This document shows positions 1 through 64,000 of a DNA stretch of 64,000 nucleotides, piece by piece. Within the stretch, counting starts at the first letter, position 1. The number at the start of each line of letters is the position of its first letter. Origin of the DNA: an uncultured Acidobacteriota bacterium (GTDB taxonomy: Bacteria; Acidobacteriota; Terriglobia; UBA7540). Location: positions 1,440,001 through 1,504,000 of the forward strand of contig CAWDSK010000006.1 of the NCBI GenBank assembly GCA_963804995.1. The letters are read 5' to 3'. The notes beneath the pieces were generated by a model. The model was not told where the DNA came from. It saw only the letters and a list, made by a program, of their open reading frames with translations, and searched no databases. The translations under genes and the position numbers were made by a program.

Positions 1-478
1 CACCCGGATAAACGGTGACGTGCGGATGCAATACACAACGCGCGCCAACCTGCACACCCTTGCCGAGAAAAACCCCCGGGCTCAACCGGGTACCCTGCCC
101 GACCTTGACGCTGGCCTCAATCACCACATGGGCGGCCACCGAAACGTCCGGGGCCAGTTGAGCGTCCGGCGCAACGACGGCCGTGGGATCGATCCCCGGC
201 TTCGGGAGCGAAGAAGGCCAGAGAGCCTCGGCGGCGCGGATCAGGGCTAGCTTGGGATTACGCACCGCAATGGTGGTTCGCCCCGGCAAAGAAGTTCCCT
301 GCGGCACCAGAAGGCATCCGGCGCGCGAGTCTGCAGCCTTCTCCAGGGCCCGCGGGCCGTCAGCGTAGGCGAGTTCGGCGGGTCCGGCAGTATCGAGTGC
401 GGCCACCGCGAGAATTTTGCGCTCACCCTCGCCGGCAAGCGTTCCTTGCACCAACTCGGAAATCTCCCGTGCTCTCAT
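1..478 (-). CDS. lpxD: UDP-3-O-acyl-glucosamine N-acyltransferase (partial, runs off window start)
   Basis: Manual translation from ATG at 478: MRAREISELVQGTLAGEGERKILAVAALDTAGPAELAY...VRNPKLAL...PGIDPTAVVAPDAQLAPDVSVAAHVVIEASVKVGQGT; LpxD N-domain plus hexapeptide repeats; follows an LpxL-type gene. Confidence 0.9.
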   Translation of the reverse strand, partial: MRAREISELVQGTLAGEGERKILAVAALDTAGPAELAYADGPRALEKAADSRAGCLLVPQGTSLPGRTTIAVRNPKLALIRAAEALWPSSLPKPGIDPTAVVAPDAQLAPDVSVAAHVVIEASVKVGQGTRLSPGVFLGKGVQVGARCVLHPHVTVYPG

Positions 479-593
479 GATGGGCCTCTCAAAGCAGTGG
501 CTAGCGGCAACTGACGAGCCAAACGCTCCCAACCGTCAGCGATAAGCTTTCAGCCAGGATGTTAACTGAAAGCTGACCGCTGAAAGCTGACAG

Positions 594-1574
594 CTAGAGA
601 GGATATAGCGGTGGCTCGCCGGGCGGGCGGGTCTTCCAACGCCGATGCACCCAAAGCCATTGCTCCGGATAGCGGCGCGCGTACTCCTCGATGAGGCGAG
701 TGAAGTTGGCCGTGTTGGCCAGAATCTCCTCCTCGGGGTCGTCACGCTTGATCCATTCCACGGCGTCGAATCGCAGGCGGTACTTTTTCAGCTTAACGTC
801 CCAGATCACCAAGCCCAGGACGATGGGCACGCCGGTCTTCCGGGCCACTCGCGCCGGCCCCGTCGTGGTGCAAGCCGGCCGGCCGAAGAAATCGACAAAA
901 ACTCCCTCGCTTAACGACATGTTCTGGTCGCTCAGCACACCTACCGCCTGGCCTTGCGCAAAGGCCCGCAGAACCTCTCGAGCGAACTCCGTCTTGTCAA
1001 TTGGCTTACCCCCGCTTAGGCAGCGGTAGTAATTGATAAGATGGTCTACTAAGGGGTTGTCAAGCTCGCGGACTACAAACCGGCAGGGGTAACCATAAAC
1101 CCCGTGGGCAAAGGAACCCAATTCCCAATTGCCGAAGTGCGCCGTCAAGAAAAACATGCCACGGCCCTGGCCCTGCGCTCGCGCGTAATTCTCAAACCCG
1201 TCGTAAATGATCAGGCTCTCGATATTCTCGCGGTTCCAGCGGGGAAAATGGGCGAAGTCCGCCAGCATGCGCCCGAAATTCTGGAAGAGGCCGAAGATCA
1301 CGTGGCGCCGCTGCGACTCGGACCATTCCGGGAAGGCCAGACGGAGATTGAACATACCCACGCGCCGCAGTCGTGGCCATAACCAGTAACATAAAGTTGC
1401 CAGGACGGCGCACAGGGCGCGCGCCAGCTTGTGGGGAAGCCAGCCGAGCGGTTTCAGTAGCGCGAGCACGGCCCAGTATTGCAGCCGGTGGCTGAGTGTC
1501 ACGCGCCGTGGGCTTTCGGTCTCCCCTCGCGATGCCGGAATTTGTGAATTATTTTCACCCACGGCTGGTTTCAT
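594..1574 (-). CDS. Lipid A late acyltransferase (LpxL/HtrB family)
   Basis: TAHFGNWE, DQN, VDFFG and YPEQWLWVHRRWK motifs. Confidence 0.92.
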   Translation of the reverse strand: MKPAVGENNSQIPASRGETESPRRVTLSHRLQYWAVLALLKPLGWLPHKLARALCAVLATLCYWLWPRLRRVGMFNLRLAFPEWSESQRRHVIFGLFQNFGRMLADFAHFPRWNRENIESLIIYDGFENYARAQGQGRGMFFLTAHFGNWELGSFAHGVYGYPCRFVVRELDNPLVDHLINYYRCLSGGKPIDKTEFAREVLRAFAQGQAVGVLSDQNMSLSEGVFVDFFGRPACTTTGPARVARKTGVPIVLGLVIWDVKLKKYRLRFDAVEWIKRDDPEEEILANTANFTRLIEEYARRYPEQWLWVHRRWKTRPPGEPPLYPL

Positions 1575-1658
1575 TCCTTGCCTGGCCGCCCAGGAAATAC
1601 CCCGCGGCTTTGTCGAGCCGCTCTACCTCTACATCCACGCGTTCTGTTTCTCGAAGTC

Positions 1659-2603
1659 CTAATCGGCGCGGAGAGAAAGATTCTGTAGGAAAAAATTGAG
1701 GACCTGATTCTCGTACTCTGATTTCTCCGCCTCGGAAGCCAAGCCTTCCACGGAGTGCTCCATCACCAGCGGTTGTTTGGGCGGGGGGGCCTGGTTGTAG
1801 ATTTCCTCGGTCATGGCCGCGAGGGAGGGATGGTCTCTCCCCCAAATAAATAGCTTGGGCACCCCCTGGAGCTTGGATAATCCCGCCATCATCTGATAGG
1901 AGACCATGCCCGTTGTGCCTACGCGGAACTCCGTCTCGGTAATATTACGGAAAAGCTGGCTAGAGCCCCCCAGGAGGCGATCGATCTGCGTATCATACAT
2001 CTGCAGGGGAGTGGTATACGTCGTATCGACAATCAGCGCCTTCACTTTGGGGTTTATTTCCGCGGCCACCAGCGAGGCGTAGCCGCCCATGGAAGGCCCG
2101 AACAATCCCACGCGGTTGGGGTTCACCCCCACCTGCTTGGTAACAGTTTCAATGGCGGATATCAAATCGGAGGCTTGGCGATCTCCCAAATTCGAGTAGG
2201 CCTCCTTGGCCCTGGGCCCATGAAAATTGAAGAGGAACACATTGAAGTGGTTGTCACGCAGGATGGCTCCCAACGATAAGAAATCGGATCGATTTGAGTC
2301 ATACCCATGCGAGAGAATAATGACCGGGGCGCCGCGCAGCCCCAGTAACAGCCAGCCCTCATGCTCGCCGCCGGAGCGGTCGGAAAAGTTCACGGGAATA
2401 TAATTACTCAAAAGATAGCTTTGCGGCGTGACGGCTTCCTGGGCAGTGCGGCGCGTCAGGATGTAGTAAGTCATGCAGGCGCCCACCGCAACTATGGTCA
2501 GGAAGAGAGCCACGATCAGGACCAGGATTCCGCCGGCAAGCCGAAGGAAAAACTGGCCCCACAGTGAGGGTGCCGCAACCGCAAAACCTTTTCGACGCGC
2601 CAT
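1659..2603 (-). CDS. Membrane-anchored alpha/beta hydrolase
   Basis: N-terminal TM, HGY, GPSMGG nucleophile elbow; start taken at MARRK. Confidence 0.8.
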   Translation of the reverse strand: MARRKGFAVAAPSLWGQFFLRLAGGILVLIVALFLTIVAVGACMTYYILTRRTAQEAVTPQSYLLSNYIPVNFSDRSGGEHEGWLLLGLRGAPVIILSHGYDSNRSDFLSLGAILRDNHFNVFLFNFHGPRAKEAYSNLGDRQASDLISAIETVTKQVGVNPNRVGLFGPSMGGYASLVAAEINPKVKALIVDTTYTTPLQMYDTQIDRLLGGSSQLFRNITETEFRVGTTGMVSYQMMAGLSKLQGVPKLFIWGRDHPSLAAMTEEIYNQAPPPKQPLVMEHSVEGLASEAEKSEYENQVLNFFLQNLSLRAD

Positions 2604-2841
2604 GCCGCTGACTCTTCTCTTGTTCTGATCCTCCGTGCCCGGAGGCCGAAAGGGCTCAACAAGCAAAATGCTACCACAACCGCTTTTCCTCACCACAATA
2701 ACTTTTAAGGGAAGAACCTTGTACCCTCCCCCTGGCCCCTCCGAAACCCAAAATCGACAGCCCCGATTTCCCCTTTCTCCCTTTACTTTTTCCGCTCAAC
2801 CAAGGGTATAATGCCCGCATCTTTGAAAGGAGTCTGCATTC

Positions 2842-4263
2842 ATGGCTAAAGAGTCGGAACTGAATCGCCGCGATTTCCTGAGGACCAGCGTGCGCACCGG
2901 CGCGGGACTTGCCGCGCTCGGCGGCCTGAGCTTTTTTCCAAATCCCCAACGGATCTTTGGAGCGAACGACCGTGTACGCGTGGCCGTGATCGGCCTGCAC
3001 GGGCAAGGCTGGGCGCATGTGCATGAGTATTCCAAGATGTCCAACGTAGAAATCGCTGCCGTTTGCGATATCGATGACAGTGTGACGCGCCAGCGCCTGG
3101 GCGAGATGGAAAAGATGGGGCTCAAGAAGCCCGCAACCTTCGTCGATATCCGCAAACTGCTGGAAGATAAATCCATCGATGCAATTTCCATTGCCACGCC
3201 CAACCACTGGCACTCGCTCATGGCCATCTGGGGCTGCCAGGCCGGCAAGGATGTTTACGTTGAGAAACCCATGTGCCACAACTGGTGGGAAGGCCGCCAA
3301 TTGCTGCGCGCCGTGGAGAAATATGGCCGCATAGTGCAGCACGGCACCAACAGCCGCTCCGGCACCGCCATCATCGAGGGCATGCAGAAAATGCGCGAGG
3401 GTTTGATTGGCGACGTTTATCTCTCACGCGGTCTCTGCTTCAAATGGCGCGACACGATTGGCCATGCGGCGGAAGAATCCGTGCCCACGGGCGTCAACTA
3501 CGACCTCTGGACCGGCCCCGCCCCCCTCAAGCCTTTTACCAAGAACCGGTTTCACTACAACTGGCATTGGATCTGGGATACGGGCAACGGCGACTTCGGC
3601 AACCAGGGCATCCATGAACTCAACGTGGCACGCTGGGGATTGGACGTGAAGTTCCCCAATCGCGTCTCGGCCATCGGGGCGCATGTCATGTTTGACGACA
3701 ACCAGCAAACGCCCAACGTCCTGAACGTCGCCTACGAGTTTGACATGCCCGGTGGAAAAAAGCGGCTCATGGAATTTGAAGTGCGCCACTGGATCACCAA
3801 CCATGAAGCGGAAATTGGCACGTCCGCTTTCGGTGAAGAGGGAGTCGCGCCCGCGCTCGGAAACCCCCAGGAGAAAAAGAGGTCCAAAGGACCCCAGAAC
3901 ACGGTGGGGAATATCTTTTACGGCTCCAAGGGCTATTTGGCCTTTAACGGTTACGACAGTTACAAGTCGTGGATCGGCGAAAACCAGGAGCCCGGACCGT
4001 GTTCCACCGCCCGCGGGAACAATTGGGCCAATTTCATTGACTGCGTGGTGAGCCGTAAGAAGGAACAGTTGAATGCGCCCATCCAGGAGGGCTACATCTC
4101 CTGCACCCTGTTGCACCTGGGCAACGCGGCTTATCGAGTGGGTCGCACCCTGCAGTTTGATCCCGAAAAGCAGGAAGTGATCGGCGACGAGGAAGCCAGC
4201 AAAATCCTGCGCGATGCCGACCGCGGCTATCGGAAACCCTACGTGGTGCCGGAAAAAGTTTAG
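2842..4263 (+). CDS. Tat-exported Gfo/Idh/MocA oxidoreductase
   Basis: NRRDFL Tat motif, IATPNHWH, VYVEKP, YDLWTGPAP. Confidence 0.95.
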   Translation: MAKESELNRRDFLRTSVRTGAGLAALGGLSFFPNPQRIFGANDRVRVAVIGLHGQGWAHVHEYSKMSNVEIAAVCDIDDSVTRQRLGEMEKMGLKKPATFVDIRKLLEDKSIDAISIATPNHWHSLMAIWGCQAGKDVYVEKPMCHNWWEGRQLLRAVEKYGRIVQHGTNSRSGTAIIEGMQKMREGLIGDVYLSRGLCFKWRDTIGHAAEESVPTGVNYDLWTGPAPLKPFTKNRFHYNWHWIWDTGNGDFGNQGIHELNVARWGLDVKFPNRVSAIGAHVMFDDNQQTPNVLNVAYEFDMPGGKKRLMEFEVRHWITNHEAEIGTSAFGEEGVAPALGNPQEKKRSKGPQNTVGNIFYGSKGYLAFNGYDSYKSWIGENQEPGPCSTARGNNWANFIDCVVSRKKEQLNAPIQEGYISCTLLHLGNAAYRVGRTLQFDPEKQEVIGDEEASKILRDADRGYRKPYVVPEKV

Positions 4264-4363
4264 GCCGGATTTCTTACTACGGATTGCGAGGGCGGCGCCC
4301 ACACAAGCCGTCGTGGCGAGTGGCGCTGCCCTTATCAAGACCATCCCTAAATCCCCCGTTCAA

Positions 4364-4575
4364 CACCACCCCGGCGCTCCGTGCGCCACCCCTCCTCATC
4401 TGAGGCTGTCTCAAAACTAGGTATTTCTGACTTTTGCACAGCGTAAGTTATTGATTATTCGTCGTAAAAACCGTGAATTTGCCAGTTTTGAGACAGCCTC
4501 ATCTGAGGAGGGGAGTGCTTTAAAGAACTCCCCTCCTAATTTAGGAGGGGTGGCGCTCAGAGCGCCGGGGTGGTT
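4364..4575. repeat. REP-like palindromic doublet (CCACCCC...GGGGTGG) carrying a nested MITE
   Basis: Inverted arms; uninterrupted relative at ~13850-13938. Confidence 0.75.
4402..4500. mobile_element. 99-bp MITE with 17-bp TIR and 4-bp TSD
   Basis: GAGGCTGTCTCAAAACT ... AGTTTTGAGACAGCCTC flanked by ATCT on both sides. Confidence 0.85.
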
Positions 4576-4639
4576 ACGGTGGCGCCTTGAGCGCCGGGGG
4601 GGCCGCAGCCTCTGAAACTCGGCACGGGGCAGTCAACAA

Positions 4640-4760
4640 CTGCTTTCTGCATTCTGCTTTCTGCATTCTGCATTCTGCTTTCTGCCTTCTGCTTTCTGCT
4701 TTCTGCTTTCTGCCTTCTGCATTCCGCTTTCTGCCTTCTGCATTCCGCTTTCTGCCTTCT
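4640..4760. repeat. Heptamer tandem repeat (TTCTGCN)n
   Basis: About 16 degenerate ttctgca/ttctgct/ttctgcc units. Confidence 0.9.
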
Positions 4761-4887
4761 GGCTACTGCTCCACCGCCCCGCCCCTCCTGCCTTGACTTC
4801 TTTCCCTCTCCGTCTTACTCTGACATTTCGGGCTTGCTCGAAATTAGTCCATCTCAAATTCTAAATCCATTCTGATCGAGGGCCGCA

Positions 4888-5322
4888 ATGAGTCTCCTCA
4901 AGATTGCCAGTGTACCTCCCGCCGCGGTCTCACCCGACGCAACCGTGCTGGAGGCCGTGGAAGTAATGGCGGAGCACGGTGTGGGTGCTGTGGCCGTGGT
5001 TGACAACGGCCAGTTGCGCGGCATCTTTACGGAACGCGACGTGATGATGCGTGTCGTCCTGCGCCACCGCAGCCCCAAGGACACGCATGTGGGTGAGGTG
5101 ATGACTTCTCCCGCCGAAACCATCACCGACGAGACCACTGAGGAAGACGCGCTCGTGCACATGGTGGAGCGTCACGTGCGGCACCTGCCCATCGTCAGCG
5201 CGGAGGGCAAGGTTAACGGCATGCTCTCCGTCCGCAACCTGCTGGAGCATCGCGTGGACGAGCTCGCGCGCGAGCTCCATTCCCTCGATCAATACCTCTC
5301 CAACGACGGTCCGGGCGGCTGA
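4888..5322 (+). CDS. CBS-domain protein
   Basis: GIFTERD, VGEVMT, VRHLPIV tandem CBS pair. Confidence 0.93.
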   Translation: MSLLKIASVPPAAVSPDATVLEAVEVMAEHGVGAVAVVDNGQLRGIFTERDVMMRVVLRHRSPKDTHVGEVMTSPAETITDETTEEDALVHMVERHVRHLPIVSAEGKVNGMLSVRNLLEHRVDELARELHSLDQYLSNDGPGG

Positions 5323-5361
5323 ATTCGCCCGGCCCTCTCTGCCCGGCGATACAGAAAGGGA

Positions 5362-7104
5362 CTAAAGGGGGTCGTGCGGACCGACACCATATGCACCCAA
5401 AACATTGCGCAGCGTTACGATGCCTTCTAGCTTGTGCACATCAGCACGATTAACTACCGGCAAGAGTTCGAGTCGGGCTGTGCCCATGCGCGCAAGTGCC
5501 AGGTCAAACGACTGGTCGGTGTGGACGTGCGGAAAAGCACGTGCATCCACAAGCTCACCCAGTTGCTTAGCGGCCGCGCCTTCTGCGAGTTCCCGCTCAA
5601 GCGTCGCTAGGCTGATAACGCCCACCACGCCTCGCCGATCAGTCACCGGCCAGGCGCGGAATTGACTGGCGTGCGCCTGCTCGAAGGCCGCGCGGACTGT
5701 CATCTGCGCCGACAGTACCTCCGTCGCGGCTTGCATCACCTGGATTACCCGGCGTCTCCCATGCCGCTGGCGTGTCTCGGCGCTGGGCAGGTGGATGCCA
5801 TCCTGCAATGCCAGAGCTTCGTAGATCGGCTGCCGCTGGAGCCGCGCGGAGATGAAAAAACTCACGAGGTTGGAAATCATCAGCGGGACGATAACCGCAT
5901 AATCTCGAGTCGTCTCAAAGATCATCATCACCGATGTCATAGGTGCACGCACGATGCCGGCAAACAGAGTGCCCATGCCGACTAGAGCGTATGCACCGGG
6001 TGTTGCGGTGTAGCCCGGCATCAAGTGGTGCGCGATGCTGCCTAGAGTGCCTCCGAGCATAGCCCCGATAAACAGGCTGGGGCCAAAAATGCCGCCAGCG
6101 TTTCCCGAACCGTAGCTCGTGGTCACTGCCAGAAGTTTCAGGACCACTAGCAATGCCATCAATTGGAGGGCCATCCTCCCATTCAGGGCCTCGCCGACAT
6201 ACCCATAGCCAACGCCCAATACCTGGGGCACAAACCAGCCGATCAGGCCGACCAATAACCCTCCCGCCACGGGTTGGAACCAGAGGGTCTTCTTCGGGAG
6301 CCACAGGAAGCATTCCCGCGTTCTGAGCAAGAGCTTTGTGAACGCGACGGACACCAGACCGCCTACCACACCGAGCACTGCATAGACAGCAAATTCCACC
6401 GGGTGGACGAGCTTGTATTGTGGCACCTGGAAGAGAGGGTTATTGCCGAGGAGTAACCGCAGCACCATCCAGGAAGTCGCCGACGCTAGCACGACTGAGC
6501 CCAGCACTGGTGCGTGTAGGTCCCCCGTAACTTCCTCAAGCGAAAACAGAACTGCTGCCAGGGGGGTATTAAACGCTGCGGCAATTGCGGCCGCTGCCCC
6601 CACTGGGATGAGCGCCTTCACTTTCTCGGGAGGCAATCCCAGGCGACGGCCCAACACCGAAGCGATACCCCCGCCAACTTGGACGGAGGGTCCCTCGCGC
6701 CCCAGCGGGATTCCACTGGCGAGCGTAGCTGCAGTGCAAAAGAATTTTCCGAACATCGTAGCTGCGGTAATTACGCCTTCGTGGGCGAAGAGCGCAGCTT
6801 TCGTCTGCGGCACGCCGCTGCCCCGCGCATCCGGAAAAAAGCGGAACAGCAGATACCCCATGCCCAGCGAGCCCAACACCGGGATTAGCAGCCGTCGCCA
6901 AGCAGCACTGCCTATGGGATAGAGATGCATCCCCAGCCGTTCGGTCAGCAAAATGAAAGCAACAACCGCCAGGCCGGTCAGGGCACCGATAACTAGCGTT
7001 AGGACCAGGAATATCTGGTCCTCACGTTGCTGTAGGCGGGCTATCCACCGCGACAGCGGGGTTCTCCACCAGATCCCTTTCGGTTTCTCGCGGGCTCCGC
7101 TCAT
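5362..7104 (-). CDS. ClC-family chloride channel/H+ antiporter with C-terminal CBS domains
   Basis: GSGVP, GREGP, GGIFGP signature motifs; AGGAGG upstream of ATG 7104. Confidence 0.95.
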   Translation of the reverse strand: MSGAREKPKGIWWRTPLSRWIARLQQREDQIFLVLTLVIGALTGLAVVAFILLTERLGMHLYPIGSAAWRRLLIPVLGSLGMGYLLFRFFPDARGSGVPQTKAALFAHEGVITAATMFGKFFCTAATLASGIPLGREGPSVQVGGGIASVLGRRLGLPPEKVKALIPVGAAAAIAAAFNTPLAAVLFSLEEVTGDLHAPVLGSVVLASATSWMVLRLLLGNNPLFQVPQYKLVHPVEFAVYAVLGVVGGLVSVAFTKLLLRTRECFLWLPKKTLWFQPVAGGLLVGLIGWFVPQVLGVGYGYVGEALNGRMALQLMALLVVLKLLAVTTSYGSGNAGGIFGPSLFIGAMLGGTLGSIAHHLMPGYTATPGAYALVGMGTLFAGIVRAPMTSVMMIFETTRDYAVIVPLMISNLVSFFISARLQRQPIYEALALQDGIHLPSAETRQRHGRRRVIQVMQAATEVLSAQMTVRAAFEQAHASQFRAWPVTDRRGVVGVISLATLERELAEGAAAKQLGELVDARAFPHVHTDQSFDLALARMGTARLELLPVVNRADVHKLEGIVTLRNVLGAYGVGPHDPL

Positions 7105-7250
7105 TTCTGTACGCCCTCCTTGCCATAACATATCTCACCGGAATTGTTTTTGGCCACTGGGAACCACGTTTCTTATTGCCAATCGCATCATCCAACGTGG
7201 TCGATTTCGCTGGAAATGGACGCGTCGTCGTACCCGCCAGCTTTCACGAG

Positions 7251-7849
7251 CAGCGCGCCGACCTGTTCTGGAGGTCTGCGGTTCGTCCGTGATTGACAAT
7301 AAAAGCCGCGGACCTCAACGACCGGCCGCGCTACACTGGCTCGGCGAACTAATCGAATGCATAGCCCTCTCCGAGGGGAGAGGGCTATGGATTCAAATCA
7401 ACTTCACTCTCTCATCCGAGCGAACTAACTTCACCCTCACCCCTGGGGAGAATGCGAGCGCAAACTTTAGAAATATCACGATGTGAGCTAATTCGGAAAG
7501 GGAATTGAAGCAATCGTAGCGCCCCGATGCATCGGGGCGGTTCTTCATTAGATTCACACTGCCGAATCCGAGGGCGGCCCCCATTATTGACATCTGAGAT
7601 GTTTCGCATGAAGGGCCGCGGACCTCAACAGCGGAGGTCCGCGCTGCACAATCTTGCGCCTTTCCCGTACCAACCATCCCGACACGAGCACCGGGACACG
7701 TTCGTAGCGCGGTCCCCCGCCTTTGGGGTCCGCGGTTTTTCGTTTGAAAATTCTTCAAATGCCGAGCCCGGGCGGGTGTTTCACCACGATACGTTCGCCC
7801 AATTGGCACACGAAAAACCGCAGACCTCAACGGCGGAGGTCTGCGCTAC
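7251..7849. repeat. Cluster of three GTAGCGC-type REP doublets (REPIN-like)
   Basis: GTAGCGC...GAGGTC(T/C)GCGCTAC units at ~7251-7335, 7516-7647 and 7704-7849. Confidence 0.75.
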
Positions 7850-8155
7850 GATTGCTTGCCGCGAACCCTGGCCGGCTGCGAGCAGGGAGCAGGTGACAGG
7901 GAACAGGGAACAGCAGGTTGCGCAGAGTCTCGGAGAGCATGAGACTCTGCGCTGCCTGCTCGGCCCATTACATTAGCGCATCGGCGTTGTCCCAAGCCCG
8001 CGTAGCGGGCGACATCTGGAAGAGGCGGCCGAAAAATCTGCGCAGCGTTCTTATGGGACGCGTTCGCCGGATACTCCCCTACGGGGCTCACACGCCGCCT
8101 TGCGTTGCGCGGTCCCATGGCTGCGCCAGCCCGGTCGGAGAGGGGACGGCTGGGG

Positions 8156-9592
8156 TCAAGACTCGCCGACTTTAGCTTTGGCAGCAGACATCTTCGGACC
8201 CAACATGATCCGGAGCACTTCCTTATTGATGACATAGTTGCCATGCGCGGCCGCGGGGTTGGCGAAAATCCAATGCCACCACCTGTTCCGAACATAGAGG
8301 TTGGTGATCAACAGACCCTTCTGCGCGGGAAGGCGCCAACTCAGCAAATCGCTGGGATCGCTCCACGCCACTACCTGAGCTGGCTTGGCCACGGACTCTT
8401 CTGCACCGCTGCGTCGCTTGGCAAAGGCCTGGCGCAGATTCTCCCACCTCGTCATCAGCGTGTTGAGAACCCCCCAGGTCGCCGCCGGCACCACTCCCGG
8501 CACAGGTTCAGGTGCGGCCGGCTTGGGTCCTGCCAGGTTCGCCAATTCCAGGAGGGGAATCTGATTGGCAAAGAAATACACCAACGAGGTGCGCTCCAGG
8601 ATGTATTGGGCGGCGGCGTCCTCGGCGGCCATCCCGCTCTCCCACGGGGTCAGCCCCCTCTGCGGCAGGGCTTCCTGCTGGCCCATATTGAGGGTTGAGA
8701 AGACCAGATAGCTTCCCAAGCTGTGCGAGACCACGATGAACTCGCGATCAATTCCATGCGGATCCTTCAACTGTTGCTCCCAGTCGTTGGTTTTGGACCC
8801 ATCCGCCTTGAATATCACCGCTCTAAGAAATAGCTGCCGCATCCCCTCGCGAATAAGGTATTGCAGGGAACCCACGGACAGCATGGCATCTGCGAATCCC
8901 CAATCGAGAAGGTTGGTCTTGATGTGGCGATTGATGAGCGCACCTTTGGGCCGGATGGCTTCCAGAGTCTTTGCCTCCTGGGGGCTAATCCAGGTGTAGG
9001 CTCGAAACCGGCCCGGGTGGGACGAGTCCATTTCCTCGGCCTGCGAACAGAAATTAAGCATGGAGGCGTCGGGCCCTGCCAAGCGCGCATCACCGGCCAT
9101 GATAGCGCGGCACTTGACCGGAATCATCAGCGGCCACCAGTTGATCTCATCCACGACGAGAGGGCCGCCGTCGCTGCGCCGCAATACATAATGATCGACA
9201 AACGGATCGGAGGCGCTCCACTCCTGCTTGTTCCCCCAAACCGCATTTCCCATGTAGGCGAAGGCCGGAGGCTCCGCGCCGTTCTCAAACTCACCGCGGT
9301 CGGCGTAGTCTCTTCCCACCGGGGCCGCCGGAACCGTGCAATCTTTCAGAAAGGCGCAGATTGCCTTCTGAAATGTCCGCGAACCGCCGGCGCCGGTCGC
9401 GCCAATCCCATGCACATAAAGAATGTGCAGTGGGCGCTGCCCCGCATGGCGCAAGGATTCCCCAATCGAGGAAACCTGGCTTAGACTCTGAGGCCCATCG
9501 TCGATGACCTTGCCCTCTGCCCGGCCATTGCCCAAGGCTCCGGCAATGAGTGATAGAATGAGAAGCATGTTGTAAGGACGGGTTGTCATCAT
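8156..9592 (-). CDS. Secreted hypothetical protein, probable alpha/beta-hydrolase fold
   Basis: Signal peptide, YVHGIG, VVSHSLGS, WSDPSDLLS, AAHGNY. Confidence 0.7.
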   Translation of the reverse strand: MMTTRPYNMLLILSLIAGALGNGRAEGKVIDDGPQSLSQVSSIGESLRHAGQRPLHILYVHGIGATGAGGSRTFQKAICAFLKDCTVPAAPVGRDYADRGEFENGAEPPAFAYMGNAVWGNKQEWSASDPFVDHYVLRRSDGGPLVVDEINWWPLMIPVKCRAIMAGDARLAGPDASMLNFCSQAEEMDSSHPGRFRAYTWISPQEAKTLEAIRPKGALINRHIKTNLLDWGFADAMLSVGSLQYLIREGMRQLFLRAVIFKADGSKTNDWEQQLKDPHGIDREFIVVSHSLGSYLVFSTLNMGQQEALPQRGLTPWESGMAAEDAAAQYILERTSLVYFFANQIPLLELANLAGPKPAAPEPVPGVVPAATWGVLNTLMTRWENLRQAFAKRRSGAEESVAKPAQVVAWSDPSDLLSWRLPAQKGLLITNLYVRNRWWHWIFANPAAAHGNYVINKEVLRIMLGPKMSAAKAKVGES

Positions 9593-9914
9593 ACCTCCTG
9601 AATTCATTCGCACAATTTATGTCCCCCGCCAGAAGGGGGAGGTTTAGATTAAACCTCTTTCTCCGAATTATGATTATGGCGTGGGAATGATACCTTGTTA
9701 ACACGTCATGGCCGCTGAAATTTAGCCAGCAAGTATTGCCGGGGCTGGAAGGGGGCGCCCCGTTTTGCGCTGTGGGGGTGAGGGGTCTTTGCACAGCCGA
9801 TGCAAATGGACCGAAGGTTGTGCCCGCATACATTCCCAAACGCGGCACGTATGCACGACCCGCGGAGCACGGAACTACAGGGAATAGGAAACAGAAGTAC
9901 AGGTGACAACAGGC

Positions 9915-10054
9915 GTAGCGCGGTCCCCCGTCTTTGGGGTCCGCGGTTCTTCGTTAGATTCACACACCCGATTCTGAGAGGAGATCCCTGTGGTTGAATT
10001 TTGCGTTTTTTCGCGGGAAGAGCCGCAGACCTCAACAGTGGAGGTCTGCGCTAC
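9915..10054. repeat. GTAGCGC-type REP doublet
   Basis: Same arms as 7704-7849. Confidence 0.8.
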
Positions 10055-10581
10055 GGTTACTCATAACATTCCATCGTGTGGTGCACAGAATGATCCCCCG
10101 CCGGGCATGTTGTAGGAGCGCTTCCCGATCAAATCGGGACAGGTCGCGAAGCGCCCTCGCGGAAATGCGGCTGGATCCTGACCCTGGTGTTGCGGAACCG
10201 GTCCTACTCTTCCCCTGGCGCTATGGGGAAAATGGTGACGCTCGCTGCACTGGCTTTCGGACACACCTGAAAATAACGCATCCAATCAATCATTCCAGCA
10301 GGTGCACCATCATGCATATGCACAACAAGTAAACAGCACACATTTTGACATACATCAAAGTCTCAAAAAATAGTTTTTCTAATAGCGCGCTGCGACAAAA
10401 AGTGGTAAGGTCTACCCGCAGTTTGTTGTTGTAATTCCCTCAAGTCTCGCAGAAGCGAATTACGTGCGTCGTGCGGCTCCACGATTTTGCGAAACCAGGT
10501 ATTACAGTGTGCCGTTGGAGGCATTCCCGCCGGTGGCATTGCTACAAATTGCCAAATCACACACACTAAGGTGCTAGCAAA

Positions 10582-10848
10582 ATGAAGGAACAAGGGACAG
10601 TCAAGTGGTTCAACGCGGCTAAAGGTTACGGGTTCATTCAACGCGAAAGCGGCGAAGATGTATTCGTACACTTCTCAGCCATCTCGGGCGATGGTTATCG
10701 CTCACTCGAAGAGGGCGCCCGGGTAAGTTTTGAAGTGAAGAACGGTCCAAAGGGATTGCAGGCGGCGAACGTTCGAGCGGATCTAATCTCCGCAAGAGTG
10801 GCTAGCTCAACTTCTGGTGGAACGGCAATAAACCTCCTCCGAGACTAA
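10582..10848 (+). CDS. cspA: Cold-shock protein (true stop probably 10786)
   Basis: [24 protein letters not shown]; removing one base at ~10772 gives the canonical end AANVERI*. Confidence 0.92.
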
Positions 10849-11040
10849 TCGAAGGCGGAGGGGGGACGCCTGTCGGTAAGTGAGTTATTTTCTGGGGCCA
10901 AGCGGATCCTATCGCGCCGGGCAGGTGGAGAAGTTTGCAGTCCGCGCCCTACCTGTCTCCGAATCATCAGGGCATTCAACCATCCATAGGGTATAATTGT
11001 CAGCCCGGGTCCCGCCCGAGCCGATATTTTTGGGAGTCAT

Positions 11041-11919
11041 ATGTCTAACCTGAGCGCTGTACTGCCCTCTACTGCACCGAACGTTCCCGTTCGCGATCAC
11101 TTCGTTCCTGTCAAGGCCGCTTTCATCATCGCCATGCACCTGGGCGTCATCGCGGTTTTCTGGCAAACCACGTGGGCAGCCGTTGGCCTCTGCATCCTCA
11201 TGCACGCCCTGTTCGGAGGACTGGGAATCTGCGTCGGCTATCATCGCCTGCTCACGCACCGCTCCTTCAAATGTCCAAAAGCCGTGGAATACACCCTGGC
11301 TCTGCTGGGCACGCTGACGCTCGAAGGCGGTCCTGTCGATTGGGTCGCGCACCATCGGCAACACCACCAATACTCCGATGCAGAGGGTGACCCGCATAGC
11401 GCGCGCGACGGCTTCTTCTGGAGTCATGTCCTGTGGATGATGTGGGTGCCCAATAAAAAAGACTGGCAGGACCTCACGGAGCGCTACACCCCGGACTTGC
11501 TCCGCCAGCCCTTTTACGGGTTCTTGGGGCGCTTCTACTTGGAGCTCTCCATCCTGCTGGCCATCGGGTTGTACCTCCTCGGCGGCTGGCCGTTTGTCGT
11601 CTGGGGAATGTGCGTGCGGCTCGTCGTCACCTATCACAGCACCTGGTTTGTGAATTCCGCCAGCCACACCTTCGGATACAGGAATTTTGAACTTTCAGAC
11701 CTCTCCACCAACTGCTGGTGGGTGGCCCTGATCACTTACGGCGAAGGCTGGCACAATAACCACCATGCATTTCCCACTTCCGCACGCCACGGGCTTCGAC
11801 CCTGGGAAATCGACCTTTCATACGCTTTTATCCGCATGCTTAAGACCGTGGGACTGGCTTGGGATGTGCGTACGCCGCCGGCGGAGAAACTCAAGTTTGA
11901 TACTCCCCGCGCGGCCTAG
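11041..11919 (+). CDS. Delta-9-type fatty acid desaturase
   Basis: His boxes HRLLTH, HRQHH, HNNHH. Confidence 0.95.
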   Translation: MSNLSAVLPSTAPNVPVRDHFVPVKAAFIIAMHLGVIAVFWQTTWAAVGLCILMHALFGGLGICVGYHRLLTHRSFKCPKAVEYTLALLGTLTLEGGPVDWVAHHRQHHQYSDAEGDPHSARDGFFWSHVLWMMWVPNKKDWQDLTERYTPDLLRQPFYGFLGRFYLELSILLAIGLYLLGGWPFVVWGMCVRLVVTYHSTWFVNSASHTFGYRNFELSDLSTNCWWVALITYGEGWHNNHHAFPTSARHGLRPWEIDLSYAFIRMLKTVGLAWDVRTPPAEKLKFDTPRAA

Positions 11920-12124
11920 TGTGGTGTCCCGTGCTAGAGTTGACAATGGGTAGAACCCCCTCACCCGTCTGGCCTCGGCTGATGAGAACGCCTCGGCCAG
12001 CCACCCTCTCCCCCAAAGGGGCGAGGGCAAGAGAATTAACTCTCCCCTCGCCCCTTTGGGGGAGAGGGGCTGGGGGGAGGGGGTCGGACAGTCTTGTCAA
12101 ATATTAACCGGGACACCACACTAG
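11916..12124. mobile_element. ~210-bp CTAG-bounded MITE (copy 1)
   Basis: Ends CTAGTGTGGTGTCCCG / CGGGACACCACACTAG; internal CCCTCTCCC palindromes. Confidence 0.88.
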
Positions 12125-12181
12125 ACTTGGCAGGCAGTCGTAAATTGCCTGCCCGGGACCAATCCTGCAAGGAGCCAATCC

Positions 12182-13762
12182 ATGATGCGAAAGTGTCTGC
12201 TGATGCTCGTGGTGCTTTCTGCTCTGACCACTTTTGCCGATGTAGGAGTGGGCAAGCGTTGGTGGTCCTACGTCGAGTACCTGGCAAGCGACAAGTTGGA
12301 GGGACGCCGTACAGGTAGCGAGGCACATCGTATCGCCGCGGAATACGTGGCTGCGCACTTCAAGCAGGAAGGCCTCACCCCGGCCGGGACACAGGGTTAC
12401 ATCCAGCCCGTGAAGTTTTACTCCCGCACCATCGAGGAGAAGGGGTCAAGCCTGGCTCTGATCAGAGGAGGCAAGCGTGAACCCCTCCGCCTCGGTGATG
12501 ACGCCATCATCCGCGCCTCCGTGGCTCCGGCGCCGTCGATCAACGCACCGTTGGCATTTGTCGGCTATGGCCTGAGTGTCCCGGAGCTGAAGTACGACGA
12601 TTTGGCCGGCCAGGATCTGCACGGCAAGGTCGCTGTGTACGTCACCGGTGGACCGACCTCGCTTCCCATTGTGTTGCGTGCCCATGCACAGTCCATCGAA
12701 GAACGCTGGCGTGCGCTGCACCGCGCGGGCGTCATCGGCATCATTTCAGTCTACAACCCACACCATATGGATATCCCCTGGTCGCGCGCCATGGTGCTGC
12801 GGTCTCAGCCTGCCATGCAGTTGGCCGATCGGGAGATGGACGAAACGCCGGGCGATCAACTGGGGATTGGCTTCAATCCCGCGGAGGCGGAGAAGCTGTT
12901 TGCGGGCTCCGGACACACCTTCGAGGAAATGGTGGAGATCGCGGACCGTGGCACCCAGTTGCCGCGCTTTCCCCTGGCGGTATCACTCGAAGCGCACGCG
13001 AAGTACGCCCAACAGGAAGTCACTTCACAGAATATTGTGGGGATTCTCCCAGGGTCCGACCCGGCGCTCAAAAATGAATACGTGGTCCTCTCCGCACACG
13101 TGGACCATCTGGGCGTTGGTGAGCCCATCAATGGCGACCGGATTTACAACGGGGCCATGGATAACGCGTCGGGCGTGGCGACACTTCTCGAAGTTGCCGA
13201 CGTACTGCATGAGTCCGGCGTCAAACCGCGCCGGTCGTTGCTCTTCCTGGTGCCGACGGGTGAAGAGGCGGGCCTTCTGGGCTCGCGATATTACGCCGCG
13301 CATCCCACCGTTCCCATCACGCAAATCATCGGAGACTTGAACATCGACATGTTCCTCCCGATCTTCCCCTTGAAACGACTGACCGTCTATGGCCTCGAGG
13401 AGTCTGACCTGGGGGCGCTTCTGAAGAACGTGGCGGCAGCGGAGGGAGTTGAGGTGCAGCCTGACCCCGCTCCGGAGCGCAATGTCTTGATCCGCAGCGA
13501 TCAGTACAGCTTCATCAAGAAGGGTATTCCTTCCATCTTCTTTTCGTTCGGGTACGTCAAGGGCTCACCGGAGGAGGCAACTGCCAAGCAGTGGCTTACG
13601 AATCGCTATCACGCGCCTTCGGATGACACCCATCAGCCCGTAGATCTGGCCGCAGCCGCCAAATACAATAAGATCGTGTTGCGGCTTGCCGAGGCAATGG
13701 CCGACGGCGCCAATCGCCCTCAGTGGAATCCCAATTCCTTCTTCCGGCGGTATGCGAAATAG
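12182..13762 (+). CDS. M28 family metallopeptidase with PA domain
   Basis: Signal peptide, SAHVDH, GAMDNASG, GEEAGLLGS, RSDQ, YHAPSDD. Confidence 0.95.
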   Translation: MMRKCLLMLVVLSALTTFADVGVGKRWWSYVEYLASDKLEGRRTGSEAHRIAAEYVAAHFKQEGLTPAGTQGYIQPVKFYSRTIEEKGSSLALIRGGKREPLRLGDDAIIRASVAPAPSINAPLAFVGYGLSVPELKYDDLAGQDLHGKVAVYVTGGPTSLPIVLRAHAQSIEERWRALHRAGVIGIISVYNPHHMDIPWSRAMVLRSQPAMQLADREMDETPGDQLGIGFNPAEAEKLFAGSGHTFEEMVEIADRGTQLPRFPLAVSLEAHAKYAQQEVTSQNIVGILPGSDPALKNEYVVLSAHVDHLGVGEPINGDRIYNGAMDNASGVATLLEVADVLHESGVKPRRSLLFLVPTGEEAGLLGSRYYAAHPTVPITQIIGDLNIDMFLPIFPLKRLTVYGLEESDLGALLKNVAAAEGVEVQPDPAPERNVLIRSDQYSFIKKGIPSIFFSFGYVKGSPEEATAKQWLTNRYHAPSDDTHQPVDLAAAAKYNKIVLRLAEAMADGANRPQWNPNSFFRRYAK

Positions 13763-13849
13763 CGGGCTGTCGACGAGAACGCGCTGCCGAAACCGGCCTC
13801 CACACGCCTCGCCCGGCGGGTGTTTGGAAAGAACGCGCTATCGGGGCAC

Positions 13850-14005
13850 GGCGCGCCACCCCTCATCATCTGAGGCGGGGAGTGTTTTTAAGAACTCCCC
13901 TCCTGATTTCCGTGGCGCGTCGAGCGACGGGGTGGTTATAAGTTTCAGCGCCGAGCGGTCGCCCTCCATTAGGATCGGCGGACTTTCAGCCGCGGCGACC
14001 CCTAC
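13850..14005. repeat. REP-like elements (empty-site CCACCCC doublet plus GTAGGGGTCGCCGCGG-type REP)
   Basis: Matches 4364-4575 without the MITE; second part matches ~46972-47028 and 55110-55157. Confidence 0.7.
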
Positions 14006-14303
14006 GGATTCCCCTCCGAAACACTAGGTCACTGTAAAAGCGGTTGTGCGGCTGGCACACGACATGCTATAGTAGGCATCGCGAAATATGTAACTCGTTC
14101 GACCCAGCACCAGTAGCCCCTGCGTTTTGGACAACCATCCCGGAGGTCACGCCACTACCCCCTGAATCGGCCTCCTGCGGGCCTAAACTATGCTCAACAG
14201 GAATTCACTCGCACTAAGTTGCTTTCAGCCTGGATTCCCGGGTGAGGGGTACCCCGGTCGATTCCAAATCAAATATTTGTCCCGAGAGTAGAGATTGCCG
14301 GTC

Positions 14304-16304
14304 ATGCCAAAATATGTTTCAAGGGTTGCAGCCAGGTGGGCTTTGGCGTCCATGTGTCTGGGCGCGGTGCTTGGCGCCTGTGAAGGGATTTTCCTTCTCC
14401 AGCAAGGCAACGCCAGCTTTCCTCACGCTGCGGCTGGACCCGCCATCTTGGTTCTTGCTCCTTTGGCCGATGCCTTGTTCTTTGGCTTCGTAGGCCTGAT
14501 TCTGGGTACGGTTCGGGGACTCTGTAACCGGAACAATTGCCGGATCACCGAGTATCTGGTGGCAATTTTGTGTTTCACCGTTGGCGCCTATATTTCGACG
14601 GTGGCAATCTACGTGTTGTCCCGGAAATCGCCCGAGCCTGCTACGATTTTGTCTGTCGTGAGTTTCTCACTGTCCGTGGGGTTCATAGTAGGCATCGCGT
14701 CAATGTGGGTCAGGCCGGTCCTCCAACAGTATTCGGGCGCCGTGCTGGCCTTCCCAACCCGCCGCCAACTGAAACTCTTCCTGGCAGGCGCGTTCCTTAT
14801 CGCGGTCGTTCTTTTAAATTCTGTGAGCTCCAAGATCGGCGCACCTGCTGCAATCCAGGACTCAAGCCCGGGTGCAGGACGGGCAACGGCCAATAAACCA
14901 AACATCATCATGATTGCGCTTGATACCGCAAGGGCGGACCACTTTTCCAGCTATGGTTACTCCCGCCCGACCACTGGCAATCTGGACAATCTGGCGAAAC
15001 AAGGAGTCCTGTTTGAGACGGCTGTGGCTCCCGCTCCCTGGACTTTGCCATCCTTCGCGTCGATATTTACAGGCCTCTTGCCCCATGAGCACGCCGCCAA
15101 TGCCACTTCACCCTTGCCCAATGGCTTGTTGACGCTTGCCTCCATCCTGAAACTCCGTGGATATACGACCGTGGGCTTCAACGCAAATTTCATAATGGGG
15201 AACAAACGAACCGGCCTCGCACAGGGATTTGATTTCTATGAAGATGGCGACGACTCGCTGCGCTCGGACCTGGACAGCATCGGCGCGGTAAAGCTGTTTT
15301 TGTATTTCTTCTACCATCCTTTCTTCCGTGTGGACCCCCTGCGGCGCCGCAATGCTCACCAGGTCAGCCAGTCCGTTACGCATTGGTTCAGGAATCGCTC
15401 CCCGCAGCCCTTCTTTCTCTTTATTAATTTCTATGATGCTCATGAACCTTATAGCCCTATCTCTGAAATAGGGGATGAGTTCGGGAACGCACACACCACC
15501 TTGGCCCACCGGGTCGATGGAGAGATTCACGGGTTCTCGCGCCTCGTCGCCGATCCGAAATCCGCGGCGGAGCTGGCAACGGTGGTTGCTGGGTATGACA
15601 GTGGGATTGCCTATGAAGACAGGCAGATTGGTAACCTTCTGCGGGTGTTGGGAGCATCTCCTGAGTGGTCGAATACTTACATTGTCGTTTTCGCCGACCA
15701 TGGCCAAAGCTTGGGCGACCATGGCCACTATGGTCACCTCTGGGGAAACGGTTGGGAGTTGCTGCATGTCCCCCTGATCATCGCCGGGCCTGGAATCCCT
15801 GCCGGACGACGGGTCACCAATCTGGTAAGTCTTCAACAACTGTTCGCTACGGTCCTGGATTTTTCCGCGGGCGCAAGTCCAGCGCCGGAACCGAAGAGTT
15901 TGCGCTGCTATTGGACTTTGCCTCCGGCCTCTTGCAATTCGCAGCCTCAGGTGATCTCCGAATTGGCCTTTGCTGAGTCCATCAGTTTGGTAACCCCCGA
16001 GTGGCATTTCATAAGGGATCATGACGGCAACAGAGAGCTTTACCACCGGCCCAGCGACCCCCTGGAAAATGCGAATATTGCCCTGTCTCCCGGTTACCAA
16101 AATGAAGTCGATGCCTTGCAAAACCGTCTGTTTGAACAGTTAGAGGCTACTTCTCGTCCGCGGGAGGGGGAGAATTACTTGCGAGGCGTGGGGGAACACG
16201 ACTTTTCCCTACTCACCAGGACGAACCTTCCCAGGCCCAGCTCTGGCAACGAGCAACCCTCTACACTATCCAAAGGGTTGCTGTACAGCCTTCCCTATCA
16301 ATAG
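14304..16304 (+). CDS. Sulfatase-like (alkaline phosphatase superfamily) protein with N-terminal TM segments
   Basis: PNIIMIALDTARADH, WTLPSFASIFTG, DAHEPY, ADHG, HVPLII. Confidence 0.88.
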   Translation: MPKYVSRVAARWALASMCLGAVLGACEGIFLLQQGNASFPHAAAGPAILVLAPLADALFFGFVGLILGTVRGLCNRNNCRITEYLVAILCFTVGAYISTVAIYVLSRKSPEPATILSVVSFSLSVGFIVGIASMWVRPVLQQYSGAVLAFPTRRQLKLFLAGAFLIAVVLLNSVSSKIGAPAAIQDSSPGAGRATANKPNIIMIALDTARADHFSSYGYSRPTTGNLDNLAKQGVLFETAVAPAPWTLPSFASIFTGLLPHEHAANATSPLPNGLLTLASILKLRGYTTVGFNANFIMGNKRTGLAQGFDFYEDGDDSLRSDLDSIGAVKLFLYFFYHPFFRVDPLRRRNAHQVSQSVTHWFRNRSPQPFFLFINFYDAHEPYSPISEIGDEFGNAHTTLAHRVDGEIHGFSRLVADPKSAAELATVVAGYDSGIAYEDRQIGNLLRVLGASPEWSNTYIVVFADHGQSLGDHGHYGHLWGNGWELLHVPLIIAGPGIPAGRRVTNLVSLQQLFATVLDFSAGASPAPEPKSLRCYWTLPPASCNSQPQVISELAFAESISLVTPEWHFIRDHDGNRELYHRPSDPLENANIALSPGYQNEVDALQNRLFEQLEATSRPREGENYLRGVGEHDFSLLTRTNLPRPSSGNEQPSTLSKGLLYSLPYQ

Positions 16305-16554
16305 CAGGTAGCCGGCAGCGCGCGGGTAGCCGCCGTTTGGCTTCCTCCGCGGCGCGGCCGAAAATAGGGACGCATTACGCTAGGATGAATGTCTTTCGGA
16401 TGCAACCCCCCGCCGGGAGGCAGGCATCCATTCATTGCAAAACGCACAGGGGCATTGAGAACTCCCCAAATTGAAAATTTCTTGGTATGATGTGGACAGG
16501 CTAGGGCTAAAGGGACCCCCCGGGTCCGGGTTGTAAAAGTGCGGAACGAATAAC

Positions 16555-16905
16555 TTGCGACGGTTAGGAAAATCTCGACACCGATACTGGGTGCATGCAC
16601 TCATTGCCTGCCTTGCCCTGGCCGGTGAATTTCAGCTTCTCTCGGTCGAAGTCTTCCATCACCACGAATCTTCTGCGAGTGTCTGCCGTGCTGGACACGG
16701 CACGACACACCTGCATGCGAGTCAGGAAGTCAGCCCGTTCTGCCCGCTTTGCCAAGTGGCTCGCAGCAGCTCGGTTCGGCCCGCGGCCCGGGCCCTCCTC
16801 TCGAAGCCGCATCTCGGAACACCCTACCACCTGACAGCTTGGGAACCGAGGTACTCTCTTAACCTCGCCCAAGCGTTAGGCGCCCGCTCCCCTCCCCTCT
16901 CCTGA
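16555..16905 (+). CDS. DUF2946/CruR-like upstream ORF
   Basis: Hydrophobic N-terminus, His cluster, CPLC, C-terminal ARSPP; directly upstream of a TonB receptor. Confidence 0.75.
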   Translation: MRRLGKSRHRYWVHALIACLALAGEFQLLSVEVFHHHESSASVCRAGHGTTHLHASQEVSPFCPLCQVARSSSVRPAARALLSKPHLGTPYHLTAWEPRYSLNLAQALGARSPPLS

Positions 16906-16960
16906 AAATTTTCCCATCTCGCTTCACCTCAAAATTCTCAGGAGCAAAAGGAGCAGGGCC

Positions 16961-19744
16961 ATGGTCGAAAGGCGACCCCTTTTATTTTTCTCTATTGTTT
17001 TCTTGTGGGCAGTGACCCTTCCCGCGGTGATACTCGGGCAGAACCTGGGGAGCGCCGGGACGGTCCACGGCACGGTGGCGGATCCCTCCGGCGCAGTGAT
17101 CCCCGGCGCCACAGCGACAATTCACAACCCCATCACCGGTTTTGAACGCACCGCCTCAACGGACAGCTCGGGCGGGTTCAGCTTCACCAACGTCCCCTTC
17201 AATCCGTATCACCTGAGCGTTACCGCCACGGGCTTCGCCCCCCAGGCGCAAGAGGTGGACCTTAACTCCATGGTTCCCGTCAGTCTAAAAATCACGCTGC
17301 AATTGGCCGGCGCGAAAACCACGGTAACGGTCACGGGCGAAGCGGCGGATATCATCGAGACGGATCCCACGACCCATACGGATGTGGACCGGGCACTCTT
17401 CGATAAGCTGCCGCTCGAAAGTCAATCCTCCTCCATCAGCTCATTGATCACCCTTTCCACACCGGGAGTCACCGCGGATTCCAACGGCCTCTTCCACGGA
17501 ATGGGCGATCACGCAGAAAATTCGTTCTCGGTGGACGGCCAGCCCATCACCGACCAGCAAAGCAAGATCTTCTCGAATCAGATTTCTCTCAACTCCATCC
17601 AGTCGTTGGAGGTGATACCGGGGGCGCCACCGGCGGAATTCGGAGACAAAACCAGTGTGGTCATCGTCGCCACCACACGGTCGGGGCTTGGGGTCAGCAA
17701 GCCGACCGGAAGCATCACCGCTTCCTATGGCACATTTGGTTCGGCAAATGGCGGCTTCAATCTCGCCTATGGCAAGGACAAGTGGGGCAACTTCATTTCT
17801 GCCAATGGTCTGAACACCAGCCGGTTTTTGGATCCACCGGAATTCAACGTGATGCACGCCCGGGGGAATCAGCAGAATCTGTTTGACCGGTTCGACTTCA
17901 AACCCTCGGACAGGGATACCTTCAATTTGAACTTCGGTTTCACGCGGTCCTGGTTCCAGACGCCCAATTCGTTCGACGCCCAAAACGCCACAGCATGGTC
18001 CGGACTCGTGGTCGACAATGGAGGATTCGGGCCCGACGGCCGTCTGGTGGGTTCCGAGGACCAGCGTTCCCAAATTAAGACAATCAACGTTGCCCCCAGT
18101 TGGTCGCGTCTGGTCAATGGCAACACTGTGGTCTCACTCGGTGGTTGGGTCCGGCACGATCAAGCGAACTACTACCCGAGCGCCAACCCCTTCGCCGACC
18201 TTACGCCAGGTCTTCAGACACAGACCCTCAGCCAAAATCGCACGCTTACCAACGCAGGCGCGAGGGCGAATATCTCTTACGCGAAAGGCATCCACAACCT
18301 GAAGGCGGGAGTCAACTTCCAGCACACCTTTCTGACAGAAAACGACTCCTTCGGGATCGTCGATCCCACCTTTAACCCAGTCTGTTTTAACCCTGACGGG
18401 AGTCCTGACACCAACCCGGCGCTGACGAATCCGGCGAATTGCAGCGGCCTGGTGCAGGCAAATCCCGGATTTGTACCGCTGCTGGGTTGCTACGATCTAA
18501 CCCGTACGGGGTCACTCCCAGCGTCCGACGGTTGCCCGAATCCGACCAGTGGGTTGTACGCTTTCCGCGGTCACTCGGATATTAAAGAGGTGGCCCTGTA
18601 CATTCAGGACACCATCAAAGCGAAGAATTGGATGTTTAACCTCGGGCTGCGCGGCGATTTCTACAATGGCATAACGATTGCCCGTCTGGTGGAACCTCGC
18701 GTCGGCGTTTCCTATAACATCAAGCATACGAACACCGTGCTGCGGGCGTCTTACGCTCGCGCCATGGAAACGCCGTTCAATGAGAACTTGGTCCTGGCCA
18801 GCAAGGGGTGCGACGACCCCGTGGTCAATGATCTCATGTCTATCAGCCAGGGCTATCCCTGCCTCACCGTTCCCCTGAGCCCCGGTACGCGTAATGAGTT
18901 TCATGCCGGCCTCGAGCAAGCCTTCGGAAAATACCTGGTTGTGGACGGCGAATACATTTGGAAGTATACGCATGGGGCTTACGACTTCAGTATCTTCGGC
19001 GCCACGCCGCTCACTTTTCCCATAGTGTGGGACCACTCGAAAATCCCCGGATATGCCGTCCGCCTAAGTGTCCCGAATACCCACGGATTTACCGCATTTG
19101 TGGTCTTCTCCAGTGTGGCGGCACGCTTCTTCACACCCCAGATCAGCGGAATTGGAACTACGCCGACGAGCGCGGGCGCGGGTGGAGTTTTTCGCATTGA
19201 CCACGACGAGGTGTTCAATTCAACCGCTCACCTGCAATACCAGCCGTTTAAACGCGGCCCCTGGGTTGGCTTCAACTGGCGCTACGATAGCGGCCTCGTG
19301 GCAGGTCCCACACCGTGCGCGGGCGGCAATTGCAATAACGGGCCGAACGGGACGGACACGGTCGTGGACTTTTCCGGGTTGACTCCCGACCAGCAATTCC
19401 AAGCAGGACTCTCCTGCGGGGGCGTTTTTGCGACCCCCACGACTCCGATCAATTCAAGTGGCCTGTGCCCGGCGAATGACTACTCTTCCAAATACATAAA
19501 GATTCCAGCGGCAGGCACCGAAAACGACGATCACAACCCACCCCGTATCGCCCCGCGCAACCTCTTCGATATATCGGTGGGCCACGACAATCTGTTTAAC
19601 GGTGACAAACACAAATGGAGCGTCCGCTTTACGGTCATCAACCTGACCAATAAAGAGGCGCTCTATAACTTCCTTTCGACCTTCAGTGGAACCCATTACG
19701 TTACGCCGCGAACCTTTACGGCGGAACTGGGCTTTCACTTCTAA
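16961..19744 (+). CDS. TonB-dependent receptor with carboxypeptidase-regulatory-like N-domain
   Basis: GTVADPSGAVIPGA, plug region, C-terminal PRTFTAELGFHF. Confidence 0.93.
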   Translation: MVERRPLLFFSIVFLWAVTLPAVILGQNLGSAGTVHGTVADPSGAVIPGATATIHNPITGFERTASTDSSGGFSFTNVPFNPYHLSVTATGFAPQAQEVDLNSMVPVSLKITLQLAGAKTTVTVTGEAADIIETDPTTHTDVDRALFDKLPLESQSSSISSLITLSTPGVTADSNGLFHGMGDHAENSFSVDGQPITDQQSKIFSNQISLNSIQSLEVIPGAPPAEFGDKTSVVIVATTRSGLGVSKPTGSITASYGTFGSANGGFNLAYGKDKWGNFISANGLNTSRFLDPPEFNVMHARGNQQNLFDRFDFKPSDRDTFNLNFGFTRSWFQTPNSFDAQNATAWSGLVVDNGGFGPDGRLVGSEDQRSQIKTINVAPSWSRLVNGNTVVSLGGWVRHDQANYYPSANPFADLTPGLQTQTLSQNRTLTNAGARANISYAKGIHNLKAGVNFQHTFLTENDSFGIVDPTFNPVCFNPDGSPDTNPALTNPANCSGLVQANPGFVPLLGCYDLTRTGSLPASDGCPNPTSGLYAFRGHSDIKEVALYIQDTIKAKNWMFNLGLRGDFYNGITIARLVEPRVGVSYNIKHTNTVLRASYARAMETPFNENLVLASKGCDDPVVNDLMSISQGYPCLTVPLSPGTRNEFHAGLEQAFGKYLVVDGEYIWKYTHGAYDFSIFGATPLTFPIVWDHSKIPGYAVRLSVPNTHGFTAFVVFSSVAARFFTPQISGIGTTPTSAGAGGVFRIDHDEVFNSTAHLQYQPFKRGPWVGFNWRYDSGLVAGPTPCAGGNCNNGPNGTDTVVDFSGLTPDQQFQAGLSCGGVFATPTTPINSSGLCPANDYSSKYIKIPAAGTENDDHNPPRIAPRNLFDISVGHDNLFNGDKHKWSVRFTVINLTNKEALYNFLSTFSGTHYVTPRTFTAELGFHF

Positions 19745-19886
19745 CCTCACTCCATCAGCAGGCAGGCCCCGGCGGACAGAATTCCTTTCCGCCAGGGCCG
19801 GCCTTGATCTTCACCGCATCTACCCGTGAAAGGGGGGGCGGCTCGTGAAGGCAAGTGGCTGAAGCGCCGTTTCTAAGGAGGACATC

Positions 19887-20312
19887 GTGAAATTCCGATC
19901 CCTAATTCTATGCTGCGCGTTCGTCGCCCTGTGCGGTTTGGGCCTGGCGCAGAAGACTAACGTCGTGACCGTTCCCGCCCCCCACACTGCGGCGACCTCG
20001 GGCAAGCAGATGTATCAGGCATACTGCGCTACCTGCCACGGGATCGGAGGGAAGGGGGACGGGCCTGTCGCCAGCGCGTTAAAAGTTCCCCCGGCGGACC
20101 TGACGGCACTTTCGAATAGGAATAATGGCAAATTCCCGTCGGTGCAGGTCGTCAATATCATCACCGGCCCCTCCGGCGCAGCAGCTCACGGCACTAAAGA
20201 AATGCCGGTCTGGGGTCCAATTTTCAGAACGATGGAACACCAACACGAGTCAGAGGTACGCCTGCGCGTGGCTAATCTCACGGATTATATTAAGTCGTTG
20301 CAGCAGAAGTGA
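19887..20312 (+). CDS. Monoheme c-type cytochrome
   Basis: Signal peptide, CATCH, HGTKEMPVWG. Confidence 0.92.
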   Translation: MKFRSLILCCAFVALCGLGLAQKTNVVTVPAPHTAATSGKQMYQAYCATCHGIGGKGDGPVASALKVPPADLTALSNRNNGKFPSVQVVNIITGPSGAAAHGTKEMPVWGPIFRTMEHQHESEVRLRVANLTDYIKSLQQK

Positions 20313-20326
20313 AAAGCCCTCGTGCC

Positions 20327-20430
20327 TTGGAGTGCGGTAGCAGCAGCTACCGCCTTCGGCCTTCGGTCCAGACGGCAAATAGGCGAGGGCCGGAGGAAGA
20401 AAGGCGGTAGCTGCTGCTACCGCACTCCAA
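20327..20430. repeat. Long inverted REP doublet
   Basis: TTGGAGTGCGGTAGCAGCAGCTACCGCCTT ... AAGGCGGTAGCTGCTGCTACCGCACTCCAA perfect arms. Confidence 0.88.
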
Positions 20431-20723
20431 GCTGCCTTCGGGGCACCAAGTTTTCATGACAGGGCAGCGAGCAGCAGGCTTCGACCCTCAAACGCTTGCC
20501 TGGAGCTGGCAGAATTATTTACTGACAACAAATATTTTCTTCTTGTATAAAATCTTCATAAATTGTCAAATGTGTTACGGTACTAGTTGAAACCTCGCAC
20601 CTCAACTCAGACTGGGGGTTTCAGGATAGGGCTTGATCAACCATTGACGGATTCCAGGTTGGGGACTTGGAACTTTTCGTCACGGCACGTCTTGTCGTTG
20701 TTCAATATCGGGGAAAAGGGGCT

Positions 20724-20930
20724 ATGGCTGCCATGAAGACAACGAGTAGAGCGACACATAAGATGGCCAGGAAAGCCTTCGGATTATTGCTCGATTTGCG
20801 AACGCGTGACAACGCCCAGCATCTCCTGAGTCAGGCCATCGCGTTTCTTGAAATGCTGGCGCAGGAGAAGGACATGAATGCCGCCCCCATGATGATTTCA
20901 ATTCGGGCGATGCAGCTTCGAAAAAACTAG
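20724..20930 (+). CDS. Small hypothetical protein
   Basis: Helical 68-aa ORF downstream of an AT-rich promoter-like region. Confidence 0.4.
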   Translation: MAAMKTTSRATHKMARKAFGLLLDLRTRDNAQHLLSQAIAFLEMLAQEKDMNAAPMMISIRAMQLRKN

Positions 20931-21144
20931 GTGCAGGGAGTTACTATCCCTCGCAGACGGTCCTCGGCAATCGACCTTCAGGGTTCTTCCTAACCACTCT
21001 TCGCGCTGCCTATACCTTATTCCGCCGGGCTCGAAATGGTGCGCCCGCCCTCGCAGAATTGTCCCTTGCGCAGTCGACACTTCCGCCTGCGATCTGGTCA
21101 GCCCCTAACTTTAAACCAAGAACGGGGCGCCTCACGCCTGGGGC

Positions 21145-21663
21145 CTACTCGCCGGCGGCCGCGGCGCCACTTGACGGAGAGCTGGGCAAAGCCTCATGGC
21201 CCGCTTTGAGTTTGGCAATCTCGCGTTGCAGTTCGGTTGCCAGGTCCTCAAGGATGCGGAGCTGCTCAGTGCGGCGCTGGACCAACGATTCCAGACGTGT
21301 CACTTGACGTTGCAGCTTGTGATTCTCGCGGCGAAGGTAGATGAAGCTGCCTCCCGGGACCACGGCGGAGCCCCCCGCCATGATCTCGCCTGGCTTGGCA
21401 GTCTCACCGGTTTTGACGGTGGGGAACGGCGCGACCCGGGCTTGGGTTTGCTTGATGAGCGCGTCCAGCTCCTTCCGCTCCGCTCCCGGCGGACAAAGCT
21501 GGCGTAAGGCATTGAGTCTGGCCAGGTCAGGATTGTTTCGGCCGCGCTCCCAGTGCTGGACGGCTCCTTTGGTCGCGTTCAACAATCGCGACAAGCCTTC
21601 CTGGCTCACTTCCAAGCGCTTTCTGACCTTTCGAATAACCTTTGCTGGCGTTCCTGTTTCCAT
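21145..21663 (-). CDS. XRE-family HTH regulator with C-terminal coiled coil
   Basis: IRKVRKRLEVSQEGLSRLLNATKGAVQHWERGRNNP; heptad C-terminus. Confidence 0.85.
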   Translation of the reverse strand: METGTPAKVIRKVRKRLEVSQEGLSRLLNATKGAVQHWERGRNNPDLARLNALRQLCPPGAERKELDALIKQTQARVAPFPTVKTGETAKPGEIMAGGSAVVPGGSFIYLRRENHKLQRQVTRLESLVQRRTEQLRILEDLATELQREIAKLKAGHEALPSSPSSGAAAAGE

Positions 21664-22488
21664 ACCCGCGCACCTCACTTTCAGGAAAATCCATCCCGCT
21701 CCGAACTTCTAGCCTAGATTCATGCTTTCGAATCGTGGCGCCCGAGCCCAACGCTCATCATCTCCCACCAGCAATCCCGGTGTGGGGGGTTGGTTTCATT
21801 ATACTGGCCTACTGACAACCGGACATCTCTCGGCTAGGTTACTCGCCAACCTTGGGTTCCAAGCGCCGCGTATCATACCACTTTCCAAGTGTCGAAGGGA
21901 TAAACAAATCGGCGATTTTTTTGCTATCAAAGGGTCATCGGCTTTCGGCGCAAAGGACATCGACAAAATAGCCTAGATTGGCCCCCACGGGCACCTTTGC
22001 CCTCTCTCAGCCCTTGACCTGCATGTGCTATCGATGTCAGACTGACGGCGACCGTCGTCCCATAGCTCGCTTGCCACCTGTGCGACTTTGCGTTGCTGGC
22101 ACCCTTGGCATAAACCGACAAAATGTCTTAAAATGGGCTAAAGGGTTCCAGGGTGTAGTACGTTGATACGTGGTGCAGTACAGGGGCTTGTTGGGGGTTT
22201 GTCGGGGATTTGCTGGGTATCCAGCATTGTAAAGCGTCGTAATGGCCGGCCTCCAGGGAAAGCTCAGGATGAGGCCGGAAAGGGCGAAGTCACTAATTCT
22301 CGTCCGGCCCGAACCGCGGCACAGATGGATGCCTTCATTAAACCAAACCTGCCCACTGACCTGTCTGCATGGACCAGCTACCTCTAAAGGCATGGCCAAA
22401 GGTCCACGGCAAAGACGGGCAACTACGGACGTGAATTCAGCCATCACACGTCCTTTTAGGGTACCAAGAGAAACAAAAAGGAGACTCA

Positions 22489-23808
22489 ATGGCAGACATG
22501 CAATCCATTCCAGAGCCAGGCGGAATTACTCCGGAGTTCCGCTTGGACGTCCAACTTCACGAACTGCTGACAAAACCACCCTCGTCCATGCTGCTGCCCC
22601 CAGCTCCCACCGGGGAGCGGCAGGTGCTGCCGGAACCCGTATTTCCCCGGCACCCGGGGCTTCTGGTTGAACACCATCCGGCTGATTGGGACCCTCGGGC
22701 CCACCCTGAGAACCCTTACCGGCGCCGCTGGTCCACCCCCCTGATCTACCGTGCCATGCGGGGGTGGATGTTTCCGTACATCAAGTCCCGCCTGCTGCCA
22801 GGAGATTTTCACCCCATCATTGCCTACCTCTTCACAGAGTGGAAATGCAATCTCGATTGCCACTACTGCTGGGCGTTCGACAACAGCGTAAAGGGCATGA
22901 GCGAGGACACGGCCAAACGTTCCATCGACTGGCTGCACTCCACCACCTGCCGGGTGCTGGCGCTGATGGGCGGTGAGCCGCTGCTGCGTCCGCAGTTCGT
23001 CCACAAGGTGGTGGATTACGCCGCGCAGAAAGGCTTCTGGGTCTATCTGCCCACCAACGCACGCCTGCTGCGGCCGGAGGTCATCGACCGCCTCGCCGAT
23101 GCAGGAGTGGCCGTCGTGAATTTCGCCGTGGATGCCGTGGAGGAAAAACCAGGGCTGCCCAAGGCGTTGGCTCCGGTGCGCAAGCATTTCGACTACCTCA
23201 TCCAGCGGCAATACCGCTACGGCACCATTGTGTTCTTCAACATCAACATCTGCCGGAATAACATGGAGGATGTAAAGCGCTTGACCGAGATCGCACACGA
23301 CAATGGCATCGTCACCGACTATCACATCAACGAGTCCCCCATGCTCCAACAGGAACACTTCCAGCACTACGATGAGAATGACACCTTCATCCGCCAAGAA
23401 GATTGGTCGCGCGTGGATGACCTCGTCGAGTGGCTGATCGAAAAGAACCGCTCCGGCTACAAGATGGTGAACTCCGTCAAGCGCCTGCGCGACATGTGCG
23501 AGTTCATGCGGGGGAAGGTTGAGCCCTGGAACTGCCGCGCGGGTCAGAACAACGTCATCATCCGCGTGGACGGCACCCTCGCGCCCTGCTTCCCCATGTA
23601 TTCCGCCAAGTACGATTGGGGCACCATCGAAAACCATAAGTTCGAAGTCAAGCAACTGGACGAGATGAAGACGGTGTGCCAGACGCACTGCTTCTCGACC
23701 CTCAACCATAACCTCGGCTACTGCTACAACGACGCTCGCGTCATCAAGTGGATCCTGCGACAGGCCGCGCGCGGCTTCCAGGGCGTCACCGGGAGCTTCG
23801 AGGATTAG
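22489..23808 (+). CDS. Radical SAM protein with SPASM/twitch-like C-terminus
   Basis: CNLDCHYC, MGGEPLL, CRAG...GTLAPC...CQTHC. Confidence 0.9.
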   Translation: MADMQSIPEPGGITPEFRLDVQLHELLTKPPSSMLLPPAPTGERQVLPEPVFPRHPGLLVEHHPADWDPRAHPENPYRRRWSTPLIYRAMRGWMFPYIKSRLLPGDFHPIIAYLFTEWKCNLDCHYCWAFDNSVKGMSEDTAKRSIDWLHSTTCRVLALMGGEPLLRPQFVHKVVDYAAQKGFWVYLPTNARLLRPEVIDRLADAGVAVVNFAVDAVEEKPGLPKALAPVRKHFDYLIQRQYRYGTIVFFNINICRNNMEDVKRLTEIAHDNGIVTDYHINESPMLQQEHFQHYDENDTFIRQEDWSRVDDLVEWLIEKNRSGYKMVNSVKRLRDMCEFMRGKVEPWNCRAGQNNVIIRVDGTLAPCFPMYSAKYDWGTIENHKFEVKQLDEMKTVCQTHCFSTLNHNLGYCYNDARVIKWILRQAARGFQGVTGSFED

Positions 23809-23939
23809 ACAGTCAAGTCGGGAGTCCAGGGTCCTAAGTCCGGGGCCCAAGAACGTGGTTTTGGATGATCCGACCATCGGACCACAGAGTGATCTCGCGA
23901 TTGAGTGATGAGGTGATGGCCGGTCCCCCTCTCGATTTG

Positions 23940-24833
23940 TGGGCTCATGGACTAGTGCCAACCCGCCGATAACCGATATGGGGTAGTGCGTCACGGCGGG
24001 GGGAGAAGGGATTCGGGGTTCGGGTCTCGCTATACGAGGCCGGGGACTAACTGTGAGCTGTCGATTGTGAGCTGTCTGCACGGGGAAGTGCGTGGCGGCG
24101 GGGACGAGCGATCGGGAGATCGGTTGATCCGGAGATCGGGCGATCGGGTCATTTGTGAATGGCAATTTGTGATTTGCGATTTTCGAAGCCAGCATTTGAT
24201 TCATCTTCTCACCTGGCACCGCCGATAACCGAAGCGGGGGAGTGTGGGCCGGCGGGGGCTGGCGATCAGGAGATCAGGTCATTTGTGAATGGCGATTGGT
24301 GATTGGCGATTTTCGAAGTCAGCATTTGATTCATCTTCTTACCTGGCGCCGCCGATAACCGAAGCGGGGGAGTGTGGGCCAGCGGGGGCTAGTGATCGGG
24401 AGATCGGGTGATCCGGCGATCGCGTGATCGAATGATTGGAGCAGCACGTTACTGCCAGGCTCCGGTCGGCCGAATTGGGCTCATGTTCCTGTGCCATCCA
24501 TCCGATTACCGATGTGGGGAAGTGCGTCACGGGCGGGCGGGGTTCGGCCGGAGCGGTTAGCTGCTCGCCGCGAGTCTTCCGGGCCGTCGCGCTGCCCTGT
24601 CCTTGCAGTGACAGCCGGTAGCTGAGACAGGGGGCTGCGGCGGGTCGGTTAGGGCAGCGGGCCTCACCGCCTTTGACCTCCCGTCCAACGCCTGTCGCGC
24701 CTTCCGGCTTCGCCCCAATCATCGCGTCGCCTGCTCTTGCCAGCCCCGTCTCCGATGGAGGGTCCCTCTTTTCTCTTTCCTCCGCACTTTCAATAACCCC
24801 CTTTATTTTCATAAACATCGTGGGTTAGCGACT
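23940..24833. repeat. Composite dispersed element copy 1, left part (GATC-rich units plus conserved ORF)
   Basis: Homologous to 43232-44410; CCGATAACCG core recurs. Confidence 0.8.
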
Positions 24834-24900
24834 ATAACTAGGGCGACAAATCACATGACAAACAATGGCAGTAGAAGTTGGGTGTTCCGGTCCGCATTAA

Positions 24901-25065
24901 CTAACTGGCCTTCCGGTTGGCACGTCTCTGCTCACGGCCCTGCTTGAGTTGAGCATCAAGCTCTTCTTTGCCCACCGAAAGCAAGCGCCTGAGCCCCGCC
25001 TTAAACTTACGCGGCGATATTTTGACTTTTTCTTCGACGCCAGTTTGTCCCGTGTCTTTATACAT
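24901..25065 (-). CDS. Small basic protein coupled to the IS1595 transposase
   Basis: MYKDTGQTGVEEKVKISPRKFKAGLRRLLSVGKEELDAQLKQGREQRRANRKAS*; overlaps the transposase end; GGTGAGG upstream. Confidence 0.6.
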   Translation of the reverse strand: MYKDTGQTGVEEKVKISPRKFKAGLRRLLSVGKEELDAQLKQGREQRRANRKAS

Positions 25066-26011
25066 CCTCACCTTCTTTTCCGGTCAATTCGTTGTACGTC
25101 ACTCTCCGACCGTCTGCCTGTTTTAAGGCCGTCTGGAATCTCTCTCCGTCTGTCATCGTGCGAGTATTGAATCGGAAGGTAGCACTATCGAGATAGCGGT
25201 CAAGGTGAAAAGCGTCAACGGAATGATGCGTCCCGTAAATTGTCCGCTTGAACAGGCTCCAGAAGTTCTCAAGGCCGTTCGTGTGAACACGGCCCCGGAC
25301 AAATTCTTCGGCGTGATTGATGACTTCGTGAATGTAATTCTGCTCTTCGATTCCGTCATAGGACTTCAATGCGTCAGAGTAGATGACGGAGCCGGGAGCA
25401 ACGTTGCGGCTGATTTGTGCTTGAAGCTCTCCCTTGCGCACAGTCCGTACCTTTTTGGCGCGAATCGTACCATGCCGCTTGAGAAGTCCCATGACCGCGC
25501 ACTTGCCGATTGACCCACGGCCAAGATGCTGCCTTTTGCTCGCGTGCTTGAAGCGCTCTTTTCCGCCGATGAAAGTTTCGTCAACTTCGACTTCGCCAGA
25601 CAGCGGGTCGCGATCTCCGTTTTCGCGCATCGTGAGCCGGATTCGGTGAAGCATGAACCATGCGGTCCTTTGCGTCACATTGAGCGCCCGGCCAAGCTGA
25701 TAGGAACTCACATCTTTTTTCGATGACATCTCAAGCCAGAAGGCGGGAAGCCATTTATCCAAGCCAAGCGGGGAGTCCTCGAAAATCGTTCCGACCTTGA
25801 CCGTGAACTGCTTTCGGCAAGTCTTGCAGCGCCAGATGATTCCACGTGTCTTGCTATTGATCGTCCAGACCTCTGTCCCGCCGCAATCCGCACGCGGGCA
25901 AGTGACCTTACCATTGGGCCACCGGACATCTGCAAGAGCCTGATGGCATACTTCCGGGTCGGAGTAGTATCGAACTGCTTCAAGCAACGTTTCTGGTATG
26001 TTGTTAATCAT
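25058..26011 (-). CDS. IS1595-family transposase
   Basis: Zn ribbon CPRADC...CKTC, VEVDETFIGG, YSD, HTNGLENFWSLFKR. Confidence 0.97.
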   Translation of the reverse strand: MINNIPETLLEAVRYYSDPEVCHQALADVRWPNGKVTCPRADCGGTEVWTINSKTRGIIWRCKTCRKQFTVKVGTIFEDSPLGLDKWLPAFWLEMSSKKDVSSYQLGRALNVTQRTAWFMLHRIRLTMRENGDRDPLSGEVEVDETFIGGKERFKHASKRQHLGRGSIGKCAVMGLLKRHGTIRAKKVRTVRKGELQAQISRNVAPGSVIYSDALKSYDGIEEQNYIHEVINHAEEFVRGRVHTNGLENFWSLFKRTIYGTHHSVDAFHLDRYLDSATFRFNTRTMTDGERFQTALKQADGRRVTYNELTGKEGEDV

Positions 26012-26017
26012 GAGTAC

Positions 26018-26046
26018 AGTTTACGCCACTAATAGTTGTTTGTCAA
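26018..26046 (-). promoter_or_regulatory. Sigma70 promoter of the transposase
   Basis: TTGACA-N17-TAAACT, 6 nt before ATG. Confidence 0.7.
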
Positions 26047-26065
26047 GTACAAAATGAAATTATTT

Positions 26066-26734
26066 TTAGGGCGCTCCTATGCTTGGGTCTTGAAGGAATT
26101 CTTCAAGTTTTTGCTGGTCGCTCATCAATAACTTCCAAGTTTCATAGTATTCGGGTGTCATCCCTCCACCAAGGTAGGACTCATTACCTCTCGATTGACT
26201 GCGAAATCTCGCGAGGTACACATTCCCCCTGGGAATCGTTTTAAGATAATTCTCGATGGCTTTATGCCAGCTTTGAACAGACAATGCCCACTCATGCTGG
26301 TCCTTGTCTGGATAGACACTTCCCGGAAAAAATCTCGTACGTAGCGAGTTCCCCGTATCTATGTATCGGCTGATTTTCCCCTGTATGGAGCGTCGCGCCT
26401 TCTCAGTAGCTTCATCCGCAGATGACTTGCTACTATTAATCACGGTCGGAGGTGGCATATTGTTTGTAACTTGAACGGTCGGAGGCTGCTTGGTGTTATG
26501 CTCAATCTCAGCCAGTTGCCTACGTATTGCGGATTGGGTCTGCGCGTTCTTAGCTGCCTGAAATGCGATCAAGAGCACAGCCACGGCTCCGCAGGCTAAG
26601 AACTTGATTTTATAATGCTTCCGCGTGATCGGATCGTCTGTGGGGTGCAAAGTCACATGCACCCCCTGATAGGCCATATAAATCGTGAGGAGAGCAGACG
26701 CGACTGCCAATAACACGGTAATTGTCGTATCCAT
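26066..26734 (-). CDS. Passenger membrane protein (2 TM plus soluble domain), unknown function
   Basis: 222-aa ORF inside the IS, lower GC; TTGACA-N17-TAGTTT promoter overlapping the TIR. Confidence 0.8.
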   Translation of the reverse strand: MDTTITVLLAVASALLTIYMAYQGVHVTLHPTDDPITRKHYKIKFLACGAVAVLLIAFQAAKNAQTQSAIRRQLAEIEHNTKQPPTVQVTNNMPPPTVINSSKSSADEATEKARRSIQGKISRYIDTGNSLRTRFFPGSVYPDKDQHEWALSVQSWHKAIENYLKTIPRGNVYLARFRSQSRGNESYLGGGMTPEYYETWKLLMSDQQKLEEFLQDPSIGAP

Positions 26735-26790
26735 CGCATAAAACTACTGCCTGTACATTTGTTTGTCAAGTGATTCATCGCCATAACTAG

Positions 26791-27135
26791 CTTATTTTTC
26801 ATAAACATCGTGGCATTAGTCAAAATTTCACTTCCTTCTTTCTTTGTTTTCAACAACATCGTGGGTTTAACCTTCATTTTTAGTTCCCCATTTTTCCCTC
26901 ACCCCATTTGCAACAGAATCGATTAACTCTCCTCATTTCAATGAGATAGAATTTTGCCAAGTTTCTTCTCCTCTTCGCTAACCCCTTTTGCTTTCTATAA
27001 CATCGTGGCTTAGGGGCCTGAGTAAATTTCCGCAGATTGAATTAGTCTTGTTGTTTCAATGAGTTACATTTTGAGAGTTTTTGCTCCTCTTCGCTAACTC
27101 CTTTTGTTATCTGAAACATCGTGGCATAGGGCCGT
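26791..27135. repeat. AT-rich array of TTTTCATAAACATCGTGG-like motifs
   Basis: Copies at ~26797, 26848, 26993 and 27112, continuing the copy at ~24807 across the IS. Confidence 0.8.
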
Positions 27136-27213
27136 TAGTCAACTTGACGCGGTCGGGGCGAATTCTATCCTGATCCTATCGGGACACCCACCTTTGGCGA
27201 GGTAAACTCGCCG

Positions 27214-27654
27214 CTACGTCCTCCATTTGACCCACGACCTGACGCCTCTCTGCGGAGCCTGATCGGGGGGTCGGGAATTGCCCAACTCCAGGTCGATCGG
27301 TGATCTCAGGTTCGTGTTCCAGCCCGCCGATAACCGGAAGTGTTCGGGGAGGGCTCTGAAGGTCGGCGCTGGTTCGCCCCGAATTTCCGTATAACCTGTG
27401 CATTTTCGGCCCACAATCCCGATCGATTGCCATTTATCATCGCAAAATCCCGAAATTTTCTGCAAAAAGGTCGAACAATAGCCTGACAAATTGTCGTCCT
27501 CTCCTGTGTTTTCATACACATCGCCGGAGGTTCCTTCATTTTTAACATCTCTACGGATCTGTGCCCCTTCCCGGACGTTCGTCGGCGTGTTCGTGAAGCA
27601 TGGCAGACCCCCGATTTGGGGGCCCGTGGTTCTTCGAGTGCTGCCTGGATACAT
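27214..27654 (-). CDS. Hypothetical ORF of the composite element
   Basis: Follows the promoter/RBS-like block; contains NEGTSGDVYEN (motif-encoded) and VIG motifs; coding status uncertain. Confidence 0.3.
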   Translation of the reverse strand: MYPGSTRRTTGPQIGGLPCFTNTPTNVREGAQIRRDVKNEGTSGDVYENTGEDDNLSGYCSTFLQKISGFCDDKWQSIGIVGRKCTGYTEIRGEPAPTFRALPEHFRLSAGWNTNLRSPIDLELGNSRPPDQAPQRGVRSWVKWRT

Positions 27655-27751
27655 TATGGCGCTCCGCTTCCTCACCTCTATTGTGCTCTTGGTAGACTGG
27701 GCTATGTCAATAGGCAATGTATAGGTTTGGGCTACCGGTAGCCTAAGAATG
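27598..27751 (-). repeat. ~155-bp promoter-like dispersed repeat, copy A
   Basis: Matches 31225-31392 and 45038-45200. Confidence 0.88.
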
Positions 27752-28044
27752 CAAGGCGGGCAGCAAATTGGCCGAAAAAAGTGGCGCGGCTGACTTGCAC
27801 CGATGAATTGGGTCGCTACCTCGGGCCGTTAGACTATGTGGAAACATAAATTCGCTATCCGGTCCAGGGGCAATTCAGCGTGATCGTCCCGTGGGCCGTG
27901 CCGGTGGAAGGCCCCGTTAGGGCGATGATGGTGCCCTTGTCAAAAGGTGAACGAGTTGATCGCCTGCTGGCACTGGCCCCACAGCCGGGGCGGCCCCCTC
28001 TTGCTTTTCTTGCTGGTCACTCCCCACTGTCCTTTATGGCATCC

Positions 28045-28160
28045 TCTTTTCCCTGTTCCCTGTTACCTATCTTTCGCCTTTCCGCTTGTTGCTGGTGATT
28101 GTCCTGCTGTTCCCTGTTACCTGTTCCCTATTCCCTGTACTTCCGTTCCCTGTTCCCTGA
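28045..28160. repeat. Heptamer tandem repeat (CCTGTTC-like)
   Basis: cctgttc/cctgtta/cctattc units. Confidence 0.75.
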
Positions 28161-28330
28161 TGCGCTGGGCCGGGCTAAACTCCGAAACTCAGAAAGATGG
28201 TTCTTCATGGCCTTCTCCTCGGGACTGCTGTTACGGTTGCCGCGCGTGCGGCCCGCGTTCCTTCGACTGCGCTCAGGACAGGCTCCGCTGAAACCAGAAT
28301 TCTCCGATGCCCAGTAGGCAGTCAGAGTCG

Positions 28331-28700
28331 GTAGCGCAGAGTCTCGGGCTTTTGGAGACTCTGCGGCTTTTCGTTTGTTGGGCGCGGCTTCCGATCACCA
28401 CTTATTTCCCCCAGGGAAACTGGATCACCACGTTAGGTGGTTCAGCCTTGTGTTAATAATACCGTGCATGTTTATCATATTAAGAACTACCTGCTGCGTG
28501 TTAATAATACAGTGGATGTTTATCATATTAAGAACCGCAGAGTCTGAAAGGCACAGACTCTGCGCTGCTTGTGTCCCCCAGGGAAACTGGACCGCCACGT
28601 TAGGTGGTTCAGCCGCGTGTTAATAATGCAGTGGATGTTTATCATATTGAGAACCGCAGAGTCTGAAAGGGCCAGACTCTGCGCTACCCAGTCTGCGCTA
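28331..28700. repeat. REP-bracketed region with three 37-bp AT-rich direct repeats
   Basis: GTGTTAATAAT.C.GTG.ATGTTTATCATATT.AGAAC at 28450, 28498 and 28617. Confidence 0.8.
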
Positions 28701-28720
28701 CCTGCTACGCAGTCCGACGT

Positions 28721-29347
28721 TTACCAATATCTATCACGAACCACATCGACTCGGACTAGTTTTGACCTGCGGAACCGAAGGTCAATCTTTTCGTAAACAC
28801 TGATTAAAGCCGGGGGTGTAGAAAAACCGTCTATGAAGCGCGTAACTTCTTCAGGTGTAGGGGGGCGATCGTAGGAGGACTCGTACGTGAGGCGATCTTC
28901 CTGCATCTTAGTTGGGGGACCAAGAAGGGCCACGACCTCGCTGCGACCCATCCCCAGCTTTAGTCCACTCGCTGTCGACAGCGAGCTCGAAACGAGCCTT
29001 GACTGCGCGCACCGGCTGATTGATTGGGTCGATCCCTGGTAGAACCGAAATTCCACTACACCTGTAAGCCAATTATCGAACTCTAAAATGGTCCCGCCAT
29101 TTTCCGGCGAAGCGTAGCACCGGGAGGCTTCTTCGATGTGTCTGGCTTGTTTCACCGGTGCGGTACCAAGAATACGCTCAACATCTGCAACTTCACTACT
29201 CCCTAGCCTGATCCCGAGGACCTCGAAGTTCTTGGGATCCAGCTTTTGTCCTTCGGCCAGAGCGCCTGTGAGAACAAAGAAGAGTATCGAAACCAGACCG
29301 CCAACCAAAAGCATCATGTTTGCACGAGAAGACAGGTGTGTTGTCAT
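28721..29347 (-). CDS. Probable periplasmic immunity protein for the RHS-Tlde1 toxin
   Basis: ATGA overlap with the toxin stop; signal/TM segment; LGMGRSEVVALLGPP (SmpA/BamE-like) repeats. Confidence 0.7.
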   Translation of the reverse strand: MTTHLSSRANMMLLVGGLVSILFFVLTGALAEGQKLDPKNFEVLGIRLGSSEVADVERILGTAPVKQARHIEEASRCYASPENGGTILEFDNWLTGVVEFRFYQGSTQSISRCAQSRLVSSSLSTASGLKLGMGRSEVVALLGPPTKMQEDRLTYESSYDRPPTPEEVTRFIDGFSTPPALISVYEKIDLRFRRSKLVRVDVVRDRYW

Positions 29348-31140
29348 GGGATAACCTCTAGCGTCCCACCGTCACATTGAGCAAGTTTCTGCCTGCTTTC
29401 TTTCGAGGGGAGAACGATGCAGCCGGCGGACGCCTTACCTGTTGGATCAGTGTCGCCATGGATCATGAATGAACGCGTCGCGCCGCTACGACCGGGTGGG
29501 ATGAGAACGTCGCCGGTTGCTGTTAAGTCAAATTGAGGATTCCCCGCGTGTCCGTGATAGCCTTTTCCAAAGATCCATGTCCCCATCGGGATGGGACCGC
29601 CTTGAATAGCGGCGCCGTTGGGTGCCACTTTCCCGGGGAGGTCGGTTTCGGCCAGATTGTTCATTGCATAACCATACCCAGAGTATCCATACGTATCGAT
29701 GAAGTAGTAGTCGCCACCTGAGCTAGGCCCGAAGCACTGGATATGTCCAGTCGAGATCGAAAATGTACATCCGCACGATAGACCGAAGGGATCAAGAAAG
29801 AGAACAGGGTTGTTGAATACATACGCATAGAAATTGACATCTCCACTGCGCCATCTGGCTGGATCCTCGCTGAGGAAGCGGCCTGTAGCTGGACCGTAGT
29901 ATCTGGCGCGGTAGTAGTAGAGGCCGGTTTCGGAGTCGAATTCGCGGCCGGTGTACTGGAAGGGATTAGTGACCGTCCCGGTTGAGGCCGTGAGGTTGCC
30001 GAAGGAATCGTACACGTAGCTGGCGGCGAGTTGGCCCGAGCCATCCGTCAGGGAGGTTATAGAGCCCAGGCCGTCCGCGTGGATAGTAAGATGTGCGTAA
30101 GTCCCTGATATATGGCCAGCGGCTCGTCGATGCCTGCGCCTTGCGTGTAGTGGGCCAGCAGGTTGCCTCCTCCGCCCAGTTCCTCAATCATGTTGGCGCC
30201 GTCATAGGCGTAAATCGTGGTGGCGCTGCCGTAAACCTTGCGAATCCTTCGTCCCAAAGGGTCATAGTTGAAATTCACGGTCCCACCGGTTCCCGGCAGG
30301 GTCACGCTGGTGAGGCGGTTCTCGAAATCCCAGGTGTAGTAGGTCGTCCCGGTCGTGTCGGTTTTGCTCAGCGTGTTTCCGTTATTGTCGTACGTGTACG
30401 TGGCGGCGGAGGTGGAGGTGAGCTCGTTCGAAGCGTTGTAGTTGTACGACGTGGGTCCGGCCGAGGTCAGCCGATTGCCCACCGCGTCGTAGGTGTAGCC
30501 CTCCGCCAAGTTGCCTCCCACCACCGCCTGCGTCAACTCGTAGATGTAGTCATAGCTGTAATTGGAGGTCACCGAAACGGGATTGGGGTTCGCCTGCTGG
30601 ACGGCCGTCTTGCTGGTGCGGTTCCCCGCCGCGTCGTAAGTGTAGCCGGCGCTCCCCGGCAGGTAGCCTCCGAGGACGCCGAGCCGGCGCGAAAAGGAGC
30701 GTAGCGCGGACCTCCGATTTTGAGGTCCGCGGCTCTTCCTGCGAAAAATCTCAGACCTCTGCTCCCCTCCGATTCGGTAGCGTGAACTTAACGAAGAACC
30801 GCAGACCTCAAAAGCGGAGGTCTGCGCTACCACACCATTCGGCCGCGTCAGGGAAGTCCGGCGCCCCAGATTGTCGTAACTGAAGGTGTATGTGCCGGAG
30901 GGGGCCGTGACCTGCGTCAGGCGGCTCAGCAGGTCGTAACTGTAATTGACTGCCCGGGAATTCGGAAGGGTCTTGCTGGTCAGGCGATAGAGGGCGTTCC
31001 TTCGACTGCGCTCAGGACAGGCTCCGCCATAGCTGATCGTTTGCAGCTTGCGGTCCGTCTTGGTCAGCAGATTGTTCATCGCGTCATAAGTGTAACTCTC
31101 GCTGAGCGTCGAGGGGAAGGTGATAACCCGCCCCAGAGCG
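29344..31140 (-). pseudogene. Truncated, frameshifted RHS toxin with C-terminal Tlde1 (DUF2778)-like domain
   Basis: YD repeats, YTGREFDSETGLYYYRARYY core, DPFGL cleavage motif, then GYSG...GPIPMGTW...FMIHGD...SAGCIV; frameshift at ~30085-30100; 5' part missing. Confidence 0.85.
30701..30830. repeat. GTAGCGC REP doublet inside the RHS reading frame
   Basis: Same family as 7704-7849 and 9915-10054. Confidence 0.88.
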
Positions 31141-31224
31141 TCTCCGTGACCTCTGTGTGAAAGCTCTTCGGGACGCAGAGGACACAGAGAAATGTTTGCT
31201 AAAGAAACAAGCATTCACGGTATG

Positions 31225-31392
31225 GCATGGCAGACCCCCGATTTGGGGGCCCGTGGAACTTCGGTAGAAAGTGCTGCCTGGACGCATCATGGCGCTACGC
31301 TTCCTCACCTCTATTGTGCTCCCAACTGACTGGGCTATGTCAATAGGCAATGTACGCTTTTGGGCTACCGGTAGCCCAAAAATGAAATAGAT
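31225..31392 (-). repeat. ~160-bp promoter-like dispersed repeat, copy B
   Basis: Alignment with copies A and C. Confidence 0.88.
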
Positions 31393-31478
31393 CGGACAAC
31401 TCGCCCGTTTGATGCAGCGCTGACCAGTTTTTCACGCCCCTTCCTGGTGGCTAGTGTATGCTTCGCGGCATCGGGCAG

Positions 31479-31689
31479 CTAGTGTGGTGTCCCGTGCTAG
31501 AGTTGACAATGGGTAGAACCCCCTCACCCGTCTGGCATCGGCTGATGAGAACGCCTCGGCCAGCCACCCTCTCCCCCAAAGGGGCGAGGGCAAGAAAATT
31601 AACTCTCCCCTCGCCCCTTTGGGGGAGAGGGGCTGGGGGGTGAGGGGGTCGGACAGCCTTGTCAAATATTAACCGGGACACCACACTAG
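31479..31689. mobile_element. CTAG-bounded MITE (copy 2)
   Basis: Near-identical to 11916-12124. Confidence 0.9.
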
Positions 31690-31719
31690 AATGACGCGCC
31701 GTTCGAGGAGCCCGTTCTG

Positions 31720-32583
31720 ATGCGTCTGGTTTACACTGCGGACCTGCACGGTGATCTCACCCTCTACCGCGCCGCGGGTGAGGCGGCGGTCCGGCTGCGG
31801 GCCGACGCACTGATTTTCGGTGGTGACCTTTGCCCCGGCACGCCTTCGGGTGCCTCTCTGCGCCTGCCGATCAACCAGCCGGAGTTCATCCTGTACCAGC
31901 TTTCGCCGCTCATTTACGAGTGGAAGGAGGCACATCCTACCCTGCGCGTGTTCGCGATCCCGGGCAACGACGACTGCCAGACCGTTCTGCCCGCGCTCGA
32001 AGAGCTCGAAATGAATGAGCTGATTGAAAACCTGCATCAGGAATCAAGGAAGCTGGGCGCCTACACGCTGGTGGGCCTTTCCTTCGTGCCGCCCACGCCC
32101 TTTCAGTTGAAGGATTTTGAGCGCTGGGACGGAAAGCAAGAGCATGGCGCCGACTTGTATTCCTATCGTTGCATAATGGGAACGCCGCGCGGCTTCGAAG
32201 TGATCGAGGATTTTGAATCGTATCTGGATTCCTTGCCCAGCCTTGAGGAAGAGCTCCGGCGGCTTCCCGTGGCCGACCCTGCGCACACCCTCGCCGTGAT
32301 CCACGCGCCACCCTTTGACACTCGATGCGATGTGCTATTCGACGGCCGCCACATTGGGAGCAAGGCGGTCCGCCGTTGGATTGAGAAACACCAGCCAGTC
32401 TTGAGCCTGCACGGTCATATCCACGAGAGCCCGAAGCTTTCCAAAAGCTTCTTCGACCGGATTGGGACAACGACCGTCATTAATCCAGGCTGCGACCACC
32501 GCACGCCACATCTGGTTTTCATCGACCTCAACAACCTCACCGAACTGGAACATACCGTATACGGCAAGGAAGCTGTGCAATAA
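31720..32583 (+). CDS. Calcineurin-like metallophosphoesterase
   Basis: ADLHG, GGD, PGNDD, HAPP, HGHIHE. Confidence 0.92.
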   Translation: MRLVYTADLHGDLTLYRAAGEAAVRLRADALIFGGDLCPGTPSGASLRLPINQPEFILYQLSPLIYEWKEAHPTLRVFAIPGNDDCQTVLPALEELEMNELIENLHQESRKLGAYTLVGLSFVPPTPFQLKDFERWDGKQEHGADLYSYRCIMGTPRGFEVIEDFESYLDSLPSLEEELRRLPVADPAHTLAVIHAPPFDTRCDVLFDGRHIGSKAVRRWIEKHQPVLSLHGHIHESPKLSKSFFDRIGTTTVINPGCDHRTPHLVFIDLNNLTELEHTVYGKEAVQ

Positions 32584-32643
32584 GGGTCTCCGCCTTCTCT
32601 GCAAAGGAGTAGGGAATCTGCGGCGAGGGTACGTTGGCGCTCC

Positions 32644-33033
32644 TCACACCGCAGCCTGGACATCCGTCTTCTTGAAATCCTGCCCCTTGAATAACAGGGG
32701 TTCTCCCGTGACCTTGGCGAGCGCGTAGGCGAAGCAATCTCCAAAATTCAGCGCGGCCGGGTGACGCCCCTTCCCGAAATCTGAGTAGGCTTGCCTGGCG
32801 ACATGCGCCTGCTCTTCCGTGACCGGCTCGATGACGATCCCGGCGCGCCGGAAGAAGGCGTCGAATTGGCGGCTGCCTCCCTCTCGCGTTTGAGCTTCGA
32901 CCACGATCGCGGCTTCCACGAAGCTGACGGCCGAAATCCGGCGCGATTCCGCCTCGCTAATGGCGCGTGCGTACGCCTTGGCGTCGTCTTCTTGGAACAG
33001 GATCGCGAGAACCGCGGAAGTGTCCAAAATCAT
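32644..33033 (-). CDS. vapC: VapC PIN toxin
   Basis: MILDTSAVLAIL...GKGRHPAALNFGDCFAYA...LLFKGQDF. Confidence 0.95.
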   Translation of the reverse strand: MILDTSAVLAILFQEDDAKAYARAISEAESRRISAVSFVEAAIVVEAQTREGGSRQFDAFFRRAGIVIEPVTEEQAHVARQAYSDFGKGRHPAALNFGDCFAYALAKVTGEPLLFKGQDFKKTDVQAAV

Positions 33034-33281
33034 CGCGGTAACCCCCGATCATCGTAGAGTAGGGTCGCGTGGTCAACGGTGGGGCCTTTCAGGGCGTTCG
33101 CGCAACGCCGCCCAATGGCTAGAAGCTCCGCCATTGTCGCCTCCGGCTTGTGGCGTTTCCTAACTCGTTCCAAGCGTTCACGCAGGGACTCGGTGACGGC
33201 ACGCGTCATCGTCTCGCCGGTCTCCTGTGCGAGGGCTTTGGCCAGTTTGTGGGCTTCCCGGTCCTTGATGTTCAGGGGCAC
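33030..33281 (-). CDS. vapB: VapB antitoxin (Rv0623-like)
   Basis: LNIKDREAHKLAKALAQETGETMTRAV...LLYDDRGLPR; ATGA overlap. Confidence 0.92.
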   Translation of the reverse strand: MPLNIKDREAHKLAKALAQETGETMTRAVTESLRERLERVRKRHKPEATMAELLAIGRRCANALKGPTVDHATLLYDDRGLPR

Positions 33282-33621
33282 CTTTGATATCCTCCTAGGT
33301 AGAAAAATATCTACCACTCTTTACTATACATCCACCGCACATCCCTGGAAAGCAGTTTCTTCGGAACGTTGGCTCAACTTACTATTCCGTGTTTTACGGA
33401 AAACATTCTCAAGCCAAAGGAGACAAGTGTCGCTCAAGCCCTGGCTCTCCCGCGATGATCGCCCATTGCGTCATAAACCCCAACCCTCCCCTGCCCATGA
33501 GGCGCGATGCCATGCCCTAGAAGGCATGTAACCATCTGAAACAAAGATAGTTAAGGCAACATCGACCGTTGGCCGTTTAGCTGCTGGTCCAGGTTACCGG
33601 CGAGGTGTCAGCTCTTCAGCC

Positions 33622-35301
33622 ATGACCCAGCAAAAGCTTCCCAAGCTCCGCAGGCTGTCGCAGATTCTGTTTCTGCTCTTCTTTCTCTTTCTGCTTCTCA
33701 AAACGGAATACCGCGGCTCGCTGCGCGCCGTGCCGGGCGATATACGGCTTCCTTACCCGGTGAGTTTCTTCCTCGAACTCGACCCATTGGCGGCAGTCAC
33801 GAGTGCGCTCGCGAGTCACACGCTTTACCGCGGCCTTCTCTGGAGTCTCGCCATTCTCATTCCTACTCTATTCCTGGGCCGCTTCTTCTGCGGTTGGATT
33901 TGCCCGCTGGGGACTCTCCATCACTTCCTGGGCAGTTGGAAGTCGGAGCGCAAGCGCGGTCCTCAGCGCCTCGATCGAAACCGCTACAAGAAATGGCAAA
34001 CCTGGAAGTATTACCTGCTGATTGCAGGGCTCGTCGCGGCGCTCTTCGGCAGCGGTGTGGTGGGAATCCTGGATCCCCTTTCGTTCCTCGTGCGGTCGCT
34101 GGGGGAGGCGATATTTCCCGGTTTGAATTACGGGTTGACGGCGGCGCTGGCAGCGGTTCATCACTCATCGGTCGCGCCCCTGCGAACCGCCGGGAACATC
34201 GCGCAACTCATCCTGAATGAAACCCTACTCAGTTTCCGGCAGGCGCATTTTCGCCAGGAGTTCTTCCTCGCCGCGATTTTCATTGCCATTCTCGTGCTCA
34301 ACCTGCGCATCACGCGTTTCTGGTGCCGCGCCCTGTGCCCCTTGGGAGCTTTGCTGGGCATCGTCTCGCGCTGGTCGATTCTGGGCCTCGAGAAACACCC
34401 CAGCCATTGCGACGACTGCAACCTCTGTTTGCTGCATTGCCAGGGCGGCGACGACCCGCTTCCCAACTCGAAGTGGCGGAAGGCGGAATGCCACCTCTGC
34501 TTCAACTGCGTGGGCGAATGTCCGGAAAGTGGACTCCGCTTCAAGTTCTTCCCGATGACGCCTACCACGACCGATGGTCCCAACTTGCAGCGGCGGCGTG
34601 CCCTCACAGGTGTTGCGGCCGGCGCCGCCTTGTTGCCCATTCTGCGCAGCACGCCGGGATTCGCGGTGGCCAACGACCCGCGCTTGATCCGCCCGCCCGG
34701 GGCCCTCGACGAGAAAAGCTTCCTGGCGCGCTGCATTCACTGCGGGGAGTGCATGAAGGTGTGCCCGAACAACGCCCTCCAGCCGGCGGGGCTCGAAGCG
34801 GGGCTGGAAGGCTTGTGGACGCCCGTGCTCACGCCGCGCATCGGCTACTGCGAACCCAGTTGTGTGCTGTGCGGGCAGGTGTGCCCGACGGGCGCTATCT
34901 GGGAAATTACCCAAGCCGAAAAGGCCTGGCTGCCCGCGAGCGCCGCTCGGGATTCCAAGCCTGTTCGGGTGGGTACGGCTTTCTACGACCGCGGCCACTG
35001 CCTGCCCTGGGCGATGGCGACGGAATGCATCGTGTGCGAAGAGTGGTGCCCCACCTCTCCTAAAGCGATTTACCTTCGCCCGGCGGATGTGACCGACGCC
35101 GCGGGGATCGCCAGGCAGGTCCGCCAGCCCTACGTCGATCCCGACCGCTGCGTGGGGTGCGGAGCCTGCGAGTTTGCCTGCCCTGTCAAGGACCAGCCGG
35201 CCGTCTACGTCACCAGCATTGGCGAGACCCGGTCGAAAACCAACCAGATTCTGCTGAACCGAGATGCCGCCGGCCCGTCGCAAAGGAGTGACAAACCATG
35301 A
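33622..35301 (+). CDS. Membrane polyferredoxin (NapH/MauN-like plus NapG/MauM-like fusion)
   Basis: FCGWICPLG, WCRALCPLG, RPPGA, multiple CxxCxxCxxxCP motifs. Confidence 0.9.
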   Translation: MTQQKLPKLRRLSQILFLLFFLFLLLKTEYRGSLRAVPGDIRLPYPVSFFLELDPLAAVTSALASHTLYRGLLWSLAILIPTLFLGRFFCGWICPLGTLHHFLGSWKSERKRGPQRLDRNRYKKWQTWKYYLLIAGLVAALFGSGVVGILDPLSFLVRSLGEAIFPGLNYGLTAALAAVHHSSVAPLRTAGNIAQLILNETLLSFRQAHFRQEFFLAAIFIAILVLNLRITRFWCRALCPLGALLGIVSRWSILGLEKHPSHCDDCNLCLLHCQGGDDPLPNSKWRKAECHLCFNCVGECPESGLRFKFFPMTPTTTDGPNLQRRRALTGVAAGAALLPILRSTPGFAVANDPRLIRPPGALDEKSFLARCIHCGECMKVCPNNALQPAGLEAGLEGLWTPVLTPRIGYCEPSCVLCGQVCPTGAIWEITQAEKAWLPASAARDSKPVRVGTAFYDRGHCLPWAMATECIVCEEWCPTSPKAIYLRPADVTDAAGIARQVRQPYVDPDRCVGCGACEFACPVKDQPAVYVTSIGETRSKTNQILLNRDAAGPSQRSDKP

Positions 35302-35849
35302 GAAAGCGAAACTCGAAACTCGAAATTCGAAATTGGCGCCAATTTTCGAATTTCGATTTTCGAATTTCAGCCGTCATCCTTGTTCTGGCCAGTGCCGTCG
35401 TAAGCTGCCGTTCCAAGGCCCCTGGGGGTGCATCCGATTTCTTTCCGGCCAGCAACGCGGTGACGGGTTGGGTGAAATCCAGCGAAACGCGAACCTTCGA
35501 GGCCAGCCGCCTCTGGGAATACATCGACGGCGATGCTGACAAGTACATTCAAGCCGGCGTTGTGAAGACGCTCACCAGCGACTACCGATTCAACAACAAG
35601 GTTGATGCCACCGCCGACGTCTACGTGATGGCCAAACCCGAAGGCGCGAAGAAGATCTACGATTCCCTGTCGGCTCCGGAAAGCCAACCGCTCGAAGTTG
35701 GCGATGCCGGCAGGATTAACAGGGGCGCCTTGACGTTCCACGAGGGACCATACTTTGTTCGCGTCGTCGCGTTCGAGGATTCGCCGGAGGTTGCGAAGGG
35801 TCTGACCGAATTGGCTCGCGTGGTTAGCAGCGCGCTCAAGGGGAAGTAA
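35298..35849 (+). CDS. Lipoprotein (DUF6599-like)
   Basis: Lipobox VVSC, LWEYIDGDADKY; N-terminus encoded by heptamer repeats. Confidence 0.75.
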   Translation: MRKRNSKLEIRNWRQFSNFDFRISAVILVLASAVVSCRSKAPGGASDFFPASNAVTGWVKSSETRTFEASRLWEYIDGDADKYIQAGVVKTLTSDYRFNNKVDATADVYVMAKPEGAKKIYDSLSAPESQPLEVGDAGRINRGALTFHEGPYFVRVVAFEDSPEVAKGLTELARVVSSALKGK

Positions 35850-35910
35850 AACTCAAAACGCCCTGGCCCTCCTGTTTGGCAGGGGGCTAGGGATCCGCAA
35901 AGGAGGCCTC

Positions 35911-37128
35911 ATGAGTCGGAAAAGCAGAATTGGCCGTCGTGAATTTATCGTCACCTCCGCAGGAGCACTGGCAGCAGGTCTGGGCGCCGCCCGCGGCCGC
36001 GTGCCGGCGAGTGAAATCGAGCAAGCCGCCGCCAAAGTGGGCCGCCTTCCCCAACGCACCCTGGACCGCTCCGGCCGCAAGGTCAGCGTGCTGATCGGGG
36101 CGGGCGACTGGGCGCCCGAAGCACAGGAAGCCGGTGTCTTGTGCGGGATCAATTACTGGCACAAGAGCGATGCGTGGGACCGCCAGTCAGTCCCGCCAGC
36201 GATTCTGAAGAATCGCGAGGCCTTCTACTGCGAGGTGTGCATCGATCGCGCGCGCGGCAACCACGAAACCGGAGTGCTCGATGAGGAAGCCCACTACCAG
36301 TACGTCAAGCAAGCTCTCGAGCGCAGCGGGCTTCGCTACTTCGACGACATGATGTTTCACTTCGGCTACCACTCGACCGCGGAGCTGAAGGGCAATCGGG
36401 CGTTCATTCGGGCCTACGACCGGCTGAAGAAAGAGGGCCTGGTGCGTCACCTGTGCCTTTCACAGCACAGCTACAACGGCAATGCCAAGGTGCCGGGGGG
36501 AGAGGATCGGGCCGTGATCCTGACCGCCGTCGTAGAAGATGACTTGTATGAGCACGCCCAATTTCCCTTTACCTTCGGCGAGGGAGAAGCCCTTAACAAA
36601 TTCGTCAGCTTCGCCAAGACCAAAGGGTTCGGCACCACCGCCATGAAAACCGCGGCAGGCACGGCGCGCATGCAGGCCGATAGTGAGTTCATGAGCAAAT
36701 TCCCGCCGGGAACCACGCCCCACCACGCGCTGGCTCGCTGGCTGACCACCAGCACAGACCTCAGCGCTGCGGTAATTCGGATCCACAACCTTGAGCAATT
36801 CGTCGATACCTACTCGGGGGCCGGCAAGCCGCTGCGGGCCGCCGACGCTCACGCTATCGAGATGATGACGGCATACGCCAATCGTGAAGTCTGCCGGCTG
36901 TGCAACGAGTGCATGAGCCATTGCGCCGAAGGCGTGGCTGTGGCCGACATTCTGCGCTACGAGCGCTATGCCGTCGACTACGGTGATCGCGAGGGTGCGC
37001 GCCGGCTATACGCGCAGCTCGATAAACAGGCTGACGCCTGCCAGGTCTGCGGCACTTGCCTGCCGCATTGCCCGCAAGGAATGAAGATCCCAGCCAAGCT
37101 CCGAGACACTCATCGCCTGCTTAGCTAG
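35911..37128 (+). CDS. Tat-signal aldo/keto-reductase-like protein with C-terminal 4Fe-4S dicluster
   Basis: GRREFI, AMKT, CRLCNECMSHC, CQVCGTCLPHCP. Confidence 0.88.
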   Translation: MSRKSRIGRREFIVTSAGALAAGLGAARGRVPASEIEQAAAKVGRLPQRTLDRSGRKVSVLIGAGDWAPEAQEAGVLCGINYWHKSDAWDRQSVPPAILKNREAFYCEVCIDRARGNHETGVLDEEAHYQYVKQALERSGLRYFDDMMFHFGYHSTAELKGNRAFIRAYDRLKKEGLVRHLCLSQHSYNGNAKVPGGEDRAVILTAVVEDDLYEHAQFPFTFGEGEALNKFVSFAKTKGFGTTAMKTAAGTARMQADSEFMSKFPPGTTPHHALARWLTTSTDLSAAVIRIHNLEQFVDTYSGAGKPLRAADAHAIEMMTAYANREVCRLCNECMSHCAEGVAVADILRYERYAVDYGDREGARRLYAQLDKQADACQVCGTCLPHCPQGMKIPAKLRDTHRLLS

Positions 37129-37341
37129 TGTGGTGTCCCGCGTAATATTTGACGATGGCATATTGCACGGACCCCCTCACCCCCGGGCCCCTCTCCCCCA
37201 AGGGGGCGAGGGGAGGGTTGACTTTACTGCCCTCGCCCCCTTGGGGGAGAGGGTGGCTCGGCGAGGCGTTTCCATCAGCCGAGGCGAGACGGGTGAGGGG
37301 GTCTCGCCTATTGTCAACTCTAATATGGGACACCACACTAG
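37125..37341. mobile_element. CTAG-bounded MITE (copy 3, inverted, diverged)
   Basis: CTAGTGTGGTGTCCC...GGGACACCACACTAG. Confidence 0.88.
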
Positions 37342-37528
37342 AAGTAAGCTCTCACAACCCAGGGGGCGAGCAGAATCCTACCTGCCCCACCGCTCCCGCC
37401 GAATCAGACCTGCATCAGACTGAATTGACTTCTCCCCATGCCTCGGCTAGGCTGGAAATCTGGGCGAATCTCTGAATGATGCGCTGGCCGCAGTGGCGAA
37501 ATCGGACAACTGTAGACCCAAAGAGAAG

Positions 37529-38711
37529 ATGAAAAGAGTTTACCTCGACAACAACGCCACCACCCCCCTCGCGCCGGAAGTGTTTGAGGCGATGCGGCCA
37601 TATTGGCTTGAGGACTACGGCAACGCCTCGTCGATTCACTGGTACGGGCAGCGCGCCAAGGCCGCCCTGGAGAAAGCGCGTGAGCAGGTAGCGCGATTGC
37701 TCAAGGCGCGGCCGAGTGAGATCGTTTTCACCAGCGGCGGGACGGAATCCGACAACGCTGCCCTTTTCGGCATCGTTGAGGCAGCGCGCGGCGAGCACAA
37801 GCATGTGGTCACGACAGCTATCGAGCACCACGCAGTGCTGAACGCAGCGAAGGCGATTGAGAAGCGCGGCGTGAGCGTGACCTACGTGCGAGTGGGCGCG
37901 GGCGGTGTCGTTGATCCTGCCGAGGTCGAACGTGCGCTGCGGCCGGAAACTGTGTTGATCAGCGTGATGCACGCGAACAACGAGCTTGGAACAATTCAGC
38001 CGCTCGAGGAAATCGGCCGCCTGGCGCGCGAGCGCGACATCTACTTTCACACCGACGCGGTGCAGAGCGTGGGCAAGATTCCCGTGGACGTGGAGCGGCT
38101 GGGCGTGGACCTGCTCTCACTCTCCGCGCACAAGCTGTACGGGCCGAAAGGCGTGGGCGCGTTGTACATTCGCAAGGGAACGATCCTGCGGCCCCTGATG
38201 CACGGCGGCCATCACGAGCGCGACCGGCGGCCGGGCACGGAGAACGTGGCGGGCATCGTTGGGCTGGGCGCGGCCGCAGAACTGGCCCTCGCAGATCTGC
38301 CGGAAGAATCCGAACACGTAGCGGCGTTGCGCGATTGCCTGGAAGCGGGGATTCTTGAGAGTGTGCCGCTGGGTGACCGTGAACGGCGATCGCACGCGGC
38401 GTCTGCCCACCACCACCAACCTGGCATTTGACTACATCGAGGGCGAAGGGTTTGTGATCGCCATGGACCTGCGGGGCATCGCTTGCTCGACGGGCGCGGC
38501 GTGCTCGTCGGGATCGCTCGAGCCCTCACATGTGCTTTCGGCCATCGGCCTTAAGCCCGAGCAGGCGCGTGCCAGCATCCGCTTCAGCCTGGGACGCTTC
38601 ACCACGTCAGAAGACATCAAAACCACGCTCCACATCTTGCCTGCCATGGTGGAACAACTGCGCTCCGTCTCGCCACATTATCGAAGTGCAGTGACGAGTG
38701 ACAAGCCATGA
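37529..38711 (+). CDS. iscS: Cysteine desulfurase IscS/NifS, split by a +1 frameshift at ~38372
   Basis: YLDNNATTP, FTSGGTES, SAHKLYGPKG; second frame has STGAACSSG; adjacent to mnmA. Confidence 0.88.
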
Positions 38712-38843
38712 AAGGCCGAAATTCGAAAATCGAAACTCTGAAGATCGGGGCGAGTTTCGAATTTCGAGTTTCGATTTTCGTCTTTGGGTTGGTTGTCACA
38801 CATCTCTTATCACATAGGGAAAGCCTGAGGGGCATCAAAAGCA

Positions 38844-39989
38844 ATGACCATCGCTGTTGCCATGAGTGGCGGGGTTGATAGCTCGACCGCTGCTGCTCTG
38901 CTTACAGAAAACCATTCGGCCGACCCGGCGGGTGCGTCGCCGGCAGTAGTGGGGCTGACCATGCAGCTCTGGAATCAGCGCCGTCTGCCGCAATTGCTGG
39001 GTCTCGAAGCGGGCGAGGGCGGCCACGCGAGCGGACGCTGCTGCTCGCTCGACGACGTGTACGACGCCCGCGCCGTAGCCAACTTTCTGGGCATTCCTTA
39101 CTATGTCATCAACCTCGAGCAGCAGTTTGAATCGACCGTGGTGCAGCCTTTCGTCCGGCAGTACCTCGCCGGCGAAACACCCATCCCGTGCAGTCGGTGC
39201 AATACGGAAATCAAGTTCGAGCAGTTCATCACGACGGCGCGGCAGATCGGCGCGGACCGCATCGCCACCGGCCACTACGCGCGCATCCGCCAGGACCAGA
39301 GCACCGGCCGCTACCAGCTTTTGCGTGGGGCGGATCGCACCAAGGACCAGGCTTACTTCCTCTTTGGATTGACACAGACGCAACTGGCGCGCTCGGTGTT
39401 TCCGCTGGGTGAATTGAGCAAGCAGGAGGTGCGAGCCATCGCCCGTTCGCGGCGCCTGCCCGTGGCCGAAAAGCCGGAGAGCCAGGAAATCTGCTTTGTG
39501 CCCACGGGCAGTTACCGCGAGTTCATCGACGCCTATCTGGCCGAGCAGCATCGCCAGCCGGAAGCGCAGCCGGGCGAAGTGGTCTCAACCGATGGCCAGG
39601 TGCTGGCCGAGCACCAGGGTGTTCACAACTTTACGGTGGGCCAGCGCAAGGGTCTGGGCGTGGCGGTGGGCGCTCCACTCTACGTGATTGCGCTCGACCC
39701 GGCAAAGAATCGCGTCGTGGTGGGCGAAGACCGCGAACTGTTCCACAACCGCTTCCGGGTCCGTGAGGTGAACTGGATTCGGCCGCTCGCGCCGGGTGAC
39801 GCCGTGGAAGCGCACGTGAAGATCCGTCACAACCACCCTGGCTCTGCGGCGAGGGTCGAAGCGCAGGCAGGTTCAGAGGCTTCGGTCGAGTTCATCGAGC
39901 CGCAGCGCGCCATCACTCCAGGCCAAGCTGCAGTTTTCTATGATGGGGATGAAGTGCTGGGCGGCGGGTGGATTTCACACGTCCCTTAA
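38844..39989 (+). CDS. mnmA: tRNA 2-thiouridylase
   Basis: [38 protein letters not shown]. Confidence 0.97.
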
Positions 39990-40081
39990 ACTCGCAGGCT
40001 TGCGCTGTCGACTCGCCTACTCTTGGCGACAAATGAGCGACAACTCCCCACCTGCCGCACGGCCAAGCGCCGCTGAGAGCG

Positions 40082-40594
40082 TCAAATAAAGAGTTGCTCG
40101 TCCTGGGTTGCTTCGCTCACGTTGCTCACACGGCGACGCGAGAAAAGGAACTCCAGGCCGGAGCGCACCCCTTTGACGACCGCGGAGATTTCGCCGATGG
40201 GGCCAAGCACCCCGCGCTGGACCGCGTCCGCAGTGGTCTCAACCTTCTCGACCAAATCAGTAACCATCTGGTCCACGCGGACGACCTGCATCCGGCTCTT
40301 CTCCACCAGCTCGGCGGCCACCGCGTCCACGTTGCTGGTGCGGTCGCGCAACATCTGGCTGATCTCGGCAAGATTGTTGGTAATAATCCGCAACGGCTCG
40401 CGCGAGTTGTTGACGATCTCCAGGGCCGAGGCCGTCAGGGGATCGAGACGCTGCTTAACGTCGGAGCGCACGCTTTCAATCTGCTCGGGAATTTTGCGGA
40501 TGGCCAGCCAAATCCCCAGCATGGCTCCGGCCTGCATTAAGACCGCGATCGACACCAGAATGACAGCCACGGTCAGCGCAGTATTTTGCTCCAT
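40082..40594 (-). CDS. Membrane-anchored coiled-coil protein (DUF948-like)
   Basis: N-terminal TM plus amphipathic helices; downstream of the YtxH genes. Confidence 0.75.
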   Translation of the reverse strand: MEQNTALTVAVILVSIAVLMQAGAMLGIWLAIRKIPEQIESVRSDVKQRLDPLTASALEIVNNSREPLRIITNNLAEISQMLRDRTSNVDAVAAELVEKSRMQVVRVDQMVTDLVEKVETTADAVQRGVLGPIGEISAVVKGVRSGLEFLFSRRRVSNVSEATQDEQLFI

Positions 40595-40621
40595 GGTTCG
40601 CTCACATGAGGCTCAGCCGCC

Positions 40622-40927
40622 TCAGGCACCCGCCTTGGTTTTGACCTTCTCGTCCTGGTAGGCTTGCTTGCCCGCTTCGAGCGCTGCGGAAAGCAGTTCC
40701 TTTTGCTTGGTCACCAGGTCCTTGCCTTTTTCTACAGCCCCTTCGGCCTGCTTGCGAAGTTCATCCGTTTTGGATCGGACAAAATCCCGGCCCTCTTCCG
40801 CCTTCTCCGCAATCATGTCCCGGGTTTCTTGCCCCGAACGCGGTGCGAAAAGCAGAGCGAGAATTGCGCCGATCCCCAAACCCGCCAGGAAAAATCCTAT
40901 CGTTGATGCATGGTGCTCTTCACTCAT
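40622..40927 (-). CDS. YtxH-domain protein
   Basis: FLAGLGIGAILALLFAPRSGQETR. Confidence 0.9.
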   Translation of the reverse strand: MSEEHHASTIGFFLAGLGIGAILALLFAPRSGQETRDMIAEKAEEGRDFVRSKTDELRKQAEGAVEKGKDLVTKQKELLSAALEAGKQAYQDEKVKTKAGA

Positions 40928-40943
40928 TGGAATCCTCCCTCGG

Positions 40944-41234
40944 TTAGCGCGCGAAGGTTTCACGCGCCGCTTGCTTGCCCGCTTCCAAAACATCCGCCAG
41001 CCGGTCTTTCTGCTTGCTCACCAATTCCTTCCCTTGGCCGACCATCTCTTCTGCCTGGTGGCGAAAGTCGCGGCCCTTGGAAGCGACATATTCCTTGCCT
41101 TCTTCCGCCTTTTCGACAATCCGCTTGCGTGTTTCCTCACCCGACAGGGGCGCAAAAAGCAAGGCCACTATGGCCCCGATCCCTAGCCCCGCCAGAAAAT
41201 ATCCAACCTTCGTTCCGACACTGCAATTTGCCAT
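40944..41234 (-). CDS. YtxH-domain protein
   Basis: FLAGLGIGAIVALLFAPLSGEETR. Confidence 0.9.
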   Translation of the reverse strand: MANCSVGTKVGYFLAGLGIGAIVALLFAPLSGEETRKRIVEKAEEGKEYVASKGRDFRHQAEEMVGQGKELVSKQKDRLADVLEAGKQAARETFAR

Positions 41235-41346
41235 GAGACACCTCCGTCAATCGGAGTCTCTAATCTACCACTCTGCAGAAGCAGCGGCAAAGAAAAATTC
41301 ATTAATTTCTTTGTATTAATATTAGTCCGGCTAGACGGTGTATGAA

Positions 41347-43164
41347 TTACTTCCCTCCCCCTGAGCCCGAGAGATACTCAAAAACCTTCTTGGCCTGAGC
41401 GGGCTTTACCACCTGGCCAAGCTCCTCCTGGGAGAGGCCGCGCAGCTTGCTCAGGCTCCCAAACTGGGTGAGGAGCTTGCGGGCGGTCTTTTCCCCCACG
41501 CCAGGAATATTTACGAGTTCCGTACCGACCTCGCGCTTGGCGCGCCGCGCCCGGTGGAAGGTGACGGCGAAGCGGTGGGCCTCATCCCGAATTAGCTGGA
41601 CCAGATGCAGCGCTGGCGAGTGGTGATCCAGAACCACCGGCTCATTTTCGCGACCCTGTACGTAGAGGATTTCCTCTCGCTTGGCGATGCTCGCCAGCGG
41701 CTGGTTGATGATTCCCAGTTCCTCCAGCGCCGCCGCGGCCGCGTGAAGCTGACCGACGCCGCCATCAATGAGCACCAGATCCGGCATCGGCTTTTTCTCT
41801 TCTTGCAAGCGCCGATAGCGCCGCCCCACCACTTCCTTCATGCTGGCGAAATCATCATTCTGGGGCACGCTCTTGATGATGAATTTCCGGTAGTCGGATT
41901 TTTTCATCTTGCCGGCTTCCCAGACCACCAGGGAAGCAACGATGTCAGTCCCCTGGATGTGGGAAACGTCGAAGGCCTCGATGCGCTGGGGCGGATGGGG
42001 AAGGTCAAGCGCCTCCCGTAGGCTTTCCAGAACTTCGCGCGCTTGCGGCTTCATGATCCGGAATCGCCGTTCGAAGGAGTGGCGGGCATTGCGCGCCACG
42101 AGTTCAAGCAGCGCCCGCTTGCGGCCGGCCCGGGGCGTGAGGATGTGCACCGGGTGACCACGCTTTTCGGAAAGCAATTCTTCCAGAATCTCCCGGTCCT
42201 CGAAATCCACGGGCACATGAATCTCGCCCGGCAGATACTGCTGGTCCAAATAGATTTGCTTGAGCAGCGACGAGAAAAATTCGCGGGCGTTGAAATCTTG
42301 CAAGTCCTCCCAGAAAAACTCGCGCCGGTCGAGGACCCGTCCACCGCGCAGGTGAAACAAGTTGACGGCGGCCAGCGGTCCTTCCTGGTGGAATCCCAGA
42401 ATATCGGCTTCTTCCCCGGAATGCGCCGCCATCTTCTGGCGCTCGCGAAGTTCTTCCACGGTCTGAATCTGGTCGCGGTAGTGCGCCGCATCCTCGAACT
42501 CCAGCCTGCCGGAAGCCTCCGCCATACGGTCGTGCAGGCTGCGCACCAAATCGCTCTCCCGGCCCTCCAGCAACAGACGCGTGTCGCGGGCCGCTTCCGC
42601 GTAACGCTCGGGCGTGGTCAAGTTTTCGACACACGGTCCCAGACAGCGTTTGATGTAGAACTGCAAGCACGGCCGGGGGTGATAGCGCGTAAGGTCCACG
42701 TAGCAGGACGGAACCAGAAAGCGGCGGTGAATAAAGTCGACAATCCGATAGGCCAGATTCGCCGGGAAGTACGGCCCATAATAGACCGAGCCATCCTTCT
42801 TCACGCGGCGGGTCACATAAACGCGCGGGAATCGTTCGTAAGCGGTCAATTTGATGTAGGGGTAACTTTTGTCGTCGCGCAGCAGAATGTTGTAGCGCGG
42901 CTTGTACTGCTTGATCAGGTTGTTCTCAAGCGCGATCGCCTCGTGTTCGTTGTCCACGAGGATGGTTTCGAGATCGTACGCGGCCTCGAGCATGCGGTCG
43001 CGCTTCTCGTCTCCCACCCGCGAGTCCTGAAAGTAGGAGCGCACGCGGTGGCTAAGCGATTTGGCCTTCCCCACGTAAATGGGTTGCCCCGCCTCGTCTT
43101 TGAAAACGTACACACCCGGTTGCGCGGGCAGACCTTCCGCCTTTTCCTGAAGTGTGGGGTTCAC
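41347..43164 (-). CDS. uvrC: Excinuclease ABC subunit C
   Basis: PGVY...YVGKAK GIY-YIG domain, IEAFDVSH, LIDGG, RDEAHRFA, HhH. Confidence 0.98.
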   Translation of the reverse strand: MNPTLQEKAEGLPAQPGVYVFKDEAGQPIYVGKAKSLSHRVRSYFQDSRVGDEKRDRMLEAAYDLETILVDNEHEAIALENNLIKQYKPRYNILLRDDKSYPYIKLTAYERFPRVYVTRRVKKDGSVYYGPYFPANLAYRIVDFIHRRFLVPSCYVDLTRYHPRPCLQFYIKRCLGPCVENLTTPERYAEAARDTRLLLEGRESDLVRSLHDRMAEASGRLEFEDAAHYRDQIQTVEELRERQKMAAHSGEEADILGFHQEGPLAAVNLFHLRGGRVLDRREFFWEDLQDFNAREFFSSLLKQIYLDQQYLPGEIHVPVDFEDREILEELLSEKRGHPVHILTPRAGRKRALLELVARNARHSFERRFRIMKPQAREVLESLREALDLPHPPQRIEAFDVSHIQGTDIVASLVVWEAGKMKKSDYRKFIIKSVPQNDDFASMKEVVGRRYRRLQEEKKPMPDLVLIDGGVGQLHAAAAALEELGIINQPLASIAKREEILYVQGRENEPVVLDHHSPALHLVQLIRDEAHRFAVTFHRARRAKREVGTELVNIPGVGEKTARKLLTQFGSLSKLRGLSQEELGQVVKPAQAKKVFEYLSGSGGGK

Positions 43165-43231
43165 AGACGCCTCAACATTCCATTATCACTGAGCGGCTGC
43201 AGTTCGGAAAGGGGCGAGCGGATGGTCGGCT

Positions 43232-43925
43232 GATTTGCGAATGGCGATTTGTGATTGGCGATTTTCGAAGTCAGCATTTGATTCATCTTCTCACCTGGCA
43301 CCGCCGATAACCGAAGCGAGGGAGTGTGTGCCGGCGGGGGCAGAGGATCGGGAGATCGGGTGATCCGGTGATCGGGCGATCGGGAGATTTGCGAATGGCG
43401 ATGGGTGATTGGCGATTTTCGAAGTCAGCATTTGATTCATCCTCTCACCTGGCACCGCCGATAACCGAAGCGAGGGAGTGTGGGCCGGCGGGGGCTGAGG
43501 ATCGGGAGATCGGGTGATCTGGCGATCGGGCGATCGGGAGATTTGCGAATGGCGATTGGTGATTTTCAAAGTCGGCATTTGATTCATCCTCTCACCTGGC
43601 ACCGCCGATAACCGAAGCGGGGGAGTGTGGGCCGGCGGGGGCAGAGGATCGAGAGATCGGGTGATCCGGTGATCGGGCGATCGGGAGATTTGCGAATGGC
43701 GATTGGTGATTTTCGAAGTCAGCATTTGATTCATCTTCTCACCTGGCACCGCCGATAACCGAAGCGGGGGAGTGTGGGCCGGCGGGGGCAGAGGATTGGG
43801 AGATCGGTTGATCTGACGATCGGGCGATCGAATCGTCGGACAGGCGAATTGCTGCCAATTTCCGGTCGGCCGAATTGGGCTCAGGTTCCGTCATAAACTT
43901 ACCGATAACCGAAGCGGGGGAGTGT
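43232..43925. repeat. Tandem array of four ~150-bp GATC-rich units plus a partial unit
   Basis: Unit starts at 43237, 43391, 43545 and 43692 (periods 154, 154, 147). Confidence 0.93.
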
Positions 43926-44021
43926 TCACGCTGGGGTTGGGGCGTGGGCGCCGCCCATTTCTCTGCCCTGGACCTTGGCTTTTTCTCGTCACTCATCACT
44001 CGTCACTCGTCACTGCTCTTT

Positions 44022-44632
44022 GAGTGCGTCACGGGCGGGCGGCATTCGGCCGGAGCGGTTAGCGGCTCGCCGCGGGGCTTCCGGGCCGTGGGGGTCTTTT
44101 GTCTCAGCCGTGACAACCGGTGGCCGAAGTAGGAGGCGGCAGGTCGGTTAGGGCAGCGGGCCTCAGCGCTTTTGACCTCCTGCCCCACCCTTTTCGTAAC
44201 TTCCAGCTTCGCCCCGATCATCGCGTCACCCGTTTCTTTAACCCTGTTCTCGATGGGGGTTCTTTCGTCTCCCAACTTGAACGCAGCGCCCCCAGCTTGG
44301 CGGCTCAATGCCGGCTGGAAGCAGACGCTGGTGCGAATGGCGACGGCTTGGTCCTTTTTTCTTCCCATTTTCTTAACTAACTACCTTTCTTTTCATAAAC
44401 ATCGTGGCAAAACAACCATAACTTACTTGTTTTCATAAACATCGCTAGACTTGCCAAATTGTCGCTTTTGTTTTCCTTTGTTTTCATACACATCGTTAGA
44501 CTATCCTGATTGAAATTATTTGCGCTTTTCTTCTTACCCGCAGTAAATGCAACTCATTTTATTTCAACTAGATAGGTTTTTGCTAAAAAATCCCTTTTCA
44601 CGCCTAACCCCCTTTATTTTCATGAACATCTT
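44022..44632. repeat. Composite element copy 2: conserved ORF segment plus CATAAACATCG motif array
   Basis: 44022-44230 aligns with 24520-24730; motifs at ~44391, 44430, 44481 and 44617. Confidence 0.8.
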
Positions 44633-45037
44633 CACAAACAGCGGGCGCTGTGTTCCGAAAAAAGGAAGAACTTCAGCCACGTCTTGGCACGGCGCTCCGC
44701 TCCCCCAGAGCCTCTCCGTGACCTCTGCTCTTCGGGACGCAGAGGACACAGAGCGGCGGAGCCGCAACCAAAATGGAAAAGGCGCTGCTAGTTCCGTAGT
44801 TGGGTGCGGGTCTGCTCATCGGGTGTTGAAGTAACCCCTCACCCGTCCCGCCCCGGCTGATGAAAACGCCGGCGGCGGTCCACCCTCTCCCCTCGGAGAG
44901 GGTGGTTTGATTTCCAACCTTCTCCCAGGGGAGAAGGTGCTGAGGTACGAAGCGGATGAGGGGTTGCTTCGACGGAAGTCGCGACTTTCAATCCTTGCCC
45001 CAAAAGGTTTGCTAAAGAAACCGGCCTTCACGGTAGG

Positions 45038-45200
45038 GCATGGCAGATCCCCGATCTTGGGGCCCGCGGTTCTTCGAGGACTGCCTGGACACATCATGGC
45101 GCAACTCTTTCTCATCTCTATTGTGCGCTTAATCGACTGGGCTATGTCAATAGGCAATACACGCGTGCGGGCTACCGGTAGCCCAAAAATGAAATAAATC
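45038..45200 (-). repeat. ~160-bp promoter-like dispersed repeat, copy C
   Basis: Alignment with copies A and B. Confidence 0.88.
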
Positions 45201-45535
45201 AATCAAATTGCCCGAACGAAGGGCGAGGGGAGGAGCCAAGGATGCAGAAGATGGAGTTAGAAGGCGGAAAGCAGAAGGCAGCGAGTGCCATTCGCACCAC
45301 AGATGCAGCATCAGGGATTTGCGGCGCAAATTCGTTGGTTTCCTTTGGGCCTCCCCTTTTGCCATTTGGTTTTCTTTTGCGGTTCGGCCGAGTTGCCCTA
45401 CCTGGCAGGAGCCACCATTCCGAGCCCAAAAATGTTCTTCCGAATGTGAGCAATATTGAACAGACAATTTACGTCCCCGGAGTGGAAAATACAGAATGCC
45501 TCCTAAGATGCTGAGGAGGCGACTCTGGTGGGACC

Positions 45536-46117
45536 TTGACGAATCGGCTCTTGTTGGTGGAGGACGAACCTCTTGTCCGAAAGTCCATCTCCGGACACTT
45601 GGTGGCGGAGGGGTATGTCGTTCGGGCGGCGGTGGACGGCCTGGACGCGATCGAGAAACTCCGCGGGGGGCTCCCGGACTTAATTATTTCTGACCTCAAC
45701 ATGCCCCGCATGTCCGGCTTTGAGCTTCTGGGCATCGTGCGCAAACGCTTTCCCCAAATCCCCGTCATTGTCATGAGTGCCCTAGCGGCCGATGAAATGC
45801 CGGAAGGAGTTGCGGCCGACGCATACTTACACAAGAGTGGATTCGGAATAGACCAACTCCTCGAAGCCATATCAAACCTGACCAGGAACCCTCCCCTGCG
45901 ATCTGCTGCGCCGCCCCTTTCGATCAAACCCGTCCAGGCAAAATGGGATGGGGACGGGCACTTCCTCCTCGCTTGCGAAGACTGCTTGCGTGTTTTCAGT
46001 GTCCCCCGCGCTCCCAACCTGGGGCGGAATCAAAAGTGGACGATTTGCGTTCACTGCGGGCAAGTCGTCCGGTTCCTGGTCGCTGACGCGGATCTGCCGG
46101 GCCCGCCACGTCCGTAA
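45536..46117 (+). CDS. Response regulator receiver with C-terminal CxxC...CxxC domain
   Basis: LLVEDE, IISDLNMPRMSG; CEDC and CVHC. Confidence 0.85.
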   Translation: MTNRLLLVEDEPLVRKSISGHLVAEGYVVRAAVDGLDAIEKLRGGLPDLIISDLNMPRMSGFELLGIVRKRFPQIPVIVMSALAADEMPEGVAADAYLHKSGFGIDQLLEAISNLTRNPPLRSAAPPLSIKPVQAKWDGDGHFLLACEDCLRVFSVPRAPNLGRNQKWTICVHCGQVVRFLVADADLPGPPRP

Positions 46118-46238
46118 TTTCGAGCGGCCAACCCCTTCGCCACCCGGCACCCACCCGCCATAATAATCCAGTCATCTCTTGTCACCCAGGCGCTGCCGCC
46201 TCGCGGTACAATAGCGCACGCCGGTCAAGGAGGGGGAC

Positions 46239-46709
46239 ATGTCCGAAATGATTATTCGTCCGACTATGAAGTTCATATACCTCGGCTACGTATTGGTGAC
46301 TTTGATTGCGGTGGCTCTGGTCATGGCGATGCTGCATATCGAAGGCCCGCCCTGGATTGGGACACCTTGGCAACATTGGATACCCTTGCTGCCCGTGCTC
46401 CTCCTACTGTGGCCCGTGAAACGCCATCTCCGCAACCGGCTGACCAAGATGACAATCCTGGAGGACCGGCTGCGCTATGAAACGGGGCTTCTGGGGAGGA
46501 CCACGCGCACCATCCTAATCTCGCGCGTACAGGATGTGACGGTTCATCAGCGCGTCGGCCAAAGAATTTTTGGAACGGGCGATCTTTCGATTGAGACAGC
46601 GGGCGAGTCGAGCCGGGAGACCATTTTTAATATCGACCGGCCGCAGGAAATCGCGGACCACATCAACGAACTCTCCCAGAGGGGACGTTCAAAAGAGCAA
46701 CTGACCTGA
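46239..46709 (+). CDS. Membrane protein with bacterial PH (bPH_2) domain
   Basis: 2 TM, RVQDVTVHQ...GTGDLSIETAG. Confidence 0.85.
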   Translation: MSEMIIRPTMKFIYLGYVLVTLIAVALVMAMLHIEGPPWIGTPWQHWIPLLPVLLLLWPVKRHLRNRLTKMTILEDRLRYETGLLGRTTRTILISRVQDVTVHQRVGQRIFGTGDLSIETAGESSRETIFNIDRPQEIADHINELSQRGRSKEQLT

Positions 46710-46800
46710 TGGCGCGGGGAGGCGGGGCCGCAACCAAAACGTGCCACGGCCGACCTGCCCCGATTCATCGGGGTCCTGGCCGTGCCGGTCACGGGCGGGA

Positions 46801-46928
46801 GAAGCTGTGAAAAAATCCCATCAAACCTTTCACCGCGGAGACGCTGAGGCGCAGAGGCTTGAAAACAAAGGGTCATTTCTCTGCGTCTCAGCGTCTCAGC
46901 GGTGAAAATGGTATTTTTTCACACCTTC
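46801..46928. mobile_element. 128-bp MITE nested in a REP, GGA TSD
   Basis: GAAGCTGTGAAAAAAT...ATTTTTTCACACCTTC, GGA on both sides. Confidence 0.82.
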
Positions 46929-47136
46929 GGACGCCCGTGCCACAACGTAGGGGCCAGCGGCGCTGGCCCGGACCGAACGGTCGCCCACCATTAAAATCTG
47001 CAGACTTCCAGCCGCGGCGACCCCTACAACGTTTGCGAAAATACTTGCTAAAAAGATTAGCGGTATTGCAATGCAGAGCGAGGGATCTGCCGGGGCACGG
47101 TGAGTCGTGCCCCGGGAACTTCGATCCGACTCAGGC

Positions 47137-48147
47137 CTAGCGCATGCCCGTCTTTAGTGAATACGAGCTCAGCACCTTCACGTAGTTAGCCCGCTGGAAG
47201 GCGGAGGGATCAGCCACAGAGCGCTGGCTCATGCTGCCTTGCATCTGCTGGATGGATTCGTACTCATGCTCTTCCATCCATTTCAAAAGCTCCGACCGCA
47301 CGGTGGCCAGGTGCCCGATCCCGTGTTTGTAGAGAGCGGAAGTCATCATGGCCACACGCGCTCCGGCCATCATGGACTTCACCACATCCACGCCGGTGTG
47401 CACGCCGCCCGTGATTGCCAAATCGGCATGGATTTTCCCGAAGAGCACGGCCACCCAGGTGAGGCGCAGCAGCAGCTCATGCGGCGTACTGAGGATGAGG
47501 TTGGGGACGACTTCCAGGTTCTCCAGATCAAAATCCGGCTGATAGAAGCGGTTGAACAGCACGAGGCCGGAAGCGCCCGCTTCAGCCAGCCGCTGCGCCG
47601 TGTGGGGCAGCGAGCTAAAATAGGCGCCGATCTTTACGGCTACAGGAATCCGCAGGCTGGCTTTTACTTTAGAAAGCAGGTCAACATACAATTGCTCGAC
47701 TTGCTCGCCGGAGGTCGCGGGGTCGGTTGAGATGAGGTAAATGTTTAGTTCCAGCGCGTCGGCGCCGGCCTCCTGAATTTTCTTCGCGTAGTCGAGCCAG
47801 CCGCCCGTGGAGCTGCCATTCAGGCTGCCGATGACAGGGATGCCGACGGCGCGCTTGGCAAGCCGCAGTTGTTCGAGATACCCCTCCGGGCCCATGTTAT
47901 ATCCCGTCAGATCGGGAAAATAGGTTAACGATTCCGCAAAACTCTCCGTGCCTTGATGCAGGAACTGGTCCAGCGTGTTACTTTCCACGTGGATTTGCTC
48001 CTCAAACAGGGAGGGCATCACGATGGCGGCGGCGCCGGAATCTTCCATGCGCCGGAGACTGCCGAGGTCTTCCGACAGGGGTGAAGCGGAGACCACCAGA
48101 GGGTTTTTGAGCTTCATGCCCAGATACTTTGTAGTCAGGTCGATCAT
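47137..48147 (-). CDS. Dihydroorotate dehydrogenase-like flavoprotein (PFOR-associated)
   Basis: [28 protein letters not shown]. Confidence 0.9.
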
Positions 48148-51100
48148 CTACTTCACCTCCTTCGCGTCGCCATTCATCGGCATGGCGGCCATATTTTGAT
48201 AGATCCTCCAGCGCTTGTGCACATCCTCTTCCGCCAACTTCAGAAGTTTCTTGGCAGCTTCGGGATCACTGTGCGCCAGCATGGTGTAACGGGTTTCGTT
48301 GTAAATATATTTGTCGAGCGGCAACGAAGGCGCGCGCGAATCCAACTGCATGGGATTCTTGCCCAGCTTCGCCAGGTCCGGGTTGTAACGGTAGAGCGGC
48401 CAGTAGCCGGACTGCACGGCGGCCTTCTGCTGGTCGCAGCCGTGCACCAGGTCGTAGCCATGCGCTATGCAGTGGCTGTAGGCGATGATGAGCGACGGCC
48501 CATCGTAGGCGTCGGCTTCGAGGAACGCTTTCAGGGTTTGCATGTCGCTCGAACCCATGGCGACCTCAGCCACGTAAACGTTGCCGTAACTCATGGCCAT
48601 CATGCCCAGGTCTTTCTTGGGCCGCGGCTTTCCGCCCGCCGCGAACTTGGCGACGGCGCCACGTGGCGTGGATTTTGACATCTGCCCGCCGGTGTTGGAG
48701 TAGACCTCGGTGTCAAGCACCAGGACGTTCACATTGTGGCCGCTGGCCAGCACGTGATCCAGTCCGCCGTACCCGATGTCGTAGGCCCAGCCATCGCCGC
48801 CGAAGGCCCACACACTCTTTTTGACGAGCGTGTCGGCAATGTTCAAGAGGTCGCGCGCTTCGAAGGTTTTGAGCCCCGCGAGCTTGGCCTTGAGAGCCTT
48901 CACCCGCTCGCGTTGCTCGCGCTTCCCGGCTTCGGTGGATTGATCGGCGTTGAGCAAGCCTTCCACGAGTTCGCCGCCCAGGTTCTCCTGGAGCCTCTTG
49001 ACCAGTTCCCGCGCGTACCGATTTTGCTGGTCAACCGCCAGGCGCATGCCCAGAGCGAATTCCGCATTGTCCTCAAACAGGGAGTTGGACCACGAGGGGC
49101 CGCGGCCGTCGTGATTGACGGCATACGGCGTGGTGGGCAGGTTGGCGCCATAAATCGACGAACAGCCTGTGGCGTTGCCAATCATGGCGCGGTCACCGAA
49201 CAGTTGGGTGACCAGCTTGATGTAGGGCGTCTCACCGCAGCCGGCGCAGGCGCCAGAGAATTCGAACAGGGGCTGCAGCAACTGCACGTCCTTGACTTGA
49301 CCCAGGCTGAGGGTGCGCCGGTCGGCTTCCGGAATTCCCAGGAAGAAATCCCAGTTGGCGCTCTCGGGCTCGCGCAGGGGCAACTGGGGCGCCATGTTGA
49401 TGGCCTTATGCTTCACCTCACTCTTGGATTTGGCCGGGCAAATTTCCACGCACAGCGCGCAGCCCGTGCAATCCTCCGGCGCCACCTGGAGGGTGTACTT
49501 CATTTCCTTGAACTCTTTCCAGCGCGCCGCCGCCGACTTGAAAGTGGGCGGAGCCTTTTCGAGCAGCGCCGGTTCGTAAATCTTGGCGCGAATCACCGCG
49601 TGCGGGCAAACCAGTACGCACTTGCCGCACTGGATGCAGAGGTCCTCATCCCATACGGGGATATCGAGAGCAATGTTGCGCTTTTCCCACTGGGCCGTGG
49701 CGCTGGGGAAGGTGCCATCGCTGGGCATGGCGCTGACCGGCAAGGAATCGCCTTCGCCCTCGATGATCCTGGCCAGCACATCGCGCACGAAAGCAGGAGC
49801 CTGTTTCGGCACCGGCGGGCGCAGGTCAAAGGTGCTGGTGGCAGCGCCCGGAACCTTGACTTCGTGCAGGTGGCTGAGCGAGGCGTCTACGGCGGCGAAA
49901 TTCTTCTGCACCACCTTTTCACCCCGCTTGCCATAGGTTTTCTCGATGGCGTGCTTGATGGCGCCAATCGCCTCGTCGCGTGGCAGGACGCCGCTGATGG
50001 CAAAGAAGCAGGTCTGCATCACGGTGTTGATGCGCCTGCCCATGCCAGTCTCGGCGGCCACCGCGTAGCCATCGATGACATAGAAGCGTAATTTCTTCTT
50101 GATGATCTGCTCTTGCGTGGAGCGGGGAATGTGATCCCAGACCTCCTCTGGGCCGAAAGAACTGTTCAGCAGGAACGTGGCGCCGGGAACGGCCGCTTTC
50201 AGCACGTCCCGCTGCTCGAGGAAACTGAATTGGTGGCAGGCCACGAAATTGGCGTGGGTGATGAGATAAGTGGAGTGGATCGGCTGGGGGCCAAAGCGCA
50301 GGTGCGAAATGGTGACCGAGCCGGCCTTCTTGGAGTCGTAAACGAAATAGCCCTGCGCGTAGTTATCAGTGTCCTCGCCGATGATCTTGATGGAGTTCTT
50401 GTTGGCGCCCACCGTGCCATCGGAACCGAGGCCGTAAAAGATAGCGCGGACCGTCTTGGGGTCTTCCGTGGAGAAGGCGGGATCATACTCGAGACTGGTG
50501 TTTGTGACGTCATCGAGAATACCCACGGTAAAGTGGTTCTGCGGGGCCGGCTTGGCCATTTCGTCAAAAACTCCCTTGACCATGGCCGGTGAAAATTCCT
50601 TCGAGGAAAGGCCATAGCGCCCGCCGATAACGCGCGGAGCACTCTTAAAGGGCGCCTTGCCACTGGCCACACCTTCACTCAAGGCGGTTATCACGTCGAT
50701 GTACAGCGGCTCTCCGGGACTCCCGGGCTCTTTGGTGCGGTCGAGAGTAGCCAGGGTTTTGACGGTGGGAGGCAGCGCAGATAAGAAGTGTTCGATCGAG
50801 AAGGGCCGGTACAAGTGAACTTTCAGCGCGCCCACTTTCTCGCCTCGCGCGTTGAGATAGTCCACGGTCTCCTGCGCAGCCTCGGCGCCGGATCCCATCA
50901 GGATGATAACCCGCTCCGCATCCGGGGCGCCGATGTAGTCGAACAGGTGATACTGGCGACCGACCTGGCTCGCGAATTTGTCCATGGCGTTTTGGACCAG
51001 GCCCGGGCACGCGGTGTACATCGAATTCACGGTCTCGCGAGCCTGGAAGAATACGTCCGGGTTTTGGGCGGTGCCGCGAATGAAGGGATGGTCCGGCGAA

Positions 51101-51723
51101 AGCGCTCGCTCGCGATGCGCCTTAACCAGATCGGGACTTATCAGGGCGCGCATGTCGTCATCGGTCAACTGCTCAACCTTGCCGACCTCATGGGAGGTGC
51201 GGAAGCCATCGAAGAAATGAATAAAGGGAATACGCGATTCAAGCGCGGCCGCGTGGGCGATGAGCGCGAAGTCCATCGCTTCCTGGACGGAATTGGAAGC
51301 CAGCAGGGCGACGCCGGTGGTCCTCGTGGCCATCACGTCACCGTGGTCCCCGAAGATCGAGAGCGCGTGGGTGGCTACGGTGCGGGCCGTAACGTGCAGC
51401 ACCGTCGCCGTCAATTCGCCCGCGATCTTGAAAAGGTTGGGGATCATCAGCAGCAGACCTTGCGAGGCAGTGAAGGTGGTTCCCAGCGATCCGCCTTGCA
51501 GGGCGCCGTGCAGGGCCCCGGCAGCCCCGCCTTCGCTTTGCATCTCGATCACGTGGGGAATGGTGCCCCAGATGTTGGGCACGCCCTCGGAGGACCATTG
51601 ATCGGACCACTCTCCCATGGGAGAAGAGGGCGTAATAGGATAAATGGCAATCACTTCGCTGACGCGATAGGCCACATATGCCGCAGCCTCATTCCCGTCA
51701 ATCGTTACCTTGCTTCTAGTCAT
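48148..51723 (-). CDS. nifJ: Pyruvate:ferredoxin/flavodoxin oxidoreductase
   Basis: IDGNEAAA, YPITPSS, GSDGTVGANK, two 4Fe-4S motifs, GGDGWAYDIG. Confidence 0.97.
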   Translation of the reverse strand: MTRSKVTIDGNEAAAYVAYRVSEVIAIYPITPSSPMGEWSDQWSSEGVPNIWGTIPHVIEMQSEGGAAGALHGALQGGSLGTTFTASQGLLLMIPNLFKIAGELTATVLHVTARTVATHALSIFGDHGDVMATRTTGVALLASNSVQEAMDFALIAHAAALESRIPFIHFFDGFRTSHEVGKVEQLTDDDMRALISPDLVKAHRERALSPDHPFIRGTAQNPDVFFQARETVNSMYTACPGLVQNAMDKFASQVGRQYHLFDYIGAPDAERVIILMGSGAEAAQETVDYLNARGEKVGALKVHLYRPFSIEHFLSALPPTVKTLATLDRTKEPGSPGEPLYIDVITALSEGVASGKAPFKSAPRVIGGRYGLSSKEFSPAMVKGVFDEMAKPAPQNHFTVGILDDVTNTSLEYDPAFSTEDPKTVRAIFYGLGSDGTVGANKNSIKIIGEDTDNYAQGYFVYDSKKAGSVTISHLRFGPQPIHSTYLITHANFVACHQFSFLEQRDVLKAAVPGATFLLNSSFGPEEVWDHIPRSTQEQIIKKKLRFYVIDGYAVAAETGMGRRINTVMQTCFFAISGVLPRDEAIGAIKHAIEKTYGKRGEKVVQKNFAAVDASLSHLHEVKVPGAATSTFDLRPPVPKQAPAFVRDVLARIIEGEGDSLPVSAMPSDGTFPSATAQWEKRNIALDIPVWDEDLCIQCGKCVLVCPHAVIRAKIYEPALLEKAPPTFKSAAARWKEFKEMKYTLQVAPEDCTGCALCVEICPAKSKSEVKHKAINMAPQLPLREPESANWDFFLGIPEADRRTLSLGQVKDVQLLQPLFEFSGACAGCGETPYIKLVTQLFGDRAMIGNATGCSSIYGANLPTTPYAVNHDGRGPSWSNSLFEDNAEFALGMRLAVDQQNRYARELVKRLQENLGGELVEGLLNADQSTEAGKREQRERVKALKAKLAGLKTFEARDLLNIADTLVKKSVWAFGGDGWAYDIGYGGLDHVLASGHNVNVLVLDTEVYSNTGGQMSKSTPRGAVAKFAAGGKPRPKKDLGMMAMSYGNVYVAEVAMGSSDMQTLKAFLEADAYDGPSLIIAYSHCIAHGYDLVHGCDQQKAAVQSGYWPLYRYNPDLAKLGKNPMQLDSRAPSLPLDKYIYNETRYTMLAHSDPEAAKKLLKLAEEDVHKRWRIYQNMAAMPMNGDAKEVK

Positions 51724-51820
51724 CGTTTCACTCCGTTGTACGAAAGGTATTTTTGCAAATATCGATCCACTAAAACTTATTCCGACTGCGCGGATTGCGC
51801 CAGCCGTGCGCGCCTCCGCG

Positions 51821-53174
51821 TCATGACGATGCGACCCCTTCCCGGGCCAGGCGCCGTCCAATCTCAAGCGTTGCCGCCCATTCCCCCCGGCGCTCGGCGG
51901 GTTCTGCGGTGAGCACGGCCTCCCAGGCTTCCCAAGGCAAAACTGAGTTTTTCTTGAGCCAAGCGGCGATCGCCGCCAGAGCGGCCTGTTTGGGGTTGCC
52001 TTGCTGCCGCAATGGGAGCCTCACCAACCGGCCCGCCGGCGGGGTTCCCTCGATCTGAGAGTCCACGATCAGAAGAGTTTCCTTCCGGCAGGCCGCCAGC
52101 GTGCCGTTAGCTTCCAGTTCTTTCCATCCATCCTGGCTGGCCACCAAAACCACGTCCGGGCTTTCCATGCCGGTGTAGTCGATGGAGTTGGGGCTCAAGC
52201 AGATCTCTGAAAGTGAGAATCCCGAACCCTGCGTCACGGGATTATCGTTCTTCTGCGTACAGTAAAGTCCCGTCGCCAGCGCCACGCGGCAAAACAAGGA
52301 TGCTGCTGACTGAACTCTTTCGCCCGCCGTGCCCGCTACAACCACCCGCACTTCGCCGGCCAAATCAGACGTTGCGTTGATTCGTGGGGGCGTGGGTTTG
52401 GGACTCTTGGGGCGGAGGGATTGTAATTCGTGGCGGTACAATTCCCGGAAGGTCGGCCTTTCCATCTCGCATTGCATCTCGCCCAGGGCATACCCCTGGC
52501 GCATCGAGGATCTCCTGTAACGACCCACCCTTGACCTGGTTCCAGCGGGTTCCGTAGGCGGTGCAGAGTTCGACAATCTCCACCAGAGAGAACCCCGGAA
52601 AATCGATGGCGTCAGCAATCGTCGTGGCTAAATCAGGGCTGGTGGCAAATTGCCGTGCCAGGAAGCTGGCGTGGGCGGTCCGCAGCAGTGCCAGCAAATC
52701 GAGGGGCGGAATCCAATTGCCGTCGGGCGTGGTGGAGGTTACCCAGTTAAGAGGGCTCAAGGCGGAGTGCTGGCCCCCCGTCATGCCGAACATGAAATTG
52801 TTGTGGACCAGCACCGTGACATCCACGTTGAGTTGCGCCGCATGCACCAGGTGCAGCAGGCCGATCATCGCCCCGCCATCGCCAATCATCACGATGGGTT
52901 TGAGGCCAGAGGACTCCTCGGTCGCGTCCGCCAGGGCCATTCCTGTGCCAAAAGCTGTGGAGCGGCCGTGCGTGGTATGAACCGTGTGCAGGTAGGGAAA
53001 CAGCGAGTCGGCCAGACCCACGCAGCCGATATCCGTGGTCAGCACCACCGAGCGGGGCGGAAGTTTCAAGCGCTCGAGCGCATTGCTCAGTTGGCGCACC
53101 ACCAGCGCATGACCGCAGCCACGGCAGTAAGGGAGCTTGGCGTTGGGGGCGAGGTACTGGGCATCCGCCATCAC
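51821..53174 (-). CDS. 2-oxoacid:ferredoxin oxidoreductase beta-gamma fusion, split by a frameshift at ~52500
   Basis: YCRGCGH, DIGC, GDGG, FGMTGGQ; then AGTAGERVQSA, VTQGSGFS in the next frame. Confidence 0.82.
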
Positions 53175-54297
53175 GCTATCGCCCCCCGCACAGCATCAGC
53201 GATTTCACCGGGGGAAATCAGCTTGCCGATTTTGTTGATTCCGTAAACCCGCTTTCCGGAAAGGAACGGAGCCAGGGCGGCGCGATACTGGCCGGTCAGG
53301 TTCTCCTCGGCGACGAATACGGTGTCCACGCTTGCCGCCGCCCAATCGAGCCAACTCCGCGGGATGGGGAAAAGCGTTTGGATCTGCAAGAAGGAGATTC
53401 GCGAACCCTCGCTGCGCAATTTGCTCACGGCCTGGCGAGCGGCACGCGCGGTTACACCATAACTAATGAGCAGGCAGCGCGCCTCCGGATCCAGGTCAGG
53501 TTTGACCAGGGCCATCTCCTCAGCGTGCGCTTCCAGCTTGCGTTGCAAGTGCTGGAGCACTTTGAGGACCTGCGGAGAATTCTTGAGCAGCCGCCCGCGA
53601 TGGTCGTGGGCTGAGCCCGTTACCGTAACCTTGATTTCTCCACCTACCGCCGCGAAACCGGGAACGTCGGCGGGATCGTCGAAACCATAGGGAGCGTAAT
53701 CGGCGTTGGCCGTGGCTTTCTTCCGGTTCACCAGGCTCGGGACCTCAAAGGCATCATCGTCGACAACCTCCGTGGTCATGCCAACTTCCTTGTCCGACAA
53801 GAGCACCACGGGAGTGCGCAGCCTTTCCGACCAGTTGAAAGCATGAACCGCGAGTTCATAGCACTCCGCCGCGTTGCTGGGGGAGAACATCGGCAAGGTG
53901 TAGCCTCCGGAATTGGAGAACTCCGTAAGCCAAATGTCGCCTTGCGCGCCTTGGGTGGCGCCGCCCGTGCTCGGCCCCAGACGTTGCACCATGGCCACCA
54001 CCACCGGCGTCTCGGTCATGAGGGCGTATTGGACGGTCTCAATCATCAACGCCCATCCCGGCCCGGAGGTGGCAGTCATCGCTTTCAAGCCACGCAGGCT
54101 CGCCCCAACGCAATAGCAAAGTGAGGAAATTTCATCGGGAGCAGAGAGGGCAAGACCCCCGCAGGCCAGCAACTCACGCATCATCACTTCGTAGATTTCT
54201 GAAGCAGGAGTTATGGGATAACCGGCGAAGAATCGGCACCCAGCAGCAAGCGCTCCTTCGGCGAGCATTCTATTTCCAGAAGAAAACGTCGTGTCAT
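53171..54297 (-). CDS. 2-oxoacid:ferredoxin oxidoreductase alpha subunit (apparent indel near the start)
   Basis: GNRMLAEGA, FAGYPITP, TATSGPG, GPSTG; ATG 54297 (MTRRFL) is one base out of frame. Confidence 0.85.
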
Positions 54298-54644
54298 CGT
54301 GGCTCACGCCTTGATGAAGCAACAGGAGGGCCAAGAAGGGGGTTGCTGGTGTCAATCTAACTTATTGATATGGATTGGGTTGTATGTTCAGTGTTGAAAT
54401 CTTTAACTGGAATCAGGGACATAAGGGGCCAGAAGACACGGCCATGGCGCGAAATCCACCACGCTGTATGGGCAAATCTCTGACATAATGACCCAATTCG
54501 GCGGATTTGGCAGTGGGTCGGTTTGAGGTAGGGGCAAGCCTCGTGCCTGCTCTCCCCGTCGGCATGGCCGACTTCCGGGTACCCACGGGGTACCCCTACG
54601 ACACGTGCCATGGGCATCTTGCCCATGCCGGGTCACGGGCAGGA

Positions 54645-54773
54645 GAAGGTGTGAAAAAATCGTCTAAAACCTTCTCACCGCAGAGACGCTGAGGCGCAGA
54701 GGAATGAAAATAAAGGTCCTTTTCTCTGCGCCTCAGCGCCTCCGCGGTAAGGATACTATTTCTTCACACCTTC
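54645..54773. mobile_element. 129-bp MITE nested in a REP, GGA TSD
   Basis: GAAGGTGTGAAAAAAT...ATTTCTTCACACCTTC; same family and same host site as 46801-46928. Confidence 0.82.
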
Positions 54774-54825
54774 GGATGCCCGTGGCACAACGCAGGGACC
54801 AGCGGCGCTCGGCCCCCGCGAAAGA

Positions 54826-55050
54826 ATGTCAAAGGGCAAGCCCCTCGATGCGGTGCTCATGGCGGTGGTGGATCTGCTCGCCACCGACGCGACGTTGCCG
54901 CACCGCAACTTCGATCATCCGCTTTCAGGAGCATGGGGCGATTTTCGCGATTGTCATCTCAAGCCCGACCTTATTCTTATCTACCGAAGGCCGGATGCCG
55001 CCAGTCTGGAACTGGTCCGCCTCGGCTCGCACAGCGAGCTTGGCCTGTAG
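54826..55050 (+). pseudogene. yafQ: 5'-truncated YafQ-family toxin
   Basis: DHPLSGAWGDFRDCHLKPDLILIY...LVRLGSHSEL; N-terminus and antitoxin absent. Confidence 0.8.
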
Positions 55051-55496
55051 GCTAAGCGAGCGTTTATACCTCATGAACAAACACCCCAGATCAATCAGGT
55101 GGGTGGCCACGGTGTCGCCGCGGCCGAAAGTCCGCCAATCTTAATGGCGGGCGGCCTTTCGTGACCGTGGGCTTTACCTTCGATCACGAACCCACGGTCA
55201 ATTCTAAAGACGAATTGGCCGTAGCCAATCTCAGGGCTGGCTGGCGCAGAACCGGGTTTCAAGCTCTGCGACTTTCGGATCGGCCGGCTGGCGTAGAGCC
55301 GCCTTTCAAGCTCTGCGGCTATTAGGGGCACACCTGAGTGCCGCGGACATACACAACAGCGGGGTAGCCACGGTCACTGCTTTTGTGACCGTGGGCTTTT
55401 CCTTCGATGACGAGCCCACGGCGGGCTGGCGCAGAGCCGGGTTTCAAGCTCTGCGGCTCTTTCCGCGCCAATCGCTTCGACAGGATTGCCTCAGCG

Positions 55497-55931
55497 CTAG
55501 AGCTGGAGGGCGCGAAGCAATTCCAGATCGGACAGTATTTGAATCCCGCGCGCGGCGCTGAAACGTCGCACTTCTTCCGTGAAAAAATCCGCATCTCGGG
55601 TACAGATGATGTCGGCGTTTCCTGCCAGTGCGGTACCGAGCACGGGTTCGTCCGCTGGATCTCTCAGCAACTTCTCCGGCACGGGCAGAGGATGGACGAG
55701 GGTGGAAACGCGGGCCAGATAATCCAAATACTCGGAAATATCCAGGGAGGTCAGGCCAGAACTCTTCAGAACCCTTGGGTAGGCCAGAATCCGCCGCAGT
55801 TCTTGCAGCAAATACTGTGAAAGGATGAGAACATCAGAGCCTGTGGCCACGGAAAGTAATCCACGGCGGGCAGGACCGTGGGCCAATTGGTGGGCGCGGG
55901 CAAGGACATTGGTGTCGAAAACAATTCTCAC
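55497..55931 (-). CDS. PIN-domain toxin (PIN_3-like)
   Basis: RIVFDTNVL...RDPADEPVLGTA...IICTRDADF. Confidence 0.9.
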   Translation of the reverse strand: MRIVFDTNVLARAHQLAHGPARRGLLSVATGSDVLILSQYLLQELRRILAYPRVLKSSGLTSLDISEYLDYLARVSTLVHPLPVPEKLLRDPADEPVLGTALAGNADIICTRDADFFTEEVRRFSAARGIQILSDLELLRALQL

Positions 55932-56215
55932 TCGCGTTCCCGGTATCCGGGGCGCACGTTGCGAATGGCCTCGTCGAGGGACTCTTCCATTTCCTCAGGA
56001 GATGCGCCCTTTAGTTTTTGGTCAATCCGATGGAAGTGGTCCTCCAAATTGCGCCCCGCTTCCGTGTGAGCTTCTCCTGTGGGGGCGGCGTGGGGGACAA
56101 ATGTCATGATACTTACTTCCTCATCGTCTTGCAGGGAGCGTCCCAACTCCGCCTCCAAAGCGGCGCGAGTCTCGGTTTTAAGCTCACTGGCCCTATGGAT
56201 CAAAAGGCTCGGCAT
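55928..56215 (-). CDS. Putative antitoxin
   Basis: Acidic 95-aa ORF overlapping the PIN start (GTGA), GGAGG RBS. Confidence 0.7.
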   Translation of the reverse strand: MPSLLIHRASELKTETRAALEAELGRSLQDDEEVSIMTFVPHAAPTGEAHTEAGRNLEDHFHRIDQKLKGASPEEMEESLDEAIRNVRPGYRERE

Positions 56216-56289
56216 GATTTCAACCTCCCTCCGGAGTCCGTCACTAAAGTTTAGCATGTCTTAAGGCCCGCAAGTAGCACTGACCTGCT

Positions 56290-56360
56290 GTTCAAGCTTC
56301 GGTCCGGCCGTAATGAGGATGAGATAATTCAGGGGGGGAAGTGTCCGCGATAACAATCAT
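56290..56360 (-). pseudogene. Remnant of a DUF3368-type PIN toxin
   Basis: MIVIADTSP then (after a C7 run) LNYLILI; truncated. Confidence 0.7.
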
Positions 56361-56611
56361 TGGCTGCTGAACTCGCGGCTCGTTTCGGTGTCGCGATCCA
56401 GGTCCTCGAGGGTGGAGTTCAGGTACACACCGTGCTCCTTGAGGAACCCGTCGACCTGCATTCTCGTTCCGTAACCCAGGATTTTCCTGACCTGCTCCTC
56501 GGTGAGTTTGCCGGAGCGATAGCCTTCCAGCGCGAAGCTCTCCAGGAGGGCGCGCGGCAAGTCCTTAAGTTCTCCGGCAATTTCGTCGGGCAGTTCCAAA
56601 GTGATTTGCAT
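56357..56611 (-). CDS. UPF0175-family antitoxin
   Basis: MQITLELPDEIA...ALEGYRSGKLT...FLKEHGV. Confidence 0.88.
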   Translation of the reverse strand: MQITLELPDEIAGELKDLPRALLESFALEGYRSGKLTEEQVRKILGYGTRMQVDGFLKEHGVYLNSTLEDLDRDTETSREFSSQ

Positions 56612-56978
56612 AGGCTGTGGTTACCTCCTTAGCTTCACAACCCTTGCTTCAGAACACCATTTTAGCATCTCGATTGCTCCTGCCCGCACAAAATTACTTG
56701 CGCGGGTAGCGATCATGGTCACTGCTATCGTGACCGTCGGTTTTCCCTTCGATCACAAACCCACGGTCAATTCCCAAGACGAATTGACCGTGGCTACCTC
56801 CGGGTCACACAACCTCAGGCGCCGATCGAAGGGGTGAATGCAATCAAAGGATGTAGGGGTAGGGCTCCCGACTTCGTCGGGACAGGTTGCCCTACCCGGC
56901 GTTCCGCAGGGTGAATGCGGAACCAGGGGGCGGCAAGCCGTCCCCCTACACCTTGCGCAACTCGATCACCAGCTGCGC

Positions 56979-57314
56979 TTACTGGGGCGTGTCATCGCTT
57001 TCTTTTTCGAGGATGTTATTGATGTCGCGTTTTCCGTGCAGTACCCGGACCACCCGAACCCCGCCCTCGTGAGCCAGGTAATAGACGCGCACATCCTCAA
57101 ATCCCTTGACGGGCCAGGATCTCAGACCCCGCAGAGCTTCCCGGGAGAAGCGCTTGGGCGCGCCGCCCTGCGGCGTCCGGATGATCGCCTCCATCGTTCT
57201 CCGCACGGCGCTTAGGAAGCGTTCGGCCACTTTCGCCTTGTCCTGCTCAACCAGGTAGTAGCGGAACTGGCGCAGGATGTCATCCCTCGCCGCTGGGAGG
57301 ATAATCGGTTTCAA
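56979..57314 (-). CDS. parE: ParE/RelE-family toxin
   Basis: AARDDI...GLRSWPVKGF...VRVVRVLHGKRDI. Confidence 0.9.
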   Translation of the reverse strand: MKPIILPAARDDILRQFRYYLVEQDKAKVAERFLSAVRRTMEAIIRTPQGGAPKRFSREALRGLRSWPVKGFEDVRVYYLAHEGGVRVVRVLHGKRDINNILEKESDDTPQ

Positions 57315-57580
57315 TGCTTTTTCCGCGCGCGGTGTTTACGTGCAATCACGGTGGCCTCGTTCTTAAGTTCCCTCCAGAACTCTTTGGTCAGCGGAATTTC
57401 TTCGCCGGATGTCAAGCCTTCAACCAGCAACGCTTCCAGCCTGGCATCCTCCTCCCTGGCCCGAGCTTCGCGCAACAGGGTGCGGAAGTACTCGCTGACG
57501 TTGCCGTAATCCTTGGTGGCAATCTGGCGCTCCACAAAGCCTTTAAGCGACTCGGGGAGGGAGATGGTCACGGTTTTCAT
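57311..57580 (-). CDS. parD: ParD-like RHH antitoxin
   Basis: TISLPESLKGFVERQI...YGNVSEYFRTLLR...LEALLVEGL. Confidence 0.9.
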   Translation of the reverse strand: MKTVTISLPESLKGFVERQIATKDYGNVSEYFRTLLREARAREEDARLEALLVEGLTSGEEIPLTKEFWRELKNEATVIARKHRARKKH

Positions 57581-57967
57581 CGGCGCGCCTCCAATCTTAT
57601 CCTCTTGGTGCATCGTATCCTACCTCTTAACTATTCCCAATAGATAAGATAGCACCGGGTCTGGTCGTTGTAAAGCCGTATCCATAGTTAGTGCATTCGT
57701 GACCGTAGGCTTTCCCTTCGATGGCGAACGCAATTCCCAAGACGAATTGAGAAGGGCAGTGGCGAGTGACAAGTGACGAGTGACGAGTCGAACCGCAAAG
57801 ATTCTTGTGTGAGGCGCCGATCGAAGGGTGAATGCAATCACGAGATGTAGGGGTAGGGCTCCCGACTTCGTCGGGACAGGTTGCCCTACCCGGCGGTCCG
57901 CAGGGTGAATGCGGAACCAGGGACGGTCCGTCGGTTGACGGATTCCCGTACAACCGCCCGCTGCCGC

Positions 57968-58297
57968 TTACGAGGTACAGCCGAGAGAGAAGCCCATGGC
58001 GGCGCAGATTTCTTTCATTCGCTCCGGGCTGAGCAGCGCCACACGACGGCCCAGATGGGCCTTTGACACGGTGACGACGTTGTGCAGATTAACGGCGCAC
58101 GCGCCCTTCATTCCATCCGCTTCGGTCAAGCGGACCTCCGACGGAACACCCCGGATGGTGGAAGTGATGGGGGCCACCGTGACGCCGGACAAGTACGCGA
58201 TCGCGCTCTCCCGCGTGAGCACGACCACGGGTCTCTGCTTGTCCGGACGGGGGAATTGATAGAGGCGAACTTCTCCGCGTGCTATCGCTCCGGCCAT
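57968..58297 (-). CDS. mazF: PemK/MazF-family toxin
   Basis: RGEV...PDKQRPVVVLTR...VTVAPITST. Confidence 0.92.
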   Translation of the reverse strand: MAGAIARGEVRLYQFPRPDKQRPVVVLTRESAIAYLSGVTVAPITSTIRGVPSEVRLTEADGMKGACAVNLHNVVTVSKAHLGRRVALLSPERMKEICAAMGFSLGCTS

Positions 58298-58515
58298 GCT
58301 GCCACCTGTTCCCAATCCGTCGACTCGGCGGAGACATCGGGATGCTCCGCGTAGCCCGTGCGGTCGCGGGCCTCAAGTTCTTGCGACTCGAGACGTTTCA
58401 GGTACAGGCGCAGCGCCTCGCGAACCAGCGCCGAACGGTTCACCCTCGCCCGCCGGGCGGCTCCGTCGGTAGCGCGGAGGAGTGTCGAACCCAGGACAAC
58501 TTGGATGGTTTCCAT
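58282..58515 (-). CDS. RHH (CopG-like) antitoxin
   Basis: METIQVVL...NRSALVREAL...GYAEHP...W. Confidence 0.88.
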   Translation of the reverse strand: METIQVVLGSTLLRATDGAARRARVNRSALVREALRLYLKRLESQELEARDRTGYAEHPDVSAESTDWEQVAAWPER

Positions 58516-58517
58516 AC

Positions 58518-58535
58518 TGTGGAGTATACTCCACA
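58518..58535. promoter_or_regulatory. Palindromic operator overlapping -10 of the RHH-mazF operon
   Basis: Perfect 18-bp palindrome TGTGGAGTATACTCCACA containing TATACT, 2 nt from the ATG. Confidence 0.7.
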
Positions 58536-58949
58536 CTGGACTCAACAGTCTACAGGCGCGTGGGCGGTAGGGGGCTTTGCCACGCAGCGCTTGACCTTAT
58601 ATTCGCCTCCCTGTCGTCGTGACCGTGGGCTTTTCCTATGATGACAAACGCAATTCCAGCCGCTTGAGTTTGATGCGGTCGGCGTGAACCTGGGCAAGGT
58701 CGTAGTGCGCCTGCTGCGTAAGGTGGTAGCCACAGTCAGCGAATTTCTGACTGTGGGCTTTTCTCACACGTGCCTCCCCAATCCGAAGCGGCTGGCCCTC
58801 GCCGGAAGTTCATGTTTTTGGAAAGAAGAACCCGCGGTCAGGAAAGGTCGCCGCGGCGACACCGCGGCTACCAGCTATATCCGGGTCACACAATCTCAGC
58901 CGCCGTTCGAACGGGTGAATGCAATCCGCGTCAACCGACAGGTCCACTG

Positions 58950-59318
58950 TCATGCGGGGTGATAGAGCTTGACTCCTGCAGCTAACGCAGCCCGGGCAAG
59001 TCTTCCGTCCAGTGTCCATAACTGGCAGTTCGAAAGCAGCGCGGAAGCCAGGAGGTGCGCATCGATCCAACCGATGCCGAGGCCCCAAAGCTTGCGGGCT
59101 TCAACCAGCCGCACTACCTCCTCATGGGTTGCGGAAACAGCGGAGGGGAGAGCTTCGAGATCGCTCAGAATGCGCGCCCGGGCCTTCAAATTGCCACATG
59201 CCAGTTCACCCCTGACAAACGGATGCACCATGACGAGGGCCTGGCTGAGCAAATCGCCAAGCTTCGAACCACTTTTACGGAAGTGGGCAATCCAAACTGA
59301 AGTATCAACAAGAATCAT
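58950..59318 (-). CDS. vapC: VapC PIN toxin
   Basis: MILVDTSVWI...HPFVRGELACG...GIGWIDAHLLAS...LWTLD. Confidence 0.93.
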   Translation of the reverse strand: MILVDTSVWIAHFRKSGSKLGDLLSQALVMVHPFVRGELACGNLKARARILSDLEALPSAVSATHEEVVRLVEARKLWGLGIGWIDAHLLASALLSNCQLWTLDGRLARAALAAGVKLYHPA

Positions 59319-59515
59319 CGCTTCGCCCCGGTCCTCCGCCTCGGCACGGAGCGCAACCCGGGCTCGGAGCCACCCAGCGCGGCCAAACGTCGAGCGGCTT
59401 CGCGCGCAATCAAAGCCTCTAACCCGGCCCGCACCAATGCGGTCTTTTTCCGGATCCCGGTCAATTGACTGGCGTGCTCCAACAGATTCTGATCGATAAT
59501 AAGTGTTGTCCTCAT
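59315..59515 (-). CDS. vapB: VapB antitoxin
   Basis: MRTTLIIDQNLL...KTALVRAGLEALIAREAARRLAALGGS. Confidence 0.92.
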   Translation of the reverse strand: MRTTLIIDQNLLEHASQLTGIRKKTALVRAGLEALIAREAARRLAALGGSEPGLRSVPRRRTGAKR

Positions 59516-59711
59516 ATGCCTGAGTATGCATGATTGATGCATATTGGTCAAACCCTATCGCGAGTTCGGCGGGCTGGCGTACCTGAGGCACTCCGGGTTG
59601 GGGACCATCAGAACCGGTCGGCGCTACTTGCTGGACGCCGCCAATTGGCGAGGCAGATTCGCCCCCTGAAGATCAAGGTGAACCGCTGTCGGGGATTTCG
59701 CTGCCGGGCTT

Positions 59712-60242
59712 TCAGGGACCGTCTTTGGAGATGACAAATACCGGCCTGCGCATCCGGGAGTCCGCCACGCGCGGGAAAGGTATCCAGTTGAAGGATGGAA
59801 TCAAACGGTGATACGGGCCAAATAACTTTACGACCAGCATGGCATACGAGAGAAGGATCTGAAAGCGCATGGTGAGCCAGAGCAGGCGCCAGCTCGCCAT
59901 GGAGTCGACCCCCGCCACCTCATCGGGCGCAAGCTCTGGCGACCGGATCAATTCACTGAACGATTCCTGCAAAGCTTTCAGCCAATGGAGTGCCAGTTGT
60001 TTGCGGGCGCGAGCCAAGGAATCCGCCAGCTTGGGGAAGGCGAGATCCTGGCGCAACCAGCGATCATCAGAGGGATCGAAGATGCGTTCCGAAAGATCCA
60101 GCCAGCGGGCATTCCCGAAATGCGGGGCGCAGTTCTTTTCGGGCACCCCCTCATCCCTTTTTTCAGTCCGGGTCCTGGTGAGTAACGCCAAGATCAGGAC
60201 GAGGAAGGCAATCGCAACGGTGACGTAGATTAGAGTTATCAT
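59712..60242 (-). CDS. Membrane-anchored hypothetical protein
   Basis: N-terminal TM, RIFDPSDDRWL, helical body; ATGA overlap with the upstream gene. Confidence 0.8.
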   Translation of the reverse strand: MITLIYVTVAIAFLVLILALLTRTRTEKRDEGVPEKNCAPHFGNARWLDLSERIFDPSDDRWLRQDLAFPKLADSLARARKQLALHWLKALQESFSELIRSPELAPDEVAGVDSMASWRLLWLTMRFQILLSYAMLVVKLFGPYHRLIPSFNWIPFPRVADSRMRRPVFVISKDGP

Positions 60243-60994
60243 TTGTGTAGAAACCTGGACAGAGCGTTATTGAAACGTTCAAGTTCAAGACCCAAGGTTT
60301 CAGAGTTGCCTTCGGCCACTGCCGGCGCCGGGCGCGATCCCGGCATGGGCGCAAATTCCCAAAGTCCAACCATCCAGACCAGCAAACAGAGCGTGTAGGC
60401 CATGGGAGACATAACCCAAAGAATGCTGGTGTACAAATTCCCAAAGTACTCGACGCAGGCGAAATTGGCGATGTTCACCCCTAGGTAAATGGAAAATCCT
60501 AACATCAGGCCCGCCACGTTTTTGCCTAGCTTAAGACCAAAGTGGCGGGCTGCGTAGAAAAGAACGGCGAGAATTATAGCCTTTGTCAGCGAAGCCCGGA
60601 GAGCAAAATCGAGCAATGCCATTTGCATGCTGGGAGAATGCAAAATCGTCGGGAGAATGTAAACGGCGCCGAAGCCAATGGAAATCGCGATCGTTAGAGC
60701 GCGCCCCAAGTTTCGTATGGCCGGGAAGGGTTGGAAGATGTGGTCCGAGATTTCCGCCAGCACCGCGAACTCCACCACGATGCTAAGCACATAAGAAAAC
60801 CAGTAAACCGACGCGTGTAAATCCGGCCGCGTCCAATAAACTACGTACCCTGCAACTGTGCTACAGAACAGGAAAATCAGATACGAGTAAAAAAGCGGAA
60901 ACAGCTTGGCGTGCCGGTCCCCAACCCCTCTCACGAGGAGAAGAGTTACAAGCACCAGTGCGCCGAAGCTAGTTACGAATCCAAGAGAAACCAT
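60239..60994 (-). CDS. Polytopic (~7 TM) membrane protein, unknown function
   Basis: About seven hydrophobic segments; FPLFYSYL, EISDHIFQPFP. Confidence 0.82.
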   Translation of the reverse strand: MVSLGFVTSFGALVLVTLLLVRGVGDRHAKLFPLFYSYLIFLFCSTVAGYVVYWTRPDLHASVYWFSYVLSIVVEFAVLAEISDHIFQPFPAIRNLGRALTIAISIGFGAVYILPTILHSPSMQMALLDFALRASLTKAIILAVLFYAARHFGLKLGKNVAGLMLGFSIYLGVNIANFACVEYFGNLYTSILWVMSPMAYTLCLLVWMVGLWEFAPMPGSRPAPAVAEGNSETLGLELERFNNALSRFLHK

Positions 60995-61057
60995 ACGCCT
61001 ATCCGGGATGGGCGGACCGCGAGTCCCGCTTCTGCCCATCCTCGAATAGAAGCAAAG

Positions 61058-61120
61058 TTAAGCCAAAGGGGGCATGGGCATCGGTCCGACACCTTCCGGA
61101 TTCCTACGTGAGCATAGCAT
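61058..61120 (-). CDS. 20-aa Pro-rich peptide MLCSRRNPEGVGPMPMPPLA
   Basis: Strong SD AAGGAGGT 7 nt before ATG; TAA at 61058; not in the ORF track. Confidence 0.6.
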   Translation of the reverse strand: MLCSRRNPEGVGPMPMPPLA

Positions 61121-61795
61121 AGTCGTTACCTCCTTTCCAGCGCGATTATCTGCACTAAAGTACTGGGTGCCAACTGCCCTGTGGATATTTCAAGGATGTT
61201 TGATAGGGGCAGGGTTCAGGACCATGTGGGACACGGCCGCTTTCCTGTTTACTAATCCGACAAATTCGTCTCCAGAATCTCAGGGTCGGAAGGCCTCAAC
61301 TTTACGGCCCAGTGGAAACCCCCGGAAGGCTGTCGGGATCGGCGCAGCCATCTTAGATGTAATAGGTTAGGAGGGACACGGATTTTCAGACGTCAGCCTG
61401 CCATTATGTCGGAAATTGGGCGGCCTCCCGTACCTATAAGTTTTCGGTAAGGGATTGTATTAAAAAATATTAATCGAGAACTGATTACCTTATGGTCAAT
61501 ATCCCAGAATTAGATAAAGGAAGTTTAACGTCCTGCGGATCACCACGTGGGACTGCCCTGCAAAATAGTATCACAATTGACAACTATCAATTTTCGGTTA
61601 TTTCGGGAGATTCTTAGTGAGGTCGGTCTTCATGGCAGACTTTTTGGCGCTTCCTGCGGCGGTCAGGAAACTCTGGATACTTACTATCCTAAATCTAACC
61701 CTATCAACACTTTTCAACTTCTTTCTCCCTTTAACGACCCCTATAAACCTTTGTCAAGCTGTAGCGTCGATGTCTGAATTAGCAATGTTGGGGTA

Positions 61796-63091
<1,296 letters not shown>

Positions 63092-63094
63092 AGT

Positions 63095-64000
63095 TCACCG
63101 GATCACCCGATGATTTACTTCCATTGCCTCTCTCAGCACTTGCGCAAGGCTCTTTCCTTGCTGATGTAACTCTAGAACCGCTTCCTGTCGCGTAATTTTC
63201 TTTACAACCATCAAGAGCGCTACAGGCAGGCTGCGACCCGAGTCCTTTAGGGCACTGGCGGCCGCGGCCGGGCTCGCACCGGTGAGTTGCACCAGAATTC
63301 CCTGGGCGCGTTCCCGCAGTTTCTGGTTGGTCAGTTGAACGTTGATCATACGATTGGAAAGTACGCACCCCAGCCGCACCATGGTGGCAGTAGAGAGCAT
63401 GTTCAATGCGAGTTTCTGTGCTGTCCCTGACTTCATGCGGCTGGACCCCGCAATGACCTCAGGTCCCACCACGGTCAGGATAGTGACATCCGCGAGCGCT
63501 TCGAGCGGGGCATCGGGGTTCGAGGTAAGAGCGGCAACCTTCGCACCGAGTCGTCGCGCATATCGCATCCCGCCCAGCACGTAGGGTGCACTGCCGCTGG
63601 CGGAGATTCCTACCAGAAGGTCGTGACGAGTGAAATGGATTTTCTTCAGGTCACGAACGGCCTGCTCAGGGTCGTCCTCAAAGTCCTCCGCCGAGCGGAG
63701 CAGAGAAACCGGGGCCCCTGCCAGGATAGCCACGATCTGATCCGACCCGAAAGTCGGCAGACACTCCGCGGCGTCGAGAGCCCCCAGGCGGCCACTGGTG
63801 CCGGCACCCAGGTAAACCACTCGCCCACCGTTTTTCAGGGCGTCCACCGCCAGGTCGACGGTGCGCGCGATCTGGGGGAGCGCCTTGCGAACTGCTGGCG
63901 CAACCCGGTGATCCTCGCGATTAATGATGCGCAGAATTTCCCGCGTAGGCTTCGTATCCAAGGCGGCCGAAGCCGGGTTCCTTCGTTCGGTAATGCGCTC
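63095..64000 (-). CDS. murQ: N-acetylmuramic acid 6-phosphate etherase (5' end beyond window)
   Basis: TERRNP, GAGTSGRLG, GPEVIAGSSRMKSGTAQK. Confidence 0.95.
   Translation of the reverse strand, partial: ERITERRNPASAALDTKPTREILRIINREDHRVAPAVRKALPQIARTVDLAVDALKNGGRVVYLGAGTSGRLGALDAAECLPTFGSDQIVAILAGAPVSLLRSAEDFEDDPEQAVRDLKKIHFTRHDLLVGISASGSAPYVLGGMRYARRLGAKVAALTSNPDAPLEALADVTILTVVGPEVIAGSSRMKSGTAQKLALNMLSTATMVRLGCVLSNRMINVQLTNQKLRERAQGILVQLTGASPAAAASALKDSGRSLPVALLMVVKKITRQEAVLELHQQGKSLAQVLREAMEVNHRVIR

Follow-up and report, generated by a model that had tools for sequence, protein, structure and literature searches.

Introduction

SaPI TerS redirects packaging. MITEs, like other non-autonomous deletion derivatives of transposons, keep their ends while their gene is lost, and REP/BIME/REPIN arrays are intergenic and modular, expanding and contracting. 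Packaging is also redirected by PLE of Vibrio phage ICP1 through Gpi, GpsA/B, and pac mimicry, according to the available part of the report (10.1101/2024.04.22.590561). The available parts of two further papers describe binding of TerL by the TerS C-termini in lambda and P22 (PMC9611059) and by the TerS C-terminus in RcGTA (PMC6854486). The GTA TerS proteins described in the available sections of the literature have no DNA-binding domain, and those sections describe neither dispersed adaptor genes nor cognate boxes in GTAs (PMC6854486, PMC11841831).

The window analysed here, a stretch of 64,000 nucleotides from an uncultured Acidobacteriota bacterium, contains two loci, copies A and B, of a cassette that resembles PLE, PICIs, and SaPIs in that it is non-helper DNA, encodes a protein predicted to act on the large terminase of a helper, and has a candidate cis packaging signal. 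Unlike phage satellites, the cassettes have no integrase, att sites, replication genes, or capsid-resizing genes, occur as dozens of dispersed chromosomal copies, and would have as helper a resident single-copy locus with the same operator. This resident locus is like the GTAs, RcGTA among them, in being single-copy and vertically maintained, in encoding virion and lysis functions, and in having a TerS whose C-terminus is predicted to dock on TerL; it differs from GTAs in being Mu-like and in that extra TerS-like genes are scattered over the chromosome. As in REP/BIME/REPIN arrays, the modules of the cassettes are intergenic, expand and contract, and are invaded by REP-like repeats, whereas the polarity of the cassettes is fixed, being set by their parent gene together with an operator-promoter, and their AT-rich boxes (T boxes) are direct, non-palindromic repeats. 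Our search of the full-text literature outside subscription journals returned no published description of the element.

Results

Copy number and architecture of the cassette

An earlier note on this DNA had described the element as present twice. The genome instead contains 66 operator-promoter heads (68 operator candidates were found, and two one-mismatch matches without a promoter were excluded), with a third head in the window at 31313–31408. In 52 of the 66 heads, a T-box array follows on the same strand. The 14-bp palindrome of the operator occurs exactly 60 times in the genome, compared to a median of 0 among 420 palindromes matched for composition, one of which also reaches 60, and the repetition noted in copies A and B, which lie on the minus strand with the same module order, is thus far beyond chance. 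Of the 96 T-box clusters, 56 are preceded by an operator on their own strand, one has such an operator downstream, and two have an operator on the opposite strand. The T boxes (GATGTTnATGAAAAYAAAG type) are all in the sense orientation relative to the promoter, at fixed spacings of 51 and 40–41 bp. The expectation of further copies with the same order of modules was borne out, as 15 of the 17 copies of the conserved C frame stand in the operator–T–C–unit order of the window. The cassettes, 1.2–2 kb in size, are mosaic and promoter-led, carry one gene at most, and tolerate large IS and REP insertions. An alignment of 32 heads placed the start of the shared sequence sharply at a 5′ box of the CGGACAAT type, found in 47 of the 66 heads, and the 3′ end is ragged. 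These observations support an undescribed, multicopy, non-autonomous element with a fixed module order and no transposase.

Copies in the window

Copy A begins with the 5′ box (27767–27776, minus strand), followed by the palindromic operator GGCTACCGGTAGCC (27730–27743), whose centre lies approximately 26 bp before the −35 hexamer, and by a predicted sigma-70-like promoter (27680–27710, minus strand), TTGACA–19 bp–CACAAT. A 153-codon frame (27214–27675, minus strand) joins a leader in frame to the 3′ end of a deleted gene; this gene remnant (DVKNEG..DVYEN.G.DD, ~27345–27555), which matches an intact cassette (C3:28054) at 79% over 126 bp, was missing from the list of modules in the earlier note. 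A high-copy repeat insert containing one sigma-28-like unit (27150–27340; 93 BLAST matches of at least 40 bp) and the T-box array (26792–27120, minus strand) come next, the last box having been displaced to 24802–24819 by an IS1595-family insertion (24842–26782, minus strand) with an 8-bp target duplication. The insertion, with a transposase (25058–26011) and a 222-aa passenger ORF without a family match, is present in three copies in the genome that are 99.9–100% identical, and is an invader outside the cassette proper. Copy A ends with the open frame of the C module (24339–24818, minus strand), whose amino acids are little constrained, and the tandem units (23940–24524, plus strand), whose sigma-28-like sites (TCAT-N16-(G)CCGATAA) at 23945, 24201, 24331, and 24481 point back into the cassette.

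Copy B likewise has a 5′ box (45207–45216, minus strand), a palindromic operator (45170–45183), and a promoter predicted from its sequence to be sigma-70-like (45120–45150, minus strand). At the position of the gene body of intact cassettes, it carries REP-like inserts (44690–44970; 405 and 15 BLAST matches of at least 40 bp). The last 15 codons of the deleted gene follow (44607–44651, minus strand; APAVCEDVHENKGG-stop versus APAACEDVNEKKGG-stop in the intact C4 cassette), and from these codons on copy B matches the C4 cassette at 82% over 545 bp. The remaining modules are a T-box array (44386–44630, minus strand) with four boxes spaced 136, 51, and 40 bp, the C module frame (44003–44368, minus strand), and tandem units (43233–43930, plus strand) with sigma-28-like predicted promoters at 43283, 43437, 43584, and 43731, directed into the cassette and away from uvrC.

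The operator/promoter blocks of copies A (27680–27776) and B (45120–45216) share 83% identity over 157 bp, and the EARCPNRP frames 81% over 211 bp. The exact AT-rich box CATAAACATCG occurs at 24810, 26800, 44394, and 44434, and with looser boxes included there are ten in all; the tandem units have a period of 130 bp in copy A and of 154, 147, and 147 bp in copy B. The third copy (minus strand) is truncated to box, operator, promoter, leader, and repeat, the leader and repeat being joined directly to an RHS fragment. From the sequence comparisons, copies A and B are internal deletions of a cassette with a gene of 300–380 aa, of which only the last codons are kept. The earlier reading as an undescribed, multicopy, non-autonomous element of fixed order stands, though it had missed the derivation by deletion from a gene-bearing cassette.

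The cassette gene and its protein

The genome has 24 loci of the gene family: 10 are complete or almost complete in length, 11 retain only the C-terminal end, and three only the N-terminal start; an operator lies upstream of 19, and all 24 lie away from the sole terL locus of the genome. The intact gene, with T boxes at its 3′ end, encodes a protein of 300–380 aa predicted to be all-helical with a long helical hairpin. Its N-terminal part matched the gene before terL of Bacillus phage vB_BboS-125 (probability 95%, E 6e-8), which itself matches three PHROG small-terminase families (phrog_9231, 1889, and 509); a GP.T..GK....N..KHG.YS arm and the following helices are common to both, suggesting that this part of the cassette protein resembles a phage small terminase. 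Unlike the vB_BboS-125-type TerS, the cassette gene is multicopy and not beside terL, and its protein has the long helical hairpin and, in one subfamily, a Mu Gp27-type tail at mid-protein.

Direct family scans of the cassette proteins gave nothing at the cut-off, a TerS PHROG match was obtained for one of 121 family members (E 0.004), and a phrog_9231 scan of four genomes gave none. Foldseek comparison of the predicted fold with PDB and BFVD returned no match at E ≤ 0.001, and a PDB sequence search with the protein nothing under E 0.46. Neither profile nor fold comparison gave a DDE, HUH, or recombinase match for the parent gene. The HGGxSTG domain (NF041373) was also considered and had no match on the cassette genes. 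The wider unannotated protein family comprises 30,820 clusters at 50% identity.

The resident Mu-like virion locus

The first reading of the element had missed that its promoter and gene are tied to a resident Mu-like virion locus. This lysin–terL–portal–capsid locus is headed by four operator palindromes, and the operator precedes TTGAC at the same spacing in the cassettes and in the virion locus. One operator heads the lysin gene in all three fetched relatives (G006, G013, and G015), and, by coordinates only, G001, G002, and G021 each have an operator 5–7 kb away on the upstream side of their terS match. A small helix–turn–helix-like gene behind the four operators was considered as a candidate regulator and rejected: it is a single-copy gene without a match in Pfam, PHROG, or NCBIfam, and only one of the three fetched relatives has it.

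The gene preceding terL shows similarity to Mu Gp27 (atlas 0.94; PF11985 on 28% of its cluster). The tail of this putative TerS, its C-terminal helix, matched a cassette protein in 15 of 17 residues (E 4e-9), and profile–profile comparison of the two gave a probability of 96% over 38 columns. With a profile of the tail, 118 of the 268 family proteins that were retrieved gave a match near mid-length, and none of the 268 reversed sequences did; in the alignment of diverse family members the tail was present in only 24 of 121. Four cassette-family proteins of this genome scored above the reversed-control maximum of 12.1 bits, two of them barely (13.8 and 14.3), and the best tail-matching copy (C2:130794) has no operator upstream. 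Across 11 genomes, represented by one copy each and including kin that are not independent, the tail weakly tracked the TerS of its own genome (permutation P = 0.019), which ranked 1–2 in four genomes and 10–16 of 16 in four. A repeat insert within terL contains an in-frame stop, the portal gene is split in two pieces, and no T boxes were found in the virion locus.

C frame, tandem units, and RNA

The earlier note had proposed the CPNRPAA frame, that is, the C frame, as a conserved protein family. With three of the 17 C copies excluded as partial or divergent, dN/dS was 0.73, with similar values (0.82–0.97) in the other five frames, and there was no third-position excess (P = 0.28); frame-shifting indels were present in five of 14 copies, and the start codons differ. 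Stop-creating variants numbered 0 of 189 versus 5.1 expected (P = 0.0015), and 0 of 163 versus 4.4 expected in the other stop test (P = 0.004). The substitution patterns thus argue against a conserved protein and point to a frame kept stop-free with little amino-acid constraint. The stop-codon tests were not significant for the leader, the tandem unit, and the T block of copy B, and in the Q module one frame gave P = 0.011 among 30 tests.

The tandem units, taken in the earlier note as a module of the element, are indeed in both copies but form a separate repeat family, 46 of 73 clusters having no operator within 4.5 kb upstream. A consensus from 45 non-redundant sites of 147 has a conserved −35, a GCCGATAA −10, and a variable 16-bp spacer. 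The same form stands before a CheA-like ORF identified by eye, none was found before flagellin, and the genome has two FliA/WhiG matches over the cut-off. By their sequence, the units qualify as antisense sigma-28-like predicted promoters. Rfam gave 0 matches, and in none of the six module pieces was folding stronger than in shuffled sequence (z −0.8 to 0.6). An array of IHF sites was also rejected for the T boxes, as 52 T arrays held 18 matches to the E. coli IHF consensus versus 27 ± 5 in shuffles.

Distribution across relatives

Genus-wide, the cassette gene and the T box were each present in 23 of 24 genomes and terL in 20. No terL was found in the incomplete genomes G007, G011, G014, and G021, which have the gene, and G040 has 50 gene matches and only weak matches to the terL profile. 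In the relative G013, an operator, an intact gene, and a T array stand directly upstream of uvrC, the site that copy B occupies in the window. The genus-wide form of the operator is the core CTACCGGTAG. The exact GG-flanked operator had one match in each of 44 stretches across genome contigs, at most two per genome and in nearly all cases in unrelated taxa, which we read as chance; viral contigs gave no match to one cassette protein or to the exact operator pattern. Contigs from three DNA sequencing runs, with small shares of 0.04–0.14, consisted of short pieces and contained no usable excision joint. The supposed lineage specificity holds for the exact sequences, whereas the architecture is genus-wide.

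Discussion

The copy number, the fixed order, the deletions, and an operator shared with the virion locus are established here, as is the similarity in sequence of the cassette protein both to small terminases and to the tail of the resident terminase. On this basis, we propose that the genome-wide cassette, of which copies A and B are gene-less deletion derivatives, acts as a minimal satellite of the resident Mu-like virion locus, a reading to which we give about an even chance. The shared promoter palindrome and the terminase tail in the cassette protein make it likely that the cassette loads its own DNA into particles. In the scenario, a single transcription factor would activate the cassettes in concert with the virion operon. 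The cassette protein would bind the T boxes located at the 3′ end of the gene encoding it, and the captured helix would recruit the large terminase, so that cutting and headful packaging begin at cassettes; gene-less copies, such as A and B, would be served in trans. The delivered DNA may then recombine through flanking homology or shared repeat modules, yielding mosaic copies at new sites with no target duplication. Both the C frame, which stays open, and the sigma-28-like units in antisense may have been added later to a subset of copies. Several observations weigh against this reading: the tail is confined to part of the family and tracks the TerS of its own genome weakly, the best tail-matching copy has no operator upstream, direct family scans of the cassette proteins gave nothing at the cut-off and the predicted fold had no match at E ≤ 0.001, several genomes with the gene have no terL or only weak matches to its profile, terL of this genome contains a stop and the portal gene is in pieces, and the virion locus has no T boxes.

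More tentatively, and with slightly less than even confidence, we suggest a wider class of minimal, integrase-free packaging satellites: one-gene chromosomal cassettes with a TerS-like adaptor that has acquired the docking helix of the domesticated Mu-like terminase of the host, and with a promoter that copies the operator of the terminase locus. Dozens of cassettes, mostly gene-less, would serve as programmed packaging starts for a GTA-like particle, and the family of 30,000 clusters would be an adaptor scaffold across bacterial phyla.

It is unlikely, in our view, that the host itself has domesticated these sites as packaging starts, although the anatomy would be the same: dispersed adaptor-plus-box sites would let GTA-like particles sample the chromosome to the benefit of the host. 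The operator and terminase tail shared with the virion locus suit this idea, as do the discrete packaging peaks of some GTAs described in the available part of one paper (PMC11841831). The operators are dispersed over eight of nine contigs with a mean spacing of ~100 kb, yet this spacing is Poisson-like (CV 0.95) and not even. The site of copy B is occupied in two species; however, G015 and G018 have no cassette at the uvrC site, G020 has only a remnant 4 kb off, and in G018 an operator is also lacking where copy A would stand. Exact operator-promoter counts that range from 0 to 47 per genome, the loss of the gene from most copies, and a resident TerS that retains its N-terminal part, unlike the GTA TerS proteins of the available descriptions, also argue against upkeep by the host.

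We regard as equally improbable a terminase decoy, induced with the virion locus, that blocks TerL or competes with TerS, its boxes being autoregulatory and its spread due to ordinary recombination. Mimicry of the tail suits inhibition as much as recruitment, and an inhibitor of this kind has been described in Gpi, a satellite protein that binds TerL and prevents packaging (10.1101/2024.04.22.590561). A decoy nevertheless leaves unexplained why gene-less copies outnumber intact ones with operator and boxes kept at 51 and 40–41 bp.

A little less probable still is a MITE-like element whose movement in trans depends on a separate enzyme (a transposase or recombinase, perhaps REP-associated), with the operator end and the box array as its ends and the terminase link incidental. 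Like MITEs, many cassettes keep their ends and have lost the gene. The sharp 5′ boundary, the REP-foot-like CCAC/CTAC immediately before 13 of 47 5′ boxes, the near-identical blocks at far-apart loci (e.g., 98% over 1438 bp from the operator onward), and the occurrence of the wider protein family (30,820 clusters) in many copies in a genome that lacks this terL are consistent with such movement. However, no transposase was found for these mosaic, promoter-led cassettes, the ORFs of copies A and B include no integrase family, and the 3′ end is ragged. In 27 cassettes with roughly placed ends, the longest flanking direct match had a mean of 6.6 bp versus 6.7 bp in mismatched-pair controls, so that no target duplication was detected, and the longest inverted match was mostly 6–9 bp, with one of 12 bp; the earlier statement that transposase, integrase, and terminal inverted repeats are absent was thus upheld. 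Movement in trans would also make coincidences of both the virion-locus operator and the captured tail.

A family of long non-coding RNAs or short disordered proteins, the alternative in the earlier note, is very improbable: the strong-looking predicted promoter, the all-sense boxes, and the stop-free C frame favour it, whereas the folding and Rfam results, the dN/dS of 0.73 with frame-shifting indels and differing start codons, and the tolerated IS and REP insertions oppose it.

If the satellite reading is correct, a very large unannotated family, of 30,820 clusters at 50% identity, would gain a function, and selfish DNA would be seen to spread without a transposase or integrase. It would also provide a testable reason for the uneven packaging of the chromosome by GTA-like particles, in that the ends of particle DNA should lie at mapped cassettes. 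Even without packaging, the sharing of one operator between a domesticated virion locus and ~60 cassettes dispersed over the chromosome would constitute a new regulon in a lineage that is common in peat and soil and whose relatives are named Terriglobia by their sources.

Cassette copies, order and orientation

As the earlier note had described, both window loci, copy A (23940-27776, including an insertion sequence) and copy B (43232-45216), carry the same modules in the same order on the minus strand, which the sequence and the alignment bore out. BLASTN of each module against the whole genome, the copy count proposed there, showed every module to be multicopy. In the head, a 14-bp operator palindrome is followed after 18-19 bp by the TTGACA or TTGCAA of a sigma-70-like promoter; 68 operator sites were found, of which 66 were kept, and the exact palindrome occurred 60 times, whereas 420 palindromes of equal composition gave a median count of 0. 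Another such palindrome, CCCGATGCATCGGG, likewise occurs 60 times in this genome and presumably forms the centre of a REP-like repeat. T boxes, the AT-rich repeats of the GATGTTnATGAAAAYAAAG type, numbered 223 in 96 clusters (reversed control, 14), were most commonly spaced 51 bp (31 times), 40 bp (27 times) or 41 bp (15 times) apart, and followed the head in 52 of 66 cases; as IHF sites they were rejected, not fitting the IHF consensus. An operator within 4.5 kb lay upstream on the same strand for 56 of the 96 clusters, downstream for one and on the opposite strand for two. The order operator, T box, C module (the CPNRPAA frame), tandem unit was kept in 15 of 17 C-module copies. Neither a pair of locally duplicated copies nor a random module order elsewhere thus agrees with the 66 heads and the order observed genome-wide. 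Head spacing was random (mean 104 kb, CV 0.95), the copies were mosaics with block-by-block identities of approximately 70-99%, and neither terminal inverted repeats nor target duplications of the cassettes were detected.

T arrays of opposite orientation are fused to each other at C5:473400-473800 and C6:1401560-1402020, which hints at rearrangement within box arrays, and in the relative G004 (C47:20314-20998 and other contigs) the T-box period is about 155-175 bp, not 40-51 bp. A 1.94-kb IS with a DDE transposase (IS240/rve-type) is present at C3:400073-402017 and six other places (seven copies, 99.8-100% identical, one partial); in six of the seven cases the insertion lies within a cassette, where the retained gene tail begins or close by, which points to a preferred target.

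The tandem units share a core, TCAT-N16-(G)CCGATAA followed by CCGA, which also precedes a CheA-like ORF, and FliA is present in the genome; the units would thus carry sigma-28-like putative promoters. Of the 73 unit clusters, the 27 with an operator nearby were all directed back into the cassette, and the other 46 had no linked operator. The dN/dS of the C frame, calculated from 14 of the 17 copies, was 0.73 (other frames, 0.82-0.97), with no third-position excess (P=0.28) and with frame-shifting indels in five of the 14 copies, so that the frame's supposed conservation as a protein was not supported. Stop-creating variants were absent in two tests (0/189 vs 5.1 expected, P=0.0015; 0/163 vs 4.4 expected, P=0.004). 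The frame looks translated or held open, but not protein-conserved.

The parent cassette and the window copies

Some heads drive an ORF of 296-384 aa that ends in, or just ahead of, the T array. A profile search found 24 loci of this gene family in the genome: 10 full or nearly full length, seven of them with an operator (three of those seven in two pieces), 11 with the C-terminal end alone and three with the start alone. Copy B matches the intact cassette C4:38575 (82% over 545 bp) from the gene's last 15 codons onward, copy A matches C3:28054 (79% over 126 bp), and the leader of copy A is joined in frame to the tail of a C3:28054-type gene; judging from these matches to gene ends, copies A and B are internal deletions of a gene-bearing cassette.

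Copy A is convergent with a radical SAM gene and is interrupted by an IS1595-family element (24842-26782; 8-bp target duplication; three near-identical copies), whose 222-aa passenger ORF (26066-26734, minus strand) had no Pfam, PHROG or NCBIfam match. Just upstream of the head of copy A lies an approximately 115-bp direct repeat with TTAATAAT..GGATGTTTATCATATT (28480-28660), and short degenerate 7-base tandem runs occur around and inside the cassettes (23810-23930, 28040-28160, 43990-44015 and 45240-45290). A third operator-promoter head (31313-31408, minus strand) has a leader and repeat, then directly an RHS fragment; behind this fragment come an RHS-core ORF and a 208-aa ORF of no assigned family (28721-31214, minus strand). 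The third head could thereby put an orphan RHS module under a cassette promoter.

Downstream of copy B, uvrC runs in the same direction. Immediately upstream of uvrC, the relative G013 carries an operator, intact gene and T array, G015 and G018 have no cassette, and G020 has a remnant 4 kb off; the neighbours upstream of this site are unlike one another in all five genomes compared. The cassette gene and the T box were each found in 23 of the 24 searched genomes of the genus, and the operator core CTACCGGTAG ahead of TTGAC in 17 of 28 genomes, with flanks that differ by species.

Likeness of the cassette protein to small terminases

The cassette protein, with 30,820 relatives at 50% clustering, reached the cut-off with no entry of Pfam, NCBIfam, PHROG or PDB; one member was predicted to be all-helical (pLDDT 85.5, pTM 0.67), and a fold search with this model gave no significant match. 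In Bacillus phage vB_BboS-125, the gene immediately upstream of terL is matched by residues 23-98 (tblastn E 0.005, the best of three records; profile-profile probability 95% over 73 columns), and its protein itself matches three PHROG small-terminase (TerS) families. Furthermore, a helix in the middle of the cassette protein resembles the one at the C-terminus of the putative TerS, whose gene precedes terL in the resident virion locus: one copy agrees at 15 of 17 residues, a profile comparison with this tail gave a probability of 96%, and further matches were found in G003 and G017. A profile of 18 tails scored at least 12 bits, 44-57% of the way along the protein, in 118 of 268 retrieved sequences (reversed, 0), a set in which the closest subfamily is overrepresented; the tail matched in 24 of 121 proteins of a diverse alignment. 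TerS tail variants reappear among cassette proteins and track the TerS of their own genome weakly (P=0.019; 11 genomes, kin and not independent). The tail-profile search found no such tail encoded by copies A and B. The two likenesses, in the N-terminal part and the mid helix, point to a link between the cassette protein and small terminases.

The resident virion locus

Four operator palindromes (C5:300718-301095) head the virion locus, followed by a helix-turn-helix-like ORF, endolysin, putative TerS, terL, Mu portal, protease, major capsid and tail genes. The 127-aa ORF directly after the operators (L113:5169-5552, equal to C5:301168-301551), single-copy and also present in G013, has a Fis-like helix-turn-helix pattern as judged by eye and no family match, and is a candidate regulator. 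The cluster nearest to the putative TerS among named atlas clusters carries PF11985 (Mu Gp27), and terL is FluMu gp28-like. One operator lies ahead of the lysin gene in G006, G013 and G015, and terL is present in 20 of 24 genomes of the genus, as a rule at one locus. The virion locus holds no T boxes or tandem units. In stretches L141, L137 and L139 the putative terS is preceded by a short ORF, or by two, with homology to the first 85 residues of the putative TerS, an arrangement found in this genome and several relatives. A short-period repeat insert in terL (C5:307688-309094; L113:13284-15081) contains an in-frame stop, and the portal gene is split over two ORFs, so the helper locus may not be active in this genome, or the sequence may be misassembled. 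terL is also fragmented in G002, G003, G006, G013 and G017.

Discussion

The cassettes form a multicopy family of fixed polarity with deletion derivatives, an operator in common with the virion locus and terminase-like sequence features; no description of such an element was found in the open papers searched. Considering these features, we propose, with chances that we regard as even, that the cassettes are selfish packaging satellites. Cassettes and virion locus would be co-induced, the cassette protein would bind T boxes and recruit the large terminase (TerL), packaging would start from cassettes, gene-less copies would be served in trans and, as the weakest step, re-insertion would occur through recombination. 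TerL is bound by the C-termini of TerS in lambda and P22 (PMC9611059) and in RcGTA (PMC6854486); the captured helix is thus likely a docking element for TerL. In the genome G040 the family had 50 matches and the terL profile weak ones only, which counts against strict dependence on the virion locus.

That these packaging starts are instead run by the host is unlikely, and we hold equally unlikely that the cassette protein is a decoy acting against TerL, a role that is possible because satellite proteins can block TerL (10.1101/2024.04.22.590561). Slightly less probable still is a MITE-like element, whose deletion pattern the cassettes share, but they have no TIR, target duplication or transposase. 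An RNA or peptide family is very improbable, given that none of six module pieces folded better than shuffles and given the dN/dS and frame shifts of the C frame. Although the cassettes, which lack an integrase, att sites and replication genes, fall outside the phage satellites, as packaging satellites they would, if they work at all, have a like working mode.
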